From: Eledone cirrhosa
Lineage: Eukaryota
Direction: 5' to 3'
Assembly: GCA_964016885.1 (NCBI GenBank)
Contig: OZ024754.1
Location: 14,508,001-14,572,000 of the forward strand
Length of the DNA: 64,000 nt
Under the pieces are notes generated by a model. That model saw only the letters and a list, made by a program, of their open reading frames with translations, had not been told where the DNA came from and searched no databases. Below, piece by piece: positions 1-64,000 of this stretch (within the stretch, counting starts at the first letter, position 1; every line of letters starts with the position of its first letter). The translations under genes and the position numbers were made by a program.

Positions 1-185
1 CACACTTACTCGTGTACACAAGTACACACAGACACACTTACTCACTTACTCGTGTACACAAGTACACACATACACACTCACACACTTACTCGTGTACACA
101 AGTACACACAGACACACTCACGCACTTGCTCGTGTACACAAGTACACACACAGACACACTTACTCGTGTACACGAATACACAGAC
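1..185. repeat. CA-rich minisatellite (CACACTTACTCGTGTACACAAGTACACACA-like unit)
   Basis: Four to five imperfect tandem copies are directly visible. Confidence 0.85.
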
Positions 186-231
186 GCAAATCTCAATATA
201 ATTACAAAGAAATATGAGGAGTCGATCGACT

Positions 232-430
232 TTCGTCAAATCGGACCAAGGAAACAATGTTTCCGTTGGTCTTTCCAATTGCTAATACTATCTATCGGTC
301 GCAACTCCAGGTAGAAGGAGCAACGTGAAATAAAGTGTCTTGCTGAAGGACATAACGCATCAACCGGCCCTGGAATCGAACTCACAATGTCACGATTGTG
401 AATCCCATTCGCTAGCCACGCGCCTTCACT
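232..430 (-). mobile_element. tRNA-derived SINE, family 2 (CORE-like middle)
   Basis: Reverse complement has B box GAGTTCGATTCC then ATGTCCTTCAGCAAGACACTTTATTTCACG; homologous to the copy at 59343-59537. Confidence 0.7.
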
Positions 431-736
431 AAAGACATTTAAATACAAAGAAATGATATCTTATATAAAAATAAATATGCATGCCCTCCCACATTCTACT
501 AACGCATGGAGTACGGGTACCGGATGTATATCGGAAGGTGACCACAGGTAAGGTACTAAATACGTTAGTAGAGTACCTTAACTTTTGGTTTTGCTTGATT
601 AAGAAGTCAGGTGAGCAGATCGAGCTGGAGTCTGGTCTATAGCATTTGCATAGATCCTCAGCCAACCATCTGTGAAACGGTCGTAACTTAGTAAAATCAA
701 TAAAGGCCTCAATGTGAAACCTCGCTTTGTTTTCAC

Positions 737-829
<93 letters not shown>

Positions 830-1056
830 TTACATTCATTTGATTTATTGATTTATTGATTTTTTATCTGAGTGTCCCGAATCTTCCAGATCGCAATTTT
901 TCGGTTGTATGGTTGATTATAGACTTGTTCTATGTGTGACGGTATTTTAACGATAGTTATAGCTCTGATTTATCTAAATTATTGAGCCCTCTGCCGCTCA
1001 TATCGAATTTTGTTTATCGTGAACTCGTGCGCCGATTTTTCGATACTCGATTATTC

Positions 1057-1107
<51 letters not shown>

Positions 1108-1351
1108 TACACAGGTGTGTATGATTGTGTATAGAAGATTATATTAATAAAAGGAATTCCAACTTTGTCTGATTTACTCGTTTTATTTACAATCCTTTAA
1201 AATTTATAATGGTATTAGAATGAAATAGTATGGTAGAATAGTAAATGTTAAGTGTTAATTGAACAAGTACTTTCATGCTTTCGCAATCTTCAGGTTCATA
1301 ATGTGTGGTGACAGTCAAGTTTGCAATTTTCAACTGCACAGTTGAAATTGC
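1108..1351 (-). mobile_element. Short PLE-derived element, family A (pLTR-like, HHR-bearing), next to (TA)n
   Basis: Near-identical to 2138-2310 and 62044-62270; contains the HHR at 1260-1298; small fold-back at its 5' end (1323-1351). Confidence 0.8.
1260..1298 (-). ncRNA. Minimal type I hammerhead ribozyme
   Basis: Minus strand reads TGAAC-CTGAAGA-T TGC GAAA GCA T-GAAA-GTAC-TT-GTTCA: 5-bp stem I, intact core, GNRA-capped stem II, palindromic stem III AGTACT, triplet CUU. Confidence 0.8.
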
Positions 1352-2044
1352 GTACCGTTGGACGGTTCAAGCAAGCTTTCGATGTAGCTCATTAAACTAA
1401 ACAAAGTAAATTTGAATACATAGAAGAAAAACGTACTTTATGTAAACATGAAAACCTTAGGCTCTATTCCAGCAAAATAATTAATATGTGAGCTCGGTGT
1501 CTTTTTTGACAACAGTAAAAGCGCATCATGAAATAGAGAAGTGAAGTGAATAATAGACACTATTATATACAAGGCATAATATTGTAAAAGTTATGACATC
1601 ACTTAATGTATGGACATCAAGCTTGAAACGATAAATTATACAATGTCAAATCTATAACTTAACTTAGTAATCTGTTAGAAATTGCTGGTTGTTAAATATA
1701 CAAAATGATATTGTTAGTCTCGAGGAAGCGTACCTTTCTGTTTCAAGTACAAAGAGTAAATTAAAATCCGAATGAGCCGAATTACGAAAGATAACTCTTG
1801 TCTTACTTAATCACGAAAATTCACACAAATAACCGAAACTTTTTTAATGTCTCCAAAGGCCCCAATTTCTATTTTTGAAAACCTTTGTAGATCATGTACA
1901 GGTTTTGTGCAAGGAGAAGCTATGTAAAAAATTTCAAAGAATGAATGGTTTAGAATGTATGAGCCCTCATTAAAAAGTGTCCACACACACATACACACAC
2001 ATACAGAAAACTTCGTCTTTATATACAGACACACACACACACAC

Positions 2045-2483
<439 letters not shown>

Positions 2484-2495
2484 ATATATATATAC

Positions 2496-2568
2496 CCCCA
2501 CTCTCAAGAGCGTGAAACTAATAAACCTTTGTTCGTACTGCCTCTCTGTTTTGTTCCCGTTCCATTTT

Positions 2569-2643
<75 letters not shown>

Positions 2644-2728
2644 GTTGAGACAGTAAACAGAAAATAAAAAAATCGTGGAAGCGAAGAGGCAGTACAAATG
2701 TTATTAGTTTCACGCTTGAGAGTGGGGG

Positions 2729-2729
<1 letters not shown>
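2496..2729. mobile_element. Tail-to-tail pair of short PLE-like 3' ends across (TA)n (family C)
   Basis: CCCCACTCTCAAGAGCGTGAAACTAATAAAC at 2496 with its reverse complement at about 2685-2729; homologous to 18829-18906, which follows an HHR core. Confidence 0.65.
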
Positions 2730-2761
<32 letters not shown>

Positions 2762-2821
2762 GTTCGAAATAAGAAAAAAGAAGAACGGAAAACAAAAAAC
2801 AAAGAAATGCGGATTTATATG

Positions 2822-2908
<87 letters not shown>

Positions 2909-2951
2909 CGTGTATAAATATATATATACATATACACACACACACACACAC

Positions 2952-3048
<97 letters not shown>

Positions 3049-3283
3049 TATGTATATATGTATGTATATATGTATGTATGTATATATGTGTGTGTGTATG
3101 TATGTATATATGTATATATATATGTATGTATGTATATATGCGCAGTCAGAAAGACGACCGAGAGATTAATTCTACAGACTTGGTAAATAGAATTCTTAAA
3201 CAAGTGAATCAAACTGGGGCACGGTGTTTATTGACATAGGCCCCTTACTGGGGCCTCCTGCTCTCCTTTACTATCTGTTGCTA

Positions 3284-5062
3284 CTCACACACACACACAC
3301 ACTGACACATACTGATACACACACACACATACACACACACATACTGATACACAGACATACACACACGCACACACACACTAACATACACATAGACACTGAC
3401 ACACACAAACATACATACTGATACATACACACACATACATACACACACTCACGCACACACACACTAACATACACACATACACTCACACACACACACACTG
3501 ACACACACAAACATACATACTGATACACACATACACACACAGACCCACACACACTCACGCACACACACACTAACATACACACACACACTAACACACACAA
3601 ACATAGAGACATACCTACTGATAAACACACACACATACACTCACCCACTAACATACACATACACACTGACACACACAGACAGATACAAACATACATACTG
3701 ATACACACACACACATACACACACCCACTCACGCGCACACACACTAACATACACACACACACTGACACACACAAACATACAAACATACATACTGATACAC
3801 AGACACACACATACACACACCCACTCACGCACACACACACTAACATACACACACACACTCACACACACACACACTCACACACACGAACATACAGACATAC
3901 ATACTGATACACACACACACATATACACACACACATACACACACCCACTCACGCACACACACTAGCACACACACACTAACACACACACACACACATACAC
4001 ATCCCCACTCACGACCGCACACACTAACATACACACACACCCTCACACACACACACTGACACACACAAACATACATACTGATACACAGACACACACATAC
4101 ATACACACATACATACACACACCCTCTCACGCACACAAACACTAACATACACACACTGACACACAGAAACATACAAACATACATACTGATACGCAGACAC
4201 ACACATACACACACCACCCACTCACGCACACACACACTCACACACACACACGCACACACTCACACACACACTTTCACGCTCTCTCACGAACACACGCACA
4301 CACGTACACACGCGCGCGCGCGCACACACCTACATAAACGCACACATACATATACATTCATGCAGAGTTGCATACATACACGCACTCACACACATACACA
4401 CATCTACATAACACACAGGCATACATATGCGTACATACACACACACTCACTCACACACCTACATAAACACACATACACACACATTGACACACTCACACAC
4501 TCACACACACACCTATATAAACACATGCATACACACACATACATACACACACATACATTCACACAGTGTCACATACGCACACGCCCTCACACACATACAC
4601 CTACATAAACAGACGCCTACATACACACTCACATTTACATAAACACACGCTTACGTACACATACATACAGTTACATACGCACACACACGTACACCTATGT
4701 ATACACCTGCACACATACACACACACTCACTCATACACCTATATAAACACATGCATACATACACACAGTTACATACGCACACAGATATACACGTACAATT
4801 ACATAAACACGCATATATACACATTTACATACGCATACACATACATGCACATACATATATACACATACATACACATACAAACAAGCAAACATACGCTCGC
4901 ACAACCGCTACCTACATACACATACATACACAAAGATGCATATACTCAACACCTGAAACACATACACTCATACACACACACCATGTATTGAGTGCACGTT
5001 TGAAGATGTATGTTTATATTAAAGCATGTGTGTATGTGCATGTGTGTGCATGTATGTATGTG
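3284..5062. repeat. Degenerate (CA)n-derived low-complexity array
   Basis: CA/CATA/CACT motifs throughout. Confidence 0.95.
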
Positions 5063-5309
5063 AGATTATATGACTCTCAGCTGTTAATACGGATTCAGGG
5101 CTTACGTTCGGTCTCCTTTTTAACTGTTCCCTCTCTCCCATTGGTTACTGCAACTTAAATGTACTACTGTCTCGTGTTTTCCCTCTCTATCGGTATGATT
5201 TTCTTCTGTTTATTTTCTTTTTCTTTCGTCCTCTTCGCTTTCGTCTTTGTTTTCCTTTTTGTTGTTGTTTTCTTCCCTAATAACTATTCCTCTTAGTTAC
5301 TAACGCACT

Positions 5310-5338
5310 CTGATGAGATGTCTTTAATGCGTCGAAAC
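5310..5338 (+). ncRNA. Hammerhead core motif (stems I and III not resolved)
   Basis: CTGATGA-GATG tctttaatg CGTC-GAAAC, with a 4-bp stem II. Confidence 0.45.
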
Positions 5339-5559
5339 ATCAGCGACCCAAAGCAGACAACAAAAGAGCGGGAATTGTGCTTATGTGTGTATTGCTCTTA
5401 CGTTTTCTAAACAATATTTATTAGTAACCACACAGGGCCTTTGTTACTTTTAATATATACACACACACACACACACTTACATATATATATAATATATATA
5501 TATATATAGTAATAATAATAAATTTGAAGACTAAAATCCAAAGAGGGCTCGATAAAGAT

Positions 5560-5860
5560 ATGAAGGACATTCACATAATCAAAATATATGCTTTATTATA
5601 TATATGTCAAAGGTACTGCGTTGTTATTTCAGTACGTCTTCATCAGATAAAATATATGATTTGATATATGACATACCGCTACAGTCTTGGTTATACAATT
5701 CCAGTATTGGCAATACTGGAATTGTATAACCACGACTGTAGCGGTATGTTATATATCAAATCATATATTTTATCTGATGAAGACGTACTGAAAAAACAAC
5801 ACAGTACCTTTGCAATATATATAATAAAGCATATATTTTGATTATGTGAATATCCTTCAT
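5560..5860. mobile_element. ~300-bp near-perfect palindrome: head-to-head HHR-bearing element
   Basis: ~150-bp arms around CCAGTATTG-G-CAATACTGG (centre 5710); each arm carries TTTAT-CTGATGA...G(A/C)(C/A)A-TATATA-TA-ATAAA. Confidence 0.8.
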
Positions 5861-5976
5861 TTGTTAATATTTTGAATAATATTAAAAACTCCAGGAAAAC
5901 TTAACTGTTGAGTGCTTTTAATCTATTGTAAAATTGTATTAATTGAGTAATCAACGGACCATAGTAATCTTTGGTC

Positions 5977-6038
<62 letters not shown>

Positions 6039-6299
6039 CATGAAAACAAATCGATATTGTAGCTGTAGTAGAATTCACTGTAGAAATCGAATTGTGCAAT
6101 CAATAATGCGAAAAGTTGATACATTTTTCGTTCAGAGTAAACAGTGTTAAGAAAGTGTGACAACATGAATAAATCAACCAGGTGCATGAGGCCATAGTTA
6201 ATTGTGACAACAATGATAAATACAAACAAATAGGACACCAACCTTGGCCCTCTCGAAGAGATATGAATCGATAGAAATCGATAAAAATCAATAAAATCA

Positions 6300-6339
<40 letters not shown>

Positions 6340-6491
6340 CATATGTATATTAAATCTGATGATTACTTTTTGCAACTAGGACGCACTACTTCGAATACAT
6401 GGAAGATATGTTTCTTTATCGACCCAACTATGAAACTACTAGTTACATAAAAACACTAATGTATAGATATATATAAGTAAATATACATGCA

Positions 6492-6603
<112 letters not shown>

Positions 6604-6749
6604 TATACATGTGTGTGATTGTGTGTGTGTGTGTGTTCCAAATAAATCGTTTTACACTCTTCTGCACTCACTGAGTCGTTTGAGTAAACGTGCTCCCGAA
6701 AAAACGATATTTTCTCGGACTAAAGATAATAATACACACATATACACAA

Positions 6750-6799
<50 letters not shown>

Positions 6800-7043
6800 A
6801 TATGTGTATATCTGTGTCTTTAAATTGACGTATACATATATATTATGTTTCTGTGTATGTGTAAAAATACGCATTCATATACAGTCACACAGTCACACAG
6901 TCAAACATGTCTGTCTGTCTATCTCTCTCTCTTTCTCTCTATCTCTCTCTCTCTTTCTCTCTTTCTCTCTTTCTCTCTTTCTCTCTCTCTCTCTTTCTCT
7001 AATCTATGTATCTATCTATCTATCTATCTATCTATGAAACATA

Positions 7044-7078
<35 letters not shown>

Positions 7079-7080
7079 AA

Positions 7081-7116
<36 letters not shown>

Positions 7117-7136
7117 TATCTATCTATCTATCTATT

Positions 7137-7232
<96 letters not shown>

Positions 7233-7651
7233 TATATGGATAAATATTTATACATTCACACACACATACATCGTTTGTTTTCGTACAAATACATACAGAG
7301 TAAGGCCGACAGATACATTACATATATACACAACACACACACACACGCACGCACACACACACACACACACACATGCACAGGCAGATAGACACTCAGACAC
7401 AGACACATATATATTTATACACACACGCAATCAATACAATCCAAGCCTAATTTTGCCTCCTGCAGTTAGACGCTTCAAAAGTCAAACAACTTAAAACAAC
7501 TTAAAACAACTTAAAACAACTTCTATTGAAGAAATCATTACCTCCTTCTACTGGAGAGAAACCCCCTAAAACCTATTTCTTAAAAACACAACTCTTCTTT
7601 CCAATCCAAATATATTCTTTCTTTTGTTATTTTTTCTGACCCCTCTCTCCA

Positions 7652-7773
<122 letters not shown>

Positions 7774-7973
7774 GTTCAGGCGCGCACACATATATATGTA
7801 TACATGCAAAACAAACATATATGTATATATGTATATATGTATATATATATATATACACACACACATACATACACGCACACACATATATATATATAGGTAT
7901 ATATTTGTATGTATATATATATGAATATATATATATATGTATACATTGTATATATATGTATATATATATATAT

Positions 7974-8005
<32 letters not shown>

Positions 8006-8767
8006 GTACATATATATATGTATGTATACATACATATATGTGTGTGTATGTAGGTATGTTTATATGTACATATACATATGTTTATATATATATATATATA
8101 TGCGTGTGTGTATGTATGTGTGTGTCTGTGTGTCTGTTCGAGTGTGTGTATATGTGTGTATGTGTATGTGTGTTTATGTGTGTGTGTGTGTGTGTATACA
8201 TATCGTATATACATGCACAGGGAAGCTATGAAATAGCTTATAATATAGCGTGAAGACCTTTAAAGACAGAAAAAGACGTTGCCATAAGCGACATAAAGAC
8301 AGGGTGGTCACAGATGGAATGTTTTTGATCATAGGTTTGTCCACTACAAATCTTGGATCTATTTCATAATCCAAGAGGAGTGAGAGACAAAGCACACCTC
8401 CTGGGATTTGAACTCGGGCGTACATAGGCTGCGAATTGGAACGTCGGATAGAATGCTTTGTGGTATTCATTTCTGCTTTCTACTCTGAGTTCAAATCCTA
8501 CTGAGGACAAACTTTGCTTTTCATCAACTTAAGGTCGATAAAAAGCTACCAGTCAAGTACTGGGGTCAATTCTTCCTCTATATCTCTTTCTCGCTTCCTT
8601 TCTCTCACTCTCTCCATCCTTCTCTGGAAGAAATCTACTGTATTTATGTATTTAGACCTGGAGAAGGGATGGGCTCCGTCAGGTTATTAAAATGGCCTAG
8701 AAACGCCATATGTTAATACAGCAACCCTATGGCCCTCGCGGGGGTTACGGAACCGTGCATGCCAAAT

Positions 8768-8956
8768 AATTGTTTCTACTTTTGGCACAAGGCCAGCAAT
8801 TACCCCAGTGTATTACTGGTGCTTTATTTTATCGACCCCGTAAGGATGAAAGGCAAAGTTAACCTCGGCGGGATTTGAACTCAGAATGGCAAGGGCCGTA
8901 ACTCTATGCGTCAAAGCATGGCGTCCGACCCTCTACCGATACTGCCAATCCACCGC
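8768..8956 (-). mobile_element. tRNA-derived SINE, family 1 (Deu/Nin-like core), full length
   Basis: Minus strand has A-box-like TGGCAGTATCGG, B box GAGTTCAAATCCC and core GCCTTTCATCCTTACGGGGTCGATAAAATAAAG; TSD GCATGCCAAA. Confidence 0.9.
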
Positions 8957-9366
8957 ATGCCAAAAAAAAAAATGCAACAAATGCTGTTGTTTAGCGCAGT
9001 TCCTTCTGTTGCAAACATTTGGACCAATCTTTATTTAATTTAGGCTGTATGTCTTGGTCTATGTTGTCCAACATATCCCTTTCTATTTTCCTGGCAGTCA
9101 TAGTGTGTTTTCATGGAGTTTCAGCTGTCATATCTAGCAAGCTGAACGACCACATAGAGGGACCTATTCCTCTATTGTGCCCCCATAACACACAACACAA
9201 GAAGACATCAAAACCTCTTCACATTCTACATTTGACATACCTGCAGCCTCATACATCCTGTCTCTTACACCGTAACTCCATAACTCCATAACTCCATAAC
9301 TTCAAACCGCTACAACCATCATCATCATAGCAGCAGTAGAAGCAGCATCACACCACCACCATCACC

Positions 9367-9400
<34 letters not shown>

Positions 9401-9619
9401 ATAGCAGCAGTAGAAGCAGCATCACACCACCACCACCACCACCACCACAACCCTCACCACCAGCACCACCACCACCACCACCCTCACCACCACCACCACC
9501 ACCACCACCACCACCAGAACCCTCACCACCACCACCACCACCACCACCACCCTCACCACCACCACCACCACCATCACCACAACATCCTTCATATAACGAT
9601 AGTTTCAGATGATTCAGGC

Positions 9620-9820
9620 ATAAAGCCAAAAGGTTTGTGGGAGGGGAAAGTCGATTGAATCGGACCCCAGTGTGTTACTGGTATTATATTTTATCGACCT
9701 TGTAAGGATGAAAGACAAAGCTTAACGTCGGCGAGATTTGAAATCAGAACGTAAAGGACCGTAACTCTATGCCACAAAGAATGATGTCCGGCGCTCTACC
9801 GATTGCTGCCCATCCACCGC
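9620..9820 (-). mobile_element. SINE family 1, diverged long variant
   Basis: Homologous to the other family 1 copies. Confidence 0.8.
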
Positions 9821-9973
9821 CCTTTCATCATTGATAACAACAATACTCTCAGCCCACTTAATACCTTTTTCTCATTTATTACTGAAGACAACAAAACATT
9901 CTTCCAACTCCCAACCACATCATCATCATCATCATCTACCACAACCAGGCCCTGTTCAAGGCTCCCTGAAAAG

Positions 9974-10508
<535 letters not shown>

Positions 10509-10862
10509 CACCAACATCTACAGTGTTTTGCAACGGAAGTTGGCAGCTTAGAATGAGGTGTGAGGAATGATTGCGGAGAAGACGCTAAGTGGATGAGGAA
10601 TTCATGCTGAGGTGAAGTAGGATCATTGGGTGAGTGGAAGGTAAAGCTATGTGTTGTCTCTTATAGACATATATTTGCCAACAGAACATGTCTGCCATGT
10701 CATTCTTCACGCCATCGCAACATTCAGAATTCTTCCTTTTGTCTCACATATTTTGCAAACACACAATTTACCTGTCATATTGTGTTTTCCACCATATATC
10801 TCTCTGTTTATCTATATATTTCTTTGTCTGTCTGTCTGTCTGTCTTTCTGTGTCTGTCTCTC

Positions 10863-10945
<83 letters not shown>

Positions 10946-10948
<3 letters not shown>

Positions 10949-11360
10949 TGAGAATAAACGTGCTGCGGAGTTGCAAATGGGTTACATATGAATAAAGTGG
11001 TCCTTCATCAGTGACCTTCCAACCATCATCGGTATTTCTTCAATTTAAAGTCCATATACCTCCGGTTGGTGCGAGCAACGGCTAAAGAAAGTCGTTGGGA
11101 CATGTAAATAAAGGGAACAGCGAGAGTGTAAACAAACAAAGATGGTGAAGCAACGAAAAATGTGGAAGAGCGAGTCAAGTCCAAAAATTTCAATGAATAT
11201 AAGTTCGTGAAATCGTGAACGAGAGAGAATAAAGACCATCAAACCTGGTTGAAATGCGAGCAAGGAAGGAATTTCGCACAGGTCTAACGGGAGGAAGAAG
11301 GGGTCTAGTCTGTGAATTCGGTAAACAAGTTCTGTGAAATCGTAGACGAGAGAGAGAAAA
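10946..11360. mobile_element. Short (TA)n-embedded repeat, family B
   Basis: Homologous to 39925-40408 and 46925-46990; contains CTGATGAAGG on the minus strand but no complete HHR was seen. Confidence 0.7.
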
Positions 11361-11427
11361 AAAATATATATATATAGCAGCGATTCTTTGCTTAAACTTT
11401 AATCTGTTATTTTAATAAATATATATA

Positions 11428-11642
11428 TAGAAGTGGTTACACAACAGTTAGTTCACCATACCGAGAACAATTGTTTCACCTTAGCGGATCCTCACCTCCT
11501 CCTTACGAGCTGAGGATCTGCTAAGGTGAAACAATTGTTCTCGGTATGGTGAACTAACTGTTGTGTAACCACTTCTACCTAACTCGTCCCATGGACTGAG
11601 TGCTCTACCACTACGGATATTACCTTCCAGTGTTCTACCACT
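11428..11642 (+). mobile_element. Short HHR element with 5' fold-back, in (TA)n
   Basis: 67-bp inverted arms at 11428-11494 and 11511-11577; 3' part homologous to 18115-18190. Confidence 0.8.
11506..11543 (+). ncRNA. Minimal type I hammerhead ribozyme
   Basis: CGAG-CTGAGGA-tctgctaaggt-GAAA-CAATTG-TT-CTCG: stem I CGAG/CTCG, palindromic stem III ACAATTGT, triplet GUU, weak stem II. Confidence 0.7.
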
Positions 11643-11670
11643 ATATATATGTATATATATATCTATATAT

Positions 11671-11743
<73 letters not shown>

Positions 11744-11904
11744 AAAGAATAGAGGCGTAACACACGAGTTGTGATATATTGGGAAAAGGAAAAGAAAATG
11801 CTGACAAATTGTTCCCAGTGAAAAATAGTTTAATTAGGAATAAGTATTAGTAATAAGTATAAGTAATAAGTATTGGTTAGTATTCAGTTTTAGTTTTAAG
11901 TGAC

Positions 11905-12370
11905 GTGGATCTTCGTAACGACCCTAAGATCCGCCTCTTCGGTGCTGTAGTGGAGTCTGTGCTGCTGTACGGGTCTGAGACTTGGACACTGACCAAGAAA
12001 TTCACTCAGATGGTGGATGGGTGCTACACGAGAATGCTGAGGATGGCTCTGAGCATTAATCAGTATACACTGAGGATGAAGAACTCAGAGCTGTACGGGA
12101 GCCTCCCAAACGTCAGCTCAAGAGTAGCACAGAGGAGACTGAGGTTACCCGGACATGCTCACCGACATCCAGAGTTGACATTGCACTCAATGCTCCTGTG
12201 GGAACCCCTGCATTGACACACTGGAAGAGGAAGACCGAAGTTGACATATGTTGATGCCCTAAGGACAGACACTGGTCTGTTGGAGACGCAGGACATGGCA
12301 GCGATAATGATGGACAGAGACCGCTAGAGAGAACTCGTCCTTGGTTTTCGGGAATTTTACCCGCCCTAGA
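11905..12370 (+). mobile_element. RTE-clade LINE, 5'-truncated ORF2 C-terminus (pseudogenised)
   Basis: Translation KIRLFGAVVESVLLYGSETWTLT...RRLRLPGHAHRH...WEPLH*HTGRGRPKLTYVD...MMDRDR* matches the RTE post-RT region; in-frame stops. Confidence 0.9.
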
Positions 12371-12589
12371 GAGATAGATAGATATCTGTTAGTCCATTAG
12401 TTCGACAGGACAGACGGTTCATTTAATAGGCCATCAATCTGTCTGCCTGTTTTTCTGTCTGTTTGTCATCCGTAAACCGACCGACCAACCGTCCATCCAT
12501 TCCACTATCTGTCATGTCATTCTCTCTCTCTCCCTCCCTCTATCTCTTTATCTAGCCATATTTGTTTATTCCTCTTCTTTAAATACCAC

Positions 12590-12892
12590 TAAATTACCCC
12601 AGTGAATTCGCTGAAAAGTGGGTGAATGTGGTGAAAATGGCCGAGTGAATGGGCCTTTTCTGTATATAAACCTGTAGGTCAAGGAAGAAGGGAACACCTA
12701 CAAAACGTGCTCCTGGTGTTGAGGGTTGTTCTATCCACGGGGTGTAAAATAACCCCTCAGTAACGTTCCCCCTATTGGGGATTTCGATTGTTATTTTATT
12801 TTAATGTATAGTTTATTTTAATTTATTAATGTTAAACGTCGTCTTGTAATGTTTCATTTCTCGTGCGCCCTTGTGGCAAATAAAGAAACATA
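12590..12892 (+). mobile_element. 3' end of an L1/Tx1-like LINE
   Basis: GCTGAAAAGTGGGTGAATGTGG and terminal CCTTGTGGCAAATAAAGAAA match the reverse complement of the 23078-23777 element. Confidence 0.7.
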
Positions 12893-13469
12893 TCTATATT
12901 TGTTTATTATTTTACGGGTTTCAGTCCTTAGATGTGGTCGATCGTATCAACCTAATTATTTTATTTAAGTCTGATATTGATCTCTAGAATTTATCGATCT
13001 CTTTTTGTCAAATTGTTAAGTTACAGGAGAGACTGTAAACATTGACAGAGATACAATAACTCTTTCTCCTTCGTCCCCCCTCTCTCTCCCTCTCCCCCTC
13101 TCTCCCTCTCTCTTTCCCTCTTCAGTTTTCTCAGTATCTCCATATATACATATGTATGTATGTATGTATGTATGTATGTGTGTGTGTATGTATGTATGTA
13201 TGTATGTATGTATGTATGTATGTATGTATGTATGTATGTATGTATGTGTGTATGTATGTATATATGTATGTATGTATGTTTGTATGTATGTGTGTGTGTG
13301 TATGTATGTATGTTTGCATGTATGTATGTATGTATGTATGTGTGTGTGTGTGTGTGTGTATATATGTATGTATGTTTGTATGTATGTGTGTGTGTATGTA
13401 TGTATGTTTGCATGTATGTATGTGTGTATGTATGTATATATGTACGCATGTATATATATGTATGTATAT

Positions 13470-15190
13470 TCTTCTGGTTTTATAATTTCACAAAGTTTTA
13501 CCAATAGAGAGAGAGTCGGTTTCTAACATAGACACAAGACTCTCTCATTGGAATTTACACATCAACTAGGTAGATATGTATGCATGTGTAGATATGGATG
13601 TTATTGTATGTGTGGATGTGTATATTTTGAGTTGTAAGTGTGCATGTGTATATGCTTTGAATCTGTACATGTGTATATGCAGTTATTAGATGCAACATTT
13701 TTGGAATGTTTTACATATTTTGACTGTTCCATTAATGGATTGTACTTGTAATTTCCTAACTAGTTGTGTTCTTTCTGTTCCTGTGAAGCCTAGCTTCTCA
13801 AGATTTGTATTGAGGCAGTTACTAACATATCCCAGTGCCCCAATAATCACAGGCATAAATCTGAAGGTGTAATCAGGGTGGAGTATCTGCAGATTTCTCA
13901 TCAGTTCTGCATAAATATTCTCCTTTTCGCTAATCTTTGATATTATATTGGCATCTGCTGGGCAGCTAGTTTCCACTACTGTGCATGCTTTCTTCTCCCT
14001 GTCCCATATCATAATATCTGCTCTGTTATGCCTGCATTTTATTGGGATTTTACTGGAACGTTCCACCATGGATGTCTTCCAAATTGCTGTAGCTTTTAAT
14101 GTGTTTATTATCGGGGCTATCTCTTTTACAAACTGCATTGTACAGTATTTGGGACACTACATCAAACCTCATAGGTAGATAGTACCGCGATGACATCTTT
14201 GGACAGCTGCTGATGACATGGGTGATATCCTCGATGTTAGTTCTGCAGAGTCTGCACTTGTTATCACATCTAGGTGTTTTGCCTGCATCCCTATCTCTTT
14301 TGTGAATCAGGTATTTCGTGTTAATCTCCTGTTCTTGGATTGCAAAAGCGTATCTTTCAAAGTGGGAGCCAATATAGCGTTTGTTGGTCCAAGATAGACT
14401 ACTTTCCTTATCTATATTACTCTCACTCTGGAGCTTCCTGGCAACATATCCATGCATGATTTTTTTCTGATAAGTATCTAATTTTTCATCCATGGATTCA
14501 CTGCAATACTGCTGAGCAACTTTCCTGGGTGTGAGTTTTTGATTATCACACAGGGAGTATCTCTCGAGGAGTTCCTTCCCAACTCTCATGATCTTATCTG
14601 TTTCATGCAGATAGACTTGCTCGAGAAACGGGCTCCTACGCTTCGAGGTTCGTAGATGTTGTCGGAGAGATATGATGCGACATTCAAATGTTGTCTGGAC
14701 TGATGTTAGGCCTCTACCTCCCTGCTTACGTTTCAAGTAAAGGCGGTCTATGTCACTGTTGATGTGGAAGTTTCCGGTGTAGTTTAGTATTTTTCGAGTT
14801 CCAACATCAACTGCTCGGATTTCGTCTATCATCCAATTGAGTATTCCAAGGACAGGCACAGAAAACACATTGTGAGCCACTGTTTTGTTTTGCGAAGAGA
14901 GTTCCGATGACCAGATCTTTCTTAATCGGGTGTAGTATTCCCTGGTTACGCGTTCTTTATTACAGATACTACTATAGGATATGTTCTCATCTATCCCCAG
15001 GTATCTGTAGCAGTCCTCATCAGATATCGGTGAAACAGTTAGGCCATTGATGACAATGTTGTTAGATTGGGTTGTTGTTTTTCCCCGCTTTACAGTCATG
15101 TATGAGCATTTATCTTGGCCAAACTCCATTCCTATATCCTTTGAGAACGTTGTAACCAGGTCAAGATTTTTCTTCGTCCCATCCATGTTC
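13470..15190 (-). mobile_element. R4/Dong-like non-LTR retrotransposon with restriction-like endonuclease; 5'-truncated and frameshifted
   Basis: ORFs 14050-15186 and 13686-14138 give late RT/thumb motifs (FSKDIGMEFGQDKC, YRYLG, DRLYLKRKQGGRGL), a CCHC knuckle CRLC...ITHVISSC and RLE motifs HNRADI...VVETSCP...KENIY...VIIGALG; flanked on both sides by (TATG)n. Confidence 0.92.
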
Positions 15191-16159
15191 TTATATATGT
15201 ATGTATGTGTTTATGTATGTACGTACGTATGTATGTATGTATGTATGTATGTATGTATGTATGTATGTATGTATGTATGTATGTATGTATGTATGTATGT
15301 ACATGTAGCGCTAAGGTAGCGCTTTTGTTCAGTCTATGAACATTAATAAATAATATATATATGTACATATATGTATATGCACACATGAACCTTGGCATTA
15401 CATTTTAGTTCCTATTAGCAACGTATTTAAACAATGTGAGTGTACAATTACATATGCAATAATCGATGCAATGTGTTTATGTTTACAAGAATTAAAGAGA
15501 CAGGAAGATTATGCATAAAAAGTACCATATAAAGAAAATAGTGAATATTTACCAGAAGTCACATCGAGAAGTATTTACATGTTTTGGTGACTATTCACTT
15601 CGTCAGCTGCTGTTGAACAGTTTCCCATTCAGTTACACAACATCTCGCAGTTGTTGACATTATAAATGATTTATATGTATTTTTGAAAAAATTTAATAAT
15701 ATACAAGAAGAGGGAAAAGGGGGCTTTCTGTTTTAAAAGGGGGAGGAAGAAATGGAATGGACAACATCTTCATTCTTAGATGTGCGGTGTATCTCAACTT
15801 CATCCCACAGACAATATAGTAAGCTCTGTTGCGGAGAACAGCCAGTGACACCCGCTGCACCTGCTAGTCCACTTCATGTGACGTTTTTCTCGGGGAAGAC
15901 TCACGAGAATCTCCCTTTATATATCTCCAAGAAATAATGACTTAGAAAGCTACTGAAATAAAATATATCTCTTGAGAATTTTCTACTTTAGTAATATAAG
16001 GTGTGACACTTAAATAACACGTCAAGTGTATCCACTTACCTGAACAACTACTTATTTACCTGCCTGCCTACTTGTCACCTTCCGATAATGTCTCATTATA
16101 CCGCCCTCTTTGCCTTTATCTCTCTCTATGTCATATATATGTGTACACACACACACACA

Positions 16160-16226
<67 letters not shown>

Positions 16227-16267
16227 ACACACACACACATACACACACACACTCGCACACACACACA

Positions 16268-16364
<97 letters not shown>

Positions 16365-16440
16365 TCACACACACACACACACTCACACACACACACTCAC
16401 ACACTACACACCACATATATATATAAAATTATAAGTTTGA

Positions 16441-16705
16441 AGAACAGTCAGACAAAATATATCCAATTCCTTTCCTACTAAGTCCGTAGAAATCAACTAG
16501 ATAAATAATCATTGAAACGGAGCTAAGTTTAAAATGTAACTTTGAAGAAATAACAGATAAATGTCACAGACTTTCCGCTGCGAGGAACAGTCAGAGAAGA
16601 ATTACCTCGTCTTTCCTCTTAGTCCGTAGAAATTAACTGGACAAATAATCATTTAAACGGAGCTAAGTCTAAAATATAAGTTTGAAGAAAAAAAATACAG
16701 TTAAA
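16441..16705. repeat. Diverged ~140-bp direct duplication
   Basis: AGTCCGTAGAAAT...AATAATCATT.AAACGGAGCTAAG occurs twice. Confidence 0.8.
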
Positions 16706-16782
16706 CAGCATGACCTCAGCCGGATGGCTGGAACAGGTTAAAGAGTTAAAGGGTAAAAGATATATATATATATATATATATA

Positions 16783-16945
16783 TACCCAGAAACATTAGTG
16801 TCTGCAGTTCTGTTCGCATGCCAGCATAAGAGCAGGAATTAAGTGTTCATTCTACTGACATGGCTATAAAATTGAGGTTTGTTTGCATAATTGCAAACGA
16901 ATCGAATGTTATTATTAATATTCGAAAACTCAGATTACATTTATT
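16783..16945 (+). mobile_element. Truncated inverted copy of the HHR element at 17674-18085
   Basis: Reverse complement of 17674-17841; begins inside the ribozyme (TACCCAGAAAC). Confidence 0.85.
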
Positions 16946-16962
16946 ATATATCTATATCTATA

Positions 16963-16999
<37 letters not shown>

Positions 17000-17281
17000 T
17001 GGCAACATGAATAGATCTGTTATTTTTATCTAAAGACATTGTTTTCCAATTCCACCCCGCCCGTCCCTTCAATCTATCTAATTTCTCATTCTTCTGATGA
17101 AAGACTAGGGTCCGAAACGAGAAGACTCTCTTCCTGCTATTTCAATCGTTAACCTAATATATTCCTTCCATATAGTGTACCGATTGTGTTGTTATTTCTG
17201 TTTACCTTTTACATATGTATATATATATATATATAACTACTTATATATATATATAGTAGTTATATATATATATATAAGTAG

Positions 17282-17312
<31 letters not shown>

Positions 17313-17398
17313 AGGTAAACAGAAATAACAACACAATCGGTACAGTATATGGAAGGAATATATTAGGTTAACGCTTGAAATAAATAGCAGGAAGAGGG
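17000..17398. mobile_element. Short PLE-like element with HHR core plus inverted copy of its 3' end across (TA)n
   Basis: CTGATGA-AA-GAC tagg GTC-C-GAAAC at 17094-17118; 17128-17216 is inverted at 17304-17397. Confidence 0.65.
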
Positions 17399-17615
17399 TT
17401 ATATATATATATATATATTATATAACAGACCCTCCATCTCAACTCTACTTTTGAAAAGCAGAACAACTGCGAAACCGGTAAAGGAACCAAATAAATATAT
17501 ATATTTAAAAAAAAAATAAGACTCCAGTTGCATTTTCGATTTCATCTCTTTTTCTTTATACTTTCACTCGTGTAGGACACCTCGGTTATTTTTCAATTTG
17601 TAAAAAAAACCTCAC

Positions 17616-17677
<62 letters not shown>

Positions 17678-17816
17678 AATGTAATCTGAGTTTTTCGAAT
17701 ATTAATAATAACATTCGATTCGTTTGCAATTATGTATGCAAACAAACCTCAATTTTATACCCATGTCAGTAGAATGAACACTTAATTCCTGCTCTTATGC
17801 TGGCATGCGAACAGAA

Positions 17817-17860
17817 CTGCAGACACTAATGTTTCTGGGTAACACCCTTCATCAGTACAG
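17817..17860 (-). ncRNA. Type I hammerhead ribozyme
   Basis: Minus strand reads CTGTA-CTGATGA-A GGGT gtt ACCC A-GAAA-CA ttag TG-TC-TGCAG: all three stems pair, canonical GUC triplet. Confidence 0.85.
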
Positions 17861-18186
17861 CTCACTATTCACCTGCCAAACTGTCAGAGCTAGTGAAAAT
17901 ATATGCTATTTTCAAACATACACAGTAACTGATCGGCCTGATTTGCATATTAGCAGACTGGCTGATCAGTCAGATCTGCATATTAGCAGATCCACTGATC
18001 AGCCAGATTTGCATATCAGGTGATTGGCCAGTCAGTTTCCTGTATGCGAGTGATAAATGGCCGGCTTTGCCAAATTCAAGTAAAAATATCTATATATCTA
18101 TCTATATATATATAACTAGTTTCACACCAAACTCATCCCATGAAGTGAGTGCTCTATTAATGCGGATATAACACACCAGCGTCCCA

Positions 18187-18282
<96 letters not shown>

Positions 18283-18436
18283 TATATATAAACCCCACAC
18301 ACACGTGCTTTCCACCACATATTTACACCCCCAGCTTCCTGATTCCTCTATCCACACACGCACAGACACTCCCCCACACACCCACACACACCTCTTCCTG
18401 AACATGCAACCCCGTTCTTCCCCCAACCCTTACTTT

Positions 18437-18477
<41 letters not shown>

Positions 18478-18785
18478 TCCTACACACACACACCACCTTC
18501 AGCCCTCCCCGCTCGGACACCCCGTCTCCCTCTCCCCACTCCACCCGCCACCACCCCTACACACCCCACACCCTTCCACCACCTGTTTTACCCCCCTTTT
18601 AATTTCAGTTTATTTTGATCATGCTTTTATATTTAAATTTATTTCATTCCTTGCATTTTGATCATGCTTTATTTTTATTTTTATCTTTATTTTTTATTTT
18701 TTCATTCGCACCGTTTCCTTTCGCTATATGTCTCTCCACCACTCCCCTATACACCCTTTGAACTCTGTTCCCACACACTTCTCAC

Positions 18786-18816
18786 CTGAGGAAGGGCTTA
18801 TGCCCGAAACGTCGTC
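18786..18816 (+). ncRNA. Hammerhead core (stem I not paired)
   Basis: CTGAGGA-A GGGC ttat GCCC-GAAAC gtc GTC. Confidence 0.55.
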
Positions 18817-18903
18817 CCCCACCAACACCCCACTCTCCAGAGCGTGAAATTAATAAACATTCGTTGTACTGCCGCTCTGTTTTGTCCCTGTTCAAATTTT
18901 TCC

Positions 18904-18939
<36 letters not shown>

Positions 18940-18949
18940 CAGGCCATTA

Positions 18950-19132
18950 TTGGATTGGCAGTATTGGTAGAGGCTCGGACGCCATGCTTTCCAGTATAGT
19001 TACGTCCCTTTATGATCTGAGTTCAAATCCCGCCGAGGTTGACTTTGCCTTTCATCCTTACGGGGTCGATAAAATAAAGTACCAGTAATGCACTGGGCAA
19101 TTGCTGGCCTTGTGCCTAAAGTAGAAACAATT
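18950..19132 (+). mobile_element. SINE family 1
   Basis: A and B boxes plus core; flanked by duplicated TTTTCCATT(AT)n..ACAGGCCA. Confidence 0.9.
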
Positions 19133-19134
19133 AT

Positions 19135-19177
<43 letters not shown>

Positions 19178-19426
19178 TATATATAATTTTCCATTATATA
19201 TATATACAGGCCAGTCAAAAATCTTTCCCTGAGTCCAGTCTTTTTCGCTGCTATGGCAATGAGGCTGGACTGCCGATCACTATATTTGATTTGCAAAGCT
19301 GTCTAAACGTATTGTTTGTTATAACTCTGGGGTATTATTCTCCATCGAGTGCTAAAGCTACATTCCGAATCTGCATTCGTTAGCTTAGCCGCAGCCTAAA
19401 GCTTCGTTAATGCTGTACTAAAATTT

Positions 19427-19458
<32 letters not shown>

Positions 19459-19999
19459 TAGGTATAGGATTATTGGGGTTTGAAAAGCTTATCATGTTCT
19501 GTTAAAACATTACTAGATGACAATTCAAAATAGTGGAGGAGTTGAGGAAAGCTGAGACATTCGTCTCTGAAAACCACTGTTTCCCTATAATGTGTTAAAG
19601 TTTGTTAACTTCTATTTAACCAAAACTACTTCCCATTGTCCTAGAAACCATTTTATATCGGTTTATGGGTCTTTAATCTTATGTTAATCCATATAAGTAA
19701 TCTCTATATGCTTTTAGTCTCTTTAATTGGTTTCTGCCATTAGACGGCAGCCATTTTTTCATGCTCAGAGTTGCTGAAGCACGGAACAAACTACCTGCAT
19801 CAGTTGTTAGCTGTCGGGACAATGCATCCTTCAAAAGTTCCATGCTTCCTGAAAGCACACGGAATAAATTACCTTTTTTATGATGTCTACCTGTTATTAT
19901 TCATTCTTTATATATATATATATATATATCTGTCGAGTGCTTTTATATCAGTTATAAAATATTTACTCGTTGTAACCCAACAATCTTAAATAAAACTTT

Positions 20000-20073
<74 letters not shown>

Positions 20074-20417
20074 CAAGGTTTAGCAAATAAGAAAAAGAGT
20101 CGGTAAAGGTAACCATAGTAAGTACAGTGAATTTTTGAAAATTATTTTGAAACTTTTTCTTATTTGCTAAACCTTGATTATATATGTTCTGGCTCGTTAA
20201 TTTATTAACCTGCCATTGAACCACATTGGCATATGGTTGGACAATACTTGTGTCCCTATACGCTTTTGCGTGTAGGGATATATACTTTATTATTATATAT
20301 ATATATATATACGGGGTAACAAATTATTGTTATAAGTAGTCCACTTAAGTGTAGTCCAGTTATTGTTCTGATTGAATGCCATTGCTACTATATATAGTAG
20401 CCATGCCTGTATATTCT

Positions 20418-20544
20418 TCTCATTCTCACAAGCTCCGATGAATTGACCGGTTATAACTTTGTATTGGTGATCGAATAACGGGAAAATAAGCGGGTAGCGA
20501 TCTCTAGACCTACCAGCTCAGAGAAACAATTGTCAGCAATGAGA
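20418..20544 (+). ncRNA. Hammerhead-like fold with CCGAUGA core variant and long stem II
   Basis: TCTCATT..GCT-CCGATGA-A TTGA...TCAG A-GAAA-CAATTG-TC-AGC AATGAGA: bipartite stem I, palindromic stem III, GUC triplet. Confidence 0.6.
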
Positions 20545-20903
20545 TTAAAAACCTTTTTTGTATAGCAAACCGTGTCACTCTTCTTTCCTGATTTATATAT
20601 ATATAGAGAGAGAGAGGTGGGGTATATTGAAAAGAAGACCAGGTTAAAGTAGATTAACAAAGGCTGATCTAACTGAAAGTCTCTTTTTATATTCTCTCTC
20701 GCCTGCCGACAATTTTATTTATTGTTTCTACATCGGAATCTGTCTTAAGGAATTCACAATTAAATCTCCTCTTCTGTTTTAGAAAGACAAAACCTATATA
20801 TATATAAGTGTGTATACATTTTTTGGGGGGAGGACACCCCGTACATACACAGACTCATACTCATACACACACACTCATACACACACACACGCATATATAT
20901 ATA

Positions 20904-20981
20904 CAGGGTGTCCTCCCAAAAATGTATACATACTTCGACAGCATTCTAATAAAAGTGTGTTAACATTTTTAGGACACCCTG
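20904..20981. mobile_element. 78-bp Tc1/mariner-type MITE, plus a half copy at 20808-20841
   Basis: TA|CAGGGTGTCC...GGACACCCTG terminal inverted repeats. Confidence 0.7.
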
Positions 20982-20994
20982 TGTATATACACAA

Positions 20995-21102
<108 letters not shown>

Positions 21103-21274
21103 TTGTGTGTTTGTGTGTTTGTATATATATATATATATGTGTGTGTGTGTTTGTTTGTGTGATTGTATATATATATATACAGTATATATATATGTGTGTG
21201 TGTTTGTGTGTTTGTATATATATCTATATATATATGAATGCATGTGCGTATTTCTGTGTGTGTGTGCGTGTGTG

Positions 21275-21320
<46 letters not shown>

Positions 21321-21619
21321 TAGGATGGAGGATAGTACTGCATCGGAGGACTTGGATTACAGGAGCGAAGAATAGAGATGGAAAGATAGAAGGACAGGGG
21401 GAAAGATGTAGAGAGAGGGGCGAAGGGAGAGAGGGAGAGATAGATAGATGGATAGAGAGGGAGAGAGAGGGGGGAAGGGAGAGATGGAGATAGATAGAGA
21501 GGGAGAGAGAGGGGGAAGGGAGAGATGGAGATAGATAGAGAGGGAGAGAGAGGGAGGAAGGGTGAGATGGAGTTGGATAGAGAGACACTGAACTGGGGTG
21601 CTCGTAGGGAGGGAGTGCA

Positions 21620-22103
21620 ATGGTCATTGTGGTGGTGATGGTGATGGTAGTAGGGACTATGATGGTGATGGTGGTGGTAGTAGGGACTATGATGGTGATG
21701 GTGGTGGTAGTAGGGACTATGATGGTGTTGGTGGTGGTGGTAGTGGTGATGGTAGTGGCGACCGCGGTTGTGGCGATAGTGATGATGGTTGTAGTGGTAG
21801 TTGTGGTGGTGATGGTAGTGGCGATGATGGTGGCAGCTATGGTGATGGTGGTGGTGGTAGCGGCGGTGGCAGTGGTGGTGGTGGTGGTGGTAGCGGCGGC
21901 GGTGCTGGTGGCGGTGGTGGTGCTGGTGGTGGTGGTAGCGGTGCTGGTGGCGGTGGTGGTGTTGGTGGTGGTGGTGTTGGTGGTGGTAGCAGCGGTGGTG
22001 GTGATGGTAGTAGCGGTGCTGGTGGCGGTGCTGGTGGTAGTGCTGGTGGTGGTGGTGGTGTTGGTGGCAGTGGCGGTGGTAGTGCTGGTGATGGTGGTGG
22101 TGT
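21620..22103. repeat. (GGT)n-derived low-complexity array
   Basis: Directly visible; includes three copies of a 30-bp unit. Confidence 0.9.
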
Positions 22104-22795
22104 AGAGTTGATCAGAATTTTTATGGCCGATGACTCCAAAGTGCAAAACGGAGAGAAAAGGATGTTGTCTTTGTCAGGGATTTGTTAGAATCTTAACATC
22201 TAATACCCCCCCCCCCCCCCGCCTCCACCTCACCCCCTCCAGCATCCCCACCAGAATGACTACCCCCACCCAGACATTCACACATATATATATATATATA
22301 TCACCCACCCCCCACACAACCAGAGTGCCTACACCACCCAAACACATACAGATATCCCCTACACACATAGCCGAGTGGCTCCCTCCCCTCCCCCCGCCTC
22401 CGTCTGTTTCTCCTCTTATCCCATCTAGCCGTCACTACAACCAACAACAACAACAACAACAACAACTCTACATTCACAAGCTATAAACATAAACATCACC
22501 ATCAACACTACCACAACTAATTCCCATCTACAACACTAGCTTCTAACAACAACAACATCAACCTTTATATGGTCGCTTGATCCACTAGAAATAGCAGTCA
22601 AATCTATAGAAAAAATTAAATCGTATCAAACTATGAAAAAAAATAAAAGGGTGTATTGGAAGATGAGGTCCTAGATATTCTACAACAACAACAGCAACAA
22701 CAACAACAGCAGCAGCAACAGCAGCAGCAGCAGCAGCAACAACAACAACAACAACAACAACAACCACCACCACCATCACCACCACCACCACCACC

Positions 22796-22855
<60 letters not shown>

Positions 22856-22907
22856 GCTACTACTGCTGCTGCTGCTGCTGTTACTACTACTACTAATAAT
22901 AATAATA

Positions 22908-23062
22908 ATTGTTTCTACTTTAGGCACAAGGCCAGCAAATACCCAGTACATTACTGGTACTTTATTTTATCGACCCCTTAAGGATGAAAGGCAAAGTTAA
23001 CCTCGGCGGGATTTGAACTCAGACTGTAAAGGGACGTAACTATGCTACCGATACTGCCAATT
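22908..23062 (-). mobile_element. SINE family 1 (internally deleted)
   Basis: Core and B box present. Confidence 0.88.
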
Positions 23063-23077
23063 CCTACTAATAATAAT

Positions 23078-23777
23078 GATTTCATTTATTGGCCACAAGG
23101 GCCGACATATAGGGGACAACACAATAGACTGGGACAGTGGGGTTTTACGGAAAAATCGAGTAAACAATATGAATAACAATACCAAAGTAACAAGAAAATT
23201 ACAACAAGAAAAAATTCCCCAATAGGGGGGGGGGGGCCACCCAGGGTTCGCTCAGGTACTCCACCAATCCTGAACGAGCCGACGCTTCGAGAGCCCCCTG
23301 GAAGGGCACCCCTCTCCTCCTCAAATTTACCTACCTACAGCCGCATGACCAGAGTAGGCCCACTCACACGGGCCATTCTCGCCACATTCACCCACCTTTC
23401 AGCAAATGTACTGGGGGGTAGCACTTCTCTCTCCACCCTCACCTTCCTTTCCAAGTGAAACTTGAAAAAGTTGATGAGGGATTGGCCGAAGAGAAAAATG
23501 TCTGTCTTCAGTCCTTTCAACGTCGTCCACCATACAACCTCTTTCGCTACTGCCACCAGACAGAGGAAAATTGCCTGCCCTTCCTGGCCAAAAGAAGGCG
23601 GCGGGTCGATCTTCACTGTGGACTCGGCCGATAGCCGGATCCGTTCTACACGCGACAACAGCTGTTCAACATAACTCCACAAGTCAGTAATGCACGGACA
23701 CTGGACGAGTGCGTGCAGACGGGTTTCGTTGCTCTGCGCGCATCTCGGACAGGTCCGTCTGACAGCACTTCCGTGCC
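23078..23777 (-). mobile_element. L1/Tx1-like LINE 3' fragment
   Basis: Minus frame TCPRCAQSNETRLHALVQCPCITDLWSYVE (ORF2 C-terminal CCHC knuckle) continues as ORF 23335-23682; ends AATAAATGAAATC(ATT)n. Confidence 0.85.
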
Positions 23778-23779
23778 TG

Positions 23780-23817
<38 letters not shown>

Positions 23818-23832
23818 TTACTACTAATAATA

Positions 23833-23980
23833 ATTGTTTCTACTTTAGGCACAAGACCAGCAATTACCCAGTGCATTACTGGTACTTTATTTTATCGACC
23901 CCGTAAGGATGCAAGGCAAAGTTAACCTCGGCGAAATTTGAACTCAGAACGTAAAGGAACGTAACTATATTTCGCAAAGC
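23833..23980 (-). mobile_element. SINE family 1
   Basis: Core and B box present. Confidence 0.88.
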
Positions 23981-24069
23981 TCTACTGATACTTGGGGTAG
24001 TATGGTGTCCAGGCTTTATATATATATTTAAGGTTTCTTAGGAACTTTCAATGTTTATTTTAGGTTTTG

Positions 24070-24127
24070 CCGTCTGAAGAGCTCAGGCTGTCATAACTGA
24101 TAGACCTCGGTGAAATATGTATAATGG
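24070..24127 (+). ncRNA. Type I hammerhead ribozyme
   Basis: CCGT-CTGAAGA-GCTc AGG CTGTCA taac TGATAG a CCT cGGT-GAAA-TATGTA-TA-ATGG: stem I CCGT/ATGG, near-palindromic stem III, AUA triplet. Confidence 0.7.
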
Positions 24128-24196
24128 AGTTTTAAATAAACCTGAACCAAGTGAATTTAGTCGCCGACCTTTTATTCAAACACACACACACACACG

Positions 24197-24239
<43 letters not shown>

Positions 24240-24291
24240 ACACCCACACACCCACACACACCCACACACCCACACACGCACACACACACGC

Positions 24292-24329
<38 letters not shown>

Positions 24330-24330
24330 G

Positions 24331-24362
<32 letters not shown>

Positions 24363-24777
24363 CACACACACACACACATTAAAGCTTTCAATCTGTGGCC
24401 GTTTCATTTTTATTCATATATTTATTATTATTATTTTTTATAATGGAAAATATATGTCTGTGTGTGTGTGTGTGTGTGTGTGTGGTGGTGTGGCGTGTGT
24501 ATGTGTGTGTGTGAGAGTGTGTGGTGTGTGGCGTGTGTATGTGTGTGTGTGTGTGGTGTGTGGCGTGTGTATGTGTATGTGTGTGTGTGTGTGGTGTGTG
24601 GCGTGTGTATGTGTGTGTGTGAGAGTGTGTGGTGTGTGGCGTGTGTATGTCTATCTGTGTGTGTGGTGTGTGTATGTATGTATCTGTGTGTGTGGTGTGT
24701 ATATGTATGTATCTGTGTGTGTGTGTGTTGGACCTCTGTTGGTCCTGACGATGAGTGTTCTAGTTGTTGAAATAATG

Positions 24778-25005
24778 GTTTCTTAAATAGGCACAAGGCC
24801 AGCAATTTTTTTTTTGGGGGGGGGGGGGGGGGGAAAGTCGATTAAATCGACCCCAGTGCGTGACTGGTACTTTATTTTATCGACCCCGTAAGGATGAAAG
24901 GCAAAGTTAACCTCGGCGGGATTTGAACTCAGATCATAAAGGCCCGTAACTCTATCTGTAAAGCATGGTGTCCGACTCTCTACCGATAATGCCAATCCAC
25001 CGCCC
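24778..25005 (-). mobile_element. SINE family 1 long variant, full length
   Basis: TSD TCTAGTTGTTGAAATAATG at 24759 and 25006. Confidence 0.92.
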
Positions 25006-25299
25006 TCTAGTTGTTGAAATAATGAAATAATGGAGTAGCCTGCTCATGAAATTGACCTGCAAGTGGCTGAGCATTCTACAGGCAAGTGTACCTTTAACGC
25101 AGTTCTCAGGGAGTTGACTGAAGTAAGGTGAAATAAAGTGTTTTGCTGAAGGACACAACTGACCACCGGGATAGAAACGACGGTAAAGTGGACACCCTAA
25201 CTCCTAAATCATACAACCTATGTCAATGTATTTGACTGGATTTCGACATTTGACAGTATTTAAACTATATATTTCAGGCGTGAATACACATACACAGAG

Positions 25300-26160
25300 G
25301 CAACACACATACACATACATACACACACATACACATACACACACATACATACACATACATACACATACACACCACACACCACATAGGCACACACACACTC
25401 AACAATCACACATACACATACATACACACCACACCACACACCAAATAGGCACACATACACTCAACAAACACACATACACACCACACACCACATAGGCACA
25501 CACACACTCAACAATCACACATACACATACATACACACCACACCACACACCAAATAGGCACACACACACTCAACAATCACACATACACATACATACACAC
25601 CACACCACACACCAAATAGGCACACACACACTCAACAAACACACATACACATACATACACACCATATAGGCACACACACACTCAACAATCACACATACAC
25701 ATACATACACACCATACCACACACCACATAGGCACACACACACTCAACAAACACACATACACATACATACACACCACAACACACATAGGCACACATACAC
25801 TCAACAAACACACACATATATACACACTACACACTCAACAAACACACATGCACATACATACACACCACACATAGGCACACATACACTCAACAAACACACA
25901 CATATATACACACTACACACTCAACAAACACTTACATACATACACACCACACATAGGCACACATAGACTCAACAAACACATACACATATATACACACCAC
26001 ACACTCAACAAACACACATACATACATACACACCACACATCACATAGGCACACACAGTCAACAAACACACATACAATACACATCACACCACAAACACCAC
26101 ACATCACACCACAAACACATACACACACACACCACACATCACATCACATACACACACGAT
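25300..26160. repeat. CA-rich minisatellite (~60-70 bp unit with ATAGGCA and CTCAACAA markers)
   Basis: Periodic marker motifs. Confidence 0.85.
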
Positions 26161-26239
26161 CAAACACTTTTATATACAAACATATAGAAATACAGACTCC
26201 TGTGTAATAAGTGTATATAAGGAAGACGTTATTAATAAC

Positions 26240-26412
26240 GCAGTATCGGTAGAGGATCGGACGCCATGCTTTCCAGCATAGTTACGTCCCTTTACGATCT
26301 GAGTTCAAATCCCGCCGAGGTTGACTTTGCCTTTCATCCTTACGGGGTCGATAAAATAAAGTACCAGTAATGCACTGGGTAATTACTGGCCTTGTGCCTA
26401 AAGTAGAAACAG
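26240..26412 (+). mobile_element. SINE family 1 (a further partial copy lies at 26688-26802)
   Basis: TSD GTTATTAATAAC. Confidence 0.9.
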
Positions 26413-26832
26413 TTATTAATAACATGATATGGGAATCAACTAGAAGGTAGAACTGTACTTAAACTGGTAACCATATTACTTTGTCTAGTGAGATGGGGTG
26501 TCAGAAAGGATTAGATGACACAGAAATATTCAATTGTTTCAACACACTAAATGACATTTTTAATGGATGTAAGCAATCAAACAGATTGGCAGCAGTTATT
26601 TCTAAAACCCGGCAAAGAAGAGGAGAAAACTGTTCATGAGTTGGGGATTAAATATATACATTTCTCACTCACTCTGAGTTTATTATATGAGTTCAAATCC
26701 CGCCGAGGTTAACTTTGCCTTTCATCCTTACGGGGTCGATAAAATAAAGTACCAGTAATATACTGGAATAATTGCTGGCCTTGTGCCAAAAGTAGAAACA
26801 ATTATATATATATATATATATACATATATACT

Positions 26833-26884
<52 letters not shown>

Positions 26885-26893
26885 AATATATAC

Positions 26894-27022
<129 letters not shown>

Positions 27023-27396
27023 GTAAATATATATGTCGGCGTGTGTTTATCTGAATATATAAAAAAGCTAACTCATGTGTCCCTTTGTTGTTTTGCGCCA
27101 CCCCCTCTCTGTCACGCTGGGAGGGAAAACAGTGGCTCTGTTGAAAGGGGTGAAAGAGACAGAAATAAATTATTAAAAAGATTAGACGTATTAATATATA
27201 GGCGTTGGGTTAATAGAAGAGAGAAACACAGTCAACTGACAACCAGCAGTGAAGGGCGAGATGAAAGTGTAATACATCCATGTTGGAAGAGTGAGGGAAG
27301 AAATAATAGTATATGTAAAAGATGTGGACAGATGAAAGTACCTTACAATATAGAACTGTCACTTTCTCCCCGCTTACTCTCTCTCACTCACTATCC

Positions 27397-27474
<78 letters not shown>

Positions 27475-27524
27475 ATGTATGTATACGTACATACATATAT
27501 GTATACAGACGTACAGTAGCATGC

Positions 27525-27557
<33 letters not shown>

Positions 27558-27690
27558 TACATACAGGTACACATACATATATGCACGACGTCTGTATACA
27601 TATATGTATGTACGTATACATACATACTTACATTTAAGTAAGTGCCGTACTAAGAGTGAGAAATGAAATTTCGTTTTCATTTTATTTCAA

Positions 27691-27863
<173 letters not shown>

Positions 27864-27959
27864 AAAAATAAAACCAAACACTGCTAAGTATATAATATTT
27901 TAATTTACGTGCGTTCCATCCTTAATATTAAAAGCTCAATATAAGGATTCCTCAGAAGA

Positions 27960-28143
27960 GCGGTGGATTGGCAGTATCGGTAGAGAGTCGGACACCATGC
28001 TTTCCAGCATAGTTACGTCCCTTTACGGTCTGAGTTCAAATCACGCCGAGGTTTACTTTGCCTTTCATCCTTACGGGGTCGATAAAATAAAGTACCAGTA
28101 ATACACTAGTAAATTGGTGGCCTTGTGCCTAAAGTAGAAACAA
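27960..28143 (+). mobile_element. SINE family 1, full length
   Basis: TSD AGGATTCCTCAGAA. Confidence 0.92.
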
Positions 28144-28294
28144 TATTAGGATTCCTCAGAATTAAATAAGATATAACTACCTTAAACACGACATTCCGTC
28201 CAAATCAATATCATACCAAGGCAAATTTTCTTTACAATTTAAAAAAAAAGCAGCTTACTAGGAAATAGTATATTTTCGTATCCGAAAACGTATT

Positions 28295-28326
<32 letters not shown>

Positions 28327-28566
28327 ACATACATGTAAGTACAAATTATTGAACAGCAACGGAAAAAAATACATCGTAATTATAATCTGTTGCTATAACG
28401 TTTAAAAGAAGATTTCGGAGGTTAGCTTTCCATCAAAAATGAAAATATAGAAGGAAAGGTTTTTTTCTCATAGAATAAAAGATACTAACGAGAAAAAAAC
28501 TTAAAATGGGAGATAGATAGATAGATAGGAGGAGAGAGAAGAAACATGTGTTGTCAAATATGAAGC

Positions 28567-28634
<68 letters not shown>

Positions 28635-28784
28635 CATATACAAATATACATAAAATAATATTTCGTGGAATTAAATTTCAGCTAAATCTCAATAGATAAG
28701 CAAAATATAATTATATTTATATATAGAGAGATGGGTGCACATACACACACGCACACACTCACGCACGCACACACATGCGCGCGC

Positions 28785-28831
<47 letters not shown>

Positions 28832-29254
28832 TATATGTATAACAAATTGAACAGACGATTTGCATAATTCTTCATCATATAGATATTTGGAACTCTATAT
28901 AGAAGCTGCATAATTCTGAATTATGTAGATATTTGGGTGTGGATGAGAGTAAAGATGTGAGGCTAAGGATTAGAGGTGAGAGGGGAAATATTCTGGAAGT
29001 CGGAAAATTCTGAAAGATCATTTAAATACCATAAACTATCTTCTCCAACATTAATACTTTTAAAGTAGTATTGGATTGGAACTCAGCAGACAAACCTAGA
29101 TATCATACATCGCAGCATTAAGAATTTTCTAAACATATATATCATATACTACAGAATAAATCTGACATCTAACTATTGTACATTCCAAGAAGAAAAAGAG
29201 TTAAAAGACTATTGAATGCCAGGGAGCATTTTAAGCAGCTATCAATGTTACTTA

Positions 29255-29376
29255 TTATCTTTCCAACTCCAAAGAAAACCTGCTGTGTACTTCTTGTTGA
29301 CTAGGTTTTTGTTTCGTTTTAATGGCGTTGTCGAAGGAAGCGAGAAATTCCCATGAACTTTGCAGGCTTTCCGAAG
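29255..29376 (-). CDS. Candidate terminal coding exon of an unidentified host gene
   Basis: Acceptor ATTTCCCCCAG; phase-1 frame SESLQSSWEFLASFDNAIKTKQKPSQQEVHSRFSLELER*; phase-compatible with the upstream candidates. Confidence 0.45.
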
Positions 29377-29734
29377 CTGGGGGAAATTGATAATAAATAT
29401 ATCATGATAGCCACAGGGAAATGTTTCCCAAGAAATTAGATCATATTTCGAATAGTTAAAATCTAAAATTAAGGCACCACCTAAACCAGACATACAAATA
29501 AACATATATGACAACCATGATCAACGATAATTCTACATAATCGGTTGACCTGCTAGAAATAGCAGCCGAATTTCAATCAAACTATATTCCACCGTCGTGC
29601 ATATAGCGATATCAAAGATTACATACAACGATATCTGAAACAAAATTCTTTTCCTCGTGTATATATATATATTTCACCGCTCCAAATAATGAGGTATTAT
29701 ATTCGTTTTTCCCCCGTTTTTTGCCAGGGAACGT

Positions 29735-29900
29735 TTCCACGAACCAAAGTATCGTCCTTCTGTCTTCCTCCGGTTGCAACGTTTTTTGAAATATTCACTT
29801 CTGCGTTCACAGATTGACTTTGTTAGTTTCAGAAGATCCCGTTAAGGGTGAAAGCAGCGATTCTTTGCTTAAACTTTAATCTGTTATTTTAATAAATATA
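29735..29900 (+). mobile_element. Helitron internal fragment
   Basis: Shares GAAGATCCCGTTAAGGGTGAAAGCAGCGATTCTTTGC with the Helitrons at 31660-32616 and 56005-57311. Confidence 0.75.
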
Positions 29901-29954
29901 TATATAGCATAAATATGGTTTTATAAATATAGTTTCCATTTATTAATATCATCA

Positions 29955-30026
<72 letters not shown>

Positions 30027-30396
30027 TTTACATATATATATACATACACATACATATACGTGTTTTGCAACTGGTCACTTTTTGGCTCAATGAAAAATTA
30101 ATAAATTAAACAATCAGAGCTATATATCATAAAACATGTCTATAGAATCACAAGATAAAATATATACTATTTCCTCTCCCAATTAGCATAATTAACTATA
30201 TAAAAAATCGAATAGACCAGGCCATACGAATGAGGCTTCTATGAAGGAATCTCCAACAAATAACCAAAACTAGCGCTTCGCGTCGGCCGCATTGGAATAT
30301 TTATCGAATATTTCGACAGCGTAATCGCCTAGATACAGTCAACTAAGCAGAATTAGGTTTAAAATAAACTAGGAGAAAATAGAATACACTTAAATA

Positions 30397-30483
30397 CCTC
30401 TACCATGGTTTCGTCCGTGTTTTGAGTTATCCAATAATTATGTAATAATTATATAAACTCGAGCGCCGGATTCTTCAGGAAGC
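30397..30483 (-). ncRNA. Type I hammerhead ribozyme with long stem II
   Basis: Minus strand reads CTTC-CTGAAGA-A TCCG...GAGTT...AACTC...CGGA C-GAAA-CCATGG-TA-GAGG: palindromic stem III ACCATGGT, GUA triplet; 5' fold-back at 30498-30577. Confidence 0.8.
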
Positions 30484-30623
30484 TCGCTCATATCTAGACA
30501 TTAAATTTCCAAAACGATCGCGCCAAGAATTCATTTCAAAATGGCTAATGGCGCGATCGTTTTGGAAATTTAATGTTTCTTTTGCAATATATATACAGAT
30601 GTGTTGGTATCTGTGTTTCATCA

Positions 30624-30676
<53 letters not shown>

Positions 30677-30777
30677 CCCCATGTGCTTTTTCATAACTAC
30701 ACATGTTGGCGAACTAGCCAGTTTTAGAATTCCCTTTTTCGGATTATAATACTGTGAGAGCCCTGGTTTTCGGCTGA

Positions 30778-30846
30778 GCTCTGCTGATGAATGAAATCCA
30801 ACCGTGACCATCTCCACTGAAATAGTCTTTTAAGACTATACAGAGC
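30778..30846 (+). ncRNA. Type I hammerhead ribozyme with full stem III
   Basis: GCTCTG-CTGATGA-[decayed stem II]-GAAA-TAGTCTT tt AAGACTA-TA-CAGAGC: 6-bp stem I, 8-bp stem III, AUA triplet. Confidence 0.8.
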
Positions 30847-32136
30847 ATTTGATGTTATTCCAAATTGAAGGATAAGTGTTTTGAACTTTATTTTATCATG
30901 AGTTAAAGGTCTATTGATTTTTCCCTGGATTGCACTAAATTCTGTGGATGAATTTGTATCCTGATTCTCTTTTGAGATGAGTTTAAATTATTTTTCCTAA
31001 ATCTTACGTTAACTACTTTTCCCATCTTGACGTTATAGTCGCATATATGTTATAGAATGCCGTTAGCTTCTCGCTAAAACAATCTCTATACCTCTCATTT
31101 ATATATATATATATATATTTTTGAGTTGTCACCCTTGTGTTTGTGTTGTTCAGTTAATCCCTGATCAACAATGTTTACCTCGATAAGGTTATTCTTTGGT
31201 TTAAATCACCCTGCTCGCTACATTAACTATGTTTGCACTTCATTGTTCTATATAAGTTTGGCCACCCAATTCCAACTCCTTAATAAATGTTGTTGCATAT
31301 ATACGAATCTCCCTCTTCCTTACAAATGACTGTCAGAAGATATGGAACTTTTGTCGACATACAGACTTACTACTAGATAACACATGATATGCTTGACATC
31401 ATTTACAACCACAAAAATGAAAATAATGTATAAATAATAATTGACGTAACAACACCGAATCACTACAATGTTATACAGAAGGTAACTGAAAAGATAGAAA
31501 ATGACACTTAATGAATTGAAGACAATATGACAGTTAGGGAATGTGTCCATCATCTCATTTGTAATTGATGCAGTTGGAATGATATACATTCATGTCTGTA
31601 AAGATATCATCGTGTTATTTATAAAGATAGAGACAAGAGTAAAAAAAAATATATATATATCTAAAATAGAGAATGTCTGTCTGTCTGTCAGCTCCCTAAA
31701 ACTCGAGACCCACCCAACCGATTGTTTTCAAACTTTACACATGTAATACTTATGGTCCTGTGAGTGTTTTGAGCAAAAGATATTTCAAATGTTCAATGCC
31801 CTAGGGACCGCATTAGGCGATTTAGCGATCTCTCTCTATAATTCTTAGTCTTTCTTTTTAGATAGATACATAGATATAACGTTACGCCCTTATAATATCT
31901 GTCTGTACGTCTGGCTGTCTGCATTACGACATTATGACGCTGTGTGTGTGTGTGTATATATATGTATATATAGTGTGTATATATATATTATATAGTGTGT
32001 AACGTTTTTCGAAATATTTACTTCTGCGTTCACAGATTGATTTTTTTAGTTTCAGAAGATCCCGTTAAGGGTGAAAGCAGCGATTCTTTGCTTAAACTTT
32101 AATCTGTTATTTTAATATATATATATATATATATAT

Positions 32137-32447
32137 GTAGGAGGTGAGTTTTATTGTAGTACAATAAATCAATGCAGATATCGGATAAGAAGCACTCTAC
32201 AGTTTGTAGGACTGGAGTATACATAATATAAGATCAAAAGATGGTTAAAGGAGTTCCATGTATTTTATTATGCGCATTTCAAAAACAAACATCATCATGC
32301 AATAATATTTGTGTTTTCATCAGATAAAACAGGAGAACATGATATGAAGGCTAAAAAACACTTGTGGATAGTGCAGTTTTAAATCAACATAATATGTTGA
32401 TTTAAAACTGCACTATCCACAAGTGTTTTTTAGCCTTCATATCATGT
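32137..32447 (-). mobile_element. HHR element with perfect 54-bp 5' fold-back, inserted in the Helitron's (TA)n
   Basis: Arms at 32337-32390 and 32394-32447; absent from the paralogous Helitron site at about 56165-56180. Confidence 0.85.
32263..32329 (-). ncRNA. Type I hammerhead ribozyme
   Basis: Minus strand reads TTTTAT-CTGATGA-[AAACACAAATATTAT...GATGTTTGTTTTT]-GAAA-TGCGCA-TA-ATAAAA: palindromic stem III ATGCGCAT, AUA triplet. Confidence 0.82.
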
Positions 32448-32904
32448 ATATATATATATATATATAATTATATATTCGTGTACAGATATGTTTGCATACA
32501 CAATAACAAAATATAAACAAACGTATTTATTTCACGAGGCTCGATAGGGATAAATATATATCAAATATATAAGAACCCTAGAGAAAATCCCGAGCAACGC
32601 CGGGCCGTTCTGCTAGTAAACACTAAAGCTGAGAATTGGCAGTTTTTAGGGCGTCATATTAATGATTCTTCTGTATTTGGTACAGGAGATCAACTTTGTC
32701 TTTCATCCTCTGGGGGCTACCTCCCTTCTTACAACCATAGGCGCTGAGCTGGTGAACCGCGGGTGTGAGCCTCGGAGGATAGTAAGGGAGATGGATCTTC
32801 CAACGTATATCTCTCTTACCATCCTCCGGGGGAACGCCTTCTCTGTTCTGTCGCCGGGGTCGTGAGGTTACCAGCACGTGGGATTCCATTTGATCATAAA
32901 AGTG

Positions 32905-35638
32905 AAAGATGGGGAGTGCGTGAGAGGCGGAGGCGATGACAGTGGGTGTTTGGCTCCTCTGTGTTCGGACCTGGTGTACATGAAAGATGGGGAGTGCGTG
33001 AGAGGCGGAGGCGATGGCAGTGGGAGTTTGGCTCCTCTGTTTTCGGACCTGGTGTACTTGAGAGATAGGGAGTGCGTGAGAGGCGGAGGCGATGACAGTG
33101 GGTGTTTGGCTCCTCTGTGTTGGGACCTGGTGTACATGAGAGATGGGGAGGGCGAGAGAGACAGAGGCGATGACAGTGGGAGTTTGGCTCCTCTGTGTTG
33201 GGACCTGGTGTACATGAGAGATGGGGAGGGCGAGAGAGACGGAGGTGATGACAGTGGGAGTTTGGCTCTTCTGTGTTGGGACGTGGTGTACATGAGAGAT
33301 GGAGAGAGCGGGAGAGATGGAGGCGATGACAGTGGGAGTTTGGCTCTTCTGTGTTGGGACGTGGTGTACATGAGAGATGGGGAGTGCGTGAGAGGCGGAG
33401 GCGATGACAGTGGGAGTTTGGCTCTTCTGTGTTGGGACGTGGTGTACATGTATGTGATAGAGAGGGCGAGAGAGACAGAGGCGATGACAGTGGGTGTTTG
33501 GCTCCTCTGTGTTGGGACCTGGTGTACATGAGAGATGGAGAGAGCGGGAGAGATGGAGGCGATGACAGTGGGAGTTTGGCTCCTCTGTGTTGGGACCTGG
33601 TGTACTTGAGAGATGGGGAGGGTGAGAGAGAGACGAAGGCGATGACAGTGGGAGTTTGGCTCCTCTGTGTTGGGACCTGGTGTACATGAGAGATGGAGAG
33701 GGCCAGAGAGAGACGGAGGCGATGACAGTGGGAGTTTGACTCTTCTGTGTTGGGACCTGGTGTACTTGAGAGATGGAGAGGGCGAGAGAGATGGAGGCGA
33801 TGACAGTGGGAGTTTGGCTCCTCTGTGTTGGGACCTGGTGTACATGAGAGATGGAGAGGGCGAGAGAGACGGAGGCGATGACAGTGGGAGTTTGGCTCCT
33901 CTGTGTTGGGACCTGGTGTACATGTATGTGATGGAGAGGGCGAGGGAGACGGAGGCGATGACAGTGGGTGTTTGGCTCCCCTGTGTTGGGACCTGGTGTA
34001 CTTGAGAGATGGGGAGGGCGTGAGAGGCGGATGCGATGACAGTGGGTGTTTGGCTCCCCTGTGTTGGGACCTGGTGTACTTGAGAGATGGGGAGGGCGAG
34101 AGAGACGGAGGTGATGACAGTGGGAGTTTGGCTCTTCTGTGTTGGGACGTGGTGTACTTGAGAGATGGGGAGTGCGTGAGAGGCGGAGGCGATGACAGTG
34201 GGAGTTTGGCTCTTCTGTGTTGGGACGTGGTGTACATGAGAGATGGAGAGAGCGGGAGAGATGGAGGCGATGACAGTGGGAGTTTGGCTCCTCTGTGTTG
34301 GGACCTGGTGTACTTGAGAGATGGGGAGGGTGAGAGAGAGACGAAGGCGATGACAGTGGGAGTTTGGCTCCTCTGTGTTGGGACCTGGTGTACATGAGAG
34401 ATGGAGAGGGCCAGAGAGAGACGGAGGCGATGACAGTGGGAGTTTGACTCTTCTGTGTTGGGACCTGGTGTACTTGAGAGATGGAGAGGGCGAGAGAGAT
34501 GGAGGCGATGACAGTGGGAGTTTGGCTCCTCTGTGTTGGGACCTGGTGTACATGAGAGATGGAGAGGGCGAGAGAGACGGAGGCGATGACAGTGGGAGTT
34601 TGGCTCCTCTGTGTTGGGACCTGGTGTACATGTATGTGATGGAGAGGGCGAGGGAGACGGAGGCGATGACAGTGGGTGTTTGGCTCCCCTGTGTTGGGAC
34701 CTGGTGTACTTGAGAGATGGGGAGGGCGTGAGAGGCGGAGGCGATGACAGTGGGTGTTTGGCTCCTCTGTATTGGGACCTGGTGCACATGAGAGATGGGG
34801 AGGGCGAGAGAGACAGAGGCGATGACAGTGGGAGTTTGGCTCCTCTGTGTTGGGACCTGGTGTACATGAGAGATGGGGAGGGCGAGAGAGACGGAGGTGA
34901 TGACAGTGGGAGTTTCGCTCTTCTGTGTTGGGACGTGGTGTACATGAGAGATGGGGAGTGCGTGAGAGGCGGAGGCGATGACAGTGGGAGTTTGGCTCTT
35001 CTGTGTTGGGACGTGGTGTACTTGAGAGATGGAGAGGGCCAGAGAGAGACGGAGGCGATGACAGTGGGAGTTTGACTCTTCTGTGTTGGGACCTGGTGTA
35101 CTTGAGAGATTGAGAGGGCGAGAGAGAGATGGAGGCGATGACAGTGGGAGTTTAGCTCCTCTGTGTTGGGACCTGGTGTACTTGAGAGATGGAGAGGGTG
35201 AGAGAGATGGAGGCGATGACAGTGGGAGTTTGGCTCCTCTGTGTTGGGACCTGGTGTACATGAGAGATGGAGAGGGCGAGAGAGACGGAGGCGATGACAG
35301 TGGGAGTTTGGCTCCTCTGTGTTGGGACCTGGTGTACATGTATGTGATGGAGAGGGCGAGGGAGACGGAGGCGATGACAGTGGGTGTTTGGCTTCCCTGT
35401 GTTGGGACCTGGTGTACTTGAGAGATGGGGAGGGCGTGAGAGGCGGAGGCGATGACAGTGGGTGTTTGGCTCCTCTGTATTGGGACCTGGTGCACATGAG
35501 AGATGGGGAGGGCGTGAGAGGCGGAGGCGATGACAGTGGGAGTTTGGCTCGTCTGTGTTCGGACCTGGTGTACTTGAGAGATGGGGAGGGCGTGAGAGAC
35601 GGAGGCGATGACAGTGGGTGTTTGGCTCCTTTGTGTTC
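32905..35638. repeat. 78-bp tandem satellite, ~35 units, with 708-bp higher-order repeat
   Basis: Unit GAGATGGGGAGGGCGAGAGAGACGGAGGCGATGACAGTGGGAGTTTGGCTCCTCTGTGTTGGGACCTGGTGTACATGA; variant ORF starts recur at 33667/34375/35083 and 33903/34611/35319. Confidence 0.95.
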
Positions 35639-36390
35639 TCATATTGACATATTTATCAGTAAAAGGTAAGGGGGAACAGTCAAACAATTCATCTGTGTTT
35701 ATTTGGTCTTCGTTAGCTAAAGCCAGACCTCTCGGTGTGGATAAATAAATTATCAATCCAGTGTTCGGGAACGATTCTTTCTCTCGAAGAAATCGGTTGT
35801 GTCTGATCTGAAGAGGGATGGGCTCCGTCAGGTTTTTAATGCCCAAGACGCTGTGTATACTGACGGTGCTCTCACTACCACCGTTACTACCACCACCCAT
35901 ATACCACTACCACCATCCATACACCACTACCACCACTCCTCGACCAACACCACTGCCACCACTACTATCACCCCTGCACCAACACCACCCCCTCATCCAT
36001 CCACCATTGCCGCCACCACCACCACCACCACCACCACCACTATCCCCCAACCATCCACTAGTACCACCCCCCACTCCCCCAACCTCACATGCCACCACTA
36101 TTTTCACCCGTCCTCCAACACCACCACTACCCCCAACCCATCCATCACCACCCCTCCTCGACACCGCCACTACCCCCCAACCCACCACCACCCACTCTCC
36201 CAACACCACCATCAAACACTACCATCAACACCAGCGCCCTCTGTTGGTAGTGTTCCCTAACTACAATATGATAAGTCTCTTAAAATAAAGTATTTATAAA
36301 TAAAAATCTTATTTTACTTTTTAGTTGGGTGTGAAGGAGAAAGAGAAGACAAGCACTAAGATATATACTGCAGAGAACACTGCATTTTAT

Positions 36391-37090
36391 TGTGGTTGTT
36401 GTTGTGGTTGTTGTGGTCGTTGTGGTTGTGGTTGTTGTGGTTGCTGTGGTTGTTGTTGTGATTGTGGTTGATGTTATTGTAGTTGGTGTTGATGTAGATA
36501 TTCCTGTTACTCTTGTAATTGTGTTTAATGTGCTTGTTGTTGTTATAGTTGTTGTTGTTCTTACTGTTGTTGTTGTTATAGTTGTTGTTGTTATACTTGT
36601 TGTTGTTGTTGTTATAGTTGTTGTTGTTGATGTTATAGCTGTTGTTGTTGTTATAGTTGTTGTTGTTGTTATAGTTGTTGTTGTTATAGTTGTTGTTGTT
36701 ATAGTTGTTGTTATAGTTGTTGTTGTTGTTATAGTTGTTGTTGTTGATGTTATAGCTGTTGTTGTTGTTATAGTTGTTGTTGTTATAGTTGTTGTTGTTG
36801 TTATAGTTGTTGTTGTTATAGCTGTTGTTGTTGTTACTGTGGTTGTTGCTGTTGCTGTTGCTGTTGTTCTTACTGTTGTTGTTGTTGCTGTTGCTGTTGT
36901 TCTCACTGTTGTTGTTGTTGTTATAGTTGTTGTTGTTATAGTTGTTGTTGTTGTTATAGTTGTTGTTGTTGATGTTATAGCTGTTGTTGTTGTTATAGTT
37001 GTTGTTGTTATAGCTGTTGTTGTTATAGTTGTTGTTGTTGATGTTATAGCTATTGTTGTTGTTATAGTTGTTGTTGTTATAGCTGTTGCG
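36391..37090. repeat. (GTT)n/ATA trinucleotide array
   Basis: Directly visible. Confidence 0.95.
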
Positions 37091-37400
37091 TTATTTTCTG
37101 ACAGAATACAAATAAAAAAAGGTTATCAATCAAGGAAAGAGGGGAGCAAAAGAGAGGAGGGAGGAGGAGGGTATCTGGAGATGGATGAGGAGGGTGAGCT
37201 AGAGAAAGGGTGAAGAGTGGTGGAGGGGGATGGAAGGGTTAAAAAAAAAGTAAAAGAGAGGCTGGAAATGTTTTATGAGGGTCGAGATGACGGTTGTGGC
37301 TGGGTGTAGGCTAAAATAAGGTCTCGGGGTAGCAGCTATTCAAACCATTCTACTATATTACACATTGCATATACGCACGAACACACACACACACACACAA

Positions 37401-37500
<100 letters not shown>

Positions 37501-37550
37501 ACACACACACACAGATATACATACAACTGTATATATATATATATATATAC

Positions 37551-37596
<46 letters not shown>

Positions 37597-37598
37597 GT

Positions 37599-37639
<41 letters not shown>

Positions 37640-37660
37640 TACGCACACACACACACAGAG

Positions 37661-37731
<71 letters not shown>

Positions 37732-37797
37732 AATTTAGGAATTTATAAATTTCTGGTTGGTTGGTTGGTTCCACAACCAGATAGTTGTTTATATATT

Positions 37798-37840
37798 GTC
37801 AAAGTTCTTTCGTCACACATTCTGTGACCTCTTCAGTGAC
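37798..37840 (-). ncRNA. Minimal type I hammerhead ribozyme
   Basis: Minus strand reads GTCA-CTGAAGA-G GTCAC agaatgt GTGAC-GAAA-GAAC-TT-TGAC; lies in a ~170-bp element between (TA)n tracts. Confidence 0.82.
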
Positions 37841-37891
37841 TGGGGATTCTTTTCTTTTGTTTTTGTGCCTCTCCTTTGTTCTGTCCTACGC

Positions 37892-37936
<45 letters not shown>

Positions 37937-38174
37937 TTTTGCGAGGTTTTTGATATGAAATCGTGTGTCGAAACAAATATTGTTATACTTGGGGAGGGTC
38001 ATATTTGTGTAATAATAATAGTTTCTACTTTAGGCACAAGGCCAGCAATTACTCAGTGCATTACTGGTACTTTATTTTATCGACCCCGTAAGGATATAAT
38101 AATATTGCCAGAATTAATAACAGAATATAATATTAATTCTGGCAATATTATTACACAAATATGACCCTTCCCAA

Positions 38175-38225
<51 letters not shown>

Positions 38226-38228
<3 letters not shown>

Positions 38229-38835
38229 TGGCTGCCAACTCGTTTTCGAGTACGGCCACTACTTTATATCTATGTAGGAGAACCCCTACTGATGCGCTGA
38301 ACGAGTGTGACTTTTTAGTCTCAGCCAGTGACTTGAAAACTCTGGTACAAACACTACACTTGTGACAATTATTGTCACATAGTGCTGGGCCCATGGTACC
38401 ATGTGACGACAAGTTCAGAGAGATCTCCAGATACAAAGCAATGCCTGTGCCGTGAAGCTTTTATAGTGAGCAAAGGCACTGCACAAAGCCAGTCCCACTC
38501 TCTTAACTAAGATGATATTTACCAAAAAGAAGAACAAGTCAACATCATTAGATACCATCAGGGTTGCAGGTGTTATATCAGAGTTTTCCTTCTCCTAGAA
38601 TTCTGCCTTGACAAAGGCTAAGGGGTCATCTCTCCCGGTGATTTTGGATGGTCATTGACTCTTAAGAGTTCCTTTGCCCTTTGACAGGTTTTGTTTTTAG
38701 TCCTGCAGGATGTCCAAAGTCACCCTCCTCACCAAGAAACCTTGGTGGGGTTGCCAGTTTAGTCGCCAACGACCCGACCATGGGACAGGTTGTACTGGGA
38801 TACATGTTACCAGTAGCACCAACTGGTGACCTGAC
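38226..38835 (-). mobile_element. ~610-bp non-autonomous RTE-related element (family E)
   Basis: Reverse complement of 52496-53103 with the same ends; partial copy at 40453-40607. Confidence 0.85.
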
Positions 38836-39780
38836 ACACACACACACACATACAAGTTCCCACATTAACCCCACCATAGCACTAAATTAGCACAGCTGTA
38901 ACCACAACCACCAACATCAGGATGTGGTCGCTCGACCAATCTGAAATAACAGCGAAATATCCTCGCATTACAGCCCTTTTCCTGCTTAATCAGGAAGGGG
39001 GTGTTACGCCGATGATCGTTTTTTTTTTCTTTTATTTCAGGGACCCCAAACAGTTTTGAAGAAGGGACAAAGTTATCTACGAATCAAAAAGTTATCTACA
39101 AATGCTTGCAACAGAGAGGACCTCATTAAAGGTTCCTAACGACCATATGATGGCTTTAAAATAGGGCGACTGATGATGTTTATCACTTAAAAACGAAATA
39201 ACGCAGAAGATAAATTACCGAAACAAACACCACAAGGCACTTAGTCTGACACTCAAACAATCACGCCAATTCTTCCCTGGACTGGTACTTTATTTCTATA
39301 TTTTATCGACTGTGAAAGTATGAAAGAATGAAAGTGAAAGACTTGAGAAAAATACCGCCAATACAGACAGTTATAACGAATTTCATTCACTCTTCTCGTT
39401 TTATTCTTTATATCTGTTGGGCCACAAATTATTGTAGCCTTAAAATAACCTTTCTAGTTTTTTTTTATTTTTCAACTTTAGCAAGCATTTTAGTTTCAGA
39501 GCCTTTCTGAAATTGGGAAGGTCTGGCCATTTACAGAGAACACACATTGTTGGCATTGATTCAAATTGAATATATATATACAAATATATACAAATATAAT
39601 TTCAGCGAGATCGGATTTCGGCTGTGGTCGAAAACAAAGCGAAACGCAATTTCCGAGTTATGCTGGCAAGCGCTCCATGGACCAAATAAAGACATAAGTT
39701 ATAAAGGCCAAACAAACTAAGATGGCGGTCAAGAAGCCATCAACCACCTAAGCCAAAAAGAACGAGGCAAGCCAAACTAT

Positions 39781-39819
<39 letters not shown>

Positions 39820-39924
39820 ATAAATGGTTTGCCTCTAGCGCAATGTCTTTGATTATAAGTTCGCTCAATCAAAGTTGACTTCTCTAATTCACTGGAAGAA
39901 ATCGACTGTCTTTAGACATATATA

Positions 39925-40404
39925 TGAATAAAGTTAGTCCTTCATCAGTGATCTTCCAACCTTCATTGGTATTTCATAGCTTTAAAGACCATATACCTCC
40001 GGTTGGTGCGAGCAACGGCTAAAGAAAGTCGTTGGGACACGTCAATAGGGGGAACGAGCGAGACAGTAAACAATCAAAGATGGTAATGCAACGAAAAGTG
40101 ACCAGGTCGTATGGTCTTTATTCTCTCTCGTCTACGATTTCACAGAACTTATGTTCATCGATTTCAGGGACTTGACTCCTTCTTCCTCACTTTTCGTTGC
40201 ATTACCATCTTTGATTGTTTACTGTCTCGCTCGTTCCCCCTATGTACGTGTCCCAACGACTTTCTTTCGCCGTTGCTCACACCAACCGGAGGTATATGGT
40301 TTTTAAAGCGATGAAATACCAAAGAAGGTTGGAAGATCACTGATGAAGGACTAAATTTGTTCATATGTAACCCTTTTGCAACCACGCAGCACGCCATGTT
40401 TTCA

Positions 40405-40408
<4 letters not shown>
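39925..40408. mobile_element. Family B element as an inverted pair
   Basis: 39925-40100 is inverted at about 40190-40365. Confidence 0.8.
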
Positions 40409-40455
<47 letters not shown>

Positions 40456-41361
40456 TGGCTGCCAACTCGTTTTCGAGTACGGCCATTACTTTATATCCAT
40501 GCAGGAGAACCCCCACCGATGCGCTGAGGAGCGTGACCCTCCAGTCCAGCCAGCGACCCGAAAACCCTGGTACAAACACTACACCTGTGACAACCATTGA
40601 CACATAGTATATATATATATATACATACACTATCTCAGCAACTCCCCTTACTACGAATACCATACACCCAACGAATCATTAAACAAATGTACAACCTAAA
40701 AACAATCATAAACTCCATAGTACATAACATCGCCCGTAGATTGTCCTACTATAGAAATTAGTATGAACTGAAGTAACAACTATATCTCTGTAGTATATAC
40801 TATGTCATATATAGGGAGATTTAGCTGCCCACGCAGTCGCGAAAACCAAACACTCTCTTATTCCTATCTCCATTGATCTAGCGTAGGGGATCTACACGTG
40901 GGCGCTACCAGCTCTTCGGGGGCGTTGAGAAGTTTCTGGGGCGCTGGGGCCTAAAGAGGCGGTAGAGGGGGTAATACATGATATAATAGTATATTAAATA
41001 TCAAATGATACATATTGTATATAATTATAGTAAAATAAAAAAAACATATTTATTTATACATAGTATATAGTATATATTATTCATTATATTTAAATTAACA
41101 ATTTATATATAATAAATTATTTACAATTTGCTTGTGGACAGGCTTCTCTGGAAATAGGGATATGGGCACTGAGGTTATTACGTGGATCTAGCGGAACATT
41201 GATGGTGTGACAGCTGGAAGGAGAGAAAACTACACAAGCAGTTGGCTCGTACTTTGATAACCAGCTCTGATAGAATGAAGGGCAAAGTACTCACAGAGCC
41301 AGAACAAATATCCTTTGCTTTAGCGATTCTGTCAAATCTATTCAACATACATGTTAATTAA

Positions 41362-44092
41362 TAATCCAAGCTGTAATGGATTCCTCCGAAGGGTCTTTGG
41401 AGTAAGGTTACTCGATAAAGTACGTAACTCGAAGATCAGAGAATCACTCCAGGTAGAGCCGCTACTTCTCTGAATTGTGGGATTACAGCTCCGATACTAT
41501 GGACATGTGGTTAGAATGTCTCAGGAAAGAATCTCTGGACAGATTTATAGCTCAGAGAGCAGAGAGTCACTCCAGGTGGAGCCACTACTTCTCTGAATTG
41601 AGGGATCACAGCTCCGATACTATGGACAAGTGGTTAGAATGTCTCAGGAAATAATCTCTGGACAGATTTATAGCTCAGAGAGCAGAGAGTCACTCCAGGT
41701 GGAGCCACTACTTCTCTGAATTGTGGGATCACAGCTCCGATACTATGGACAAGTGGTTAGAATGTCTCAGGAAATAATCTCTGGACAGATTTATAGCTCA
41801 GAGAGCAGAGAGTCACTCCAGGTGGAGCCACTACTTCTCTGAATTGAGGGATCACAGCTCCGATACTATGGACAAGTGGTTAGAATGTCTCAGGAAAGAA
41901 TCTCTGGACAGATTTATAGCTCAGAGAGCAGAGAGTCACTCCAGGTGGAGCCACTACTTCTCTGAATTGTGGGATCACAGCTCCGATACTATGGACAAGT
42001 GGTTAGAATGTCTCAGGAAAGAATCTCTGGACAGATTTATAGCTCAGAGAGCAGAGAGTCACTCCAGGTGGAGCCACTACTTCTCTGAATTGTGGGATCA
42101 CAGCTCCGATACTATGGACAAGTGGTTAGAATGTCTCGGGAAATAATCTCTGGACAGATTTATAGCTCAGAGAGCAGAGAGTCACTCCAGGTGGAGCCAC
42201 TACTTCTCTGAATTGAGGGATCACAGCTCCGATACTATGGACAAGTGGTTAGAATGTCTCAGGAAATAATCTCTGGACAGATTTATAGCTCAGAGAGCAG
42301 AGAGTCACTCCAGGTGGAGCCACTACTTCTCTGAATTGTGGGATCACAGCTCCGATACTATGGACAAGTGGTTAGAATGTCTCAGGAAATAATCTCTGGA
42401 CAGATTTATAGCTCAGAGAGCAGAGAGTCACTCCAGGTGGAGCCACTACTTCTCTGAATTGAGGGATCACAGCTCCGATACTATGGACAAGTGGTTAGAA
42501 TGTCTCAGGAAAGAATCTCTGGACAGATTTATAGCTCAGAGAGCAGAGAGTCACTCCAGGTGGAGCCACTACTTCTCTGAATTGTGGGATCACAGCTCCG
42601 ATACTATGGACAAGTGGTTAGAATGTCTCGGGAAATAATCTCTGGACAGATTTATAGCTCAGAGAGCAGAGAGTCACTCCAGGTGGAGCCACTACTTCTC
42701 TGAATTGAGGGATCACAGCTCCGATACTATGGACAAGTGGTTAGAATGTCTCAGGAAATAATCTCTGGACAGATTTATAGCTCAGAGAGCAGAGAGTCAC
42801 TCCAGGTGGAGCCACTACTTCTCTGAATTGTGGGATCACAGCTCCGATACTATGGACAAGTGGTTAGAATGTCTCAGGAAATAATCTCTGGACAGATTTA
42901 TAGCTCAGAGAGCAGAGAGTCACTCCAGGTGGAGCCACTACTTCTCTGAATTGTGGGATCACAGCTCCGATACTATGGACATGTGGTTAGAATGTCTCGG
43001 GAAATAATCTCTGGACAGATTTATAGCTCAGAGAGCAGAGAGTCACTCCAGGTGGAGCCACTACTTCTCTGAATTGAGGGATCACAGCTCCGATACTATG
43101 GACAAGTGGTTAGAATGTCTCAGGAAATAATCTCTGGACAGATTTATAGCTCAGAGAGCAGAGAGTCACTCCAGGTGGAGCCACTACTTCTCTGAATTGT
43201 GGGATCACAGCTCCGATACTATGGACAAGTGGTTAGAATGTCTCAGGAAATAATCTCTGGACAGATTTATAGCTCAGAGAGCAGAGAGTCACTCCAGGTG
43301 GAGCCACTACTTCTCTGAATTGAGGGATCAAAAGCTCCGATACTATGGACAAGTGGTTAGAATGTCTCAGGAAAGAATCTCTGGACAGATTTATAGCTCA
43401 GAGAGCAGAGAGTCACTCCAGGTGGAGCCACTACTTCTCTGAATTGTGGGATCACAGCTCCGATACTATGGACAAGTGGTTAGAATGTCTCGGGAAATAA
43501 TCTCTGGACAGATTTATAGCTCAGAGAGCAGAGAGTCACTCCAGGTGGAGCCACTACTTCTCTGAATTGAGGGATCACAGCTCCGATACTATGGACAAGT
43601 GGTTAGAATGTCTCAGGAAATAATCTCTGGACAGATTTATAGCTCAGAGAGCAGAGAGTCACTCCAGGTGGAGCCACTACTTCTCTGAATTGTGGGATCA
43701 CAGCTCCGATACTATGGACAAGTGGTTAGAATGTCTCAGGAAATAATCTCTGGACAGATTTATAGCTCAGAGAGCAGAGAGTCACTCCAGGTGGAGCCAC
43801 TACTTCTCTGAATTGAGGGATCACAGCTCCGATACTATGCACATGTGGTTAGAATGTCTCGGGAAAGAATTGTTAGACAGAATATACGGGCTAAACCAAC
43901 AGGTAGGAGACCAAGGGGGTAAACCTCGAGCAAGATGGTTGGATAACATCCATGAGCTTCGTTGGTCATGCTTGGAGATCCAACCGGATCAGTTGGAGAC
44001 GGTTGCTTCTGACAGGACCCGCTGGGGGGAGGTGTTTGAGGACTCTCCCCCCCCCCCCCCCCCCCCCCCCCCACGACCCACTCAGGAATAAG
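41362..44092 (+). mobile_element. RTE-clade (Rex3/Expander-like) LINE 3' fragment interrupted by an internal satellite
   Basis: FLRRVFGVRLLDKVRNSKIRESLQVEPLLL precedes the array; AKPTGRRPRG..KPRARWLDNIHEL..VASDRTRW follows it. Confidence 0.88.
41440..43870 (+). repeat. 123-bp tandem satellite, ~20 units
   Basis: CACTCCAGGT recurs every 123 bp; units differ at only a few positions. Confidence 0.97.
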
Positions 44093-44339
44093 TAGGAGAA
44101 GAAGAGGAAGAAGCTGTAATGCTATATCGTAATAATTTTACCATTATGTAAATGAGTTGTGATGTTATTATTTAGATTTACATTTTCATAAGTAGATTTT
44201 TTCCTATCGTTAAGTAGAGGTGTGAGGGGGGGTTAGAAGGGGGGGAATTGTGTAGAAGTAATTAGTGAAACATTGGTAGATGTCATTTGTAGGGGAAAGT
44301 AGGGGAATACTGGAATTATGGCGCCGATATGTATAGTGT

Positions 44340-44980
44340 AGGGGAGGGAGAGAAGTACTGGTGTGGTGGTGGGGTGGGGGTGTACTGATGGGGGGTGAAC
44401 TGGTGGTGGGGGGGGAAATAGTACTAGTGTGGTGGTCGTGGGGGAGTGGGAGGTGTACTGGTGTGGTGGTGGTGGGGGAGGGGGAGATGTACTGGTATGG
44501 TGGTGGTGGGGGAGGGGGAGATGTACTGGTGTGGTGGTGGTGGGGGAGTGGGAGTAGTACTAGTGTGGTGGTATTGGGGAAGTGGGAGGTGTACTGGTGT
44601 GGTGGTGGTGGGGGAGTGGGAGGTGTGGTGGTGTGGTTGTGGGTGGGGGGGGGTAGTACTGGTGTGGTGGTGGTGGTCGGAGAGTGGTGGGTACCGGTGT
44701 GGTGGTGGTGGGAGTGGGAGGTGTACTGGTGTGGTGGTGGGGGAGTGGGAGGTGTACTGATGTGGTGGTGGTGGAGTGAGTGGGAGGTGTATTGGTGTGG
44801 TGGTGGTGGAGGGAGTGGGAGGTGTATTGGTGTGGTGGAGTGGGAGGTGTAGGGGAGTGGGAGGTGTACTATTGCGGTGGTGGTGAAGGGAGAGGTAGGA
44901 GTACTGATGTGGTGTGGGGGTGGTGGAGAAGGGAGTGATGTGGTGTAGAGGTGAGTGGGAGGTGTAGTGGTGTGGTGCTG
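44340..44980. repeat. G-rich minisatellite (GGGAGTGGGAGGTGTACTGGTGTGGTGGTG-like)
   Basis: Directly visible. Confidence 0.85.
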
Positions 44981-45102
44981 AAGAAGGGTTCATTGTAAAT
45001 TATCCCTAATAGAATGAGAAAGGAGACCTAGATTGAGGGGGACGGCATTGTGGGGGAGGGTAAGGGGTAGACACTAGAAAATAGACTGTAATTAAAGTAA
45101 TT

Positions 45103-45240
<138 letters not shown>

Positions 45241-45250
45241 GTAAGTGTGC

Positions 45251-45293
<43 letters not shown>

Positions 45294-45552
45294 CATATAC
45301 ATGTGTGTGTATGTAAGTGTGCATGTATATATATATATACATATACAATATATATATACATATACATGTGTGTGTATGTAAGTGTGCATGTATATATATA
45401 TGGGGTCTGCATGTGTGTAATAGTAAAATTCTATTTACTGAGTTACTGTTATTTGTTGCTGTTATTCTCATATGAACACAATCAAGTAGACGTCTTGATC
45501 ACGTGACATCAGAATATCATGACGTCTGATGGATCAACCCAACACATACATA

Positions 45553-46200
45553 CATGATGGCTGCAAACTCGTGTTCAAGCATCGCCATCGCCTGATAAAA
45601 TGCTCGAAAATGTGAGGCACGAATGTGGCTCATTAGTCCAGCCAAAGACTTGCACCCTCTGGCACATATATGGCAACTGTAGGCTCCTCCGGGGCTTTCC
45701 ATTGCTTTCTTCTGGCCGTGTGTTCTCATGTGTCTTTTGAGACCTCCCATGTTAGCACATTCTCTACACCTTTTCAGATCATAATCTACATGAGGTCTAC
45801 TGGTATTACTTTGTTCGTGTCTAATCAAACCAGCTTTGCTCAGGCAGACTCGACCATGTGTCCGCTGGCACATACCTGTATCGCGGATGGGGCAGTTAGT
45901 CAGCAAGCATTGATTGTTGTTGTCTCTGGATTGCTTTTTAGACAGGTATCCACGCAGTGAAGGGCCGGAGTGTACTAATTGTATGTCCAGTCCTTCTCTG
46001 CGGATAGTTCTGCGGATAGCTGTGGTTTTGCTTTCGCTGAAATGTGGTCATTTCGTGAAACAGGTGTTAGAGGAGGTCTTATGCCTGCAGTGCCTTCGAT
46101 TCTTAAGTTGATTCATTGTGGATGTTGGGGATCCGTTCATCTTCAGTACATCTGTGAAGTGTGCAGTGTGAGTGATCTGGTCCTCTGTCTTACTACATTT
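45553..46200 (-). mobile_element. Decayed RTE-like LINE 3' end with C-terminal C2H2-type zinc motifs
   Basis: ORF 45517-45906 has CLSKAGLIRH, GGLKRHMRTH and YSCHICARGCKSLAGLMSHIR; the tail runs into a microsatellite. Confidence 0.7.
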
Positions 46201-46229
46201 ATTCCAGATTTCTATGTGAATGTCATATA

Positions 46230-46540
46230 ATTGTTTCTACTTTTAGGCACAAGGCCAGCAAATACCCAGTGCATTACTGGTACTTTATTTTATCGACCCC
46301 GTAAGGATGAAAGGCAAAGTTAACCTCGGCGGGATTTGAACTCAGATCATAAAGGGACGTAACTCTATGCTTCAAAGCATGGTGTCCGACTCTCTACCGA
46401 TACTGCCAAAATGAATGTCATATAATATAATTGTTTCTAATTTAGGCACCAGGCCAGCAATTACCCAGTGCATTACTGGTACTTTATTTTATCGACCCCG
46501 TAAGGATGAAAGGCAAAGTCAACCTCGGCGGGATTTGAAT
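46230..46540 (-). mobile_element. Two tandem SINE family 1 copies at one target site
   Basis: TGAATGTCATATAAT at 46217, 46412 and 46536. Confidence 0.9.
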
Positions 46541-46894
46541 GTCATATAATATAATGATATACGGTATGTTTACGAAATTGCCCGATTTCCTTATGCACAT
46601 TCAATTTGAAATCGGACATTTAATACTTAATGACATTACATACGTGTGTGCGCGCGCGCGTGTGTGTAAGGTTTTCTAAACAAAATATAGCACTCAATAC
46701 AAATTATGTTGTTAAATACATTTGAAAAAGTAATGTTAAAAATTTTGATTACGTCTAAGTTACTCCGAGTTTCACGTCATGATTGACTAACTATGTCTGA
46801 TTACTCAAATCGGGTGGCTGTTTTTACATGTATACACATAAACACACACATACACACACACACATATATATATATACATATATGTGTATATATA

Positions 46895-46925
<31 letters not shown>

Positions 46926-47015
46926 GAAAAAGTGAGTCCTTCATCAGTGACCCTCCAACCGTCCTGGGCATTTCATCGCTTTAAGGGCCATATATATATA
47001 TATATATATATATAT

Positions 47016-47932
47016 CACGATAAATTAACGGAGCCATATACTCTCGTTATTCCCTGTCAATATTGTGCTCAAAGGAAAAGGAATCCTGAGCTCTTTAAAA
47101 TACAATATGTAGAAAGGGTAACACACTAGAGAGAGAGAGATAGTGCGCCATTAATAAAACAGGGAAAAACCACCAGTGTATGGAATCTATAGCCTATGAA
47201 AGGCAGGGTAGACACACAATAATTAAAAATATAAATTAAAATGTATATACGGACCTCTATAACTATATAACACACGCGTACAAATCCAAAGAGATCTGTT
47301 TCGCCAGGAAGTTGCTGACTGAAATGGAATAGCCTATGGTTCATCAGTGCGTGGTTCCCTGTTTTATTGATGGCACACTATCTGTCTCTAGTGTGTTACC
47401 CTTTCTACATATTGTACTTTAAAGAGCTCAGGATTCCTTTTCCGTTGAGCACATTATTGACAGGGAATAACGAGAGTCTATGGCTCCGTTAATTTATCGT
47501 GATATTTCGCTCCTTATAACAGTCTCCCCCCTCTCTCTGTTTGGTTGAGCACACTTCTGAGTGGTTTTGGGGCTGCCCTTTCTAGCAGCTCGTCCCTCAG
47601 ATACCACTGGTTCACTGCCCTAAACATGCTGTGACATCTCTCTCCCGCTTTAGATTCTCTTAGAGTTGTCTGAAATGTATAGCCTTGCACGCACTGATGA
47701 ACCATAGGCTATTCCATTTCAGTCAGCAACTTCCTGGCGAAACAGATCTCTTTGGATTTGTACGCGTGTGTTATATAGTTATAGAGGTGCGTATATACAT
47801 TTTAATTTATATTTTTAATTATTGTGTGTCTACCCTGCCTTTCATAGGTTATATATTCCATACACTGGTGGTTTTTCCCTGTTTTATAGATGGCGCACTA
47901 TCTCTCTCTAGTGTGTTATCTTTTCAACATAT
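47016..47932. mobile_element. PLE-like pLTR array (one inverted and two direct partial copies) between (TA)n tracts
   Basis: 47016-47352 is the reverse complement of 47689-47930 and 47353-47504; degenerate HHR CTGATGA...GAAACAGATCT at 47694-47749. Confidence 0.75.
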
Positions 47933-47977
<45 letters not shown>

Positions 47978-48061
47978 CACACACATATATGTCTTTAGTA
48001 ACCACACAGTTCCTTTCCTTTCGTATTATTATACATATATATATGTATGTGTGTGTGTGTA

Positions 48062-48142
<81 letters not shown>

Positions 48143-48159
48143 TGTGTTTGTGTGTATTT

Positions 48160-48359
48160 NNNNNNNNNNNNNNNNNNNNNNNNNNNNNNNNNNNNNNNNN
48201 NNNNNNNNNNNNNNNNNNNNNNNNNNNNNNNNNNNNNNNNNNNNNNNNNNNNNNNNNNNNNNNNNNNNNNNNNNNNNNNNNNNNNNNNNNNNNNNNNNNN
48301 NNNNNNNNNNNNNNNNNNNNNNNNNNNNNNNNNNNNNNNNNNNNNNNNNNNNNNNNNNN
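48160..48359. other. Assembly gap (200 N)
   Basis: Run of N. Confidence 1.
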
Positions 48360-48363
48360 ATAC

Positions 48364-48442
<79 letters not shown>

Positions 48443-48657
48443 AGTGTGTTTGTGTGTATTTGCATGTAACGTGCATGTATTTGTATTTTGCCCATAATCA
48501 ATACATGTGAGATCCGTGTTAATACGGAAGGCCATTGTGTTTTGAGCAGACATCGTTGAACAGTTTTCAATGATCATAATGAAGTGTTGGCTTTAAACAC
48601 GAACCACAACGTTTCTTCCAACATAAAATGGCGACAGTGACAATGGCTGTGATAATA

Positions 48658-48808
48658 ATTGTGTCTACGTTTGGCACAAGGCCAACAATCTTTTATGAGG
48701 AAGGGAAAGACTAAGAATAATCGTCCCCCAGTGCATTACTGCTACTTTATTTTATCGACCCTCTAACGATGAAAAGCAAAGCTGACTTCAGCGGGATTTG
48801 ATGATGAT

Positions 48809-48849
<41 letters not shown>

Positions 48850-49692
48850 TGGTGACGATGATGGTGATGATGATGGTGATGGTGATGATGTTGATGATGA
48901 TGACGATGGTGGTGATGATGATGGTGATGATGGTGATGATGTTGATGATGATGACGATGGTGGTGATGATGATGGTGATGATGGTGATGGTGATGGTGGT
49001 GATGATGGTGATGATGATGGTGATGATGTTGATGATGATGTTGATGATGATGACGATGGTGATGATGACGATGGTGGTGATGATGATGGTGATGATGATG
49101 GTGATGATGATGGTGATTATAATGATGATGGTGCTGATTATGACGATGGTGGTGATGATGATGGTGATGATGATGATGGTGGTGATGATTATGATGATGG
49201 TGATGATGATGATGATGATGATACCCTCGTCCTCAACAGCGTTGATAACAAAAAGGCCAGCAATTTTGGGAGAAGGAAAGGAAAAGTCGATTAAATAGAC
49301 CCGAGTGTGTTACTGGTACTTTATTTTATCGAAGGATGAAAGATAAAACTACGTAACTTCGGCGGGATTAGAACTCAGAACGTAGAGGGATGTAACTCTA
49401 TACCGCAAATCATGTTTGATTTAATTGAATTTCCCCTCCCCTTCAAATTGTTGGCCTTGTGCCTAAATCAGAAACCATTATTATTATTGGCAGTATCGGT
49501 AGAGGGTCGGACGCCATGCTTTGCAGCATAGAGTTACGCCCCTTTATGATCTGAGTTCAAATCCCGCCTAGGTTAACTTTGCCTTTCATCCTTACGGGGT
49601 CGATAAAATAAAGTACCAGTCACGCACTGGGGTCGATTTAATCGACTTTCCCCTCCCCCAAAATTGCTGGCCTTCTGCCCATATAAGAAATC
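48658..49692. mobile_element. Cluster of SINE family 1 copies around a (GAT)n array (48799-49222)
   Basis: Minus copies at 48658-48800 and 49252-49410; plus copies at 49430-49480 and 49487-49692. Confidence 0.85.
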
Positions 49693-50062
49693 ATTATTAT
49701 TATCATTGTTATTATTAGTATTAGTAGTAGTAGTAGTAGTGGTGGTGGTGGTGGTAGTAGTAGCAGTTGTTCTACTTGTGTTTTGCTTTGCTGAATTTAG
49801 GATCAGAATTAGACCTTGAAGGATATTTGGCAAGTTTTTAGGCCTTTCAAGAAGTCAAAATACCTCTAAGAGTACCGGAAAAACCGCCTAAGGTTTCACG
49901 ATTGCACTCAAGAGAGGGGAGGGGGTGAAAGAGAAAGAGAAGGTAAGAGAAAGGGGGGAGAGAGTCACCTTGTCGAGTCGTGTGTAAAGTGATAGCGGGA
50001 GACTGCAGATTCACCTTCGCCCGTGGCTCACTCCCTTCCCAGCCGTCAGGTACCCCCCCACA

Positions 50063-50105
<43 letters not shown>

Positions 50106-50294
50106 TCCCCCCCCCCCCACAGTCACACACAAACACCCCCACACCACATGTCTTGTACTATAATTACAGTGTTCATTTCAAGCGATCTATCACCCACTAT
50201 TATCATCAACACTTCTATCAACAAATCCTTTACGGTATCACATGGCTTTATAGTTTACATACAGCCACCATATTCAACCTATATTTTCCATTAC

Positions 50295-50333
50295 CCATTC
50301 TACGAGGCAGACTCTGAAGATGTGATGCTAGAG
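50295..50333 (-). CDS. Candidate 39-nt symmetric (phase 1-1) exon
   Basis: GATTTCACAG|ct CTA GCA TCA CAT CTT CAG AGT CTG CCT CGT AGA ATG g|GTAATG = LASHLQSLPRRM. Confidence 0.4.
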
Positions 50334-50747
50334 CTGTGAAATCTTGCATGCATTAATTTCAACTCTTCTTATTAATAACGACATTGTTTCTTTCTAGAAT
50401 TTATGTTGGAAAATACACCTTATTTGCTCATTCCATGAGAGTATCTTGGTCAGCCGATGAAGGTTTGATGCTAGAGCTGTGAAATCCTGTATGTATTAAT
50501 TTCAACTTTTCTTATTAACAACTACATTGTTTCTTTCCAGGTATTATGTTGGAAAATAAACCTCATTTGGTCATTCCATGAGAGTATCTTGGTCAGCCGA
50601 TGAAGGTTTGATGCTAGAGATGTGAAATCCTGTATGTATTAATTTCAACTTTTCTTATGAACAAACTGCATTGTTTCTTTCCAGGTATTATGTTGGAAAA
50701 TAAACCTCATTTGGTCATTCCATGAGAGTATCTTGGTCAGCCTATGA
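50324..50747. repeat. 143-bp tandem repeat, three copies
   Basis: GATGCTAGAG at 50324, 50467 and 50610. Confidence 0.92.
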
Positions 50748-51274
50748 ATTTTTCAACCGACTTTCGTACACCGATTTTTCAATACCTTTCTCACACAAAC
50801 TCGTCTTCTAATAAAGTATTGTTTGTCATAATTTCACTTCGACTTTAAGTCTCATAACTTCCAACAATCTGTAATGACATAAAAGTAAACTATCTCAAAA
50901 TGGGTTTGTTAATTAAAATGTTTATAGTATCTTGATTAGTGATCAGATTGTAGTGTGTACATTTGCAGTATTTCAGTATAAAGTCTCTCGTTTTTATGGA
51001 GATGTAGTCAGTGATATACTTTTGCTAGATGTGGGCTTTACTGTTAGATAAAAGGAGAGATTGATTAATAATTAGGTAAATAAGTATGTACGGAATATTC
51101 TTCTTCTTCTTCTTCTTCTTCTTCTTCTTCTTCTTCTTCTTCTTCTTCTTCTTCTTCTTCTTCTTCTTCTTCTTCTTCTTCTTCTTCTTCTTCTTCTTCT
51201 TGCCCCTCCAAACTGGTGAAGGATGGGCTATGAATGTATGTCTCTCTCCCCCTGCCTCTCTTTCTTTCTTTCTT

Positions 51275-51429
<155 letters not shown>

Positions 51430-51617
51430 ATGAAGTAATTCCGTCGGAAAAGTCCAGGAAAAAAAAGTGCTCTATGTAGGTAACAGAGCTTAATATTTAT
51501 GTAATAAACAACATAAGGCAATTATTCATTTACCAGTGGTTTCTTAAAAGCAAAAGATTTTGCTTTTAAGAAACCACTGGTAAATGGAATAATTGCCTTA
51601 TGTTGTTTATTACATAA

Positions 51618-51621
<4 letters not shown>
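51430..51621. repeat. Fold-back element (hairpin centred at ~51556); inverted twin at 53345-53537
   Basis: Arms of ~60 bp around GCAAAA-GA-TTTTGC. Confidence 0.85.
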
Positions 51622-51700
<79 letters not shown>

Positions 51701-51939
51701 AGTGTGTGTGTTTGTGTGTCTGTGTGTCTGTGTGTGTCTTCAATAATTTTGTTCTATACTCCCCTACGGTCGAGTAAAATATTAGGCTGAAACAGACTGC
51801 TGTTTCTAGTGATTCTGTTAATTGCCAATGGTCCATCTTTTGCTACCCTTCTTGCTGACAATAAATCACGTGATATTTTTCCCATTCACAAATACCATTG
51901 GGAGCGATCACTTGGAAGACATTTTTCCTGGATTGAGAA

Positions 51940-52032
51940 GTTTCCCGAAGAGCTGTGATCTCATAGCTATGGATATCCTAATTTATTAGAATATCCAAGC
52001 TGCAACTTACACAGTGAAACTGCAGTTAGGAC
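51940..52032 (+). ncRNA. Hammerhead-like fold with CCGAAGA core variant
   Basis: CCGAAGA-GCTGTG[long hairpin]CACAGT-GAAA-CTGCAG-TT-AGGAC: palindromic stem III ACTGCAGT, weak stem I. Confidence 0.6.
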
Positions 52033-52085
52033 ATTGAAGTAAATTGAATAACTTTTAATCTTGCTTGCTTTTCCTACTTATGGAT

Positions 52086-52202
<117 letters not shown>

Positions 52203-52236
52203 CACAAGAATCAAAGCTATGTTCAAAGCATTTATT

Positions 52237-52283
52237 CACTTACAATTGTTTCATCCAAACATAGGGTTGGTGTCTTCGGAGCA
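52237..52283 (-). ncRNA. Hammerhead-like fold with CCGAAGA core variant
   Basis: Minus strand reads TGCT-CCGAAGA-CA CCAA ccctatgt TTGG AT-GAAA-CAATTG-TA-AGTG; GUA triplet. Confidence 0.65.
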
Positions 52284-52339
52284 TTTTTCAATGTTTGTAC
52301 ATATATATATATATGTTTGTACATATATATATATATGTT

Positions 52340-52387
<48 letters not shown>

Positions 52388-52495
52388 GAATAGCTTTCAC
52401 CGTATTTTTTGACTAAAGAAATCTTTTAGTCTGATAATGGGGGTTTAGAACCCTCAGATAAATGGAAAAAGATGAGTATTGATATATATATATAT

Positions 52496-53537
<1,042 letters not shown>

Positions 53538-53574
53538 CACACATATATATATATATATATATACACATTTACAT

Positions 53575-53651
<77 letters not shown>

Positions 53652-53998
53652 CTATTGTATGTAATAGGTGTTAAAGGAAGAGTAGGATGAAAGAGAAGAC
53701 ACATGAGAAGAAATCAATATATTTATTGGCAGTGTTCAATTTTGAACGACTGCTGTCATGGCAGACGTTCCATGAAGACAAAACAGCGGCGACTAAGTCA
53801 ACAGCCAACAGATATTATCTGGGATTTAACTTATACAAACTATCTTCTGCTTCTTTATTTTTGTTTATTTAGTGAGGAAAAAAGCCTCAATCTGTTAATG
53901 TACCATTTTTATTGTAGATATTTATTTTCACTGCAACCAAAGATTACACCTACTGTAGAGAAAATAACAACATTTGAAACAGAAATATACATAAATGG

Positions 53999-54052
<54 letters not shown>

Positions 54053-54071
54053 TCTCTCTCTCTCTCTCCCC

Positions 54072-54135
<64 letters not shown>

Positions 54136-54262
54136 ATATAGATATATTTTTTAAGCTTGTTGAATCCCAACAAATTAAATATAACCCCTGCATATATATA
54201 TATATATATAGTATACACATATATATACATATATATATATTTATATATATATGTATATATCC

Positions 54263-54305
<43 letters not shown>

Positions 54306-54445
54306 CACGTACACACACACACACATATATATATATATGTATACACACACATATACACAATATATATATATATATTTATATATCCCTCACTTTCTCTCTC
54401 ACATTCACACACATACATACATACATACATACATACATACATACA

Positions 54446-54481
<36 letters not shown>

Positions 54482-54993
54482 CACGCATATACACACGCAC
54501 ATCACACGTACGCACAGACGCACACACATGTACATACTCACACGCGTGCGCACAAACAGCCACACATACACACAGGCGGGCACAGTGACATACAGGGGCA
54601 CTCACTCGGAGTCACTCATATTCTAAGATAACTGGGTATCAGAATAAACCGTGTATTTACTAAGGGTTTAATGTAGAGGCGAGTAAATATAGCTTCCCTG
54701 TTGGTTCTGTTACACTTGAACCAGCAGAACTTCCAGGATATAAACATTGGAATAACAGACACACAGAGGGAAAGAGGGGGGGGGGGGTAGTGTGAGAGCG
54801 AGATAGTAGATTGAGAGAGAGGGGGGGAGAGAACGAGATAGGAGATGGAGAGAGAGAGAGTGAGAGAGGGTGTGTGTGAGCGATACAGGAGATGGAGAGA
54901 GAGGGGGGGGATAAAGAGATAGATAGAGTAGAGATGGAGAAAGAGAGAGAGAGAGGGGAGTGTGAGAGCGAGATAGGAGATGGAGATGGAGAT

Positions 54994-55051
<58 letters not shown>

Positions 55052-55449
55052 AAGAGATAGATAGAGTAGAGATGGAGAAAGAGAGAGAGAGAGGGAGGGG
55101 GGGGGGTGAGAGCGAGACAGGAGATGGAGATGGAAAGAGAGAGAGAGAGAAATAGAGAGAGAATGAGAGAGCGTGAGAGAATAAAGAGATAGATAGAGTA
55201 AAGATTGTAAAAGAGATAGGGAGAAAGAGAGAGGGTAAAGAGAGAGGAAGTAGTCATTTTTTTCATCGGCCCCAAAGGATGAAAGGCAAAGTTAACCTCA
55301 GCGGGATTTGAACTCAGATCGAAAAGAACCGATCAGATATTAAAAGGTATTCTATGAAACACTTTATCGATTTTATCAATGGAATGCCTTTATATGGAGA
55401 TATGATATAAATAAATATAAACACGCACACACATATACGTTATATATAT

Positions 55450-55987
55450 CAGGGGCGGTGGAAGCAATTCTGAATTGGGGGGGGGGGGGGGGCAGGGCAA
55501 ATTTGGATAATTTAGTTCTAGTGATTATCAATTAACCCCAAATTCTCCCCCTCTCTATATCTACTACACGGAACTCTCTTCCAATCCCCCTCTCTATCTA
55601 TATCAATTAACCCCAAACTCTCCCCTTCTCTATATCGACTACATGGAACTCTCTTCCAATCCCCTGTATATTAATTAACCCTAAACTCTCCCCCTCTATT
55701 TATCTACTACACGGAACTCTCTTCAAATTCCTCTCTCTATATCAATAAACTTCAACTTCTCCCCCTCTCTATATCTAATATACAACACACTCTCCCAACC
55801 TTCCTCTCTATATTAATTAACACCAAACTCTCTCTCCCTCTCTTTATCTATATCTATCTCTCCCATCTATCTCTATATAACATTTACATAAATTGTAGCG
55901 CATATACAAAGAGTTGTAGGTTTTGTTAGTTTGGGGAGAAAATGTAAATACTAGGGTTGTGCCCCCTCTCCAGTTCCGCCGCCCCTG
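55450..55987. mobile_element. Non-autonomous TIR DNA transposon (hAT-like termini) with internal ~70-bp subrepeats
   Basis: TIR CAGGGGCGGTGGAA / TTCCGCCGCCCCTG; no clean TSD seen. Confidence 0.7.
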
Positions 55988-56004
55988 CATGCATACATAC
56001 ATAT

Positions 56005-57311
56005 GTCTTCACGAACTAAAGTATCATCTTCCTGTTTTCTTTCGGTTACAATGTTTTTCGAAATATTTACTTCTGCGTTCACAGATAGATTTTTTTTAGT
56101 TTCAGAAGATCCCGTTAAGGGTGAAAGCAGCGATTCTTTGCTTAACCTTTAATCTGTTATTTTAATATATATATATAATTATATATTCGTGTACAGATAT
56201 TTTTGCATACACAAAAACAAAATATAAACAAACGTATTTATTTCACGAAAGCACAGCCTTATCATCATTGTTACTGCCGATATGCCACCCAAAAAGTCCT
56301 AGCCTGGCCGCAATATCAGATTTTCCAGAAGAAAAAATGTTACTAGAGCAACAGAGAGACTAAGCTTCGCGATTACCATCAACAAAGCTCAGGGTCAAAC
56401 CCTAAATGTGGCTGGCCTTCATCTGGGAAAACCATGGTCAATTGTATGTAGGATGCTCTATGGTGAGCTCGCCAAACAATCTATTCATCTTTGCTCCCGA
56501 GGGCCGGACAAAAAATATTGTATACTCTGAGGCTCTAGCAATGTAAATTATGTATTTTCTGTTACTTGGAATTTCCATTATGATTGTACAAATTATTGTA
56601 AAGTTTGTTAAAAAATGTGTTCTCTGTTTAACCTTTATTGTTGCAACTATCAATTTTCTTTAACGTACTGGCTGAGAAAAGAAACCTATAATGAAAGAAC
56701 ATCTTAAAGTTTACTCAAGCCAAATGTTGTATTTATTAACATTTCTATCTGCAGGTTCTTAGCAAGCTTACTGGCGCTTTAGTATGGTATTCAATTCTCA
56801 TATCGTTTTTGATTGATTTGGTGCATATATCGCAGCTATTCATATGTTTTAAACATTAGATAACGATTGCTGATGTATATTGTACGACAGAATTAGCTGG
56901 AAAATATTTTGAATGAACAAATAAAAGAGATATAAAAGAGAGATGTTTGTTGGTTGGTTCCTTCGTGTATCACACGAAAAAACACGGAAAGTGACAATCG
57001 GAAAGTATGTACAGGATTGGGATAAGAGTATATCCAGGAAATGTTATTGATACTAATTTTATAACACCAAAGAAGAAGAAAGACATTCCACGTATGCCTA
57101 TGTCTCCGATTCCAACGGTGGATTACACACACACACACACACGAACACTCACACACACACATATATATATATACACAAACACACACAAACATACACACAC
57201 AATACACACACACACTGTAAACAAGACAATGCATTCAATACAGACGTTTTCTCTTCTGCCGGTTTTCTCTTATCATTTGTTAACCCTGGCGAAGCTGGGT
57301 ACCTAAGCTAG
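56005..57311 (+). mobile_element. Internally deleted Helitron with a RepHel helicase C-terminal remnant
   Basis: 56357-56546 reads LSFAITINKAQGQTLNVAGL..HGQLYVGCS..RTKNIVYSEAL (PIF1 motifs V/VI, one frameshift); 3' hairpin CCCTGGC gaa GCTGGG followed by CTAG|T. Confidence 0.9.
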
Positions 57312-57322
57312 TATATATATAT

Positions 57323-57366
<44 letters not shown>

Positions 57367-57829
57367 TAGAAAGAGTTGGGGCGAGACGGCCAAGATTTTG
57401 CCGTTTTGACAGCTATATATATATATATATTAACTTGAAAATAGTCAAATGATTTGGGTAAATTACTCTTGGAAACGGAAAAGGGTGGACAAGACACCCC
57501 AGGGAATCGAATCAGACAACTAACGTATGTTAGATTGGTGCGATAACCGTTACACCTAAGTGATCTGATCAACATTTCACCACTTAATTAGGGGTGTATG
57601 CTATAATGTTGTTTGAGTGGATGTGTCAAGATGTTTATATAATATGCTGTCGTTTGTTTGTGGTTGGATGAGATTCTGGAAAATGTTTTTAGAAATCTTG
57701 TCAAATTCATGAAAAGTTCATTTTGTGTGAGAATTATTACTTCTGGCCGAGTCGGACATGACACGTAAAATAATTGGTTCATATTTCACTTTGCTTAATA
57801 GCAAATAATAGACGTTAGAACCTCCGATA

Positions 57830-58336
57830 AATTCTTGGCAGTATTTGTTCAGACTCTCTGCCCTTTCTGAGTTAAAATCCCACCGAGTTTAGCTTTACCT
57901 TTCATTCTTAAGGAGTAAATACCAGTAATGCACTGGAGTCGATACAATCGAGTATGCTCGCTCCCAAAATTGCTGGCTTTGTGCCTAAATCAGTAACCGA
58001 GGTTAACTTTGCCTTTCATCCTTACGGGGTCGATAAAATAAAGTACCAGTAATGCATTGGGGTAATTGCTGGCCTTGTGCCAAAAGTAGAAACAATTATT
58101 ATTATTATTATTATTAAGGGCGGTGGATTGGCATTATCGGTAGAGGGTCTGTCGCCATGCTTTGCAGCATAGAGTTACGTCCCTTTACGGTCTGAGTTCA
58201 AATCCCGCCGAGGTTAACTTTACCTTTCATCTTTACGGGGTGGATAAAATAAAGTACCAGTCACGCACTGGGGTCGATTTAATCGACTTTCCCCTTCACC
58301 CAAAATTGCTGGCCTTGTGCCTATATAAGAAACCAT
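57830..58336 (+). mobile_element. Three tandem SINE family 1 copies
   Basis: Diverged 57830-57995, partial 57997-58095 and full-length 58118-58336. Confidence 0.88.
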
Positions 58337-58480
58337 TATAACTGTTATTTATTGTCTTCACGTGTTGCCATGAGAGTACACATTTAACAGAGCTCCCGCT
58401 ACGAAAGGAATTTTATTTGTATTACTATATCAAATAAGCTTTATATTTTGTTTCTTTTCCTTTTGTTGTGGGCCACTTAC

Positions 58481-58562
58481 AGAAATGTTTGAACTTGGAT
58501 TTATTCAGATTCTGCTCCATTTCGGGGGTAAACGAAAGATTCAGTTCTTTACTTTCTTTCAT
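58481..58562 (-). CDS. Candidate 82-nt exon (phase 0-1)
   Basis: TAATTACAG|MKESKELNLSFTPEMEQNLNKSKFKHF+t|GTAAGT; open frame and consensus donor. Confidence 0.55.
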
Positions 58563-58653
58563 CTGTAATTATTATTATTATTATTTTTTTCTGGCAGGCG
58601 GCCATTTGCATTTTTTCTTCGCTGATTTTCCTGCCAGATTTTTTTTTTTGTTT

Positions 58654-58687
<34 letters not shown>

Positions 58688-59342
58688 TAAAAAGTGAAAA
58701 GCAAAAGAAAAGAAAAAGCCTACGATATGACAGATGGACAAACCGACAGAAGTGTGAACACGAACAGTCGCACATTAAAAACTAAAAGAAAATATTGTAG
58801 AAAATGTAATATTGAACAACATAAACTGTATGAATGGTCGTAGAAGCAGTGAGATTGTAGCGGCCATATTGCTGACATCGCTGAAGATACTCTCACAAAT
58901 CATTAACTTTAATGGTTTCTAATTTAGACACAAGGCCAACCAATTTAGGAGAAGGGAAAGTTGATTAAATCGACCCCAGTATTTTACCGATGTTAGAGGC
59001 GAGGGGGAGTGAAAGGCAAATTTATTTGTGACAGGATTTGAACTCATAACGTAAAAACCGGAATAAATACTGCAAAACATTTAGTCCCATGTTCTAACTT
59101 CTTGGCCAATTCACCAACATTAATAATTGTTTCTACATTTGGCACAAGGCCAGCAATTACCCACTACTCTATGCTGCCAACATTAATAATAGCAGTAGCA
59201 ACAACGTAGGTATTAACAGTAACAACAATATCAACAAAAGAACATTATTTTTGTTATTTGTTAGCGTTTTGACACGTGAAGCATCGTGGCCGAAGTACAT
59301 TGCAAGAGAGGGTAGCTCTGGTAATATCGTTTTTGTTGTGAA

Positions 59343-59537
59343 GGAACGTAGCTTAGTGATTAGAGAATTGGATTCGGAATCGTAAGTTTGCGAGTTCGAG
59401 TCCCGGACCGAGTGATGTGTTATGTCCTTCAGTAAGACACTTCATTTCACGTGCTTCTTTCTTCCAGAAGTTGTGACCAGTAGATAGTATCAGCAATGGA
59501 AAGAACAATGGAAACATTGTTTCCTTGGTCCGATTTT
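59343..59537 (+). mobile_element. tRNA-derived SINE, family 2
   Basis: A-box-like TAGCTTAGTGA and B box GAGTTCGAGTCCC; homologous to 232-430. Confidence 0.75.
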
Positions 59538-60089
59538 CATCCTAGTAAACCATTAAAAAGTCCAACAACCACACTGTCTTTGGAACTATTTTGTTAGACC
59601 CCATTACACACTCTGTTTCGACACTTCTTTTTCCTCGTAACTCCCGATGAAGTAACAGAGTAACACCGGATTGACGGTATTTCTAGTGTGTATTTAAACA
59701 TGGCGGAACCTATTTTCTCTCCAGGCCCGAATACAGCAGATGTCGTCCGGAGAAGGATAGAGAGAGTGAGAGAATGGAACTTAGAATGAGATATAAAGAA
59801 AGAATCGACCCAGTATTGGACTGGTACTTTTTTTTAATCGACCTTGATTTAAAAGGATTTGCACTCAGAGAGTAGAGAGTAGAAAGCCAAAATGAATACC
59901 GCAAATCATTTCATCTGACGTTCTAACGACTCTGTCAATACGCCGCCATGTTTCCACACTAAAATATCTAAAAACAACAAAAGAATGGTTAAAGGGAACC
60001 TAATAGGAGTTTATCTGCGAGGAATAACCATACGTAAAACCCAAAACAATATAGTATGACTAATTATTTATAACTATATATGATTAATG

Positions 60090-60486
60090 AGGGTGGTGGA
60101 TTGGTGCTTTGCAGCATAGAGTTACGGCCCTTTATAATCTGAGTCCAAATCCCGCCGAGGTTAACTTTGCCTTTCATCCTTACGGGGTCGATAAAATAAA
60201 GTAGCAGTCACGCACTGGGGTCGATTTAATCGACTTGCCCCTCCGCCAAAATTGCTGCCCTTGTGCCTATATAAGAAACCACTATATATGATTAATAGTT
60301 ATTTCTACTTTAGGCACAAGGCCAACAATTACCCAGTGTATTACTGGTACTTTATTTTATCGACCCCGTAAGGATGAAAGGCAAAATTAACCTCGGCGGG
60401 ATTTGAACTCAGAATGGCAAGGGCCGTAACTCTATGCGTCAAAGCAAGGCGTCCGACCCTCTACCAATACTGCCAATCCACCGCCC
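60090..60486. mobile_element. Tail-to-tail SINE family 1 pair
   Basis: Plus copy 60090-60280 and minus copy 60299-60486; shared flank ACTATATATGATTAAT. Confidence 0.9.
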
Positions 60487-60709
60487 TAAAACATACTTGG
60501 AAGATGGTTTGTTTGGTATAGATACACTGGAGCGTTGCATAGTTTGATGGACAATAAACAGTACTAATAACAACAAATACAACACTATATATGATTAATA
60601 GTGTTGTATTTGTTGTTATTGTTGTTATTAGTAGTGTTTATTGTCCATCAAACTATGCAACGCTCCAGTGTATCTATACCAAACAAACAATCTTCCAAGT
60701 ATGTTTTAG
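60486..60709. repeat. ~100-bp-arm fold-back
   Basis: CTAAAACATACTTGGAAG...CTTCCAAGTATGTTTTAG. Confidence 0.9.
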
Positions 60710-60842
60710 CAGTTCCTTTTTCGTAGTAACACAGTTATACACCCAAACACGTATATACACAACTGCACAGGTACAGATCAAGGCAGACTAACACGATAGA
60801 CGCGCACACAAATATACAGACATCACAAAAGTTTTACCTCAC

Positions 60843-60907
60843 CGTTAAGATAGACAAAATGAAGGTTTTGTAGTTGGTAAGATAGCGGTAATCTTGTTTG
60901 TAACCAT
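60843..60907 (-). CDS. Candidate 65-nt exon (phase 1-0)
   Basis: TTATTTCTCAG|at [21 protein letters not shown]|GTGAGG. Confidence 0.5.
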
Positions 60908-60972
60908 CTGAGAAATAACGCCCAAATGAAAGGTTGCACGCGTACTCTCTCTCTCTCTCTATATATATATAT

Positions 60973-61066
<94 letters not shown>

Positions 61067-61123
61067 AGTGAATTTCCAACCGATAAGGTATGATTTTCAT
61101 GGGTACATCTCTATTTATATATA

Positions 61124-61186
<63 letters not shown>

Positions 61187-61240
61187 ATGTTTGTGTGTAT
61201 GCAAGTATGTATATATATATCTGCATACATACACACACAC

Positions 61241-61283
<43 letters not shown>

Positions 61284-61358
61284 ATATGTATATATGTGTA
61301 TATATATGATATATGTATATGTATATACATATATATATATATACATATATATATATAA

Positions 61359-61429
<71 letters not shown>

Positions 61430-61569
61430 CTAATAAGTTGGATATATAAACCCTAGAGACGGAAAACATTCGTCGTTTTGTACAAATTTGTTCCGTCTCC
61501 AGGGTTTGTATACCCATCTTATTTGACTAGTTTACATATCAAACAACGTTGGTTAAGTCTTCTATCTAA

Positions 61570-61601
<32 letters not shown>

Positions 61602-61609
61602 TATATATA

Positions 61610-61799
61610 TAGGAAATGAGTCAGGAACCCAACGGCTGAGCCCCGCGCGTTTCGACAGCTAGATTTGAACTAGCTGTCGAAACGGCCGGAGCACAACCGT
61701 TGGGTTCTTGACTCTTTTCCTATTACCCACTCTCTACTACCCTAAGTATTGAGTACTCTGGTGCGTAATGGTCCACCTGGTATCTTACCACACCCTCTT

Positions 61800-61801
<2 letters not shown>
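61610..61801 (+). mobile_element. Short fold-back element in (TA)n retaining an HHR 3' half
   Basis: Hairpin 61610-61722 around CTAG atttgaa CTAG containing CGAAACG(G/C)(C/G)CG. Confidence 0.6.
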
Positions 61802-61848
<47 letters not shown>

Positions 61849-61984
61849 ATATTAATTTTCTAATATTTAATATCAATTTTTAAGAAAATTGATATTAAAA
61901 CTCTAATTCGTGGGGGAGTACTTCATTCTCTCAGCCGTCAACTACACACACACACACGCACCCCCCCCCACACTCTCCCCTCCC

Positions 61985-62034
<50 letters not shown>

Positions 62035-62193
62035 TATAAATATACACGGGTGTGTATGATTGTGTATAGAAGATTATATTAATAAAAGGAATTCAAACTT
62101 TGTCTGATTTACTCGTTTTATTTACAATCCTTTAAAATTATAATGATATTATAATGAAATAGTATGGTAGAATATTAAATGTTAAATGTTAAT

Positions 62194-62232
62194 TGAACAA
62201 GTACTTTCATGCTTTCGCAATCTTCAGGTTCA
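62194..62232 (-). ncRNA. Minimal type I hammerhead ribozyme (family A)
   Basis: Identical to 1260-1298. Confidence 0.8.
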
Positions 62233-62294
62233 TATTCAGTGGTGACAGTCAAGTTTGCAATTTTCAACTGTAATGAGATGGCTAAAATCTGTGC

Positions 62295-62392
62295 CTTATA
62301 TACAGTAAAAAGAGGCTACAGAATGCTAAGTTTTGCAAACTGTATTTCGACCAATCGGTGTGTGGTTTCACTAGATTACTAAAGCTGATTGG
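62295..62392 (-). promoter_or_regulatory. Putative Pol II promoter of the PLE pLTR
   Basis: Minus-strand TATATAAG at 62302-62295 and CCAAT boxes at 62351-62355 and 62388-62392; the TATA box lies ~32 nt upstream of the 5' end of the short family A copy. Confidence 0.55.
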
Positions 62393-62721
62393 TTTAGTCA
62401 TCACGGTTTGTTGAGCATCACTTTTATTATTATTATTGTTGTTGTTGTTGTTAATGTGGGTAGTCGACATGGTCGTAGGCGTAGTCATAGTAGAAGTAAT
62501 ACTCCTAAGCATTATTATTGTTCATTTAGCTTGGGTTGGAATTTATCAATAAAATTATTTTCTTTAATTTTTCTCTTGATTTCACTTGGGCTGTGTAGTT
62601 TGTAGAATGGAAATATTATAAATATTTTCTCCTCCAAGACTTTTCAATGTACTTTCTAAATTCAGTGCTATATTTTCCTCTATTTCTTGGTAGAGTTGTA
62701 TCCCTTTATATCCCATCGCTG

Positions 62722-63112
62722 GGAGAAGTGATTCCCACCAGATTCACAGTGCCATTTATATTAGACGCAGTCAGACTTATTCTGGAAAACAACACATTCT
62801 TCTTCAATGGAAAGAATTACATCCAAATTAGAGGCACAGCGATGGGAACGAAGTTTGCTCCCGTTTACGCGAACTTTCTAAAGGGATACTTAGAACAACA
62901 ACTCTACCAAGAAATAGAGGAAAAATATAGCACTGAATTTACAAAGTACATTGAAAAGTCTTGGAAGAGATACCTTGACGACTGTTCCATCATCTGGACA
63001 GAATCTCTAGATTCTCTGAATGAGTTCAATATTCTCCTGAATAACCTACACCCATCTCTCCAATTTACAAAAGAGATGAGTAGTACCAAATTACCATTCC
63101 CAGATATAGTTG
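62722..63112 (+). pseudogene. Penelope-like reverse transcriptase fragment (Naiad/Neptune-like)
   Basis: Open frame missed by the ORF track: IPTRFTVPFILDAVRLILENNTFFFNGKNYIQIRGTAMGTKFAPVYANF...WKRYLDDCSIIW...[24 protein letters not shown]. Confidence 0.92.
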
Positions 63113-64000
63113 TATTGGTGGTGGTGGTAGTTGTGGTAGTTGTGTTGGTGGTGGTGGTGATTGTCGTAGTTGTGTTGGTGGTGGTGGTGGTTGTGGTAGT
63201 TGTGTTGGTGGTGGTGGTCGTCGTTGTAGTGGTGGTGGTAGTTGTGGTAGTTGTGTTGGTGGTGGTGGTAGTTGTAGTAGTTGTGTTGGTGGTGGTGGTC
63301 GTCATTGTAGTGGTGGTGGTAGTTGTGGTAGTTGTGTTGGTGGTGGTGGTGGTCGTCGTTGTAGTGGTGGTGGTAGTTGTGGTAGTAGTGCTGGTGGTTG
63401 TAGTTGTGGTAGTTGTGTTGGTGGTGGTAGTTGTGTTGGTGGTGGTTGTGGTAGTTGTGTTGGTGGTTGTGGTCGTCGTTGTAGTGGTGGTTGTAGTTGT
63501 GGTAGTTGTGTTGGTGGTGGTGGTAGTTGTGGTAGTTGTGTTGGTGGTGGTTGTAGTTGTGGTAGTTGTGTTGGTGGTGGTGGTAGTTGTGGTAGTTGTG
63601 TTGGTGGTGCTGGTAGTTGTGGTAGTTGTGTTGGTGGTGGTTGTAGTTGTGGTAGTTGTGTTGGTGGTGGTGGTAGTTGTGGTAGTTGTGTTGGTGGTGC
63701 TGGTAGTTGTGGTAGTTGTGTTGGTGGTGGTTGTAGTTGTGGTAGTTGTGTTGGTGGTGGTGGTAGTTGTGGTAGTTGTGTTGGTGGTGCTGGTAGTTGT
63801 GGTAGTTGTGTTGGTGGTGGTGGTGGTTGTGTTAGTGGTGGTGGTAGTTGTGGTAGTTGTGTTGGTGGTGGTGGTAGTTGTGGTAGTTGTGTTGGTGGTG
63901 GTGGTGGTTGTGGTAGTGGTGGTGGTAGTTGTAGTAGTTGTGTTGGTGGTAGTGGTAGTTGTGGTAGTTGTGTTGGTGGTGGTGGTGGTTGTGGTAGCTG
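63108..64000. repeat. GT-rich 30-bp minisatellite (TTGGTGGTGGTGGTAGTTGTGGTAGTTGTG)
   Basis: Directly visible; truncates the RT fragment. Confidence 0.92.

Follow-up and report, generated by a model that had tools for sequence, protein, structure and literature searches.

Organization of the locus

The window is the whole 64,000-nucleotide stretch of Eledone cirrhosa DNA analyzed here. Near its right-hand end, on the minus strand, the sequence reads as the terminal repeat (pLTR) at the 3' end of a Penelope-like element (PLE) of the endonuclease-positive type. Signed positions are relative to the C of CAGTTG, with 0 at 62270. The motifs named in the initial annotation, from the GIY-YIG stop codon through the CCAAT boxes, TATA box, CAGTTG and hammerhead to the tail and (TA)n, are all present where it had placed them on this strand, the tail and (TA)n lying below 62044.

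62723-63114, plus strand: inverted RT fragment, the second head-to-head arm of the relic, ended by (ACC)n-type repeats
62628-62699, minus strand: 72-nt RT piece running directly into the endonuclease end, with about 930 nt skipped internally
62515-62630, minus strand: C-terminus of the GIY-YIG endonuclease and stop; frame ending in FPFYKLHSPSEIKRKIKENNFIDKFQPKLNEQ, TAA at 62517-62515
62416-62514, minus strand: 3' UTR or upstream part of the pLTR, containing (AAC)n(AAT)n and lacking about 120 nt at 62418
62351-62392, minus strand: CCAAT box at 62392 (forward) and reversed box ATTGG at 62355 (read from the sequence)
62295-62302, minus strand: TATA box TATATAAG at 62302, its first T lying 31 nt before the modal start
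62270, minus strand: CAGTTGAAAATTGC, 32 nt after 62302 (read from the sequence)
62260-62274, minus strand: zone of copy 5' ends (70 of 100 arms), with the mode at A 62271, the putative transcription start
62245-62271, minus strand: predicted 8-bp 5'-terminal RNA hairpin (fold prediction), a confounding feature for the start peak
62194-62232, minus strand: minimal type I hammerhead motif (stem I TGAAC/GTTCA, CUGAAGA, stem II, GAAA, palindromic stem III)
62227 and 62208, minus strand: hammerhead cores CTGAAGA and GAAAGTACTT, respectively; predicted cut between 62199 and 62198
62075-62193, minus strand: downstream pLTR up to the first 3' end (+195, AT-rich), at which 18 of 100 arms end
62025-62074, minus strand: PLE tail up to the second 3' end (+232 to +245), into (TA)n; 69 of 100 arms end there

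This copy had been taken for the parent of the short copies. It is instead a rearranged relic, deleted and head-to-head, a full-length tandem copy being found at another locus, L116. It differs from L116 in its inverted RT arm (62723-63114), the RT-to-endonuclease jump at 62628 and the gap of about 120 nt at 62418. The inverted fragment matches L116 at 95.7% over positions -1661 to -1271 and gives a Pfam RVT_1 match below the cut-off (E=0.0088); the L116 segment homologous to the endonuclease end of the window copy gives a GIY-YIG match above it (E=1.5e-5). The degenerate (ACC/AAC)n array that terminates the inverted arm occupies 63115-64000.

Two free short copies lie at the other end of the window.

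1090-1336, minus strand: short copy beginning at CAGTTG, with tail and (TA)n (alignment)
1338-1351, plus strand: 14-nt inverted arm beginning at ACAGTTG (sequence)
2120-2310, minus strand: short arm (+8 to +245), hammerhead deleted (alignment)
2303-2456, plus strand: head-to-head partner arm (about +4 to +195), with a 40-nt internal deletion and without the tail (alignment)

The first (1109-1336) begins at the same C of CAGTTG as the window copy, with 95.6% identity, and the arm at 2303/2310 starts no more than 4 nt from CAGTTG, as the initial annotation had proposed for both copies. Both are head-to-head structures, a point absent from that annotation.

Full-length copies and classification

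Counts of exact 21-mer matches were made genome-wide (3.0 Gb in 1,796 contigs). L116 is a natural full-length copy, consisting of a pLTR, a broken 3.6-kb RT-endonuclease ORF, a second pLTR and a further 250 nt of ORF start. In L115 and L148, and twice in L116, the ORF start follows a pLTR directly, an arrangement of pLTRs from partial tandems. RT and C-terminal GIY-YIG are carried by one reading unit: segments of L116 and L117 match GIY-YIG with E=1.5e-5 and 9e-4, respectively, the RT motifs GTAMG and YLDD are found upstream of this domain, and the RVT_1 match is weak (E=0.011). No unbroken ORF was seen among the PLE copies examined. The CX2-5CxxC linker preceding the C-terminal GIY-YIG reads CNDSRCGTC in L116 and L117, and the motifs DKG, GLKF and CX4CxxC are visible in L116; by the criteria in excerpts of PMC8557442, these motifs point to Neptune or Nematis. 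The PLE hallmarks of an optional tail (3' ends at +195 or +232 to +245) and an adjacent inverted 5'-truncated copy (54 head-to-head pairs) are also present. In L115 (5779-8274, minus-strand coordinates), an open LINE-type RT frame of 832 residues lies beside the PLE copy.

Distribution of 5' ends

The hammerhead 21-mer has 7,003 exact matches in the genome, a lower bound for the number of copies, counted in arms. Sample 1 comprised the first 100 places among these matches, aligned to L116, and sample 2 comprised 100 arms anchored at +159, toward the 3' end, partly overlapping sample 1; both were drawn from a single contig (contig 1, first 57 Mb). The 5' ends form a sharp peak on the full-length PLE, rather than the uniform distribution expected of random truncation. 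In sample 1, 70 of the 100 position-ordered arms begin between -4 and +10, around CAGTTG, and the modal start (30/100) is the A at 62271 (-1), one base before the C favored by the initial annotation. The remaining starts lie at -99 to -11 (one), further upstream (25, two of which are cut by the locus edge) and at +11 to +45 (four), with none at -10 to -5. From the density in the flanking sequence (11 starts in 346 nt), 0.48 starts would be expected in the 15-nt peak zone. The peak is retained when pairs are collapsed (56 of 79 insertions) and in sample 2 (57 of 100 arms).

The short copies had been attributed to the PLE, and this attribution is borne out by their two 3' ends with an optional tail, their TA-rich 3' flank (74/100) and their inverted arms. 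Two other origins were rejected: solo LTRs produced by recombination would retain the promoter, and a start at the ribozyme cut accounts for merely 4 of 100 arms (+71 to +73). The genome-wide step from 171 promoter 21-mers to 7,003 and 7,891 downstream 21-mers was set aside as overstated, the promoter region varying by subfamily.

A start at TATA spacing

Of 93 distinct long copies, 78 have a TATAWAW whose first base is exactly 31 nt upstream of the modal A; in three the motif lies at other offsets, and 12 lack it. The same spacing holds in a subfamily with a different TATA box and spacer. With six TATAWAW in 4,129 nt of the element body, the chance of such a match is about 0.4% for three allowed offsets. 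The usual distance from TATA box to transcription start is -31/-30. The short copies therefore share a start at canonical TATA spacing, as had been argued against random 5' truncation, and the A at 62271 is probably the transcription start of the PLE RNA, judging from the sequence. CCAAT and reversed CCAAT boxes also occur in long copies of several subfamilies; like the TATA box, they lie upstream of the start, and the short copies are left without them.

An extra G before the start is a known trace of a copied cap (excerpt of PMC4859970); among the matches listed, a hand count found it at 18 of 74 TA-joined starts and at one of 27 later starts (Fisher p=0.02), unlike the fetched loci, in which the proportions were 10/50 and 22/96 (p=0.83). 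Contig depth in one sample (three contig sets) rises about tenfold at the start; this was not counted as support, because contigs do not reveal where an RNA begins and may themselves be DNA from the same source.

3' ends and head-to-head pairs

The 3' ends are bimodal, at +195 (18/100 arms) or +232 to +245 (69/100), with a TA run on the 3' side of 74 of the 100 arms. An inverted arm abuts 46 of the 70 start-site arms, the other 24 having no inverted partner; many further start-site arms without a partner occur among the matches listed. Genome-wide, there were 2,094 head-to-head junction rows, with most pairs counted on both strands, and the commonest junction was the near-palindrome ACWGT. An assembly artefact is an unlikely source of these palindromes, since their arms have an average divergence of 3% and distinct 3' ends.

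Across all loci, 54 distinct pairs were identified, of which 24 combine a +195 end with a tail and 17 have a tail on each arm. Fourteen are informative, with starts at least 4 nt apart: the tail is on the 5'-longer arm in nine and missing from it in five. At least five pairs thus need two primings, because a fold-back copy cannot gain a tail absent from its template, although later trimming of the tail would give the same pattern. In the 29 pairs in which both arms cover the unit, arms are 0.030 apart within a pair versus 0.061 between pairs (0/5000 permutations), a likeness that may be raised by shared subfamily age or gene conversion. In pairs with a long arm, the partner begins at the start site in merely one of 16, the long arm being paired with another long arm in 15. 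Because of this closeness within pairs and the scarcity of long/start-site pairs, both arms appear to come mostly from the same pLTR of one template.

Two clusters of similar copies are likely to be local segmental duplications: at L097, near-identical copies with shared flanks lie 2.2 kb apart and are probably not new insertions, and five alike junctions are spread over 330 kb at G000:C1:217329309-217663376.

Origin of the short copies

We consider it probable, on the basis of sequence comparison, that the short copies are run-off cDNAs, internally primed at the pLTR end of a TATA-initiated RNA and often on both cut strands. The endonuclease would cut a (TA)n target, and in a tandem master the RNA would begin in the first pLTR, at -1. 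Internal initiation by the RT would fall at +195 or about +245. In the first (5') pLTR, such priming would yield a cDNA of 200-250 nt running off at the transcription start; in the second pLTR, it would yield long, randomly truncated copies. Where both cut strands prime, the two cDNAs would join by their 3' ends, aided by the near-palindrome ACWGT at the start, and either arm of the resulting head-to-head pair may have the tail. Lacking the promoter, the short copies would be likely dead ends. Most of the template would be RNA of the element itself, and truncated copies that retain the promoter may contribute some in trans.

The in vitro precedent comes from another clade (Poseidon). In the Anolis PLE, reverse transcription is initiated internally at two neighboring sites close to the pLTR-ORF junction, which define the tail, both strands are cut and extended, and RNAs truncated at the 5' end give shorter products; the template requires RNA downstream of the priming site and is mainly RNA with an uncut hammerhead (PMC11167929). 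Several observations count against the run-off reading. The proportion of long copies varies between subfamilies (2/28 versus 15/34), so one fixed master architecture is insufficient for all, and extra sources of short copies may exist. In addition, start-site partners of long arms are rare, the predicted hairpin begins at the start, both samples are from one contig, and a second PLE family has no peak of similar sharpness. Retroviral strong-stop DNA is the short first cDNA running off the 5' end of the RNA. We extend the comparison only tentatively to PLEs with a pLTR promoter in general, for which a strong-stop-like molecule may be the main product. An RT dimer would use two sites of the first pLTR, in its own sense RNA, to prime both cut DNA strands, extend each to the capped start and join the two cDNAs.

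The initial annotation favored a different origin, which we regard as rather unlikely: promoter-bearing solo or truncated pLTRs would be transcribed into a short hammerhead RNA, copied in trans by the PLE protein as a defined non-autonomous unit. This reading predicts the same start peak, an AATAAA is present at 62122, and PLE mobilization in trans has been reported (excerpt of PMC3846280). Promoter-only copies do exist, extending to -146 (L033/L200), -116 (L223) and -70 (L226), and the ACA-type subfamily is enriched in short copies (two long to 26 short in the unbiased sample, compared with 15 to 19 in another subfamily). In this subfamily, however, 251 of the 923 exact matches, a denominator that misses copies starting after 0, have native upstream sequence, and most of the 30 fetched upstream-bearing copies (L200-L229) extend into the ORF. 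Solo pLTRs would also lack the sequence past the priming site that the Anolis PLE template needs (PMC11167929). The 3' ends of the short copies are the same as those of long copies and need not, therefore, be transcript ends; nor is the postulated 230-nt transcript required, because internal priming can set the 3' end.

A separate unit with a lineage of its own was not recovered in the comparison of 95 short with 103 long copies, the latter enriched by targeted searches. The seven commonest haplotypes each contain both long and short copies, and the nearest long and nearest short copies are equally close (both 0.020). No short-only base allele was found among these copies, the sole short-only allele being a gap; a short-only haplotype suggested by sample 1 also has long copies genome-wide. 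As regards the features of SINE-like elements, the short copies have neither diagnostic variants of their own nor known promoter boxes inside the copy.

It is improbable that the start peak is instead an RT stop or joining hotspot, with the -1 to +25 stem folding or annealing through the near-palindrome and the RNA starting further upstream. The predicted 8-bp stem begins exactly at -1, and this explanation would suit both the 46 start-site arms that abut an inverted arm and the near-palindrome as commonest junction; it would not explain the 24 start-site arms without an inverted partner or the fixed -31 TATA and the CCAAT boxes, and no junction of snap-back form on the stem was found in the fetched loci. 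More improbable still is self-priming on an antisense template, a published hypothesis for the palindromes of rotifer PLEs (excerpt of PMC3846280), with the peak as a structural or antisense boundary: fold-back predicts the pairing of long arms with long arms (15/16), but not the tail on the 5'-shorter arm in five of 14 pairs, the same start in solo copies, or a boundary matching a sense-strand TATA promoter. The run-off reading offers a sense-template alternative to that hypothesis.

The hammerhead and other hammerhead families

The motif fits the minimal type I hammerhead of PLEs, with CUGANGA and GAAA cores, stems I and II and a short palindromic stem III, as described for PLEs in an excerpt of PMC4209133. 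Stems I and II appear in the predicted fold, the z-score of which is merely -0.9, no better than shuffled sequences. Rfam gave no hammerhead match on the element; over the window, the matches listed (150 of 248) were TA-repeat noise. Conservation of the hammerhead core columns was not above that of the median column. Among the matches listed (100 of 119), a hand count placed about 12 of 46 TA-joined starts at +62 to +75, fitting the predicted cut (+72), and five of these 12 or so had no shared bases, versus none at two other such positions. Copies starting at the predicted cut thus give a weak hint of hammerhead cutting in vivo.

The initial annotation had also called for the histogram to be repeated on other hammerhead families, one of which lies in the window.

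37650-37950, minus strand: second hammerhead PLE family with C-terminal GIY-YIG (loci L230-L259; 11,141 exact 21-mer matches)

This family has head-to-head pairs and dispersed 5' ends: by eye, about half of the arms at the first 30 places are long, and about seven of the 30 start within a 20-nt zone. No comparably sharp start peak was found (n=30), and no TATA box was noticed. The sharp peak of the first family does not, therefore, reflect a general artefact of the method, and it may not be common to hammerhead PLEs. Several copies of the second family begin at AAGATGGCG, a start motif that we take to be YY1-like.

Hammerhead-like CTGANGA...GAAA motifs were also seen in short repeats ending in (TA)n at 5310, 17094, 17855 and 18786, likely pLTRs of other PLE families; the last three recur in fetched loci. 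An abundant head-to-head repeat of another family lies at 61610-61790 (52 matches in the loci), its junction seemingly inside hammerhead stem II, not before the hammerhead, and a head-to-head pair of hammerhead-like motifs at 5646 (minus) and 5774 (plus) belongs to yet another family. The window further contains fragments of LINE-type reverse transcriptase frames at 13686-15210 (minus), 11881-12216 (plus) and 23335-23781 (minus), and a long tandem repeat array at 32659-35906 with minus-strand open frames, the longest of about 1,000 codons.

Comparison with known systems

The PLE described here has in common with Neptune and Nematis elements, as presented in excerpts of PMC8557442 and PMC3846280, a single RT and C-terminal GIY-YIG ORF, the CX4CxxC linker, DKG, partial-tandem pLTRs, an adjacent inverted 5'-truncated copy, an optional tail, microsatellite targets and a pLTR hammerhead. 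In the same excerpts, 5' truncation is frequent and variable, whereas about 70% of the arms here start at one TATA-linked point; most insertions of the present PLE are without coding sequence. With Poseidon PAc of Anolis carolinensis it shares AT-rich targets; two adjacent RT start sites defining the tail and the cutting and extension of both strands with uncleaved hammerhead RNA as the main template, established for PAc (PMC11167929), are proposed here. PAc belongs to another clade and its hammerhead overlaps the ORF start, unlike the present one; the main text of PMC11167929 gives the 3' ends of genomic copies, not a promoter 5' peak.

The pLTR promoter of Drosophila virilis Penelope likewise drives the downstream copy of a partial tandem, but it is internal and TATA-less (excerpt of PMC2377424), whereas the present promoter has upstream TATA and CCAAT boxes. 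Because these boxes precede the start, start-site copies lose the promoter. SINEs, by contrast, have an internal promoter and breed as families (excerpt of PMC4859970); the present copies leave the promoter behind. Non-LTR retrozymes are also short, non-coding, pLTR-related and present as many dispersed monomers with a type I hammerhead, and form head-to-tail tandems thought to arise via ribozyme-cut circular RNA (excerpt of 10.64898/2026.07.22.740005). Unlike retrozymes, the present copies are solo or head-to-head, start about 72 nt before the cut site and do not form a separate lineage; among the 100 anchored arms, short units were not found in any head-to-tail array. The two pieces made by L1 twin priming are non-overlapping, whereas both arms here copy the same stretch. 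Two primers on one template, giving rise to inversions, would be common to both systems (excerpt of PMC4859970).

PLE anatomy and pLTR promoters (excerpt of PMC2377424), pLTR-related retrozymes (excerpt of 10.64898/2026.07.22.740005) and internal priming (PMC11167929) are already in print. Searches made largely in open-access literature listed no report of a PLE whose copies mostly start at the promoter start site.

Implications

The route by which PLEs come to insert in tandem, in inverted orientation and with tails is a standing question, and just one PLE has been studied in vitro. The thousands of natural products in this genome lead to sharp predictions, namely that transcripts are capped at a single base, that priming occurs at two sites, and that sense RNA gives rise to paired products. 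For annotation, thousands of "solo hammerhead" repeats would have to be assigned to one PLE, as its by-products, and not to a SINE-like or retrozyme family; the numerous inverted pairs could also act as sources of hairpin RNA. Under the run-off model, the genome would record where PLE RNA starts. If the strong-stop reading is true, it would account for thousands of promoterless hammerhead hairpins and explain the head-to-head palindromes of PLEs without an antisense template; it would also supply raw monomers for the origin of retrozymes, and PLE transcription starts and rare ribozyme cuts would be readable from genome sequence alone.
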